Source: the human T2T-CHM13v2.0 reference genome, Homo sapiens. From it: a stretch of DNA of 64,000 nt. Under the pieces are notes generated by a model. That model did not search any database and was not told the origin of the DNA. It saw only the letters and a program-made list of their open reading frames with translations. Position 1 is the stretch's first letter, and every line of letters starts with the position of its first letter. The stretch lies in the NCBI RefSeq assembly GCF_009914755.1, contig NC_060940.1. One strand, written 5' to 3'. Position numbers and translations under genes: made by a program. This document shows, piece by piece, positions 1 to 64,000 of this stretch.

Positions 1-710
1 TTCTCAAAACTAAATTGCCAAATGTTCATTTTTAAAAAGCCAAAAATAACCAACCAACACAATGAGGATAAATTTAAAGTGATCAAGTTTGATTTTTTTA
101 AAAAACTGTTCAAACATCTTGGTAGTGCTGGGCAGGAAGTTGGCTTTCATTCTGGGTGAGATGAGAAGGCTCTAAGGGGCATAGGACCTGATGTCATGGG
201 ACCTGATGCAGGCTCTGTCTTAATAGCTGACTCCTGCGTGGAGTAGGTTATTGGGGGATGGGTGGACAGAGACCAGGGAGGAGGCTGGTGCAGGAATCCC
301 AGTGAGAAATGATGGTGTCCAGGCTAGGCCATAGCAGTAGAGGAAGCAAGATTCTGGAATGCACTTGGAAAATGAAGCCATCTTTGGGCTTGAGCTCAAG
401 GAAGCATGAAGCTGCCCCTAACTGAAGTGGGGAAGGTGGTCTGGGGAGCAGTTTAGGAGGAGAGATCAGGAGCTCAGTTTCGGACTTGGAAATTTTGAAA
501 CGCACATGAGGCATCCAGGTGGAGTTGGGAGAATTAAATAATGCTGAAAGGTACTCACTTGGCAAGTAGCAAATATTCGCTATATTGTCTGTTCAACTTT
601 GTCAACTGCTTTTCCAGTAGAAATGTAGTGTCCTTATCACACATGCATAAATGTTAAACTCAAAAGTAAAATGAAATATTTTCTCAGTAGATATGAATAA
701 CTTTTTAATT

Positions 711-2075
<1,365 letters not shown>

Positions 2076-2214
2076 TAGACTACCATCATAGATGGTACAA
2101 ACACTTCCCAGTTTGTTGCTTTCGTTTTGTTTGTTGCCATTTTTACTATACAGAAAAAAAAGGCAATAAAGGATACATTATTATAATATGTTAATTTCTA
2201 CTGCATTATTTTTA

Positions 2215-3268
2215 ACAACTTCATTGAGGTGTAATTTACATACCGTAAAATCTATCCATTTTAGGTGTAGGATTCAGTGATTTCTGGTAAATTTACTGAG
2301 TTATGTGACCATCACCACAATCTGGTTTTGGGACATTTTCATTACTGCCATAATATTCCTCAAACCCATTTAGAATCATTCCTATTTCTGCTCCCAGGCC
2401 CAGGCAACCAGTAATCTACTTGCTGTTTCAATAGATTTGCCTTTTCTGGATGTTTTACATAAATAGAATCATACAATACGTGATCTTTAGTGATCTTTTT
2501 TCACATGGCATAAACTTGGTTCCTTTTTATGTTGAATAATATTCCATTGTATAGATATGTCACAGTTTGTTTCTCCATTCATGAGCTTTTGGGTATTTGG
2601 GTTGATTTCACTTTTTGACTGTTATGGATAATGCTGGTACAAACATTCATATACAAGTTTTTGTGTAGATGTATATTTTCATTTCTCTTGGAATAGACCT
2701 AGGCGTGGAATTGCTGGATTAGATGGTAATTCTATTGTTTTACATTCTAAGGCAGGGGTCCCCAACCCCCAGGCTACAGATCAGTGTCGGTTCATGGCCT
2801 GTTAGGAACTGGGCCGCACAGCAGGTGGTGAGCGGCCATTGGGCGAGTATTACTGCCTGAGCTCTGCCTCCTGTCGGATCAGCGGTGCCATTAGATTCTC
2901 ATAGGAGCACAAACCCAGTTGTGAAATGCGCATGTGAGGGATCTAGGTTGCGAGTTTCTGATGAGAATCTAATGATAAATGTAATGAGCTTGAATCATCC
3001 CGAATCCATCCCCCAACCCCAACCCCCGTCCGGGGAAAAAATGATCTCTCATGAAATCAGTCCCTAGGCCAAAAAGTCTGGGGACTGCTGTTCTAAGGAA
3101 CTGCCAAAACTGCCAAACTGTTTTTCAGAGTGGCTGGACCATTTTACATTCCCACCGGCAATATATACGGTGTCCTGTTTCTTTACATCCTCATCAACAT
3201 GTGTCTTTTTCATTACAGCCATTCTATGTGGGTGTGAAACGCTATGTGGCTGTGTTTTTCATTTCCAT
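2215..3268 (-). mobile_element. Old L1M 3' region, interrupted by MER1B
   Basis: Antisense L1 motifs such as aatattccattgtatagatat, ggaattgctggat, cattttacattcccacc. Confidence 0.75.
2753..3090 (+). mobile_element. MER1B-like hAT-Charlie element inserted in old L1
   Basis: CAGGGGTCCCCAACC...GGGGACTGCTG termini, 338 bp, 8-bp TSD TTCTAAGG (2745-2752 / 3091-3098). Confidence 0.85.
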
Positions 3269-3348
3269 GCAGAAATTTTTAATTTAATTGCTTAGTTAAA
3301 AATAATTCTTTAAATTTAAAACACTCATATTGCCATATGTATATTTTT

Positions 3349-4531
3349 ATACTACAAAGTGATACAATTTTTGTTAATTTTCTTGCCTTGATTACTCTTT
3401 ACCTGTATAGTATTTAAATCTTTACATAAGATCACAATTATAGTGAATAGTAATTTATTCAACTCAAAATCTTCATAGGATTTAGAAAATTTAAGTCCTT
3501 TACCAAAGGGATTGACTTTTAACTTCATTAAAGGTTGCGAACAGTATCAAATCCTTGGTAAAGCCACATTCAATCTTTGGCACTCCAGGATTTTGAGCTA
3601 TAACTGTAGTGATCACTAATATGTCATTTCTAAGCTGACGGTCATAATGACTAAAACCTCTCATAGATAGATTTTAAAATACTTCCTTCAAAGCCAGTAA
3701 ACATTCCAAGTTACTAAGCTGTTGAACAATTTCTTATTTTGAAGATTTTTTCTGATAAGTTCCAAAGTGTTTCTGATGAAGGAAATAAAAGCTGTCCAGA
3801 GAAATCTGAGTCATTGAGGTGAGCACAGATTCCTTTGGCTGCTTGTGCTTTCATCATTACAGTACAATTAACTTCAGAAGTCGAGAGATGCTGCAGAATT
3901 TTAAGTACCCAAAGTTTCTCAACAAGTTGATTTTCAAGCAAGGTCATTAACTGGGCCATTGTTTTTGCCAATCCTCCAACTTCAGCCATTTGAATCTTGT
4001 ATGATGAACTCACTTGCTGGTAACCTGGAATATGCTCCTTTGGTGGTTGTGCCTGATAAAAGTCAACAATACGTTTACAATTTTTTATCCTCAATTCAGA
4101 ACTTGGTATTTTCATTAAGTCACCCAGAAGCGCAACTGAACTAGCAGTATCTCCAGCATAAGTTATTTCATCCGATACTTTCTTTTTCAAAAATGGCAAG
4201 CCACACTATTTTATGATATCATATGCAGATTCTACAAAATGCGGCTGGTTTTCAATTTTTACTGCACACAGATTCAGAATTTCAAATGTCTGTACTAAAT
4301 CCCTTAAGGGAAGTTCATTCTGATAACACTGTACCAGTTTCTTGACAGATTTAAGTTGCTTTTCTTCTAAGCCTTCTTTAGCAGTCTCTTCAAAAAGTTT
4401 GATGACACCATTAAGGTCCACAGGCTTCAAAACACCAGTTCCACATGGCGAGGGAGGCCTTGGGAAACATCATCATGATGGAAGGCAAAGGGGAAGTAAA
4501 GACCTTCTTCATGGTGGCAGGAAAGAGACAG
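3349..4531 (-). pseudogene. CFAP69P1: Processed pseudogene of CFAP69 (coding homology 3403-4436), antisense in NLRC5 intron
   Basis: Intronless KPVDLNGVIKLFEET...PFLKKKVSDEITY...SYEDFELNKLLF...CKDLNTIQ matches recalled CFAP69 (aa ~41-385); stop at 4206-4208, frameshifts near 3745 and 3505; symbol from memory. Confidence 0.9.
4437..4531 (-). mobile_element. THE1 (C/D-like) MaLR LTR fragment forming the 5' end of the retrocopy
   Basis: Minus strand TCTCTTTCCTGCCACCATGAAGAAGG...CCTTCCATCATGAT...AGGCCTCCCTCGCCATGTGGAACT resembles recalled THE1 consensus up to the GGAACT|GTGAGT donor. Confidence 0.85.
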
Positions 4532-5027
4532 CATATTGCTATGTATTTTAACACCACTTATTTCCCCCCTTTTTTCTTTCAATATCATGGATTAAATAGT
4601 GTATTTTAAATGAGTGTGAGGCTCACTTGGACTCTATTCCATCCCTTTGGCCAATTTTTTTCCATTTTTAATCCAAGAATCTTAAAGTTTGAATGATGGT
4701 CACCTTGTTATATATTTTATTATGTTTGGAAGCTTTTTTGCTATTGTCTGATCCTCCCAACAAATAGCCTTTTGATAGAATTGCCTTTATTCGTTTCTTT
4801 ATATCTAATTCTAACTTAAGATTAGACTTAAAAGTAACTTCAGCGGTTTTATTATGAAATATTTAAGGCATATAAATACTGCCTCTTTTCTCTAAATGAC
4901 TGCTAATATAATTTTACCAAGTTCTGTTAAAGTATCCTGTTGTACATAAAGTGCTGTTGTTTTTTATCTGCCTGTTAACTTAGAGTGGGTTTTATTTTCT
5001 TTCACTTTCTGTGGTCGAAGGCAAGTA

Positions 5028-5727
5028 TGTCTTAGTCAGTTTGGGCTGTTATAATGAAACACTGTAGACTGGGTGGCTTAAACAACAGAAAGTTGTTTCT
5101 CACGTTCTGAAAGCCGGGAAGTCCCCAATCAGGGAGCCAGCAGGCCTGGTGTCTGGAGAGGATGCGCTTCCTGGTTTGCAGACGGCACCTTCTCATTGTG
5201 TCCTCACAGGGCAGAGAGCAAAAAGAAAGGGCAAGCGCTCTCCAGCCTCTTCCTTTTTCCTTTTTTTTTTTTGTTTGTTTGAGATGGAGTCTTGCTCTGT
5301 TGCCCAGACTGGAGTGCGGTGGCATGATCTTGGCTCAATGCAACCTCTGCCTCCTGGCTTCAAGTGATTCTCCTGCCTCAGCCTCCTGAGTAGCTGGGAC
5401 TACAGGTGCCTGCCACCATGCCTGACTAATTTTTATGTTTTTATTAGAGATGGGGTTTCATCATGTTGGCCAGACTGGTTTTAGACTCCTGACCTCAAGT
5501 GATCTACCTACCTTGGCCTCCCAAAGTGCTGGGATTACAGGCGTGAACCACCGCACCCGGCCTCCAGCCTCTTCTTGTGAGGGCAGTAATCCCATCATAA
5601 GGGGTCCACCCTCTTGACCTAATCACTTCGCAAAGGTCCCACTTCCAAATACCATCACACTGGGTATTTAGGCTTCACCAGGTGAATTGGTGGGGGAGGT
5701 GGGACACAAACATTCAGTCCACGGCAA
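5028..5727 (-). mobile_element. MLT1A-like MaLR LTR interrupted by antisense Alu (~5253-5562)
   Basis: TGTCTTAGTC...ggtggcttaaacaacagaaa...gggacacaaacattcagtcc; Alu TSD TCCAGCCTCTTC. Confidence 0.8.
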
Positions 5728-5804
5728 GTTTTTATCTCAATTTGCTAAAGCCTCTCTTTATTTCTCCTGTTACAGTGTGATAATGTTTTTTAAAATATCA
5801 TTTA

Positions 5805-6615
<811 letters not shown>

Positions 6616-7411
6616 TCAAAAGATCTCTCTTTTCCTTTCTTATTTCTAATTACCATACTACATACCACCTCCATTATGTCAGAATGTGCCCTATTTACGT
6701 GGATTTGTCTAAAGTCATGGAACTCTGAGTTACATTCCTCGTATTTCACAGAGACACAATCAGAGCACACGCTTATCTTCCGCCTCTCTTCATTTCCTCC
6801 ATGTACTCTGTAGCTACCTGTTCTCTTCTTTGTTCGTAGGAAGATCTCTGTTGCGTGGTGTGGGAGTTTGTGCCAGCTCATCTTTTTATTGTGCTTTCTG
6901 TGAGCAGCTATCAATGCCTCCAGGTCTTCTCTTTAAGAAGAATGTTTACTCTCAATTGTTTAAAAAACTAACTAAATAGGAAGAAGATTGCAAATCCTAA
7001 CCTTTTTGGGGTTTTATATTGGGGGCAAAAGTTGGCATCTGCAGTAAGGATTATTTCATTTTCATCTGAATAAATGAGCAGTAATAACTTTGCTGACTTG
7101 CAGGGCTCATTGTGATGCCAAAGGACATTGTAAGGTGCATATCTGAATTGGAGGAGGAAGAGGGGCATCCTCTGAGCCAGGTGTGGCAGGAGGTGACATC
7201 AAGGAGGGTTAGGCTGCGTAAACCCAGGGACACAAGGAGCTGCAGTCGGGGAAGAACAAGGTCTAGCGGATGGAGTTGGGGGGACTGTGTCTGGAGCCAA
7301 TGTTCTCAGATGTGTCTCCGGCAGGCAGGGGCAAGGGCTGGTGCCTGGTTTACAGCATTCCTTTTGGAGTCTGGAATAGTGGGGAAAACTCCCTGTCTTC
7401 TCTCCCCTTAG

Positions 7412-7526
7412 GAGTCTGCACTATGGAAACAACCTGTCAATCCAGCTCAAGGCACACATAGCCCAGACACCCATGAGACCCTCTCCGTGGGGACCCTAGA
7501 GCACCTATCATGAACGAGGAGACCAA
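7412..7526 (+). other. NLRC5: NLRC5 non-coding 5' UTR exon carrying uORFs
   Basis: tctccccttag|GAGTCTGCAC...GAGACCAA|gtaggt; matches recalled NLRC5 mRNA leader. Confidence 0.8.
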
Positions 7527-9450
7527 GTAGGTGATTTTTCTCTCCCCTTCACCTCCTCTTTTCCCCTCCTATCTACTTCTTCACTTTTCTCCTACTGCCA
7601 AGACTGGTCCCTACCCAAATCTGCCTTACTGGGCTGCCCCCAACACAACAAACCTGCCCTTGACCATCATTCAGCATGAGAATGTAATGATCAGACACAG
7701 AAAATCAGGAAGAGTTTTGAGACAGCATCTAATCTACCCATTTTAGAGATGGTATGACTGAGGCTTATATAGGAAAAAGGCTTGCTCAAGGTCACACTAT
7801 GAGTGTATCAGCTAGGATAGGCCAGGTTACACTGTAGTACATGCACCCTCCAAAGTCCCAGTGACTCATGGCAACAAAAGTTTATTTCCTGCTCTTGCTT
7901 CCTGTCTCATGTGGATTGACTGGGATCGCTCCTCCACATCATCCTGTCTCCCACACTCAGGCTAACAGGGTAGCCATGATTTGCAATATTTCTGGTCCCT
8001 GGAGTAGAAAAAAAGAAAAAGTACTGTCAATTACACCTTGGTTCTTAAAACAACTACAGGCATGACATGAGTCTTTTTTAGCATGTTTCATTGACCAAAG
8101 CAAGTTTCATGGCTGTGCCCAATTTCAAGGAGGCAGAGAAGTGTAATCCCACCAAAGGCCTAGAAAGAGGAGAAAGAGTATCTGTGAACAGCCCTAATGC
8201 CTACCACAGAGAATTAGTAACAGAGCTGGGCCATGGATCTTTCAACCATCGTCCTCTGTCTCCAAGATTATTCCCCATGGAAATCTCAATGACTGATAAT
8301 GATGCCATGTGCTTTTTCTCCTGAGGATGGTTAGCCTTAAAGAGATTTGTGTCATATCCTAAGGGGATAGAACACTAATGATGGAAACAAAGGTATTGTG
8401 TTAGACTGGCTGGAGGAGAAATTTGAGGATGAGAAACATCACCAGAAATCACACCATCTAGGCACTACTTACTTCCATCTGGTGCCATGCTGCCCTGGAC
8501 CATTTCTTCATGGGTAGCATGGATGCTGGACACCATAGCCTGGAAAAGAAGTTATGCCCTAGGCTATGGCCACATCCTTTTGCCGAGATCACACAAAATC
8601 CAGGGACTTAGCCTTGTCTGGTGCCATCTAGGCCTCCAAGGCCTTGGAAATTTACTGGCCTGGGAGGCAAGAAACCTCAGTTCTCCTCCTGCCTCTGTCA
8701 TGGACTTGCTGTGTGACTGTGGGCACACCCTTTGCCCTTCCTTGGCCATGGTCTTTCCGTCTGCTTAGTGGAGGTGGTGATCCCTGCCTGAGGATCATGG
8801 TGTGAGCATGTTTCATAAATTCTAAGACTCTCTGCCTGAGTGAGGACCTATTGCTATTAGCCCAGTTGAGGAGAAATGACCAGTGGGGCTGACAGTACAT
8901 CCAAGTATGTCTCTACTGCATGCCCAGGGAGCAGCTGGGCTCTAAACCCCAGGACGCATAGTACTGGCCTCAGCCTCTGGGAATTGGGAAGGCTGGCTTC
9001 TGGGTGGACCTCCTACTCTTTTCAGAGTTAGAGGTGGACTCTCTGGAGTTGTGAGGATAAAATAAGGTATATAAAGCACTTAGACAGTGCCTAATACACA
9101 GTGAGTGCTTTCCAAGTGTGTACTGCTATGAGGAAGGACATAGTACCAGAAAGTAGATCCGGAAATGTGATAGCATAGTCCACTAGATGATGGACCACCA
9201 TTTAGTTGGCCAATCCCCAACTGTTGGACATTTAGGTTGTTTCCAATTTTTAATAATTATAAATAATCTTGCAGTGAGCATCTTTGCAATTAAATATTGT
9301 ATATACGTTCATGATCGTTTGCCAAGGTTAGAGTCCTAGAAATGGAATTACTGAATCAAAGGAACTGCACATTATTTAGGCTTTTGCTGTGTAAATGCCC
9401 CGTGCCCTCTATTGGTACTTCTACAAGGAGGTGGTTTAAGAGTTCCAGTT

Positions 9451-9799
<349 letters not shown>

Positions 9800-10489
9800 T
9801 TAGCTAGGATTAGAGTTCACTGTGAGTAGCAGAAAGCACTAAACAACAGTGGCTTAACCAGAATGGAAGTGTATTTCCCTGCCATGTAACAGAAGTCCAA
9901 AGTCAGTGAGCACAGGGCAGATGGGCAGCTTTACCTTCCACCTTCCTCAGTATGGGTTCCACCTCATGATTCAATATGGCTGCCCAAGATCCAGCCATCC
10001 CATCAACAATCCAGACAACAGGAAGGAGCAAAGAAGAATAGACAACATTTCTACTTACATTCCACTGGCCAAATTACATGGCTACATATAACTGCAAGGG
10101 AGACTGGGATATAATAATCTATTCTAGATGACCAGAGAATATTTAGTAGTTCTAATACTGAGGAAGAAGGGAAGAACAGATTTTGGGAGACAACTAGTTG
10201 TCTCTGCCATGAGGTTAGCTCAGACTGAGAGCAGCATAAATGGTTCATGGAAATAAGAATGAGTAATGCATCCTCACGGGACTGTCCACAGGGGATGAAC
10301 AAGACCATTCCAGAGAGCCAGGGTGCAGGCACAAATGGAGTAGGGAGGGGGTGCAGAAGAAACAGACTGATCTCTGGAGCCGATCCCTGGGCAGAGACAT
10401 CAAGACTCCATGGAGAGGCCACTTCCCTGCCTATTTTATGTCTCTCAAATGTAGGGACTGGTTCTTGACTGCTTGACTTCCCTAGAAAC

Positions 10490-11039
10490 TCCCTTATCCC
10501 CCAACTCACCTTCCCCAGATCACCTTCCCCCTAGTTCATCTGTACCCCACTCACCTGCCCTCAGGTCACCTGCCCCACAACTCACCTGTTCTCCATCTAA
10601 TCTTCCTCCCAGCTCCCCTGTCCCCCAAATCACCTGCCCCCAATTTGCTTGTCCTCCAGCTCACCGGTTCCCCAGCTCATCTTCCTTCCAGTTCCCCTGT
10701 CCCCCAGCTCACCTGCCTGCCCTCAGTTCACCTGTCCCCCAGTTCATCTTCCTCCTAGCTCCCCTGTCCCCTAGCTCACCTGTGCCCCAGCTCCCCTGTC
10801 CCCCAGTTCCCCTGTCCCCCAGCTCACCTCCCCCTCAGCTCTCCTGTCCCCCAGCTCATCTGCCCCCAGTTTACCTGTCCCCTAGCTCACCTCCCCCCCA
10901 GTTTACCTGTCCCCCAGCTCACCTCCCCCCAGTTTGCCTGTCCCCCAGCTCAACTCCCCCCAAGTTCCCCTGTCCCTCAGCTCATCTGCCCCCAGTTTAC
11001 CTGTCCCCCTCAACTCACCTATCTTCCCTGTCCCTCCAG
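10490..11039. repeat. C-rich minisatellite, ~16-bp unit CCCAGCTCACCTGTCC, ~30+ degenerate copies
   Basis: AG dinucleotides recur at 16-nt spacing (10932, 10948, 10964, 10980). Confidence 0.9.
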
Positions 11040-11051
11040 GGCTGGCTCCTC

Positions 11052-11346
11052 ATGGACCCCGTTGGCCTCCAGCTCGGCAACAAGAACCTGTGGAGCTGTC
11101 TTGTGAGGCTGCTCACCAAAGACCCAGAATGGCTGAACGCCAAGATGAAGTTCTTCCTCCCCAACACGGACCTGGATTCCAGGAACGAGACCTTGGACCC
11201 TGAACAGAGAGTCATCCTGCAACTCAACAAGCTGCATGTCCAGGGTTCGGACACCTGGCAGTCTTTCATTCATTGTGTGTGCATGCAGCTGGAGGTGCCT
11301 CTGGACCTGGAGGTGCTGCTGCTGAGTACTTTTGGCTATGATGATG
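11052..11346 (+). CDS. NLRC5: NLRC5 coding exon 1, atypical CARD (exon starts 11040)
   Basis: ccag|GGCTGGCTCCTC-ATG; MDPVGLQ...FGYDD; donor gtaagg. Confidence 0.97.
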
Positions 11347-11699
11347 GTAAGGGCAGGTGTGAGAGACGCAAAGCAGCCGGGCCAGTACCTGCGTCATGGG
11401 GAGCCGGGAGGAGCCCAGGGACCCACCTAAGTCAGAGAGAGGGTGTAGCCCAGCCACGATCTCAACTCTATATTTCTGGACACTTCCCAGAACAAATTTC
11501 CTAATGCGCCCAAATCTGCTGGGGCCTGGAGGACCCCTCCTTCTACCTGGCTTCACTCGAATTGCTCGAATTGCTGAGTGACTGCTTCCAGCCACAAAAT
11601 CCCACATAGCGCATAATGCCCGAGAGATTTATTTCTTCTTTTTTGGCGGGGGTGGGGGGGTGTTTTTTGTTTGTTGTTGCTCTTGTTGGGTTTTGTTTG

Positions 11700-12008
11700 T
11701 TTGTTTTTTATTTTTGAGACAAGGTCTTGCTCTGTTGCCTAGGCTGGAGTGCAGTGGCACAATCATAGCTCACTACAGCATCCAACTCCAGGACTCAGGT
11801 GATCCTTCCCACTTCAGCCTCCCAAGTAGCTGAGACTACAGTAGAACTATAGGTGCATGCCACCACATTAGTCTAATTTTTCATTCTTTTGTAGAGACAG
11901 GACATCACTGTGTTGCCCAGGCTGGTCTTGAACTCCTGGCCTTAAGTGATCCTCCTCCCTTGGCCTCCCAAAGTGCTGGGATTATAGATGTGAGCCATCA
12001 CACCTGGC
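11700..12008 (-). mobile_element. AluJ-like
   Basis: Antisense Alu consensus. Confidence 0.9.
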
Positions 12009-12594
12009 TAGAGGTGTTTTTGTTTGTTTGTTTGTTTTGCAACATGGTCAGAAACAGTGACGGGGAGCGCCTTCTGCCCTCTACTGATCCGTGGGGATTT
12101 CTTGGGCACCTTCTGTTTGCACAGCACTGAGGGGAAACACAGGACATTGAGGGGCAACAGCGTTTTTGGAGAGAAAATGGGAACTCACTTAAGAACCCTA
12201 CTTCAAGGCAGAGTGTGGGAATTGCGGGGGGCGGGGCGGCGCATGCACATATGTGCAGACATATGCAGATACACACAGTGCATATACATGTGGGTATGTG
12301 CGTAAACCCATGTACACATGCATGCAAGTGTGCCCACATGCATAACACATGCATGCCTGTGCACACACATACATAAACTTGCATGCACTTGCATATACAC
12401 ACATTTCTGCCCAGCACTGCCTTCAAAGCTCACCACCACATTTTCTCCACAACAGATAACTGAGTGTTCCATTTAGTTCTCCCTTGCTGGGTATCTCCCT
12501 GTGAGATGAGCCCTGAGCCAGGCGCCAGGCCAGAGCTGGTCCCCAGCATCCCTCGACAGCCCCATACCACATTATACTCTCCCCTCTCTTGCAG

Positions 12595-12654
12595 GGTTCA
12601 CCAGCCAGCTGGGAGCTGAGGGGAAAAGCCAACCTGAATCTCAGCTCCACCATG
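12595..12654 (+). CDS. NLRC5: NLRC5 coding exon 2
   Basis: GFTSQLGAEGKSQPESQLHH; gcag|...|gtgagg; 60 nt. Confidence 0.95.
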
Positions 12655-14114
12655 GTGAGGACTGGAGTTGGGGGGTGGGAAGGGGGTGGTGAGCACTGTG
12701 AAGTCCCCACTTCCAAGCTGGAGGAGGCTGTGGTGGCTGGTCACAGCCATTTCTCATAGGCCATGCTCTTCGTCTGTCCCTGACCCATTTGCAAGTGTGT
12801 CAAGCCCCTAACTGTGTCTCCCAGCCCCACCTCCTCCTGCAGTGACTTTCAAGGCTTTAGCTTGTCCCGTTACCAATTCTCAAGGGTCTAACCTGGAACC
12901 CCTCAGGAAGCCTGTTCTCACTTTCCTGCCCGCAACCCGCAGGGCCTCATCTCCCAGCCCCAAAGTGTCAGGCTTCATGGGGAAGCCCTAACCACCCCCT
13001 CCCGACTTGTACACCTTGGACTTGACGCTCACCCACAGCTGCTGTCTTCAGCGGGGGAGCCTTTGGCTGATTTTCTGAAGGAGCTCGGAAGGGCCAGTGA
13101 TTAAATAATGACCACCTACTGATTCGTGGGTCACACTTTCATCTCAGCACCTTGATTTCTACAGAAGCATTGACTTTACTTATCGCTGTGCATGGCAGTA
13201 ATGCCAACAGAAAACCCACCCTATAACCTCAGCTCCCCAGTGAATCAAAACTGTCCAAGTCCCTGGTCCAATAGGCCCGCATCACTGAGCTGGCATCATT
13301 GTCTCATGGCTGTAACCAGATCTGATTGATATTTGGCCAGTGAGTCCCTTTTTAATATAGGATTTGTTAAGATATTGAAGTGCTCTCGAACTGGTTCCAG
13401 CCTCCTAGCTGGACAAGGAGCCCAGGGCCCTGCTCCAGGGGCTGTTCCTATTGGTCACTTAGCTTAGCTGTAGGAGGACCCTGCTTGACTTCTTAAAATT
13501 CTTTCCTGAGTCCTCTTTCCTTTCTCCCTCCCTTCCTTTCTGGGTCCCCTTCCTTCTTGTTTTCCTTCTTCCTTTCTCAAACTCTTCCAGAAAGGCATTA
13601 AAGTGATTGTTGAAAATCCATACAATGAGACAAGACTCCAGAAACTATTAAGGGAAGTGAGGAAATGTGGGTGATAAGAAATCGGGATGATAAAACCCTA
13701 ACAGAGGAGGGAGGTTGCAGGCCTGGCCAAACTCACTGGGAACTTCACTTATATGACCACCGGCGGCTTCCATAGAGCTTGGTCCTTCCCTGATGGACAG
13801 ATGGCCATTTAGTGCTTGGAGCTGAGTGTTTCTGGGGGCTGCTGGCTGTCGGCCCTGCTTCCTGCATCCTGGACTGCAAGACTGCCAGGCCCAGAACATC
13901 CACCTTCCAATGGGGGTGCCTAGAAGTCCACTCTGCAAATAGAAGCTGGTGTTGACCCAGCCACTGCCTGCTGCCTGCCTTTCCAGTCCCTGCATGTGGG
14001 TGTACTTGGCTGCCTGCCACCTGTCTGTGGACTGGAGTTCCCCAAAGGTTCTGGGTAACCCCTCAGCCCAGATCCCCAGACCCCACTCCTCCACCCCTTC
14101 CTTTGCTTTTTCAG

Positions 14115-14183
14115 GCCTGAAGCGCCCACATCAGAGCTGTGGGTCCTCACCCCGCCGGAAGCAGTGCAAGAAGCAGCAGCTAG
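14115..14183 (+). CDS. NLRC5: NLRC5 coding exon 3 (bipartite NLS)
   Basis: GLKRPHQSCGSSPRRKQCKKQQL; 69 nt. Confidence 0.95.
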
Positions 14184-15056
14184 GTGGGTACCAGTGTGGG
14201 GAGGAACATAAACAGAGAGATGGGGTTGCCTGGGGGCCAAGACCCGGACCCTGGACCTTGTCCCCTGCCAATAAGCCTCCAGAGGCCCAGTGACTCTTGT
14301 CTCGCAAGTTTCCAGGAGAAAAGGACTGGAGGTCTTGCACAGGCAGAGGAGAGGCCTGGGCTGGCAGCGAAGGGGCTCCCCACCCATCTGGCTGCATGGG
14401 GACTTCTCTGAAGAGGGCTCCGCTGAAGGAGCTGGAAGCACCATACAGGTCTCAGCTTCGCTGTCCAGGCTTTTCCAGGGACACCCTATGTCCTCAGTGT
14501 TGAAGGAGACCCAGGGAGGAGACCAGTTTGGGGGTGAGCAGGGATGGGGAGGGGTGAGGAGGCCTGGGAGAAACCTTCAAGACAGAGGCCCTGGGGGCCC
14601 ATGGGGAGACATGGAGCTGCTTAGGGCAGGCCAGGCCAGTGAGAGAAGAAAGGGGACTTCTCTCATTCTTGACCAGTTCTCAGAATGGTCCTCGTTCTCC
14701 ACGAGTTGTCCCACTAACTAGAGCCTTCTCTGCCCCCACTGCTGCCAACCATGGCTATAACCAGAGGATTCACATCCGCTCAAAATAGTTCACTACCTTG
14801 GCCTTTCCCCATAGGGTTCCCCCAAAAGCAGCCCCAGCCCTTTCCCTGGGTCACCTGAGACCTCTCAATGACCCAGGAATTAAAAGGTTAACATCTGGCA
14901 CTGTAGGGGCCCAGCTCCCACAGTTCCGATCGGTAATGCCTAGGCCTACAGGTTGTTAGTGCTCACCCCTGGGCATTGCAGAACTGAAATATTGGGAAGA
15001 GGCACTGGGGATCCAGATATTACAGAAAGAGGTTGTTTCAATAAGATATTGCAAAG

Positions 15057-15356
15057 TAGCTGGGCGCGGTGGCTCACACCTGTAATCCCAGCACTTTGGA
15101 GGGCTGAGGCAGGTGGATCAGTTGAGCCCAGGAATTCAATACTAGCCTGGCCAACGTGACAAAACCTTGTCTCTACTAAAAATACAAAAATTAGCTGGGT
15201 GTGGTGGTGTGCACCTGTAGTCCCAGCTACTCAGGAGGCTGAGGCAGGAGGATCACTTGAGACCAGGAGTTTGCGGCTACAGTAAGCTAGGATCGTGCCA
15301 CTGCACTGGAGCCTGGGCAAGACTGAGACTCTGTCTCTGGGAAAAAAGAAAAAAAA
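15057..15356 (+). mobile_element. Alu
   Basis: Alu consensus with A tail. Confidence 0.9.
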
Positions 15357-15697
15357 GAGATGTTGCAAAGGAGGTGCCCTATTCCCCTCCCTCCATCTTA
15401 CTGAACCCTTACACCACGTGTACTATTGCAGAATGGATAGAACCGTGACCCACACTTCCCCATTCCCACCTGCCTGTTTAAATAGCTACCGGAGAGCCTA
15501 TGCTCCCTTAGAACTGATTCCTTCTGGAAGTTGGGGTGGCACAGATCCCCCTATGGTGCTCTTGACACCCCCACCCTCACCCCATCATACATACACATCT
15601 GGGGCTACAGGCTCCCAACAGCCCAATACTGGGGCAAGAAGACATGAGCAGAGGGCCGGGGGGTCCTCTCCTCATGCCATGTCCCTGCCCCTTGCAG

Positions 15698-17348
15698 AGT
15701 TGGCCAAGAAGTACCTGCAGCTCCTGCGGACCTCTGCCCAGCAGCGCTACAGGAGCCAAATCCCTGGGTCAGGGCAGCCCCACGCCTTCCACCAGGTCTA
15801 TGTCCCTCCAATCCTGCGCCGGGCCACAGCATCCTTAGACACTCCGGAGGGGGCCATTATGGGGGACGTCAAGGTGGAAGATGGTGCTGACGTGAGCATC
15901 TCGGACCTCTTCAACACCAGGGTTAACAAGGGCCCGAGGGTGACCGTGCTTTTGGGGAAGGCTGGCATGGGCAAGACCACGCTGGCCCACCGGCTCTGCC
16001 AGAAGTGGGCAGAGGGCCATCTGAACTGTTTCCAGGCCCTGTTCCTTTTTGAATTCCGCCAGCTCAACTTGATCACGAGGTTCCTGACACCGTCCGAGCT
16101 CCTTTTTGATCTGTACCTGAGCCCTGAATCGGACCACGACACTGTCTTCCAGTACCTGGAGAAGAACGCTGACCAAGTCCTGCTGATCTTTGATGGGCTA
16201 GATGAGGCCCTCCAGCCTATGGGTCCTGATGGCCCAGGCCCAGTCCTCACCCTTTTCTCCCATCTCTGCAATGGGACCCTCCTGCCTGGCTGCCGGGTGA
16301 TGGCTACCTCCCGTCCAGGGAAGCTGCCTGCCTGCCTGCCTGCAGAGGCAGCCATGGTCCACATGTTGGGCTTTGATGGGCCACGGGTGGAAGAATATGT
16401 GAATCACTTCTTCAGCGCCCAGCCATCGCGGGAGGGGGCCCTGGTGGAGTTACAGACAAATGGACGTCTCCGAAGCCTGTGTGCGGTGCCCGCACTGTGC
16501 CAAGTCGCCTGTCTCTGCCTCCACCATCTGCTTCCTGACCACGCCCCAGGCCAGTCTGTGGCCCTCCTGCCCAACATGACTCAGCTCTATATGCAGATGG
16601 TGCTCGCCCTCAGCCCCCCTGGGCACTTGCTCACCTCGTCCCTACTGGACCTGGGGGAGGTGGCCCTGAGGGGCCTGGAGACAGGGAAGGTTATCTTCTA
16701 TGCAAAAGATATTGCTCCACCCTTGATAGCTTTTGGGGCCACTCACAGCCTGCTGACCTCCTTCTGCGTCCGCACAGGCCCTGGGCACCAGCAGACAGGC
16801 TATGCTTTCACCCACCTCAGCCTGCAGGAGTTTCTTGCTGCCCTGCACCTGATGGCCAGCCCCAAGGTGAACAAAGACACACTTACCCAGTATGTTACCC
16901 TCCATTCCCGCTGGGTACAGCGGACCAAAGCTAGACTGGGCCTCTCAGACCACCTCCCCACCTTCCTGGCGGGCCTGGCATCCTGCACCTGCCGCCCCTT
17001 CCTTAGCCACCTGGCGCAGGGCAATGAGGACTGTGTGGGTGCCAAGCAGGCTGCTGTAGTGCAGGTGTTGAAGAAGTTGGCCACCCGCAAGCTCACAGGG
17101 CCAAAGGTTGTAGAGCTGTGTCACTGTGTGGATGAGACACAGGAGCCTGAGCTGGCCAGTCTCACCGCACAAAGCCTCCCCTATCAACTGCCCTTCCACA
17201 ATTTCCCACTGACCTGCACCGACCTGGCCACCCTGACCAACATCCTAGAGCACAGGGAGGCCCCCATCCACCTGGATTTTGATGGCTGTCCCCTGGAGCC
17301 CCACTGCCCTGAGGCTCTGGTAGGCTGTGGGCAGATAGAGAATCTCAG
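15698..17348 (+). CDS. NLRC5: NLRC5 coding exon 4, NACHT domain
   Basis: Walker A GKAGMGKT (15955-15978), Walker B LLIFDGLDE, FTHLSLQEFLAA motif; 1651 nt; gcag|...|gtgagt. Confidence 0.98.
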
Positions 17349-18401
17349 GTGAGTAAGAGTGGAGGAGGACCGGGGAGGGGATTGGGCTTTTGGGGGAGCA
17401 GAGGCCAACCAGTCTAGCAAACCTCTGCCAAGAGGACTGGATAAGAATCTTGAATATCAGAACATAATGGCCTGCAATGCAAGAGAGGAAGCTCCATACC
17501 TTGACAGGACCTCTGGAGTCCAAATGGATCCTCCTCTTGTCTGTGGTTTCTGGACTCTCAGTCTCTCTGTCAATCATGGGCTGAAACCACAGATCCAGGC
17601 TGTCTATAGAGGCTGGTGGACTTTGGGCAAGTGTATGGAGCACACACATGCACACTGTCTAGGCCAGAGTTTCTTCGTTCCTAAAACGAATCTGTAACAA
17701 TAGCCAACTCATATGGTCATTGCAAGAATGAGATGGGATGGTGCATGAAAAACATTTTGTAGCACAGTGCCTAGCACAGAGCAAAGGCTCAGTGTGCATA
17801 TTAGCTAGAGAAAAGGCTAGGCTGCAGTAACAGAGAAACCTCCTCCCCAAATACAGTAGGTTAAATAATGTAGAATTTTATTTCTCTCTCATGGAAGAGT
17901 CAGAGGTAGGTGGTCCAGGTCAGTGGAATGGCTCAGCTCCACGCAGTCATGCAGGTACCCAGGTCCCTCCCATTTTGCTCCATTATCCCCTTGGGAATCC
18001 TATCTGCACAGTCAAAGCTACGTCATGGGTATATCTGTGCTCTGGCTTGGGAACAAGGAAAGAGCATGGAGGAACATGTCAATGCATTAAAGTTCAGTCC
18101 TGAAACTAGGATACATCCCTTCCACTCACATTCCATTGGTGAGAACATAGTCACCTGGCCACACTGAGCTGCAAGGGAGGCTGGGAAATGTGATCTCTGG
18201 CTGGGAAACCATGTTCCTCATGATAGCTCTATTGCTGTAGATGAAGTGGAGAATGGGCTTTGGTGGACGATTAGAAGTCTCGGCCATAATATGTATTTGT
18301 TAGTACTACTGTATTAAGCCCCATCTCTCTGAGGGGATGGCGATGACTTCTCAGCTCTGCCCAGCACTGATCCTCTGACACTTCGCTTCTTCTTATGGCA
18401 G

Positions 18402-18485
18402 CTTTAAGAGCAGGAAGTGTGGGGATGCCTTTGCAGAAGCCCTCTCCAGGAGCTTGCCGACAATGGGGAGGCTGCAGATGCTGGG
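18402..18485 (+). CDS. NLRC5: NLRC5 LRR exon
   Basis: FKSRKCGDAFAEALSRSLPTMGRLQML; 84 nt. Confidence 0.95.
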
Positions 18486-18631
18486 GTGAGCCAGGCCTTG
18501 GAGCTGAGAAGGGTCTTCAGCTGGGGATGCCTGGTACTCTCCTCCCTCTCCTTAATCCTACACAAGGCAGATTCCTGGCCCCGCCCTTTTCCCCTCCTCG
18601 TTCCTCCCCACCATCTTTGCTTACTCTGTAG

Positions 18632-18715
18632 GTTAGCAGGAAGTAAAATCACTGCCCGAGGCATCAGCCACCTGGTGAAAGCTTTGCCTCTCTGTCCACA
18701 GCTGAAAGAAGTCAG
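18632..18715 (+). CDS. NLRC5: NLRC5 LRR exon
   Basis: LAGSKITARGISHLVKALPLCPQLKEV; 84 nt. Confidence 0.95.
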
Positions 18716-20102
18716 GTGAGTGATCTCCAGGAGGGCTCACTGACTGGGGAGATGAGCCACTGCCCAGGTCCCAGAGTCCCCCTGGGGCCTGCATGTTCCT
18801 CCAAGTCTGACCAGTAGTTTTTCAGTGAGACCCAGAGAGGGAAGGCATCAGTCCAAGTACTCAGTAGGGCTGAGTCCAAACCCAAGGCTCCCAGAGTCCC
18901 CAGAGCAAGGCTTCCTTCATCTAATATTTTAGACTGTCTTGGAGGAGCATGAGTGTTAAGGCTCCCTCCCTCTTTCTGAAATCCCAGGAGAAGGGATAGC
19001 AGTGCGTAGGCAGGAATCAGGCACTGTGGGTACACATAACTACATGAAGCACCACACACCTTCACATTTGTTCACACATGTCTACACTTGCACAGAAGTA
19101 CACAGGCATATGCAAGAATATGCACCCACACATGCCCACTCATAGGTGTGCACATGTATGCAGCGCACACATGCACCTTTAACTACATGTACACATTTTG
19201 ATGCCAGCACACTCTAACTAACTAAGCTTGTATGCACAAATATACTCCTGCCCTGTGTCTGGGACTCAGTACCATGGGGAGGAGTGGGACCAGTGACCCT
19301 CCTCCCTGGCAGAACGCTGCTAGTTTATATGGCACCTTTATGACATTTAGAGAAGGCACCACTTCATCCACATAGATGCAGCCTGTCACTAAGGCTCAGC
19401 ACTTGTTGAGTGAAAATAATAAGTTGGACCACAGTCCCTATTGTCGTCTCGGCTGGGCATCTGTGAACCGTGATTAAGCCAAGGTTCAGAAGTACTGAAC
19501 TTGTTGACATTTTTCTTCCCTGGCTATTGAAAGTGACTTTAATTTTGTCTTTCATCACCCACCATTGTTCTTAATCACCCTCACTCCCCTCAACTCATCT
19601 GTCTCCCCAGCTAGGAACCCAGGCAAGGCTGGCTTGTGAACAGGTGGGGAAAGTGAGGTCAGAGAGGAATGCGCTTGGCTCAGGGCTCTGGGTGAGTCAG
19701 GGCCACAGCCGAGGCTGGAAGCGATGTCTGCAGCGTCCCAGTCTAGACTTTACTCATTGCCTGGGGGGCCTATCCCAGGCACATCCCAGGCATAAGCCCT
19801 GGGAGCAGGGTGCTAGGTCTCCTCATTGTGCCTCATGAAGAGGCCGTCAGTCTGTCTTCTAGATCCCTTGAGCCGCCAGGCAAAAACTTCCCCATAGGAA
19901 CAGAATAGACCCAGAATTGAGGCCAGCAGAGGGTCTTTCCTCCTAGCCGTGCCTGCTGGAATCCGGCGAGCAGGCCATCAGCTCTTTCTGGGCCCCTGTC
20001 TTATGTCTCCCACATGAGGGTGGCCATCCTGTCACTTGCTAACTGGGGCTTGCAAGTGCCCCAACCCCAGGGCAAAGGGACTGGGCCTTGGTCTCCTCGC
20101 AG

Positions 20103-20186
20103 TTTTCGGGACAACCAGCTCAGTGACCAGGTGGTGCTGAACATTGTGGAGGTTCTCCCTCACCTACCACGGCTCCGGAAGCTTGA
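20103..20186 (+). CDS. NLRC5: NLRC5 LRR exon
   Basis: FRDNQLSDQVVLNIVEVLPHLPRLRKL; 84 nt. Confidence 0.95.
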
Positions 20187-20324
20187 GTAAGTGATCTTTC
20201 CACTGCCTCTGCAGCCCAGTCCCTCTCTATACCTGATTCACCCCACTCCCTTGCAAGGCAAGGAAGGTCTGGGGCCCCTGGGGTAGGGGATTCCACTCCT
20301 GACACCTTTGCCACAATCTTGCAG

Positions 20325-20414
20325 CCTGAGCAGCAACAGCATCTGCGTGTCAACCCTACTCTGCTTGGCAAGGGTGGCAGTCACGTGTCCTACCGTCAGG
20401 ATGCTTCAGGCCAG
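20325..20414 (+). CDS. NLRC5: NLRC5 LRR exon
   Basis: LSSNSICVSTLLCLARVAVTCPTVRMLQA; 90 nt. Confidence 0.95.
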
Positions 20415-20601
20415 GTGAGCAGAAGGAAAGGGATCTTGGCCTTATGGGCCTTGAGAAAAGAGGAGGGGAAAGTGGGATGGGAAATGGAGGAGGCCCCTCG
20501 TCTGCAGGATAAATCTGTGCATACCCTACTGTTTTACTCACAGCTTTACCTTCAGAACCTAGCTCAGGCTTGGCACCTGGTACTTGGTATATATTGAATT
20601 A

Positions 20602-20998
20602 ATGGATGGATGAAAAGATGGATGTATGGATGGATGGCTGAAAAGATGGATGGGTGGATGAAAAGATGGATGGATGAATGGATGGCTGAAAAGATGGATG
20701 GGTGGATGAAAAGATGGATGGATGGATGGATGGATGGATGGATGGCTGAAAAGATGGATGGGTGGATGAAAAGATGGATGGATGGATGGACGGATGGATG
20801 GATGAAAAGATGGATGGGTGGATGAAAAGATGGATGGATGGATGGATGGATGGAAAGATTGATGGGTGGATGAAAAGATGAATGGATGGATGGATAGATG
20901 AATGGATGGATGGATAGATGGCTAGCTGAAAAGATGGATAGGTGTGTGAAAAGATGGATGGATGGATGGATGGATGGATGGATGGATGGATGAAGGAA
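20602..20998. repeat. (TGGA)n tract with periodic GAAAAGA interruptions
   Basis: Direct reading. Confidence 0.95.
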
Positions 20999-21163
20999 TG
21001 AGTCAACAAGTCTACGAAGCACAGGCATAGCCAAAGGAATAATTAGCTGTGTGTTGCCCTCCATGGTGCTGAACCAATATAGCCAGTTTTGATCATGGGG
21101 TAGGTTAGGTGTCATTTTTCTTACTCATAAAAATTTCTATTAAAAAAAATTCAGCCGGGCTCA

Positions 21164-21455
<292 letters not shown>

Positions 21456-21729
21456 TCACAACATTTTTAATTTTTATTATATTTCTTGTGAAAATTGTTT
21501 TTCTGACTTTTTAAAACACTCTTGCAGGATTCATCAAGCAAAGACATAATCAGTATTTCACATGCCTGATTTAAAACACTTTTGCTAGTTCCGTTATGTT
21601 TCCCTGTCAATTGCAAAATCAGCTTTATCTGGATGTTTGAACATTTGGGGCAGAAAAGGGTGTGCCTGTGGTGGGTGATGTGCTGGTTTCCAGTCTCTGG
21701 GTTTCATGGCTTGGTATCTGATCCTGCAG

Positions 21730-21789
21730 GGAGGCGGACCTCATCTTCCTTCTTTCCCCGCCCACAGAGACAACTGCAGAGCTACAAAG
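21730..21789 (+). CDS. NLRC5: NLRC5 exon
   Basis: EADLIFLLSPPTETTAELQ; 60 nt. Confidence 0.93.
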
Positions 21790-22769
21790 GTAAGAAGCCA
21801 AGAGGCGGTGGGCCTGGGGCCATCCTTAGAAGCAACTTGGGCTCAGGCAGTTGAGGGGAAAGGTGACCAAGAGACTAGGAAGAGCTGGGGTATGGGAATT
21901 CTTCCTGCTACTGCTGCACTGAGGAATGAATTACTGCTTAGGTTGGCAAAGGATTTTAACTTCCTCTAGCGTGTCCAGACCACATCTGGTCCCTGTGGAA
22001 GGAAGCATCCCCAGAAGACTCAGAGGAAGGCAAACCCTTGGGGAGAACATAAAGATACTGTTAGACTGGCATTACTAGATGGTGAAAACTCTGGAAAAGC
22101 CCTTACAACTGAAAAAAGACAGGGAGGGCAATTATGGTACCTACATCTTAGGGTTGTTCTGAGAATTAAATGAGTTACTACACTTAAGGAGTTTAGAGCA
22201 CTGTTGGCATGCAGTGGGCAGTCAAATGCTGGCTATTCCAGCTGTGCATGGATTCCAGCTTGGCCAGTCTTGGATGGGCTGAGAAAAGGGAGCTGCTTTT
22301 CCCTAAAAGACCATCCCAACTGTGCTCTACCACACTTTGCTCTCCTGGCTAAGACTCAGAGACAGATGTATGTATGCCCCTGAGCAATCTCTTTCCCTTC
22401 TCTGGATCTCGATTCCTTGCTTGTATAATGACCTGGTAGTGTAGGACCAATGTTGCTGGGTGCGGTGGCTCATGCCTGTAATCCTAGCACTTTGGAACGC
22501 CAAGCACGAGAATCTCTTGATTCCAGGTGTTCAAGACCAGCCTGGGCAACATAGCAAGACCCCATCTCTAAAAAAAAAAGGCAGGCGTGGTGGTGCACAC
22601 CTGTAGTCCCAGCTACTCAAGATGCTGACGTTGGGAGGATCGCTTGAGCCTGGGAGCTTGAGCCATGATCACACCACTGTACTCCAGCCTGGGTGACAGA
22701 GAGGGACTCTGTCTCAAAAAATGACCCACTAGGACCAGTGTCACTTTCTTTTCCCTCTAACTGCTTAAA

Positions 22770-23155
<386 letters not shown>

Positions 23156-23929
23156 CTACAAAAAAAAAAAAAAAATAGCTGGGCATGGTGATTCACTCCT
23201 ATAGTACCAGTTACTCAGGAAGCCAAGGTGGGAGGATCACTTGAGCCCAGGAGTTTGAGGCTGCAGTGAACTGGGATAGAGCCACTGCACTCCAGCTTGG
23301 GGACTGAGTGGGACCCTGTCTCTAAAAAAAAAAAAATGGTTAGCACCAATCCAAAAAGTCTGTGAAACCTGGCTCATGATGTCCTAGCTTCCCTGCATCC
23401 CCTAACGCTCCCTCAGCCCAGTGGGAGAGAGTCTGTGGTTTACCATAGCCTGGACTCACTGCATACAGCTCATGCTCCTCGCCTTCTGAACCACAGACAG
23501 CACATCCACAAATGGAGACCATCACATCATCGACAATAGCAGCTTCTGTTTACTAACCTTCGATTTTACACCTATGCTGGGTACTTGGACATACATTGTC
23601 TCATTCAATCCTTCAGGTACCTATGTGCTAGATGTTGTCATCCGTTTTAGAAAAGAGAAAAGGGAGCCGACTGCAGTGATTTGCCCAAGGCCACATGGCT
23701 ATACATGGCAGAGCCAAAATTTGAATAAAGGTTCCATTTGACCTCAAACCTGTTGCCCCTCCTGCTCTGCTGAATCACATCTTGAGCATCTGCAAGCAGT
23801 CTCCTTTGTTACCGACTCACTTTGGGTTGTGCTTCAGGGTCTTCAGCCTCTAGAAGCCAAGGAAAGAGGCTTGATCCACCAGGCCCTAGATGCCTGAGCC
23901 CAGGCCAATGCTTGATTTGTTCTTGCCAG

Positions 23930-23995
23930 AGCTCCAGACCTGCAGGAAAGTGACGGCCAGAGGAAAGGGGCTCAGAGCAGAAGCTTGACGCTCAG
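23930..23995 (+). CDS. NLRC5: NLRC5 exon
   Basis: APDLQESDGQRKGAQSRSLTL; 66 nt. Confidence 0.93.
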
Positions 23996-24493
23996 GTACC
24001 TTGGAGGGATCTATTGCCTTAGGAGAGGGATATGATATGGGGGAAAGTCCGAGGCAAGGGAGAGCAGGGGCAGGGAGGATAAAGGGAAAAGCAGATGAGG
24101 GACAGGGAAAGGATTAGCCGGGTGTGGTGCCCATCCTGGATAGCCCATCCTGGCTTGAATAAGGAGCATCTGTCATAATAACAATAGCTGCAACTTAATG
24201 GAACCGGCTATCTATATGCCGGGCATTGCACTAGATGTTTTACATCCATTACCTCACTGTAATTCCTTTAGAATCTCTGTGAAGTACACATTATTATTCC
24301 CCTTTGAGGGAGGAGGAAACTGAGTCTCAGACAGGTTAAGTCCCTTGCTCAAGATCACCCAGCTACTAAGAGGTGTGGCTAGGATTAGACCCAGGTCTGT
24401 GGGCCCCCTGACTCCCCCAGCATTGGAAGCTGGAGGGGCCATGGAGTAGGGGCTGTTTGCCCTGAGCCCTTCTGTCCCCCACTCCTACCCAAG

Positions 24494-24577
24494 GCTGCAG
24501 AAGTGTCAGCTCCAGGTCCATGATGCGGAGGCCCTCATAGCCCTGCTCCAGGAAGGCCCTCACCTGGAGGAAGTGGA
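24494..24577 (+). CDS. NLRC5: NLRC5 LRR exon
   Basis: LQKCQLQVHDAEALIALLQEGPHLEEV; 84 nt; AAG acceptor. Confidence 0.93.
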
Positions 24578-26425
24578 GTGAGTATCACGGGAAGCCCTGG
24601 CGTAGGAGCCAGGAAAGGAGGTTGGAGAGGGTGGGCAGGGCCTCGCCTTTGGGTGGGTGGTGTGGGGGAGGGGCATGCTGCCTCATGAAGAATTTGGGGG
24701 AATCAGATCATTGTAACAGCTGCTACTATTCAGCACTTGTCCCGGGTCAGGTGCTGTGCTAGGGACTGTACATGCCTCCTCGCATTCACTCCTCACATCT
24801 CTGTGATGTAAGCACTGTTACTGTCCTCATTTTATAGAGGAGGAAGTTAAGCTGCAGAAAGATAAACTTGCTCAAGGCCACACAGGTAGGAAGAGTCTAG
24901 GCTAGGGTTCAAGCCCAGACAGTCTGGCTCGCAGCCTCATCCTCATAACCACTGCTACCTCTCTTGCTGAGATCTGCCAAGTAGAAACCCCACCACACCT
25001 GGGTCTGCCTTCCAAACCACAGTCCCTCAGGGCTCCCCCCACCCCCTTCATCCTTCTCCCAGAGTAGAGTGGGATAACCTTCTCTTTTCGGGATGGAGAA
25101 ATTCCCATGGCGTCCAGCCCCTGGCTGAAGCCAATAAGAGTAGTGCTTGGGGATGGACGGAGGCTCTGTCACGACCCTAGGAGGGGCGCCCCTCCAGGAA
25201 ACCTCCAAGTGAACATGAAGGCAGATGATGGAACGCCAGGATGTGTTCTGGGTCGAGTGGCCCCACCTCAGGGTAAGACGGATAGGGGTGAGGGTTGTCG
25301 TGGTGATCACCTCTTGATCCTGGACCTCGTCCCATTGGGAGAACAAGGACAGAATTAGAAGGTGGTTTTTTAACAAGCTCACACACTTCTACCTGCCTCA
25401 CCAGCACTGAGCATGCCCCTCCCCGAGTGCCATCACCTGCAGAAGCAGCCCCATCACCCGCCTGGTTACGCAGCCACCTCCTAGCCCCCTTGCCCTTCTC
25501 CCACATTTAGTCCCTCCAGATGGACCTACTGGTAGCGCTCAAAACTATCCTCTTTTCCTCCACCTTTCTAGTCCAACCCACCCTCATCTCTTACCTGGAT
25601 GACCCCCTCGCCTTGCCTTCCTTGCTGGCTTCCCTGCTTTCACCCTGGCCACTTCCACCTGGCAGAGAGTAGATCACTTTTCACTGATGCCTGCCCCCTT
25701 CACTCCTTCCCACTGCTCAGGATAAAACCCACATTCTAAACTCCCAGGTGGTCCAGAACCCTGCCCCCAGCCTCCTAAACCCCATCTGACCCCATCCTTC
25801 CACTCAATCTCCAATCCAGACACACTGGCTCTCTTTCAGGTCCTCATATGTGTTATGCCACAGGGCCTTTGAATGTACTGCTTCTACCACCAGGAACACC
25901 CTTCCTCCATCTCTCCCCCAACCTTTTACCTACTGAACTCCCAGTTATTTCAGCAAGTAGCTTAAGCAACAAATAAGCCATCCCCGACTCCCAGACTAGG
26001 TCAGATGCCCCCATAATCATGAAGTTTATCACAAAAAGCAATTATGTAACTTGCAGCATAAAGGAAGAGTTGAGGGTGGGGCCTTGAAGGCAGGCTGCCT
26101 GGGTTCAAATCCAGGTTCTCCCTCGAGCAAGTGCCTTAACTTTACTCTGCACTTAACCACTCTGCACTTGAGTTTACTCATCAGTAAGGTGAGGATAATT
26201 ACAGTGCCCACGTCATCGGCACTATGAGGATGAAATAGGCCAATAGTCATAGAAGAACCTAGGATGTTGCCAGGCATGTGGTATGGAGTCTGTCGATTTC
26301 AGTTATTATCAAGGTTCATTCCTGAGAGTGACACTTTGACTAAAGTTAGCAAAGGAGGAGTAAGTGATGGGGATTGAGGGAGGACTCCAGCCCCACAATA
26401 CAGTGCATTGGGCCCCCCGTCTCAG

Positions 26426-26509
26426 CCTCTCAGGGAACCAGCTGGAAGATGAAGGCTGTCGGCTGATGGCAGAGGCTGCATCCCAGCTGCACATCGCCAG
26501 GAAGCTGGA
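26426..26509 (+). CDS. NLRC5: NLRC5 LRR exon
   Basis: LSGNQLEDEGCRLMAEAASQLHIARKL; 84 nt. Confidence 0.95.
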
Positions 26510-27520
26510 GTGAGTTGTCCACCCCACCGCTGGGTACCAGGGAAGGCCCTGTAGAGCCCCAGGAGGTCCCCGTGTTCGTAATCAGCAGTAAGGGTGCTGA
26601 TCCACTGCCACCCCTGCTTCCTCCCAACTCCAGCAAAGTCAAGATGGTTTGACCATGCCTTGCCTTCACCTCCGGCATGAGCCACTGTCTTAGTCCAATC
26701 ATCTAGCACCCTTACATGTGTAAAATGCGTTCATTATACATCAGTGGCTTGCATTCCAATTCATCTTTGTAGCTGCCCTGGAGCACGGTGGGGTGGGGTG
26801 TTGCACTGGGGAGGTGTCAGGGTGGGTGGGATGTTGCACTGTGGAGGTGTCATGCTGGGGTGCTAGGGTAGGGAGTGGTGTGTTCCTGTGGGGATACACT
26901 GTTGGGGTGAGGGGTGGTGAGATGGAAAGGTAGGCTATTAGGCTGCTGGGTGTGCTGTGGTGTTGCATGGGGTGAGGGTGATGTTTGGGTGGGGGTGTCT
27001 TGGGGGTCTTAGGATCAAGTGTGGGTCGGGGTTGGGGAGTGTTGAGATTGGGTAGCAGTGGTTTGGGGCCTCAGCTTTGGATTTCAATCTTGGCTCTGTC
27101 ACTTAGTAGCATTGTGAACCTGGGAAAGTAATTGAATGTCTCTGGGCCTCGGTTTCCCCTCTGTAAAATGGGATCACATGAAACCATATATGTACAAAGC
27201 CTTTTGTACAGAGTCTGGTATAGTCAGGGCTCAGAAAATGGTGGTTATTTTACAGATGAGAAAACTGGGGGTCAGAGAGGTGAAAACACTGAGTTCTTGC
27301 TGTCAAGCTGGACAACTTTATTTTCCAAGTGGGATGGGGGTGTCATGCATTTTTTGGCTTACTCACACGCACCAGAATCCTTTGAGATCCCCTGGCAAGG
27401 GACCTAGGACATCCAGGAGTGACAGCCAGCAAGCTGCTGAGCCACAGGGAGGGGCTAGAGCTGGCTGGGGCTGGGTACCTCAGCCACATGCCAACGGCTG
27501 CCTTCTCCTGCTCTCCACAG

Positions 27521-27610
27521 CCTCAGCGACAACGGGCTTTCTGTGGCCGGGGTGCATTGTGTGCTGAGGGCCGTGAGTGCGTGCTGGACCCTGGCAGAGC
27601 TGCACATCAG
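27521..27610 (+). CDS. NLRC5: NLRC5 LRR exon
   Basis: LSDNGLSVAGVHCVLRAVSACWTLAELHI; 90 nt. Confidence 0.95.
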
Positions 27611-28595
27611 GTGGGAGCTCCCCCAGACCACGGTACCCATCCCCCCCTATCATGCTCTCTCTGAAGCCCTTGGAATTCCTTCTGGGCCCAGGCCTTGGGA
27701 CGGGCAGAAGATGCTGCTGCTGTCCCACCCAGACCCCGTTACAGCCAGCACCCCTCTTCCTAGCTGCTGTGGATATAGGCTGCTCACGGTTTATACCTCT
27801 GGAGAACTACCCTTGGCTGATAAGAACCAGAGACGCCTGGCAGGGTACAATCCCCACTTCCCCCTAACCTAGAGTGGCCAATGACAGAGGCAGAGGGCAC
27901 AACTCTCCAGCCCAAACTCTCCAGTGGGACAAAGCTCCCTGGGAGACTAGGCCAAGGACTTGCTCCGTTTGGCTTCCCTCAGTCCCTTACTATTTCTCCT
28001 GAGAGCAGACCGTCAGTTCATGATGTGCGCAACTGACAAGTGACATGCGACCCCCTACCCCACTCACAGACCCAGGCTCTGCCACTAGGGAACCCAATCC
28101 TATTTCTGTAAGTCTCCCCGTTGAGTATGGGGAGGTGAGGACAGATGATGATTAATGTCAACTCAGTTCCCACTCGGAGGAAAGCCTCATTCTCAACCCA
28201 GTAGGGTGGTCCCTGCTTTAAACACCCCTCAAGGGAGGAGAGGGAAACCGATTCACCCAAAAGGTAGATTAGGGGACCTTGGTTCACTGTATATGATGAT
28301 TCAATAAAGGGTCCCTAGTGCATTCCAAGCGATGCCCTGTTCACTTCCAGGAACTTATACTAAATAAATTATCATGATTGTGCAAACACATTTAGCTGTA
28401 GGGATGTTCACCTCAGTATTGGTTATAATAGGAAAAAAAAAGAAAATAGCTGGAATGTTTAACCGAGGGATATTAGTTAGACTAAGTTACTTCCAGAGAG
28501 AACTCAGTGGAACCATAGAAAAAAAAATGATAATATAGGTGCAGTTTCAATATGGAGGGGTGACGGGGAGTTATTAAGTAAACATAAAGAAATTT

Positions 28596-30173
<1,578 letters not shown>

Positions 30174-30973
30174 GTAGGGCCCGATTTCACCCCAACTCCA
30201 TGCTCAGTCAGGGACATTCCCCTCTCTACCCTCCACAGCTGGGCAGTGCCAGTCAGTCAACTGCCAGGGTGACCTGGACAAATTCACGGAAGAGCGGGAA
30301 GTGAGCAGGCTTGGCAAAGGATGCAGCCCCAAAGGGGGAGGGTCCAAATCCAGACCACCTCCGCCTCTCATGGTGCCTGAAAGGAGCCCCAGTGTGTAGG
30401 ATATAGACAGCAGGCCAGGGCAGGAGTTGGGTAGCCAGAGGGGGATTCCGGGAGACTAGAGCCCTCCAGCTTAAACCCAGGGGATTGCCTGGCCTGTAGC
30501 TCTGGTCCTGGTCGGAACTTCTGTATCCCTTTCACACAAGGACCCATTAGGGTCCTGGATTGCCCCAGCCTAGCGCATGGGTAGAGACTCAGCTCTTTGC
30601 TCCCGGAGCCCACCCACAATCTCTTCTGTAGAGTCTGGACTACTGAAGGCTCGATTCCAGCTGGGGCTGACATCTCTGAAGCACAGATGAGGAGGAGGAT
30701 GAGATTAATGATAATAGCAGTCAAGGTCAATTGAGTACTTGCCATGTATGCACCAAGCACCAAACTAAGGCAGTTCACATACAGTCTCCCATTGAGAGGC
30801 TGTGATTTGTCCAGGGTCACACAACCAGGAAGTGGAGAAGCCAAATTGGCACCAAGGTCTGATTGACTCTAGGTGGAGGATAGGGCTCGATGGTGGAAGG
30901 CCAGGCTGAGGATGGATTCTGGAGATGGCGGACATGGCCTTTGCTCAGCCTGGCCTTGGTGATGTCCCTCCAG

Positions 30974-31042
30974 GGCTGCATTTCTTGACAGCCTCATGCT
31001 CCAGATGCCCTCTGAGCTGCCTCTGAGCTCCCGAAGGATGAG
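30974..31042 (+). CDS. NLRC5: NLRC5 exon
   Basis: AAFLDSLMLQMPSELPLSSRRM; 69 nt. Confidence 0.93.
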
Positions 31043-31808
31043 GTACAGTGATGGCCTCCAGCCCTGTGTGTGATTCCAGCCCCCTCCCTTCCCCTGCTCA
31101 GAGCCTGCTCCCAAACCTGTGCCCAGGCCCCACATGCTCCCTGAAGGACACCTGACCTGCTGTGTCCAGGGGTCATGGCCTGGCTTCCCTACCTCCTACC
31201 TCCCCTGCCCAGCCCACCCCAGACAGGGCTCACAAGGCAGCCCCGTCAACCACCTTCCCAAGCCCAGGAGACCCCACTCCCCTTAGCTCCCTGACCCCCA
31301 GCAGCTGAGGGGTTGTGGAGACTCTGAAAAGAGGTGAAGGGGAGCACTGGGCTCCTTCTGTCATGATCCTGGTGCCTGGGCCTGGGGGCTCCCATCAGCA
31401 CTCTTCCCCCCTTCTCTCTTGGTCTTTGTCTGTCCTAATCTCCCTCTGTCCCTCTGCCTGTTTCTCTCATTTCTTCCCTCTCTCATCGTGTATTTCTGTT
31501 TTATCAGTTTATTTAACTGTTATTTCAGTCTTATCTGTCTTCCTCTGATCTGCTCTCTCTCTCTGAGGTCTCTGTGCCTTGGTTTCCTTCCGTCTGTGTC
31601 TCTGCCCACCCTCTGCCTATATGTGACATCCTGTGGGTGTCGTGTGTGTTGGTCCCTCTTTGTCCGTCTGTCTAGGTGCCAGATACATCCCAGTCCCTCC
31701 TCTCCTGCAAGCCTCATTCTCTGCCTCTGTGTCTGGGGGGTGGGAAAGCGGCTCCTTCCCGCCTCTGTTCAGTGGGGCATGCAGCACTGTGTTTTTGTCC
31801 CTGGGCAG

Positions 31809-31898
31809 GCTGACACACTGTGGCCTCCAAGAAAAGCACCTAGAGCAGCTCTGCAAGGCTCTGGGAGGAAGCTGCCACCTCGGTCACCTCCACCTCGA
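31809..31898 (+). CDS. NLRC5: NLRC5 LRR exon
   Basis: LTHCGLQEKHLEQLCKALGGSCHLGHLHL; 90 nt. Confidence 0.95.
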
Positions 31899-32305
31899 GT
31901 GAGTGGTTTGTGTGTTGGAAGGTGGGTGGGTGGGGCCAATTACAGTGAGTTAGTGTTGGTGTTTGGGTTTGGTTTTTAAGATTTAGATCAACTGTTCTTT
32001 CCCTGCTGAAGTCAGAAACCCCTTGGAGAATCTGGTGAAAGTTGTGACTCTTCCTCCCAAGATACAGATCCCCCATGTCTGACACGCTCGGAGGCTCACC
32101 CCTGGTCCCTCAGAGGTCCACGAACCTCAGAATAAGAACCTGGGGGAGACCCCAGCTGCCCGTGCCAGATCTGCTGAGATCTGGCCTGGCAGCCCAGGGC
32201 TGTGTCCAGTTTCAGGAAGTTGAGTAACTGGAATGCAGGGACCATGCTGCCAGCAACCCACTCCCCACCTGCTAATGTTCTCCCCTCCCTTCTCCCCACC
32301 CCCAG

Positions 32306-32389
32306 CTTCTCAGGCAATGCTCTGGGGGATGAAGGTGCAGCCCGGCTGGCTCAGCTGCTCCCAGGGCTGGGAGCTCTGCAGTCCTTGAA
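32306..32389 (+). CDS. NLRC5: NLRC5 LRR exon
   Basis: FSGNALGDEGAARLAQLLPGLGALQSL; 84 nt. Confidence 0.95.
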
Positions 32390-33838
32390 GTGAGTAGCCC
32401 GCTAGGCAGAGCCTCTGAGGCTGGGGCAGCGGGGGAGCATTCTCTGTCCCATCCCCCTCTTTCCTGGGGTTATTGTAAAGATTAAATCGGAAAATGCATG
32501 AAAATTGCCCCTAATACAATGTAAGTGCTCGGTGAAGGCTAGCTAATAGATGATTCTTACTCAGAGAGTCTGTGACTCAATAATCCCACTTCTGATTCAA
32601 GGTTTCACTTCTGGAACCTGTCTCCGCATCTCTGAACAGGCTTCTGAGGCCACCCTGGGGAGGGCAGGTGTGGGTGCGAAGTATGACTAACGGCTGGCAG
32701 TTGTTATTCTGGCCCTGGGGTGCCGGGAGGGGCTGGGGCTGTTAGCTGGGGTATGGTCAGGGTAGACAGGGAGGGTTTGTACCAGAGAGGACACTCAAGC
32801 AGGGTGCCCAGGGCTGCCAAGGATCCCTGAGTACCTGGCAGAGAGTGTGTAGGAGGAATCCCCAAAGTTTGCCTGCAATGGACCAGAGTTCTTGATCCCT
32901 AAATGCCCTTGGTGCTTTTGGCTCACAAAGCACCCCCTCCTCCCAGGCACTTCTGGGCCAAAGCCAGAGGAGCCCAGGGGAGAGGTCACAGGTCCTATAT
33001 TCCAGGCTGTCTCTGTGAACACGCTTTGCTGTGTGATTCTGGGCAAGTTACATCCCCTCTCCGAGTCCCTGGTTCCCAGTCGGTAAATACATAAATTGCA
33101 GGCGTGGCCTCTGTTGGTGGCTACGATCTCTGAAATGAGTGCTGGGGCCTAAGGACCCCCTGCTCACACCCTGTTTTTGTGCAATGCTGGGAAGGAAGGG
33201 AGTTGCCTTGGTTCCTGTTCAGGGCCTGCACCTGGGAAGGAAGGAAGGTCTAACCATTGCAGGCAAATTACATGAAGACTGGAGGTTTTAGTATGTCCTC
33301 ATGTGACCTTCTTATTAGTGTGGACTCGTGACCTGGTGCTGTGAGGGTCCACACTCGCCCTACCAGTGTCCCCGTGGGAGGGGAGTGCAGCATTAAATAG
33401 TAAATAGAAAACAATAACAAGTTGACAGGAGACCCTGAAAGAAAGGAGACACTTTGTTCCTGCTTTCTGCACAAGAGACCCTGCATTTTCATTTTGTCCT
33501 GGGTACCACCCCTCCCTTATCAGGTGGAGAAAAGGAGGCCCAGCTCCAGCCAGAAAGCACTCCTCAGATCCATCACAGACCGAGGGACCCACTGGGTGCC
33601 CATCTCAGCTCTGTCACCAACATGTCTCATAACCTTGGGCTAGACCTTGATTCTCTCTAGGACTCTGTTTCCCCATCTCCACCATGAGGACTTGCAAGGG
33701 GTGCTCTCTGACCATCTTGGGTTCAGTGGGTTCCGTCATCTGGAACCAGGGATCCCTCCCCCGCCCTGTGCCCTGACCACAAAGAGGATGTGTTTGGGTC
33801 CTGAGTGACCTCCATTGTGCCACCCCTGTGATCTCCAG

Positions 33839-33928
33839 CCTCAGTGAGAACGGTTTGTCCCTGGATGCCGTGTTGGGTTTGGTTCGGTGCTTCTCCACTC
33901 TGCAGTGGCTCTTCCGCTTGGACATCAG
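33839..33928 (+). CDS. NLRC5: NLRC5 LRR exon
   Basis: LSENGLSLDAVLGLVRCFSTLQWLFRLDI; 90 nt. Confidence 0.95.
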
Positions 33929-34207
33929 GTGAGCATGCCTCTCCGCCCCCAGCCCTGCCCCTGTCCCCCATCCCACAGGTCATCTGCTCCCATGTGGGCC
34001 CCTTGTCCACCAGTTTCATGCCAACCTGTCATCCTCAGCACCTTGGGCAGTACCAGATCTGCAGAGCATGTGATGGGCGTCCACTGAATGAATGAATGAT
34101 CAAATGAATGAATAAGTATGGCCTCACGGATGCTCAAATTTCTCCAAATTCACCATTAGAGAGTTCATTGACTCTGCCTCACTCGTTCTTTGGATAGTCC
34201 TTAGAGA

Positions 34208-35545
<1,338 letters not shown>

Positions 35546-35771
35546 GAAGAATTTCTTACCTCATTGTTTATTGTGAGAATCAAATGAGAAATGTCGATGG
35601 TGTGCTTTGCATGTGACTTGATACATGTAATTGTTGCTTAATCTATTCCTTGTTTGCTAAGAAAGCAGGCCACCCCAGGCCCTCCTTGCCCTGACCAGTC
35701 TGGGTTCTTGCCACTGCCAGGGAAGTTGGTCTTTGACCATTTTCAAACTGCTGCTTCCTCTCTGCTTCCAG

Positions 35772-35816
35772 CTTTGAAAGCCAACACATCCTCCTGAGAG
35801 GGGACAAGACAAGCAG
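35772..35816 (+). CDS. NLRC5: NLRC5 exon
   Basis: FESQHILLRGDKTS; 45 nt. Confidence 0.92.
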
Positions 35817-36288
35817 GTGAGGAGGGAACGCTCGGGGTGGGGGAGTCCCCTCCCGCTCTGGTCCCCGTCTGTTGGAGGTCCCCCCACCCCCAGACCCATG
35901 CTGACCACTCAGCTCTCAGTTAAACCACCCAAGTCCGGCACACTAGGTTTAATCACCACTTCAGTAACCACCGCCCCCCCCATAAATTGTCAGTAATCAA
36001 CTGCCCTGTTTTCCCCTTGGAAGGAGGCAATGCAGATGGGAGGAAGGGAGGGATATGGTTGGGAGAGGTCCCAGAGCAGGGCAGGTGCCCGCAGATTGCT
36101 GCTGTGTGGGAGGAGACAGGAGAACATTTGTGCTTCTGCGTTTCGGGGAATTTTGTAGACCCACCGCTCCATACATGTCACTGCCCTTTCACGCTCTGAA
36201 GGCAGGGGCCGTGGGTGCTCTGAAAAAACATTTTCCCCGTCTTCGCAGTAAACAACCAATACTAGTTTAGCTCTTCATGATGTTCCCG

Positions 36289-36303
36289 GCTGCCCTCTAG
36301 TGG
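36289..36303 (-). promoter_or_regulatory. Candidate CTCF motif CCACTAGAGGGCAGC
   Basis: Close match to CTCF core consensus; occupancy unknown. Confidence 0.6.
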
Positions 36304-36875
36304 GACCAGGCCTCTTGGCCTCACTTGGGAGCAGTGGCAGCGGACAGGGTGGGCCCATGTGCAGCTGGCTGGGTGGAGAGAGTCACAGCTAGTGTGTCAA
36401 GAAAAGGCACTGCCGTACAGATGGGCTGTCAGGAGTCAGGGGTGGCTCAAGCCTGGGTGGTCTTGCTTCCCAGGATAGGATCTCTGTTTCTGGGGAACCC
36501 CCGGGTTCTTGAGGCCCAAAGAACTGACGTACAGGGAGGCAGAAGTCATGTGATGCCAAGCAGTGGTCAGAGAGGCTCTGTCTTGGGTCCTCCTGCCTGC
36601 TCACCTGGACAGGAACAAGCTGCTGGCTTTTCTAACTCAGGCTTCCCTTCCCTGAGCCTCAGTTTCCCCATCTGAACAATGAGGGACTGAGCTAGGATCT
36701 AGTGACTGCATTGTCTCTGAGATGCCTTCCAGCCCTGACTTTCCAAGTCTGGGAGTCCAATGTGGGTGATCTGAACTTTCCTTTCTAAACGATCCCCCTC
36801 CTAGGGGTATATGGGCTGGGCTGGGAGTCCGAGGGGGTGATCTGAACTTTCCTTTCTAAATGATCCCCCTCCTAG

Positions 36876-36965
36876 GGATATGTGGGCCACTGGATCTTTG
36901 CCAGACTTCCCAGCTGCAGCCAAGTTCTTAGGGTTCCGTCAGCGCTGCATCCCCAGGAGCCTCTG
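36876..36965 (+). CDS. NLRC5: NLRC5 exon (duplicated acceptor upstream)
   Basis: DMWATGSLPDFPAAAKFLGFRQRCIPRSL; 90 nt. Confidence 0.92.
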
Positions 36966-37868
36966 GTACTGTCCCAGCCCTTCTTGTTTGGGGGTAACCA
37001 TAATAGGGATGAGGCGTCAGAGGGGGCAGAGCTGGCAGGGGGCTAGGGCTGGGGATTGGGATAGAGGGAAGAGAGGGAGTTTAAGAGAAAAGGAAAAGAA
37101 AGAGGCGTGGGTGTGAGGGGTGCTGGGAGTTGGGGAGCTCTGGCCCCTGACGGGCAGCTCAGCTGGCCCATGCCCCGCATTCTCCTTGGAGAGAAGATTC
37201 CACATTTCTGTGAAGCAAACAGAGCAGCTCAGCCACTCCCTGCCTGGGGTCTCCATCTGCTCTGGGGGACACCCACTTTCCAGAAAGAAAGGGGTTGGCC
37301 TGTCTCCCCACTAATACACTCCCCATCTGCAAGCTCTGCCATGAGAGGCTGTGAGACCCTGACTTGGCCCCACCTCTCTCTAGGCCTCCAGGGAAGTGGA
37401 GGCAAGTGAGGCCCTGGGAAGGACATTTCAATTTCACTGTTAGCCCCAGGGCAATGGGGAGCCACGGGGGTAACAGGGAGAGGCCTGGTCAGATGTGCAG
37501 TGTTAAAATGTGAGACACTTGTGGGGCAGAGAGGGATTAAAGGGAGGCAAGAGTGGAAGCCCAGAGGGTGTTAAATGGTCAAGGTGAGTGAGGATGGTGG
37601 CCTGGGCTCTGGAGGGGGCGGTGGGGAGGACTTGGAGAGTCACTGACAAGGGCAGCTGGGAACTCAGGGTCCTGCACTGTCACTGTCAGGGCAGGAGGAT
37701 TGGGGGCTGCAGGGGAGACTCGAGAGGGAAGCGAGTGCCCCACAGGGGAAGGGGCCTGTGGCCTCCCACTTAGAGTGAGGGATGCTGGGAGAAGGATAGA
37801 GCCCCTGGGGCTAGCCAGGGACCCTGGGCTTTCTCTGATTCCCTGCCCTGCCCATTGCCCCTTTGCAG

Positions 37869-37952
37869 CCTCAGTGAGTGTCCTCTGGAGCCCCCAAGCC
37901 TCACCCGCCTCTGTGCCACTCTGAAGGACTGCCCGGGACCCCTGGAACTGCA
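37869..37952 (+). CDS. NLRC5: NLRC5 LRR exon
   Basis: LSECPLEPPSLTRLCATLKDCPGPLEL; 84 nt. Confidence 0.95.
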
Positions 37953-38659
37953 GTAAGTAACGAGGACACAGCCCCAGAGGGCACCATGTGGGGATCTGCC
38001 CAGTGACCTGGGAGGGGGCTTCTTGGTTAGAAGACAGGTGAGTCTTTCTCGATTTCTTCCCACCAGCCCTGCCCCATGAGAGTCCCCTGGCCTTTGGTAG
38101 AAACTTGGCTGTCTCTCGGCAGCCCCCAGCCTTAGGCAGCGCATGTCTCCCACTGGGAGATGCTGTGCTGGACTGGGGAAGCCTTCACCTGCACCATCCA
38201 CTCAACTCAGGGCACCTGGGAGCCCTGTCCACCTCCAACCCCACCCCTGGAGCCTCACCAGGGCACCCACTTGAACCTGCCTGCATGGCTGGAGCGTAGC
38301 ACTTCTGAAAGCCCTTCCTCAAGGCACCCCCACTCTCCTTGGGGTTACCACCTCACTCGCCCCAGAACATCTGGGTCTGTAACCAGAGACTGGACCTGGA
38401 ATCAGGACTCTTGGCTCAAAAGGGATTTAACTCCCCGGGCCTCAGCTTCTTCATCTGCACAGTGGATGGTCAGCCTTTCCTTTTATTGTCATTGTGGTGA
38501 TTCTATTATAGTAATTACCTTAAAATAAAGAAATCCAAGACAAAACCTGCCTCACCTAAACAACCTCTTCTCTCATCAAATCCATGTTGTCATGTGTCCA
38601 CAGGACTGTCTACTCCTTGCCTATTTGCATATTCAGTTTCTACCTGTTTGCAGTCATAA

Positions 38660-39094
<435 letters not shown>

Positions 39095-39325
39095 TGATCC
39101 ACCTTCCTCAGCCTCCCAAAGTGTTGGGATTACAGGCTTGAGCCACTGCACCTGGCCCAGACCTACCCTATTAATGGTAATTCCTTAAAGTCAACCAATG
39201 GTCAGTGGTCCCTGATTGTCTCTTACCTGTTTTCACAGAGTATATACTGATGCCTTTTAATACTAAATTGCCACAGTACGGGACGAGCTGCAAGTTACTC
39301 CACCACACCCTTCTAGAGTCTAGAT

Positions 39326-39558
39326 CAAGGGTGTCCAATCTTTTGGCTTCCCTGGGCCACATTGGAAGAAGAAAAAGAATTGTCTTGGGCCACACATAAA
39401 ATACACTAACACTAGCGATAGCTGATGTGCTAAAAAAAAAAAACAAAACTCCAAAGAAAAATCTCATAGTGTTTTAAGAAAGTTTACGAATTTTTGTTAG
39501 GCCGTATTCAAAGCCATCCTAGGCTGCATGCAGCAGGCCATGTGGCTTGGACAACTTG
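39326..39558. mobile_element. MER30-like hAT element
   Basis: CAAGGGTGTCCAATCTTTTGGCTTCCCTGGGCCAC...TTGGACAACTTG; 8-bp TSD GTCTAGAT. Confidence 0.85.
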
Positions 39559-40060
39559 GTCTAGATTGAAATCCAAACTGCTTCTAGGTGTTGTGTTTTG
39601 TTTTGTGTAGCACTGCAGTCAGTGCTACAAAAAGCACTCTTACGTGATTTGACTGTTAAGTACCTATTGTATACCATGCACTGGGCCAGATCCTGGGAAC
39701 ACAAGGAGACTGGGATGCGGGCTCTGCTGGCCAAGGCAAATCATCTGCAGAGGAAGCTTAATATGAAAAGCCCACTGGCGGCCCGGCACGGTGACTCACG
39801 CCTATAATCCCAGCACTTTGGGAGGCCGAGGTGGCTGGATCATGAGGTCAGGAGTTCGAGACTAGCCTGGCCAACATAGTGAAACCCCATCTCTACTAAA
39901 AATACAAAAATTAGCCAGGCATGGTGGTGCACCCCTGTAATCCCAGCTACTCTGGAGGCAGGCAGGAGACTTGCTTGAACCCGGGAGGCAGAGATTGTGG
40001 TGAGCCAAGACTGCGCCACTGTCCTCCAGCCTGGGCAACAGAGCAAGACTCTGTCTCAAA

Positions 40061-40095
<35 letters not shown>

Positions 40096-41305
40096 AGCCC
40101 ACTGGCAGCACTGGGCGGTCTGAGCACAGGTGGGAGTTTCAGGTCCCCCTCCATTACCTGTGGTTGGGGAAAGTGCAATAGTGAATATGAAAGCACTTTG
40201 TCAACTGTAGAGTACTGTGATCACTTGCAGGATTATTGCTATAAATAGTCATCAAGGTACTCAATGCTGAAGTCCAGTGATTCCCCGGGGTTCCACCGGG
40301 GAAGCCAGGGAAGATAGATTGTGGGGCTCCATCCCCCCTCCCTGAATTCAAGCACTGCAGGTCTACTTTGCCTGTGTACACATGGGCATACCATGTGGGA
40401 TGTGGTAAAGAGTAAAGATTCCATTGCTTTAAAAAAAAAAAAAAAAGGAGGGTGTAATCACCTCCTTTGCCAACCAGAGCCCATGGTGTATTTGGGGGTC
40501 TGGTGGGACACCATACGGGATGTGTTTCTGGAAAGACCACCCTCAATAAAGGCCCCAGTCCTGACTGTGCCTCAGGGGCCCATGCCCAGTCCCTGGGGCA
40601 GAAAGGGTAGAGTTGGGCCTCCAGCCTGGGCCCTGGCAGAGGCTCCAACATGAGGCTGCTCCTCCCGCCCTACCCTGCCCCCCAGCTCACTGAGCCAGTT
40701 GATGTAGGGCCCCTGTACTCCATGCCTCCCCTCCAAACAGCCAGAGGAGAAAGCAGCAGAGATGGGCCAGGCCCTTGGAGGCCCCGGAGAGGGGAGAGGG
40801 CAGCCTGCAGAGGATGAAGGAACAGAAAGAGAGGAAGGGGGAGGTGGAGAAGGCAGAAGGAGAACATAGTAGAGGTCTGCGGGGGTTGGGAAGTGGCTCC
40901 AGGCCCCCCAGGAAGGGGCTGTAGGTAAACCCCAGGGAACTCAGTGTCTTGAGTTGTCCTGGTCCTCCATCTAGAGCAGAGACAGCAAGGCAGGTATCTG
41001 GAGTTTCTCCTAAATGCACTGGGTTCTGACGAATTATCTGAACAATGATGAGCTGGTTGGTCTGGTGTTAATGGGCAACTAGAGACCCAAGCCAGTCCCT
41101 GTCTCCTTCGCTGACCTGTTGTATGCTGAATTTCCACTGTCATATCCACTCCTCTGGGTTAAGGCAGCATTGTTTTCTTTTCTTTTTTATTTTTTTGAGA
41201 TAGAGACTCGCTCTGTCACCCAGGCTGGAGTGCAGTGGTACGATCTTGGCTCACTGCAACCTCTGCCTCCCAGGTTCAAGTGATTCCCATGCCTCAGCCT
41301 CCTGA

Positions 41306-41536
<231 letters not shown>

Positions 41537-41863
41537 TAAAAATTAATTCTGCTAGTCCATTTAGTTTGGGGAAAAGTCTGCTGTAGCTCCTTGGAAATTC
41601 ATAATGCACAGCAGCCTATCGCAGCCTCAGAGAAGCCCTGCAGCAAACAAAACCATTTAATTTGGCTTAACCCCGTATTTCCCAAACTTAAAAGACCTTC
41701 CTCTTCTTCCAGCCTCACGGATAACCCATGGACCCAGTGCTGGGAGGGAATGTTTCAGGTGACCCTGGTTAGGTCCCATCTCCAGAAGGCTCTGGCTATG
41801 AGGCCGTGCTCCCTGCTTTCCTGGAAGGTTTCCCCCACCTCATCCACCTGCTTTGTTTCACAG

Positions 41864-41947
41864 ATTGTCCTGTGAGTTCCTGAGTGACCAGAGCCTGGAG
41901 ACTCTACTGGACTGCTTACCTCAACTCCCTCAGCTGAGCCTGCTGCA
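41864..41947 (+). CDS. NLRC5: NLRC5 LRR exon
   Basis: LSCEFLSDQSLETLLDCLPQLPQLSLL; 84 nt. Confidence 0.95.
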
Positions 41948-42506
41948 GTAAGACGAGAGTTTTTCCTATTTCCCGGTTCCTTGTGCTCGTGTTTCTAAGG
42001 CTCCTCCATGGCAAAGCTGTACCTGCCCTCTAACCCCTCAACCCCCCGCCTTTACCCCCTCCAACCCCCTCTACCCGCTCCATTCTTTCCTTAGGTTGTT
42101 TTATCATTTTACCTGGCACAACTGGGGACTCCAATCTGCTTCCAGCTCCACCCTAATACTTTGTCAACCTCAGGGGGCGTCGTTTGCCTCCTCTGCGTCT
42201 CAGTTTCCTCATCTGACAAATGGGATTAATATTCCCCGCCCATTCCCCCAGAGTTGGGACTCAAATAAGTTATTCTAAAATCACCTTAAGAAATGGAAGA
42301 TCTGTGACAAATGAGCTGTCCAACTTCTCCCCACCCACGGAGGGTCACCCACTCGTAGAAAGGGGCTGTACAGATGTAGGTCCTGTACTTATCACATGCT
42401 GCTTTTTAAAGGTCACCGTCAAACTCGCAAAAAGGGAATTTAAGCAGAATTCCCCCAAAGTATTAAAACTATTTTCTAATTTCAGCTCAGACTGGTTAGA
42501 ATTTTA

Positions 42507-42897
<391 letters not shown>

Positions 42898-43720
42898 CTA
42901 AGATGAAAAAATACAGCAGGAAAGTAAATCATAATGTTAATAACATCGGTGCAAAGGCTGGGGCTCTCTGGGATGTCTAAGATGGCTCGCATCACCTCCA
43001 GGATCTCGCTTATGCTTGGGTTTTATCTGGGAGGGAGGGAGGAGACGTGACAACATTCCAGGGGCAAGTACAGCCCAGCTCACAGCACCCCATGGCACCC
43101 TGTAATAGTCCCACCCTGCCCGGAGATAATGAGTCAGAAAGGACTCCTTTGGACATAAAAGGTGGCAGGTTAAAATTGAACAGGTTGGAAACCTCAGACC
43201 GGAGAGGAACTTCTCTTTGCCTAAATCACACAGCTTCACCCCTGACTCCTCGTCCGCCTTTGGAGTGGCGTGGCCAGCCTGACCCCTTGCCAGGGTTTAA
43301 ACTTTGTAGTACTCAACGTGTAGTGCTTGTGGCCCTACTGTGGGCCAGGCATTGTGTGACGACACAGCAGAAAAAGTTGACCATGTCCTTATCTTCTTGG
43401 AGCTCCTCTTACAATAGTGGGAGCTGAAAAATAAGTAAAGTAAAATCAAATAAGATGAACTTAGCCAGTGATAAGAGAATTTTCTCGGGATGTGGTGAAG
43501 AGTGGCTGGAGAGGTGATTTAGATGTGGCAGAAGCCATCAGGGAACATCTCTGAGGAGGGATGCTGAGCTGGGACCTAAAGGAAGAGAGAGAGCTCGCCT
43601 TGTGAAGAGCAGGGAACTGCATTCCAGGCAGAGGGAACGGCATGTGTGAGGCCCTGAGGCATGATTAAGCTTGGTGGGCTCCAGGAACAGCGCGGAACCG
43701 AGACAGCCAGAGCACAGTGA

Positions 43721-44290
<570 letters not shown>

Positions 44291-44428
44291 TAGAAGTTGG
44301 TAGACTCAGGGTGGATCTTGAGAGTGGAATTTACAGACAAGCTGATAGGGGGATTACTGGATGAGGCAAATGGAGGTGCTGAGGCTGCCTCTGAGGGCAG
44401 AGTGGACCCATCTCACTTTCTCTAAGGC

Positions 44429-44646
44429 AGTGGTTTCCAACTGGGGGTGATTTTCACCCTTGGGAGTCATTTGGAAATATCTGGAGATATTTTTGGTGGT
44501 CATGACTGCGGGTGAGGGGTGCTGCTACTGGCATCGAATGAATAGAGATCTGGGATGCTGCTGAACATCCTATAGGGCACAGGAGAGCCCACAACAAAGA
44601 ATTATTGGACCTCACATCTCAATAGTGCTAAGGTTTAAAAACTGTG
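44429..44646. mobile_element. MER20-like hAT element
   Basis: CAGTGGTTTCCAACTGGGGGTGATTTT...ACAACAAAGAATTAT...AATAGTGCTAAGGTT. Confidence 0.8.
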
Positions 44647-45076
44647 TCTGAAGGGCCTGAAGCTTCCCACTCTCTGTGAGCAAGGACTCGCCTGTGAAAT
44701 CTGTGCTTGCAGGTAAAAACAATAGTAATAATAACAGCAAGCACAGGTCCCATGCCCGGCAGTGCACCTGCATGATGTAATTAAATCCTCATATACCTCG
44801 AGAGTCATACATGACGAGTCTTGATTTCCAGATAAGGAAACTGAAGCTCAGAGAGGTGAAGTCACTTCTCCAAGGTCACACAGCCAATAAGCAGAACTGG
44901 GACTCAAATCCAAATCTGCCTGTCCCTCAGCCCTATTTGTGCCTCTTGATCCCCTGCCTGCTTCCCTATTGCCTTGCTGAGCTGCTAGCCCTCCCCACCC
45001 TCCCTTTCCTTACCCTCCAGGCTAGCCAGGTTCCTTGTCCACTCATCTTGCCGGATCTACCCCCTTTCCTTTTCAG

Positions 45077-45166
45077 GCTGAGCCAGACGGGACTGTCCCC
45101 GAAAAGCCCCTTCCTGCTGGCCAACACCTTAAGCCTGTGTCCACGGGTTAAAAAGGTGGATCTCAG
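45077..45166 (+). CDS. NLRC5: NLRC5 LRR exon
   Basis: LSQTGLSPKSPFLLANTLSLCPRVKKVDL; 90 nt. Confidence 0.95.
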
Positions 45167-45357
45167 GTGGGCATTCCCCTGGGACAGCCAGGACTCGTCC
45201 TGAAGGGTTGTGCCTGGAGTCTGGTGGGTATGAGGGGGTAGGATGAAGACAGTAGGACCCAACTAGAGGCTGGGCTTCCGGAGGAGGGGTGCTGGCCCCT
45301 TGGGGGCATCCTGAGGCTGTGGCCACAGCTGTCTGACCCAGGTCCTGTCTGATCCAG

Positions 45358-45420
45358 GTCCCTGCACCATGCAACTTTGCACTTCAGATCCAACGAGGAG
45401 GAGGAAGGCGTGTGCTGTGG
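45358..45420 (+). CDS. NLRC5: NLRC5 exon
   Basis: SLHHATLHFRSNEEEEGVCC; 63 nt. Confidence 0.92.
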
Positions 45421-45758
45421 GTAAGCCCCCTTGAACCATGCCTAGGCAGCTAGTTGATGTTGGGGACCAGTAGATCTGCCTCCTGGGTGGCCAGAGCAGT
45501 ATGCAGACTGCCTACCACAAAACATTCCCCTGGAACAACCCTGCAGAGGGACTTGTTTCACCCAGCATGAAGAAACACAGGTCCGGGTGGGATCTACTGT
45601 GGGGGTGGGAGCAGTGGATTCTGGACACTTCCAGAGGGTCCAAGCTTGAGTGGAGACCCACCTGGAGCCCAGAGGCTGTGCCCTGGGCTAGCCAGGCCGG
45701 AGGGGGTCTCAGTGGCCAAACGCCCCATCCCCTGCTTGTCCCCTTTACCTCCGTCCAG

Positions 45759-45845
45759 CAGGTTCACAGGCTGCAGCCTCAGCCAGGAGCACGTAGAGTC
45801 ACTCTGCTGGTTGCTGAGCAAGTGTAAAGACCTCAGCCAGGTGGA
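45759..45845 (+). CDS. NLRC5: NLRC5 LRR exon (NAGNAG acceptor)
   Basis: RFTGCSLSQEHVESLCWLLSKCKDLSQV; 87 nt (84 from distal AG). Confidence 0.93.
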
Positions 45846-46602
45846 GTAAGTTGAGGGAGGAGGAGGAAGGAGAGGAGCATGGACGCATGCCTGAGGGGCA
45901 CTGAAGGGGGTATGAGGGTCCGTGTGTGCACATACACTCATGTGTGCCTGCCTACACCTCTCAGGACCAGCTGTCAGGGATGCCTGGGTCACATACCCAA
46001 AGCTTCCCTGAATCAATTTTCTCTCTCCCGCCCCCACTCTCGCCATGGTGGAGCTAGTTCCATGGTGTGCCCTCTGACTTGGGCAGCCCTCAGCCTCAAG
46101 TATGTGCAAGCTCTGCTGGCAGATGGGGGCTAAAACGCAGGATTCATTGTTGGCCCAGCAGGTGGTTAAAAGTACCGGATGACTCTGCCTGAGGAGGGAC
46201 GCAGAGCCAGCCAGGGTGGGGTCTTGCAGTCTCTTGTATTGTTGAGATGTGGTATCTGCGTGGCCTGTCTTGGATATTCAAATAGTCAGCCCCTGCATGG
46301 GTGGAATAATAATAGCTAACAGCTACTGAGCACTTTCTCCACTGTTCTAAGTGCTTGACATGTTCTTTTTATCTTTCCCATATCCCTGGATACTAGTATT
46401 GTTCTCATTTTACAGATGAGGGAACTGAGACACAGAGGGTGTAAGAACTTGCCCAAGGTCACACAGCTAGTAAAATGCAGAGTCCCTGCTCAGACGCATT
46501 GGGAATCCAGCCTAGGACCAGTGGGAAATAGAGAGAGCAGTCCGCCAAAAATGCCACACAATTTTCATTTCTGTTGTGATGTGGCAGAGAAGAAAAATGT
46601 GA

Positions 46603-47857
<1,255 letters not shown>

Positions 47858-48109
47858 CTATGGGTTTAATGCATCCTGCAAACATTTTTTTTTTCCTGAA
47901 TTTCCTCTCATTCAAAAACTGTGGATCCCAAATGATGCCGGCCAAGGGCGTGGTGAAGGCAAATTGGTTTTTCTTTAACCCTTGAAAGCCTGCTGGAGGC
48001 ACCTGAGCTATGAGTGGTCACCCGATATGGAAGAGGACCAAGAGGATGGGTTTACTGTGGTGCTGGGGAGGGGATAGTAGCAGAGAACGTAGGAGTTGCT
48101 GGTCATTCT

Positions 48110-48277
48110 AGTGGTGATGGAAGGGATGGTGATGGTGGTACTGGGCTTGGTGGTGTAGAATTGTGGTGATAATGAAAGTGGTGGTGGTGATGGTGGTAAT
48201 ACTGGTGGTGGTGACATTGGTGGTGGTGGTGATGGTGGTGATACTGGTGATGGTGGTGATGGTGGTGGCGCTGGTGA
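48110..48277. repeat. Degenerate (TGG/TGA)n
   Basis: Direct reading. Confidence 0.85.
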
Positions 48278-48391
48278 CCCTGACATGGGGTCCAGTAGCA
48301 GTGACAGTGGATGCAGGCTCCTGGTGACTGAGGAGCATCTCAGGCTGAGGAGGCACCTCTGATCACCGCCACTGCTCCTTACCCCCTACAG

Positions 48392-48475
48392 CCTCTCAGC
48401 AAACCTGCTGGGCGACAGCGGACTCAGATGCCTTCTGGAATGTCTGCCGCAGGTGCCCATCTCCGGTTTGCTTGA
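48392..48475 (+). CDS. NLRC5: NLRC5 LRR exon
   Basis: LSANLLGDSGLRCLLECLPQVPISGLL; 84 nt. Confidence 0.95.
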   Translation, partial: PLSKPAGRQRTQMPSGMSAAGAHLRFA

Positions 48476-49298
48476 GTAAGTGGAAAGCAGCATAAAGGAC
48501 AGATAGCAAGGAGGAAGGCTCCCCTAGGCCAAAAGCATGATGGGGGCTCCTTCTGAGGGCATCCCCCAGAGCACCAGAGGACAAGGACTGTGGAGGGCAA
48601 GGGGCAATTCTTCCCTTGCCTTCACTCCCCTGGCCTTGGGTCCTTTCCTCTGTCCCTCACACCCACCATGGGCAGATCCTCCACCAAACACCCAAGAGAG
48701 GCTGTGATTCGTGGCAGGGTGACACACCCCTACAGCCAAACTGACCTGGGGACAGGGAAGCAACATTCCATCCCCAACCAGCTGATGCGGGATTGCAGCT
48801 GCCTGGCTCCTGGTCCATCCTGTCCCTGAAATTCTTCTGACCCAATCTGTGGAACATAAATGTGGAGATGTCCCTGCGGCAGGCAAGGGGCCTTAGGAAG
48901 TCATCCACATGGTTGCCCCATCTCTCCCGTGACCCGCTGGAGTGACAGCCAGCTCCAGGACACCACTTGTTGCTAGGCAACTGAGCTTCGTGCTCGGGAG
49001 TCCTTGACCCATGCGGGGCTAGAGCTGCCAGCCTGGCCTTGCCAGTGCCCAGACCCCAGACCACAGGGGCAGCGGGCAGGGTGAGTGCAGCGCTCAAGGA
49101 CTCAGGGTCTGGTGCCAGTTCTGCCTGTGTGGGGATGGTATCCTTCTGGGCCTCAGTGTGTCCATCTGGAGAATAGATGCTTAGACATGGAGGCTTCTCT
49201 TCTTGGAAATGACAGCTGGAAGGGAGATGGAGGGGGCTGGGCAGGGCTCCAAGGAGGTCCTGCCCTCACTCCCATTCTCATCTCCATTTCCCTTCTAG

Positions 49299-49388
49299 TC
49301 TGAGTCACAACAGCATTTCTCAGGAAAGTGCCCTGTACCTGCTGGAGACACTGCCCTCCTGCCCACGTGTCCGGGAGGCCTCAGTGAA
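49299..49388 (+). CDS. NLRC5: NLRC5 LRR exon
   Basis: LSHNSISQESALYLLETLPSCPRVREASV; 90 nt. Confidence 0.95.
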
Positions 49389-49793
49389 GTAAGGGGATGT
49401 TGGTCCCCGAAAAGCCCCTTTCTGCTGGCCAACAGGTGCCCCTGGCTGATGATGGGAGAAGCAAGGCACCCACACTTTGTGGCCTTCCATCTGGGTGGCT
49501 TGGAGCAACCTCTGCCTTTCTCTGAATCTCAGGGTTTCCTGGGCATGGGATCATAATTTCTATCCCCTGATGCCCGGGTGCCATGGGGACCATGGAGGCC
49601 ATGGGGTGGGAAGGCCAGGTATTGCCATGCTCACAGAATGAGTTTGGGGGTCTCCTCTGGTTCTGAGGCCTCCATCCTCCCTTGTCCTTGTGGGTGCAGC
49701 CCCGCTTCCCTCTCTGTGCCCTGTGGGTGCCCTAGGTGCCTAGGAAGCTGGCATGTCTGGGCACCGTGCTTCCCCAGGCCCTTCTCTCTGCAG

Positions 49794-49859
49794 CCTGGGC
49801 TCTGAGCAGAGCTTCCGGATTCACTTCTCCAGAGAGGACCAGGCTGGGAAGACACTCAG
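49794..49859 (+). CDS. NLRC5: NLRC5 exon
   Basis: LGSEQSFRIHFSREDQAGKTL; 66 nt. Confidence 0.93.
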
Positions 49860-50349
49860 GTAATCCCTGCAGGGTGATGGGACAGGGGACAGAGAGGGGA
49901 GAGGAGGCTGACCCTATGGCGGCCTCCATGGCCCCCTCTTCCCTGGGCCCTCTCCTCCTTTAGAGAGCAGCTTCAAGCTCACTGCCTGGGTCTGTTCCTC
50001 CAGATCTGCCCCCGATGCCCTGGTAACTCCAGTCTCAGCCAGGGCCTTGGCATTGAACTTGTGCCTCTTAGCCCACCATCCTAAGCCCAACTCAGCCCAA
50101 CATTCTCTTCCTTGCCATGTCCTGACTACAGGCCTTGAGGCTTCTGAGTGTCACGGTTAAAGATTTTGAAGCCAACTGAAAATAAATCCCTGATCTGCCA
50201 CTTACCAGCTATGTGGCCCTGGACAAGTAAAATGGGGATAATAACACAACCTACCCCTTAGGGTTATTGTGAGGATTAAATGAGTTAATAAGTATAAAGT
50301 GCCAGGAAAAGGTCTGGCTCATGGGAGTGCTGTCAGCAGTTATTGTAAC

Positions 50350-50351
<2 letters not shown>

Positions 50352-50385
<34 letters not shown>

Positions 50386-50985
50386 CATTATCATTACCCC
50401 TGGTAGCCCTGACTCACTGCCACGGCCAGTTCCTTTACATGTCTTACTTCAGCTGTGAACAGGGCCTCCAAACTGATCCCTGCATCTTATCAGGCCTCCT
50501 CCCCTCCATTCACTCCACAGCCCCCAGAGGGATCTTCACAACACACATCTGACAGTGCCCCTCTGCTACTCTGTGCCCCTCAGTGGCTCCCCATTAACCC
50601 CAGGGTGAAGTTCAAAGTCCCTAGCATCTTCTCCCTCACAGTCTGATCCAACTGTCACCTTCCACCATGTTCCTTCCCACCTCCCCCACACCACACACAC
50701 ACTCTACACACCAACCCATATACCACATATACACCAAGCACACCCAAACACACCACACAGCATGCAGCACACACAACACACGCACACCACACAGCACACA
50801 CAACACACAAACGCACCACATACCATACACATACCACATACACACACATACACCACACACACCACACAATACACACACCCCACAAAAACAAACCCCCCAC
50901 ATACATACCTGGCACATTACAAATACAGCACACACACCACATAATACCTACAAATACCACATACACAACACACACACACACACAC
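50352..50985. repeat. (TTA)n at 50352-50396 and degenerate (CA)n at 50687-50985
   Basis: Direct reading. Confidence 0.9.
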
Positions 50986-51774
50986 AGTTCAGCCATAACC
51001 TTCACTATTTGCTCCTAGATCAAGCCCTGCCTGAAGATTCTCTGCCTCTGCTCACACCGCACTCAGCTCAACATTCTCTTCCTTGCCTTTTCTGAGATAA
51101 AATTCTCCCAATCCTTTAACACCCAGCTCAAACATCAGCCCCTCCTGGAAGTATCCCAGCAGCCCTGCCTCATCAGAGTGAACTGCCCCAAGGTTCACTG
51201 GGCCCTTTCACTTGGCTGGGCCCGTCTGCTGGCCACCCAGGGCTGAGATGCCTGGACAGCAGAGCCCCACGGAGAATCCCAGGCACACCTCCCTCCCCAG
51301 GGAGCTCAGCCAGTGCTGGTCCGGGAGAGTAAGGCAGTGGTTAAGAGCTTGGGGTCTGCAGTCAGACTGACCTGGATGGAAACCAGATTCTGCCCTTCTT
51401 TCTTATCTGCTGTGTGTCCTTGGGTTAGTCAGTTTCCCCACCTCTAATTGGTGCTATGAGAATTAAAGGAGACCCTGCGGGTAAGGCAGGAAGTCCCATG
51501 CACCCAGAGGCTGGCACAGTGCCTGACCTAGAGTCAGCCTCCCTAAATAACTTACTCCTAATACTTTCTTACAGGGGGTGTGGGAGGTTCCTCCCCAAAG
51601 AGACAGGAAGCTCCCAGAGCAGGAGCTGCATATTTGGCCTCTCAGGCCCTGCTCCAGGCCTTTGCCCTCAGAGGTGGGATGCTCCCCCAATAGGCCCTCA
51701 GGGAGGCTGAGATGAAGCTGAGCAGCAGTGCCCACAGGCCTCACCCAGGCTCTGCCCTGGCTTTCTGCCCTCAG

Positions 51775-51858
51775 GCTAAGTGAGTGCAGCTTCCGGCCAG
51801 AGCACGTGTCCAGGCTGGCCACCGGCTTGAGCAAGTCCCTGCAGCTGACGGAGCTCAC
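51775..51858 (+). CDS. NLRC5: NLRC5 LRR exon
   Basis: LSECSFRPEHVSRLATGLSKSLQLTEL; 84 nt. Confidence 0.95.
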
Positions 51859-51944
51859 GTGAGTGACCCACCCAGCCCGTGAGGACAGCAGAGGGGTGGG
51901 GGCACCCTGCCAGAGCCACCTCAGTGACTGACCTCTGTCTCCAG

Positions 51945-52028
51945 GCTGACCCAGTGCTGCCTGGGCCAGAAGCAGCTGGCCATCCTCCTGAGCTTGGTGG
52001 GGCGACCCGCAGGGCTGTTCAGCCTCAG
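51945..52028 (+). CDS. NLRC5: NLRC5 LRR exon
   Basis: LTQCCLGQKQLAILLSLVGRPAGLFSL; 84 nt; preceded by an 86-nt intron. Confidence 0.95.
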
Positions 52029-52329
52029 GTACCTCCTCCCCCGCTGCCTCCGGGAGGGGCCATGGCATGAATGGGAGCAGGGGTGGGCACTGGAGTAAGA
52101 GGCCCCCAGGATCATGGCCCCAGTCATTTCCTGTACCCACAACCCTGCCATCTGGACCCTGAGCAAACCCTGTCCATCTGTCCCAGAGACTCCACAAGGC
52201 ACACAGAGAAACTGTCCTTCCCCACACTGGAGGCCTGTGCTTTGGGATTTAAGAAAAAAAGAAAGAAAGAAAGAAAGAAGGTTTCAGAGGATACTGAACT
52301 GAGGACAAAAATAAACTGAAACGAAGTTC

Positions 52330-55298
<2,969 letters not shown>

Positions 55299-55538
55299 TT
55301 AAAAAATAATATTTTCTGTTTGGATTGTCACAACAATAGTTGTTGGAATAAGGGTGATGTTAATTTCCTTTTTTAGATTGATGCCTACTTGTATAACTTT
55401 ATAGTTTTAAAATGAGCAAAAAAAACTCAAAAAGCCTCTAGGTCCCCCCCTTGACACTCCTCCCCCGGCCCCGTCATGTGTGCTGATTGTCTGCTGCTCA
55501 CCTTGGGGGGGCCTTATCTGTGTCCCCTTCTGTGACAG

Positions 55539-55625
55539 GGTGCAGGAGCCGTGGGCGGACAGAGCCAGGGTTCTCTCCCTGTTAGAAGTCTGCGCCCAGG
55601 CCTCAGGCAGTGTCACTGAAATCAG
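55539..55625 (+). CDS. NLRC5: NLRC5 LRR exon
   Basis: VQEPWADRARVLSLLEVCAQASGSVTEI; 87 nt. Confidence 0.93.
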
Positions 55626-56481
55626 GTGAGTCCAGAGAAGAGGCCCCTTTGGAATTCTTCATCTTTCATAAGCATTGGGACTTTTCCTTGACCTTCCCTC
55701 ATCCTGTGGGGTAATAGCTGTGTCACCAGCTAGTTCTCCATGTCCCCAGGGTAGCAGGAGCTCCTGGGGCATATGTGAGGGGCTACACATTTGTTGGGAC
55801 TAGTGCAGTAGTCAAGCCACAGTGTCAGAGGAAGACATCCCCAGAATCAAAACAAAGGGCTATTGGATCCAGGCAGACATGGCTGGGAGTCCACGCTGGT
55901 TGCTTGGAAGTGGCCCCCCAGATGCAGTAACACACATTATGGCTCTTCAACCAGAAATAACACAATGACACACAGAGTAGCTTATAGCAAAGGTTTTAGC
56001 ATCCCACTCAGCTATGTTCAGATCCCAACTCAGTCACTTACTGGTTGGAGCCCATTACTGTGTCTCTCTGACCTCAACCTCCTGCTCTTAAAAGAGTCTA
56101 ATTATGGCCCTTTGCAGGGCTGGGAGGATTACAAGAACTGGAGCCTGTAAAGATGTCTGCTGTACTGTCACCAGCCACACAGCCTGCCCTGCTTCTTCCT
56201 TCTCTCCTCCAGGAGTGAGCAAGGGGATGCTCTGGGGACTTTATAATCTCCCATAGCCCTCTCCCCATAAGCACCCCATGAACATAACATTCAAGTGAAG
56301 GCAGTGAGCTTAGAGCGCAAATGCAGACTCCAGACACATCCCCTACCCCACCCTTCCACCACACTGTGGTCCTTGTGCCCCTCCCTCAGAAAATTCTGGA
56401 ACTGCCCTTGGATCCCTCTAATGGCTTTCTGTCATGGTCTGAAAAGGCTTATCAACTTATTAACTTTAAATTGTTGAAAAG

Positions 56482-56658
56482 GGCCAGGCGCGGTGGCTCA
56501 CGCCTGTAACCCCAGCACTTTGGGAGGCCGAGGCAGGAGGATCACTGAAGCCCAGAGTTCAAGGCTGCAGTGAGCTATGATCGTGCCCACCACTGCACTT
56601 CAGCCTGGGCTACAGAGCAAGACCCTGTCTCTTTAAAAAAAAAAAAAAAGAAAGAGAA
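56482..56658 (+). mobile_element. Monomeric Alu (FAM/FRAM-like)
   Basis: Single arm with A tail; TSD AAATTGTTGAAAAG. Confidence 0.8.
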
Positions 56659-56860
56659 AAATTGTTGAAAAGGCACTACTTGGGGTATTGTGTGTGACTC
56701 ACGGAAGCACCTACTTTCCAGTCCTAAGCTGGTCCCTGGCAGGGGAGAAGGGGACCCAGGCAAAGTGAGAGTTCAGAGTTGGAGCCGGGCAGCCCAGGTG
56801 CCAGCTAGGCCCTCCGGGGAAGGCTGCCCGACCTCACGTTGGTTACTGCTCACTCCTCAG

Positions 56861-56941
56861 CATCTCCGAGACCCAGCAGCAGCTCTGTGTCCAGCTGGAA
56901 TTTCCTCGCCAGGAAGAGAATCCAGAAGCTGTGGCACTCAG
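56861..56941 (+). CDS. NLRC5: NLRC5 exon
   Basis: ISETQQQLCVQLEFPRQEENPEAVAL; 81 nt. Confidence 0.93.
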
Positions 56942-57713
56942 GTGGGACCCAGCACCAGGGACCCCAAGGCAGGGGCTGGTGTTGGGGAGGGGGCAGGGCT
57001 GCTTCTGACCAATATTCACCACCCTGCCCAGAGACCTTAGGGGTTCGAAGTCTTTACACAGGCTACAGAGGTCTGACCAACCCACTTCTGAGGCGTTTCA
57101 GCCCCACTCCAGGCCCCAGTCTCAGCTCCAGTCACCCCCATGAACTTTCAGTTCCCCGAACACCATCTTGCTTAGACCTTAGGGCATTTGCACAGGCTGT
57201 GCTCTCTGCCCAGAATGTTCTCTTCACGCCTACCTGCTTCACCTGCCTAACTCCTCCTCATCCCTCAGGTCTCAGCTTAAATGCCACCACCTCAGGGAGG
57301 CCCCCTGGACCCCAAGGCTTAGTCAAACACTTCCATTATCCACTCTTATAGATCCCTGGATTCACAGCACCTCTAAATCCATATGGCACAGTTTGGGAAA
57401 TTAAAATGTCACCCTTTTGAGTGGATGCAGCCCTGCATGTGTACATTCTGGGAAATAGAGCATGGTAGGATCTCAGCCTCACCTCACCTCCTCGGCTGTG
57501 TGTCCTTGTGCGGTGAACAACCTGCACAACCATACCAGCTGCCCCATCTGGACTCCTGCTTCCTAGCACTTCTCATAAGTGAATAGCAAACTGTAGGACT
57601 TCATTTGATCAGCATTTATTTACCCCTACACCATAAGCTCCTTGCAGGCAGATACTGAATCCCACATACTGGACTAGATGTTCCAAAACTGTCGTCTCCC
57701 TGTCTGTGTCCAG

Positions 57714-57797
57714 GTTGGCTCACTGTGACCTTGGAGCCCACCACAGCCTTCTTGCCGGGCAGCTGATGGAGACATGTGCCAGGCTGCGGCAGCTCAG
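57714..57797 (+). CDS. NLRC5: NLRC5 LRR exon
   Basis: LAHCDLGAHHSLLAGQLMETCARLRQL; 84 nt. Confidence 0.95.
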
Positions 57798-58062
57798 GTC
57801 AGCGCCTGGAAACTCTGTGTGGGGCCCTGAGTTCTCTGGTTGACCCTGGTACCTACTCCAGGCCATGTGTGACCCTGGCATTCTCACTTCCTTGTGCAGG
57901 AGAAAATCACACTTGGCCAGTGGAGGGGAGGGAGAGCCCCAGGGTGGCTCAGGGGAGCTCTTGGGTAGCCCCTTCTCCTCTCTTGGCACCCCCTTCTGGA
58001 TGTGATGACCTCTGAGGTGTGTCCAGCCTGAAATCCTCTAGAATATCCTTGGACCTTTTCAG

Positions 58063-58155
58063 CTTGTCTCAGGTTAACCTCTGTGAGGACGATGATGCCA
58101 GTTCCCTGCTGCTGCAGAGCCTCCTGCTGTCCCTCTCTGAGCTGAAGACATTTCG
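58063..58155 (+). CDS. NLRC5: NLRC5 LRR exon
   Basis: LSQVNLCEDDDASSLLLQSLLLSLSELKTF; 93 nt. Confidence 0.94.
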
Positions 58156-58369
58156 GTATGTAGACAAGACATTCACTCAGTCCCCTTTGCAGCTCTGCCC
58201 TGCCCTGACACCTCCCGTTATTCCCAGCCCTGGGCTCAGAGGACTCTTACTCTGTGTCTTACTCTGTGGACACAAACCACAGGTGGCCCTGGAGATGATT
58301 TTTAGGGGTACCTAGTCGTAAACATGACCTTAGGAACATTGAGCCACATGGCAAGAAAGTTGTTCCCTT

Positions 58370-59790
<1,421 letters not shown>

Positions 59791-60163
59791 TTTAAAAAGG
59801 AAGAAACTCTTTAGGACAGAGAGATCTTTGACACTTCTTCAGTATTTGCTTTAAAGATGCAGAGTTTGTAATAAACAACAGTAACTAGCTAAACTACAGT
59901 GATACCTAATCCTGGCTTAAGTTGTGAAGTTGCTACCTGAATGACTGCGGTTTAGGAAATACTGAACTAGTCCATGCTTCTGCTTCCAAGCTCTATGGTG
60001 GCTTAATGAGTTCATGGTGGAAGAGATTTACGAAGGGAAGGAGGTCTCCTCACATTGCCCGCCACATCCCTACCCCACATCCTTGCCCTCTGCCACCAGC
60101 ATTCAGAGCTCCCAAGACCCAGGGCGGCTCCTGCCTGACCTGTTGCCCTTTGACCCCCACCAG

Positions 60164-60247
60164 GCTGACCTCCAGCTGTGTGAGCACCGAGGGCCTCGCC
60201 CACCTGGCATCTGGTCTGGGCCACTGCCACCACTTGGAGGAGCTGGA
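60164..60247 (+). CDS. NLRC5: NLRC5 LRR exon
   Basis: LTSSCVSTEGLAHLASGLGHCHHLEEL; 84 nt. Confidence 0.95.
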
Positions 60248-60864
60248 GTGAGTTGCAGAGTGGAGGGATCGGGGACAAGTGGCCCAGCTGAGGGTGAGGG
60301 GTGGAGAAGAGAGCAGGGCGTTTGGGAGGGCAGGCAATGAGACTTCAACCAATGACCCTTCCCCTGATGAAGTGCAGCAGTTCTGGGTGTGGCCTGGGGA
60401 AGGAAGAGCACCACAGTTTTGGTCTGAATTTCGCCACTGACTCACAGAGGGGCTGTGGGCATGGCTGTTCCACTCTGGGCTTTGATTGCCTTATCTATGA
60501 AAATGGGGCTCATGAGCCTTGCTCTGCTGGGCTGGCTGTGGGAGTCAGGCTACGGAGAGGGCTGAAGAACAAGAGGGTGTGTGTGTGTGTGTGTGTGTCC
60601 CTAGTCCCCCAGCTTCCTCTCTGCAGCCTTCATCCAGGGCATAGTTTCTCAGCTGGGCCAGCTGTGACTATCATGCCTACCCAGAGCCTGAGCCCTGGAG
60701 CTAGGGATACCCATGGGGAACCTGGACAGCGAGGGTGGCCCAGGGCATGCAGATGCAGAGTTGGCCTCCCAGGGGACAGAGCAGGAGAGGGGAGCTGACA
60801 GGACAGCTCAGCTCCAGGGCTGGGCAGGCTGCGCTAACCCTTGCCTCTGCCTGGTCTTCTGCAG

Positions 60865-60948
60865 CTTGTCTAACAATCAATTTGATGAGGAGGGCACCAA
60901 GGCGCTGATGAGGGCCCTTGAGGGGAAATGGATGCTAAAGAGGCTGGA
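60865..60948 (+). CDS. NLRC5: NLRC5 LRR exon (last in window)
   Basis: LSNNQFDEEGTKALMRALEGKWMLKRL; 84 nt. Confidence 0.95.
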
Positions 60949-62117
60949 GTAAGTAGTGATGGTGGTTGTGGGTGAGTGAGTGGTGGGGGTGGTTAATGGA
61001 TGGTGGAAGTGGGTGAGTGGTGGGGTTGGTTAATGGATGGTGGAAGTGGGTGAGTGGTGGGGTTGGTTAATGGGGAATGGGGTGAGTGAGTGGTGGGAGT
61101 GGTTAATGGGGAATGGGCTGAGTGAGTGGTGGGAGTGGTTAATGGGGAATGGGCTGAGTGAGTGGTGATGGTGGTTAATGGGGAAGGGTGTGAGAGTGGT
61201 GATGGTGGTTAATGGGGAAGGGGGTGAGTGAGTGGTGATGGTGGTTAATGGGGAAGTGTTGTGAGTGAGTTGTGTTGGTGGTTAATGGGGAAGGGGATGA
61301 GTGAGTGGTGATGGTGGTTAATGGGGAAGGGTTGTGAGTGAGTGGTGTTGGTGGTTAATGGGGAAGGGGGTGAGTGAGTGGTGGGGTTGGTTAATGGGGA
61401 AGTGTTGTGAGTGAGTGGTGATGGTGATTAATGGGGAAGGGTTGTGAGTGAGTGGCGTTGGTGGTTAATGGGGAAGGGAGGGAGTGAGTGATGATGGTGG
61501 TTAATGGGGAAGGGTTGTGAGTGAGTTGTGGGGTTGGTTAATGGGGAAGCGTTGTGAGTGAGTGGTGATGGTTGGTTAATGGGGAAGGGTTGTGAGTGAG
61601 TGGTGATGGTGGTTAATGGGGAAGGGGGTGAGTGAGTGGTGTTGGTGGTTAATGGGGAAGTGTTGTGAGTGAGTGGTGATGGTGGTTAATGGGGAAGGGT
61701 TGTGAGTGAGTGGTGTTGGTGGTTAATGGGGAAGGGGGTGAGTGAGCGATGATGGTGGTTAATGGGGAAGGGTTGTGAGTGAGTGGTGGGGTTGGTTAAC
61801 GGGGAAGGGGGTGAGTGAGTGGTGGTGGTGGTTAATGGGGAAGGGGGTGAGTGAGTGGTGTTGGTGGTTAATGGGGAAGGGGGTGGGTGAGTGGTGATGG
61901 TGGTTAATGGGAAGGGAGTGAGTGGTGATGGTGGTTAATGGGGAAGGGTTGTGAGTGAGTGGTGATGGTGGTTAATGGGGAAGGGGGTGAGTAAGGGGTG
62001 GGGGTGGTTAATAGGGAAGAGTTGTGAGTGAGTGGTGGGGTTGGTTAATGGGGAAGGGGGTGAGTGAGGGATGACAGTGGTTAATGGGGAAAGGAGTGAG
62101 TGAGGGGTGATGGTGCT
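60949..62117. repeat. G/T-rich VNTR, 36-37-bp unit GTGAGTGAGTGGTGATGGTGGTTAATGGGGAAGGG(TT), ~30 copies
   Basis: Direct reading; starts at the exon donor. Confidence 0.95.
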
Positions 62118-63749
62118 TAGTGCTGCATGGTCAGTGAGTAGCATGCCTAGGAACCTTTGCATGTTTTGTGAACACAAACCGCCGTGTTTCTGGATGGACC
62201 CAGGTGAGCTGAATGCCCTTACATGACCTTTTACTTTCTATTCTGGATCTCAGTGCCAGCAAGAACCTTGGTCATAGGAAACAGAATACACAACTCAAAG
62301 CAATCCAAGACAGAAATATATTGGCTTATGTCATGGAAAATTACGAGGCCAATGACTTCAGGCACAGCTGGATCCAGGGGTTCTGTATTTGTCAGGCTTC
62401 TCTCTCACACACTTCACTCTGGCCCTTACTCTTTCTCTGTCCACCTTGGCTTCCTTCTCAGGCAGGCCATCCCTGCACCTGCAGGCTTACTTTCTCTCAG
62501 CTTAGTGGAAAGGGAGTACCATTCTCTCTGTGGTTACAACAAAAGGTCCTAGACTGAGTCTCACTGGACTAGCTTGAGTCACCTGCCCCACCCTAAAGCA
62601 ATCACTGTGGCTGTGAGCACAAAATATTCTCCTCACTGGCCAGACCTGGGCGCATGCACACCCTATCTTCTGGACTTAGAGGGGTGGTATTTCAGGATGT
62701 GAGTAACAGAAGAGGAAAGAAACTCTGGGCAGAAAAAAATCTACAGATGTCCACTACATTTGTCTACAGTTGTTTCCTTGGTAACTGGCAGCTTTTACTA
62801 CTCTCCCCCATAATTTGAAGTCATCAAATTCTTAGAAATGCCAGAAACAGCCTCAGTCTAAAAGACAGGTCCCCGTCCTGCACAGATTCCTGTTTAGACA
62901 GGAATTTCTGGACAGAAAATTTAACAGAATATCTTCTGCTTTTCATCTCTTAACTTTTTCTGATGACCAAAAATACACAGTGGCTATAAAAAGTTCCATC
63001 TTTCTAGAAATATGTAACAAATAACATGAAATGCCCCGGGGATGACACCCCCTGAGAAAACTTCTGTTGAACGGTTTGTGAATTTTTCTCCAGATTTTTT
63101 TTTCTACATATGTTTTGAATTCAGCTTGAAAGTAGCCTTTTGACTTTTTGCCCCTTAACATTGAAATTCTTCCGCTTGTCCCTCTTTGCTTGTCCTGGGG
63201 AGAGGATCAGGTAAAAGGAGAAGAGGGATTACAGAGACCTTTGACCACAGGGCCCTCCTGTTGTCTCACTGGTCTGTTTCTTTGCCCACTGTCCATGTAC
63301 CTGCATCTCGGCTCAGCCTTCTGGAAGCTTTTATTTAGGGGATTGGAGGCCCAGTGAGGTCATTCATTGGCTCATTCATGCATTCGACAAATATGTACTG
63401 AGCTGGGCACCTGGGCCGGGGACAGGACAGATTCATCCATGCCCCTGGGGGCCTTTTTCTTCCTCCTGATTTCCCAGGCACCATGTGCTGCTCCTTACGT
63501 CCTGCTGCCTTAGTTGCCCTATCTGTAAACTGGGCATAATATCTTCCCTGTCCGAAGGAAGGGGATGGATCGTCAGTGCCCGGAGGTCTCTTCCCATCTC
63601 AGATCTGTCATTTCCAAGTGTAACTCCCCACAGGCAGTTACCCTCAAATCCAGTCAGCTTCTTCCAGCTGTATACCTGTGATGGAGTGGGTAGGAGCATG
63701 GACCCTAGTTAGGAGCCTCACTGCCTGGGTTCAACTCTGGGTGGGGTAA

Positions 63750-64000
<251 letters not shown>

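What the first reader, a model, noticed from the sequence alone, without database searches (positions are those of the whole stretch)
4420..4551. CFAP69 retrocopy preserves an LTR-initiated transcript: THE1 exon spliced onto CFAP69 coding sequence
Seen (minus strand): TT|AAAATACATAGCAATATG, then 95 nt of THE1-like LTR ending GCCATGTGGAACT, joined directly to GGT GTT TTG AAG CCT (parent D-V-F-K-P, aa ~41). Knowledge (recalled): THE1 LTRs carry a splice donor at GGAACT|GTGAGT and start transcription ~30 nt after their TATA box. The fragment stops exactly at that donor and starts about where the LTR TSS should be, without U3/TATA. The normal ~40-aa CFAP69 N-terminus is missing. Inference: this is a 5'-complete copy of a germline or early-embryo mRNA driven by a THE1 promoter that replaced CFAP69 exon 1, not an LTR that inserted here. 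All LTR-exon ATGs (4512, 4476-4470, 4446) are out of frame, so that isoform would start at an internal Met.
Basis: partly seen in the sequence, partly recalled or inferred. Interest (0 to 1): 0.8.

Follow-up and report, generated by a model that had tools for sequence, protein, structure and literature searches.

The report
Retrocopy preserving an LTR-started CFAP69 transcript
A dead, reverse-transcribed copy of the sperm-tail gene CFAP69 on chromosome 16 begins with a piece of an ancient retrovirus-like repeat spliced onto exon 2, which records that a repeat inside the parent gene once launched a shortened transcript in the primate germ line.

Summary

- **What the retrocopy is.** CFAP69P1 (minus strand, 3347-4531) is an L1-type processed pseudogene. 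It is bracketed by 18-nt target-site duplications, and the 5' one follows TT|AAAA.
- **5' end.** Its first 95 nt (4531-4437) are one segment of a THE1/MST-type MaLR LTR. The segment starts about 32-34 nt downstream of where the TATA box lies in the parent-locus LTR. It ends exactly at the LTR's GGAACT|GT splice donor.
- **Junction.** Base 4436 is the first base of CFAP69 exon 2. Canonical exon 1 (40 codons) is absent.
- **Parent locus.** On chr7, a sense solo LTR of this kind sits in CFAP69 intron 1. It lies 3.5 kb after exon 1 and 6 kb before exon 2, with TATA box and donor intact. It shares with the retrocopy a 2-nt shortening carried by about 1.2% of genomic copies.
- **3' end (new here).** The retrocopy ends 56 nt into intron 11, 23 nt after an AATAAA. 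It therefore copies a complete short isoform: LTR exon, exons 2-11, intronic poly(A) site.
- **Control.** An older chr1 retrocopy carries the canonical exon 1-exon 2 junction.

Not shown: that the LTR was the promoter rather than only an exon, the subfamily name, and any present-day expression. This is a new example of a known kind and of moderate interest.

The parts
4532..4549 (-). 5' target-site duplication AAAATACATAGCAATATG, preceded by TT (L1 endonuclease-type TT|AAAA site)
   Evidence: It aligns 18 of 18 bases, with 2 gaps, to 3346-3326. 0 of 5000 random pairs reached the score.
4437..4531 (-). LTR-derived first exon: 95 nt of a THE1/MST-type MaLR LTR, running from about 32-34 nt downstream of the TATA position to the GGAACT| splice donor
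   Evidence: It is 78/95 identical to chr7 91497564-91497659. It shares a 2-nt shortening with that copy (0 of 50 other copies aligned; 235 short against 19181 long matches genome-wide).
4436..4437 (-). Splice junction: last base of the LTR exon (4437) joined to the first base of CFAP69 exon 2 (4436)
   Evidence: The parent donor is GGAACT|gtgagt and the parent acceptor is ttttag|GATGTT. The alignment is collinear without a gap.
3403..4436 (-). CFAP69 exons 2-11, spliced, now a pseudogene
   Evidence: All 10 of 10 parent exons are flanked by ag...gt. Identity is 943/1033 (91.3%). Read straight in frame there are 15 stops, the first after 76 codons.
3347..3402 (-). 56 nt of CFAP69 intron 11 retained up to an intronic poly(A) site. 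The parent's AATAAA corresponds to AACAAA at 3375-3370.
   Evidence: Identity is 51/56. Homology to chr7 stops at 91525677, 23 nt after the AATAAA at 91525649-654.
3326..3346 (-). 3' target-site duplication AAATATACATATGGCAATATG. Any poly(A) remnant is at most about 3 A and merges with it.

Best explanation
CFAP69P1 is an L1-made retrocopy of a complete, short, alternative CFAP69 mRNA.

**How the source transcript was made.** Transcription began in the sense-oriented solo MaLR LTR (THE1/MST group) that lies in intron 1 of CFAP69 on chr7. It started about 30 nt downstream of that LTR's TATA box. The LTR's own donor (GGAACT|GT) was spliced to exon 2, so exon 1 and its start codon were skipped. 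Exons 2-11 were spliced normally. The RNA was cleaved and polyadenylated at an AATAAA-directed site 56 nt into intron 11.

**How the copy arose.** This RNA was present in germ-line or early-embryo cells. There L1 reverse-transcribed it into a TT|AAAA site in what is now an NLRC5 intron, antisense to NLRC5. The copy has decayed since.

**Shown:** the retrocopy's structure, its TSDs, exact splice-site junctions at both sides, the parent LTR's position, strand, TATA box and donor, and the intronic poly(A) signal.

**Inferred:**
- That this chr7 LTR is the source.
- That it acted as the promoter.
- That the cell type was germ line or early embryo. This follows from heritability.
- The age, roughly 30-55 Myr. 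This rests on 9% (exon) to 16% (non-coding) pairwise divergence and on recalled primate neutral rates.
For: **Retrocopy structure**
- TSDs bracket the LTR piece together with the CFAP69 part. The 5' TSD abuts base 4531 and follows TT.
- The junction 4437|4436 falls on the LTR donor and on the first base of exon 2.

**Parent locus (chr7)**
- The exon 1 coding part is 91493733-852. It lies in a CpG island and its donor is at 91493853.
- The LTR spans about 91497373-743, on the same strand as the gene, with TATAA at 91497532-536.
- The retrocopy's first base aligns to about 91497564-566.
- Exon 2 is 91503719-778.
- BLAST of the retrocopy against chr7 91468001-91507000 gave only this one LTR hit.

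**Link between the two LTR pieces**
- The retrocopy and the chr7 LTR are both 2 nt shorter in the same 8-nt stretch. 0 of 50 other copies aligned show this.
- Genome-wide, 235 matches have the short form and 19181 the long form, so the short form is about 1.2%.
- The chr7 copy ranks first of 51 copies in shared-rare-state information, 30.8 bits against 29.5 for the runner-up.
- Both have CTGTCT in the CT run. 5 of 50 other copies do.
- At all 19 columns where the two differ, one of them carries the commonest state: the retrocopy at 8 and the chr7 copy at 11.
- By chance, 0.03-0.13 sense copies are expected in the 9.9-kb intron.

**3' end**
- Homology runs 56 nt past the exon 11 donor and stops 23 nt after the parent's AATAAA.

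**Control**
- The older chr1 retrocopy (69% identity) carries exon 1 joined to exon 2. Its exon 1 alignment scores 48 against a null maximum of 35 in 300 shuffles.

**Published parallels**
- Use of GGAACT| as a donor by a THE1B LTR is visible in the THE1B-HEY1 5'-RACE clone (PMC3836709, supplement 1, read whole and by eye).
- The THE1B-CSF1R review passage also describes an LTR splice donor (PMC5134097).
Against: - **The LTR piece is unusually diverged.** It is 78/95 (82%) identical to the chr7 LTR. The exons are 943/1033 (91%) and the intron piece is 51/56 (91%). At the rate of the rest (8.6%), P(17 or more mismatches) is 0.003. The excess is acceptable only if both lineages drift neutrally at 12-14.5% pairwise (P 0.06-0.22).
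- **Raw identity does not single out the chr7 copy.** It is row 31 of 40 when the retrocopy piece is the query, and the best other copy is at 86%. The retrocopy piece is not among the 40 rows listed when the chr7 piece is the query.
- **The information-score margin is small**.
- **No clear poly(A) tail remains.** At most about 3 A lie between the last parent-homologous base and the TSD.
- **The 5' end could be a truncation.** It may reflect 5' truncation by L1 rather than a start site. The published THE1B-HEY1 RACE clone extends upstream of that LTR's TATA-like motif (read by eye). MaLR start sites are therefore not always TATA-directed.
- **No record of a CFAP69 LTR isoform was found.** There were 0 occurrences of CFAP69 or C7orf63 in the 4 held supplementary files of PMC6102241. 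There were also 0 in the 7 held files of PMC3836709, one of which was cut when stored.
Confidence: 0.8

Rival explanations
1. The LTR segment was an internal (cassette) exon, or part of a longer 5' exon, of a transcript that began elsewhere, either at the canonical CFAP69 promoter or further upstream in the LTR. L1 reverse transcription stopped early, so the retrocopy's 5' end is a truncation point and not a start site.
For: - 5' truncation is common for L1-made copies (established knowledge, recalled).
- The THE1B-HEY1 RACE clone reaches upstream of that LTR's TATA-like motif (read by eye).
- Nothing in the window can tell a cap site from a truncation point.
Against: - The 5' end falls 32-34 nt after the first T of TATAA in the parent LTR. 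That is the classical TATA-to-start distance (recalled).
- The chr7 LTR shows no convincing acceptor just upstream of that point. The sequence there is a CT run, and the nearest AG (aagAG|gtt) lacks a pyrimidine tract before it (read by eye).
- The 3' end is a genuine poly(A) site, so the copy is complete at that end.
Confidence: 0.1
2. The chimeric mRNA was real, but its LTR exon came from another THE1/MST LTR. Candidates are a copy further upstream of CFAP69, or one since lost. The intron-1 LTR would then be a coincidence.
For: - Identity to the chr7 LTR is 82%, no better than to many unrelated copies at 81-86%.
- The divergence is twice that of the exons.
Against: - No other matching LTR lies in chr7 91468001-91507000.
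- The expected number of sense copies in intron 1 by chance is 0.03-0.13.
- The chr7 copy shares the 1.2%-frequency 2-nt shortening.
- It also shares the CTGTCT variant, found in 5 of 50 other copies.
Confidence: 0.07
3. No spliced chimeric mRNA existed. Three variants were considered:
- The LTR piece was already at the chr16 site.
- It was joined by reverse-transcriptase template switching between two RNAs.
- The copy was made by an LTR element's own machinery.
For: Template-switch and LTR-mediated chimeric retrocopies are documented (PMC5470649, passages).
Against: - The TSD lies outside the LTR piece and is of L1 type.
- Both sides of the junction fall exactly on splice sites of the parent locus.
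- Only one flank carries LTR sequence, and only 95 nt of it. LTR-mediated copies are flanked by LTR sequence on both sides.
Confidence: 0.03

Closest known systems
THE1B-HEY1 chimeric transcript (Young et al. 2013, PMC3836709; passages, supplement 1)
   Same: - A MaLR LTR upstream supplies the first exon.
- Its GGAACT| donor is spliced towards exon 2.
- The product lacks the first about 38-40 codons and would start at an in-frame ATG in exon 2.
   Different: - HEY1's LTR lies 40 kb upstream of the gene and splices via two extra exons.
- It is documented by RT-PCR and RACE in living cells.
- The CFAP69 case is intronic, splices directly, and is known only from a fossil copy.
THE1B-CSF1R LTR-driven transcript in Hodgkin lymphoma (review PMC5134097, passages)
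   Same: A solo THE1 LTR about 6 kb upstream initiates transcription and uses a splice donor inside the LTR.
   Different: It is somatic cancer activation giving a full-length protein. Here the transcript is germ-line, ancient and N-terminally truncated, and it also ends early.
LTR-initiated transcription units in oocytes (Brind'Amour et al. 2018, PMC6102241, passages)
   Same: - 639 human genes have an LTR-initiated isoform spliced into a genic exon.
- MaLR LTRs with a canonical donor are major contributors.
- The germ-line setting is the one a heritable retrocopy needs.
   Different: [quoted passage not shown] The evidence here is genomic, not RNA.
Retrocopies used to read how parental genes were transcribed (PMC7692494, title and start of abstract only; the 'genomic fossils' idea of processed pseudogenes is recalled)
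   Same: The ends and splice pattern of an L1-made copy are taken as a record of the source RNA.
   Different: That work concerns microRNA host transcripts. I found no description of this CFAP69 copy. One search (CFAP69P1) returned 1 paper, a TCGA differential-expression list.

Membership tests
L1-mediated processed pseudogene | Intron-less copy of a spliced mRNA on another chromosome | tested here: met
   Exons 2-11 are joined at the parent's ag/gt boundaries, 10 of 10 exons. The parent is on chr7 and the copy on chr16.
L1-mediated processed pseudogene | Target-site duplications at an L1 endonuclease-type site | tested here: met
   18/18 bases match with 2 gaps. 0 of 5000 random pairs reached the score. 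TT precedes the AAAA-starting TSD. The endonuclease consensus is recalled.
L1-mediated processed pseudogene | 3' poly(A) tail | tested here: inconclusive
   At most about 3 A lie between the last parent-homologous base (3347) and the TSD, which itself starts with A. The tail was either lost or cannot be told apart from the TSD.
LTR-initiated chimeric gene transcript (LTR as alternative promoter) | Sense LTR upstream of the acceptor exon at the gene locus, with an intact donor | tested here: met
   The chr7 LTR is at about 91497373-743 on the plus strand, in intron 1, with GGAACT|GTGAGT.
LTR-initiated chimeric gene transcript (LTR as alternative promoter) | Exon junction at the LTR donor and a genic acceptor | tested here: met
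   4437|4436 corresponds to chr7 91497659|91503719.
LTR-initiated chimeric gene transcript (LTR as alternative promoter) | Transcript 5' end at the LTR's start site | tested here: inconclusive
   The 5' end is 32-34 nt after TATAA, as expected. A truncated copy could end there by chance, and no CAGE or RACE data were at hand.
LTR-initiated chimeric gene transcript (LTR as alternative promoter) | RNA evidence for the isoform | not testable with these tools
   No expression data were available. CFAP69/C7orf63 was absent from the held supplements of two LTR-transcript papers.
   No Dfam or RepeatMasker library was available. The segment belongs to a population of at least 19416 genomic matches that share the donor and a TAAGTTTCC-containing stretch. 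THE1 against MST was not resolved.
Template-switch or LTR-mediated chimeric retrocopy | Junction unrelated to splice sites, or LTR sequence on both flanks | tested here: not met
   The junction is on splice sites at both sides. LTR sequence is on one side only.

The most novel reading that the evidence does not exclude
The intron-1 LTR is a true, and perhaps still active, germ-line or cleavage-embryo alternative promoter of CFAP69. Its product is a distinct short isoform. In today's sequence the ORF runs from Met46 through exon 11 plus 16 intron-coded residues, 356 aa in all, and ends at an intronic poly(A) site. That isoform could have a role of its own, or could act by transcription across the locus, for example by setting oocyte methylation as described for LTR-initiated units. 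More broadly, TSD-bounded retrocopies with LTR first exons could be mined as a dated fossil record of which individual LTR promoters fired in the primate germ line tens of millions of years ago.
Probability: 0.2. Interest if true: 0.55.

Novelty: new member of a known kind. Interest (0 to 1): 0.4.

Why it matters
A heritable retrocopy can only be made from RNA present in germ-line or early-embryo cells. This pseudogene is therefore physical evidence that one particular MaLR LTR inside CFAP69 supplied a first exon, and most likely the promoter, in an ancestral simian germ line. It also shows that this transcript ended at an intronic poly(A) site.

The copy gives base-exact coordinates for three features that can be looked for directly in oocyte, embryo and testis RNA data: a start, a junction and a 3' end. 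It also shows that the RefSeq span of CFAP69P1 (3383-4446) misses both informative ends.

The phenomenon itself is well known: LTR alternative promoters, and pseudogenes as transcript fossils. The value here is as a clean, fully bounded example rather than a new principle.

Tried and rejected
- **Raw identity ranking to pick the source LTR.** It was uninformative. The chr7 copy is row 31 of 40, and the retrocopy piece is absent from the 40 rows of the reciprocal search. I turned to shared rare states instead.
- **First spliced-model alignment.** My LTR-exon span was one base too long because it included the G of the GT donor. That produced a spurious 1-nt gap at the junction. One search repeats it with the boundary read, and I use those numbers.
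- **Codon-position test for constraint on the parent lineage.** Differences were nearly flat (8.4%, 8.1% and 9.6% at positions 1, 2 and 3). This was too noisy to split the divergence between the two lineages.
- **Literature.**
  - CFAP69 + LTR gave 3 papers.
  - C7orf63 + retrotransposon gave 1.
  - CFAP69P1 gave 1.
  - CFAP69 + transposable element gave 8.
  - A mixed CFAP69/MaLR query showed 10 of 567 papers, none of the 10 holding CFAP69.
  - By title and abstract start, none concerns an LTR-driven CFAP69 isoform. I did not open these papers.
  - Journal papers outside the library and the PDF supplements could hold it.
- **Pre-existing LTR fragment, template switching, LTR-mediated retroposition.** Rejected for the reasons given under the rival explanations.
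Full report
**1. What is in the window**

On the minus strand the sequence reads, in order:
- ...GTGTT|AAAATACATAGCAATATG (4549-4532).
- 95 nt of repeat-like sequence (4531-4437) ending GCCATGTGGAACT.
- GGTGTTTTGAAGCCT..., which continues as CFAP69-like sequence.

Translated from 4436, the CFAP69-like part reads GVLKPVDLNGVIKLFEE... and meets a stop after 76 codons. Read straight through, it holds 15 stops.

**2. The 95 nt are one segment of a dispersed LTR and nothing more**

A search of the window's own genome with the 95 nt returned 40 listed rows out of 692 first-look candidates. These were the piece itself plus 39 copies at 81-86% identity.

In an alignment of 50 distinct other copies, the copies continue past GGAACT with GTGAGTCA. 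24 of 50 do so exactly as GGAACTGTGAGT, and 28 of 50 fit GGAAYYGTRAG. The retrocopy's piece therefore ends exactly where these LTRs carry a consensus 5' splice site.

The whole chr7 LTR region was compared by BLAST with window 2000-7000. The only match with E below 0.001 was 4526-4436. There is no U3/TATA part and no post-donor part nearby.

**3. It lies inside the retrotransposed unit**

The 18 nt just upstream of 4531 recur just after the last base homologous to the parent, at 3346-3326. 18 of 18 aligned bases are identical, with a 1-nt and a 2-nt gap. The score is 26. 0 of 5000 random pairs of window segments at the same spacing reached it, and the highest null score was 24.

The 5' copy is preceded by TT, giving TT|AAAA. 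That is the L1 endonuclease target (recalled knowledge). So the LTR piece and the CFAP69 part arrived together, by L1 machinery.

One weak point: almost no poly(A) tail is left, at most about 3 A, and these merge with the A-starting TSD.

**4. The parent locus**

The own-genome search placed the parent on contig C7, plus strand, exon by exon. I fetched the 5' region.

- **Exon 1.** A CpG island (L009 5201-5900) holds exon 1. The ATG is at chr7 91493733, followed by 40 codons (MWTEEAG...DDEAQ) and a donor at 91493853.
- **Exon 2.** It is 91503719-91503778, with acceptor ttttag|GATGTTTTCAAGCCTATGGAC. Base 4436 of the window aligns to its first base. The retrocopy's GGTGTT differs from the parent's GATGTT by one substitution.
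- **The LTR.** It lies between the two exons, on the same strand, at about 91497373-91497743. Its extent was set by comparison with six other copies. It has TTTTATAAGAGG (TATAA at 91497532-536) and GGAACT|GTGAGTCAATTAAA (the exon would end at 91497659).
- **The 5' end.** The retrocopy's first bases (CTGTCTCTTTCCTGCC) align to CTCTGTCTTTCCTGCC at about 91497564-566. That is 32-34 nt after the first T of the TATA box.

Both sides of the window's junction thus coincide with a donor and an acceptor of the parent gene, 6 kb apart. Canonical exon 1 is skipped.

**5. Is that LTR the source?**

*Raw identity does not say.*
- The chr7 copy is row 31 of 40 (82%) when the retrocopy piece is the query.
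- The retrocopy piece is not among the 40 rows when the chr7 piece is the query.
- This is expected if both have drifted from a typical copy.

*Shared rare states do say something.*
- Both are 2 nt shorter in the same stretch, where the others read TGTAAG. 0 of 50 other aligned copies are.
- Genome-wide, a pattern for the short form matched 235 times and the long form 19181 times. The short form is therefore about 1.2%.
- Both have CTGTCT in the leading CT run, shifted by one CT unit. 5 of 50 other copies have it.
- The chr7 copy ranks first of 51 in an information score of shared states, though narrowly: 30.8 against 29.5 bits.
- At all 19 columns where the two differ, one of them holds the commonest state: the retrocopy at 8 and the chr7 copy at 11. 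This pattern is expected from two lines descending from one typical copy.

*Position adds weight.*
- The expected number of sense copies in the 9.9-kb intron by chance is 0.03. That uses the density of pattern matches.
- It rises to 0.13 using the THE1A-D and MSTA/C/D copy numbers tabulated in PMC3836709.
- No other matching LTR lies in chr7 91468001-91507000.

*Against.*
- The LTR piece is 78/95 (82.1%) identical to the chr7 LTR.
- Exons 2-11 are 943/1033 (91.3%) and the intron piece is 51/56 (91.1%).
- At the rate of the rest, 17 mismatches has P = 0.003.
- If both unconstrained lineages give 12-14.5% pairwise divergence, P is 0.06-0.22.

I take the chr7 LTR as the source with about 85-90% confidence.

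**6.

Homology to the parent does not stop at an exon. It runs through the exon 11 donor (CAG|GTAAAG; window 3403|3402) for 56 nt of intron 11 and ends at chr7 91525677. That point is 23 nt after an AATAAA at 91525649-654. In the retrocopy the hexamer now reads AACAAA (3375-3370). The spacing is that of a normal cleavage site (10-30 nt, recalled).

The copy is therefore complete at its 3' end. It records a short isoform: LTR exon, exons 2-11, intronic polyadenylation.

In today's chr7 sequence such an RNA (1187 nt) has out-of-frame ATGs in the LTR exon and at the start of exon 2. The CFAP69 frame opens at Met46. It would run 356 aa and end 16 codons into the intron.

**7. A control from the same gene**

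A second, older CFAP69 retrocopy lies on C1 at 217536031-217536711, minus strand, at 69% identity. Upstream of its exon 2 part it carries sequence alignable to canonical exon 1, joined at the exon 1|exon 2 boundary. The exon 1 alignment scores 48, against a null mean of 21.5 and a maximum of 35 in 300 shuffles. The LTR exon scores 24, within the null maximum of 26.

So the gene has left two fossils, one of the canonical 5' end and one of the LTR 5' end.

**8. Mechanism and timing**

*Shown:* structure, junctions, TSDs, and the parent's signals.

*Inferred:*
- The LTR fired as a promoter, judged from the position of the 5' end.
- The RNA was in germ-line or early-embryo cells, because the copy is inherited.
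- L1 made the copy, judged from the TSD and the TT|AAAA site.

*Timing.* MSTB, MSTA and THE1A-D are simian-specific, arose within the last 70 Myr, and MaLR activity ended about 45 Myr ago (PMC10735291, passages). Pairwise K2P distances are 0.093 for exons, 0.097 for the intron piece and 0.208 for the LTR piece. With recalled primate neutral rates these suggest roughly 30-55 Myr for the retroposition, that is, after the LTR inserted. This is an estimate, not a measurement.

**9. Comparison with what is known**

LTRs of this group are documented alternative promoters that use an internal donor.
- THE1B-CSF1R (PMC5134097, passages).
- THE1B-HEY1. It skips the first 38 codons and starts at an exon 2 ATG. 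It was verified by RACE and is active in testis (PMC3836709, passages).
  - In its RACE clone the LTR part ends at the complement of GGAACT (supplement 1, read whole and by eye, not aligned with a tool).
  - That clone also runs upstream of the TATA-like motif. This warns that MaLR start sites vary.
- Human oocytes have 639 genes with LTR-initiated isoforms (PMC6102241, passages).

Reading parental transcription from retrocopies is also an established idea (PMC7692494, listing only).

I found no mention of this case:
- Searches gave nothing relevant by title or abstract.
- CFAP69/C7orf63 is absent from the 4 held supplementary files of PMC6102241.
- It is also absent from the 7 held files of PMC3836709. 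One of those was cut when stored, and 12 PDFs could not be read.

**10. Verdict**

It is a clean, fully bounded new example of a known kind. The subfamily name, promoter use and present-day activity remain open.

Noticed in passing
window 3347-3402 (-); parent G000:C7:91525622-91525677 (L011 423-478): The retrocopy ends in CFAP69 intron 11, 23 nt after an AATAAA in the parent. This implies an intronic poly(A) site and a short CFAP69 isoform that stops after exon 11.
   Followed up: yes
L012 (G000:C1:217534001-217539000), match at C1:217536031-217536711, minus strand: A second, much older CFAP69 retrocopy (69% identity). It carries the canonical exon 1-exon 2 junction rather than the LTR exon. 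Its ends and TSDs were not examined.
   Followed up: partly
window 3383-4446 (RefSeq CFAP69P1 span) against 3347-4531: The annotated pseudogene span leaves out 85 nt of the LTR-derived 5' exon and 36 nt of the intron-derived 3' end. The TSD-bounded unit is 3326-4549.
   Followed up: yes
PMC3836709 supplement 1: The published THE1B-HEY1 5'-RACE clone extends upstream of the LTR's TATA-like motif. DUX4-driven starts in these LTRs therefore need not be the TATA-directed one inferred here. It was read by eye only.
   Followed up: no
window 3326-4549, inside an NLRC5 intron upstream of exon 7412-7526: The retrocopy lies antisense to its host gene NLRC5, a few hundred bases from RefSeq enhancer marks at 4942-5372. 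No link between them was examined.
   Followed up: no
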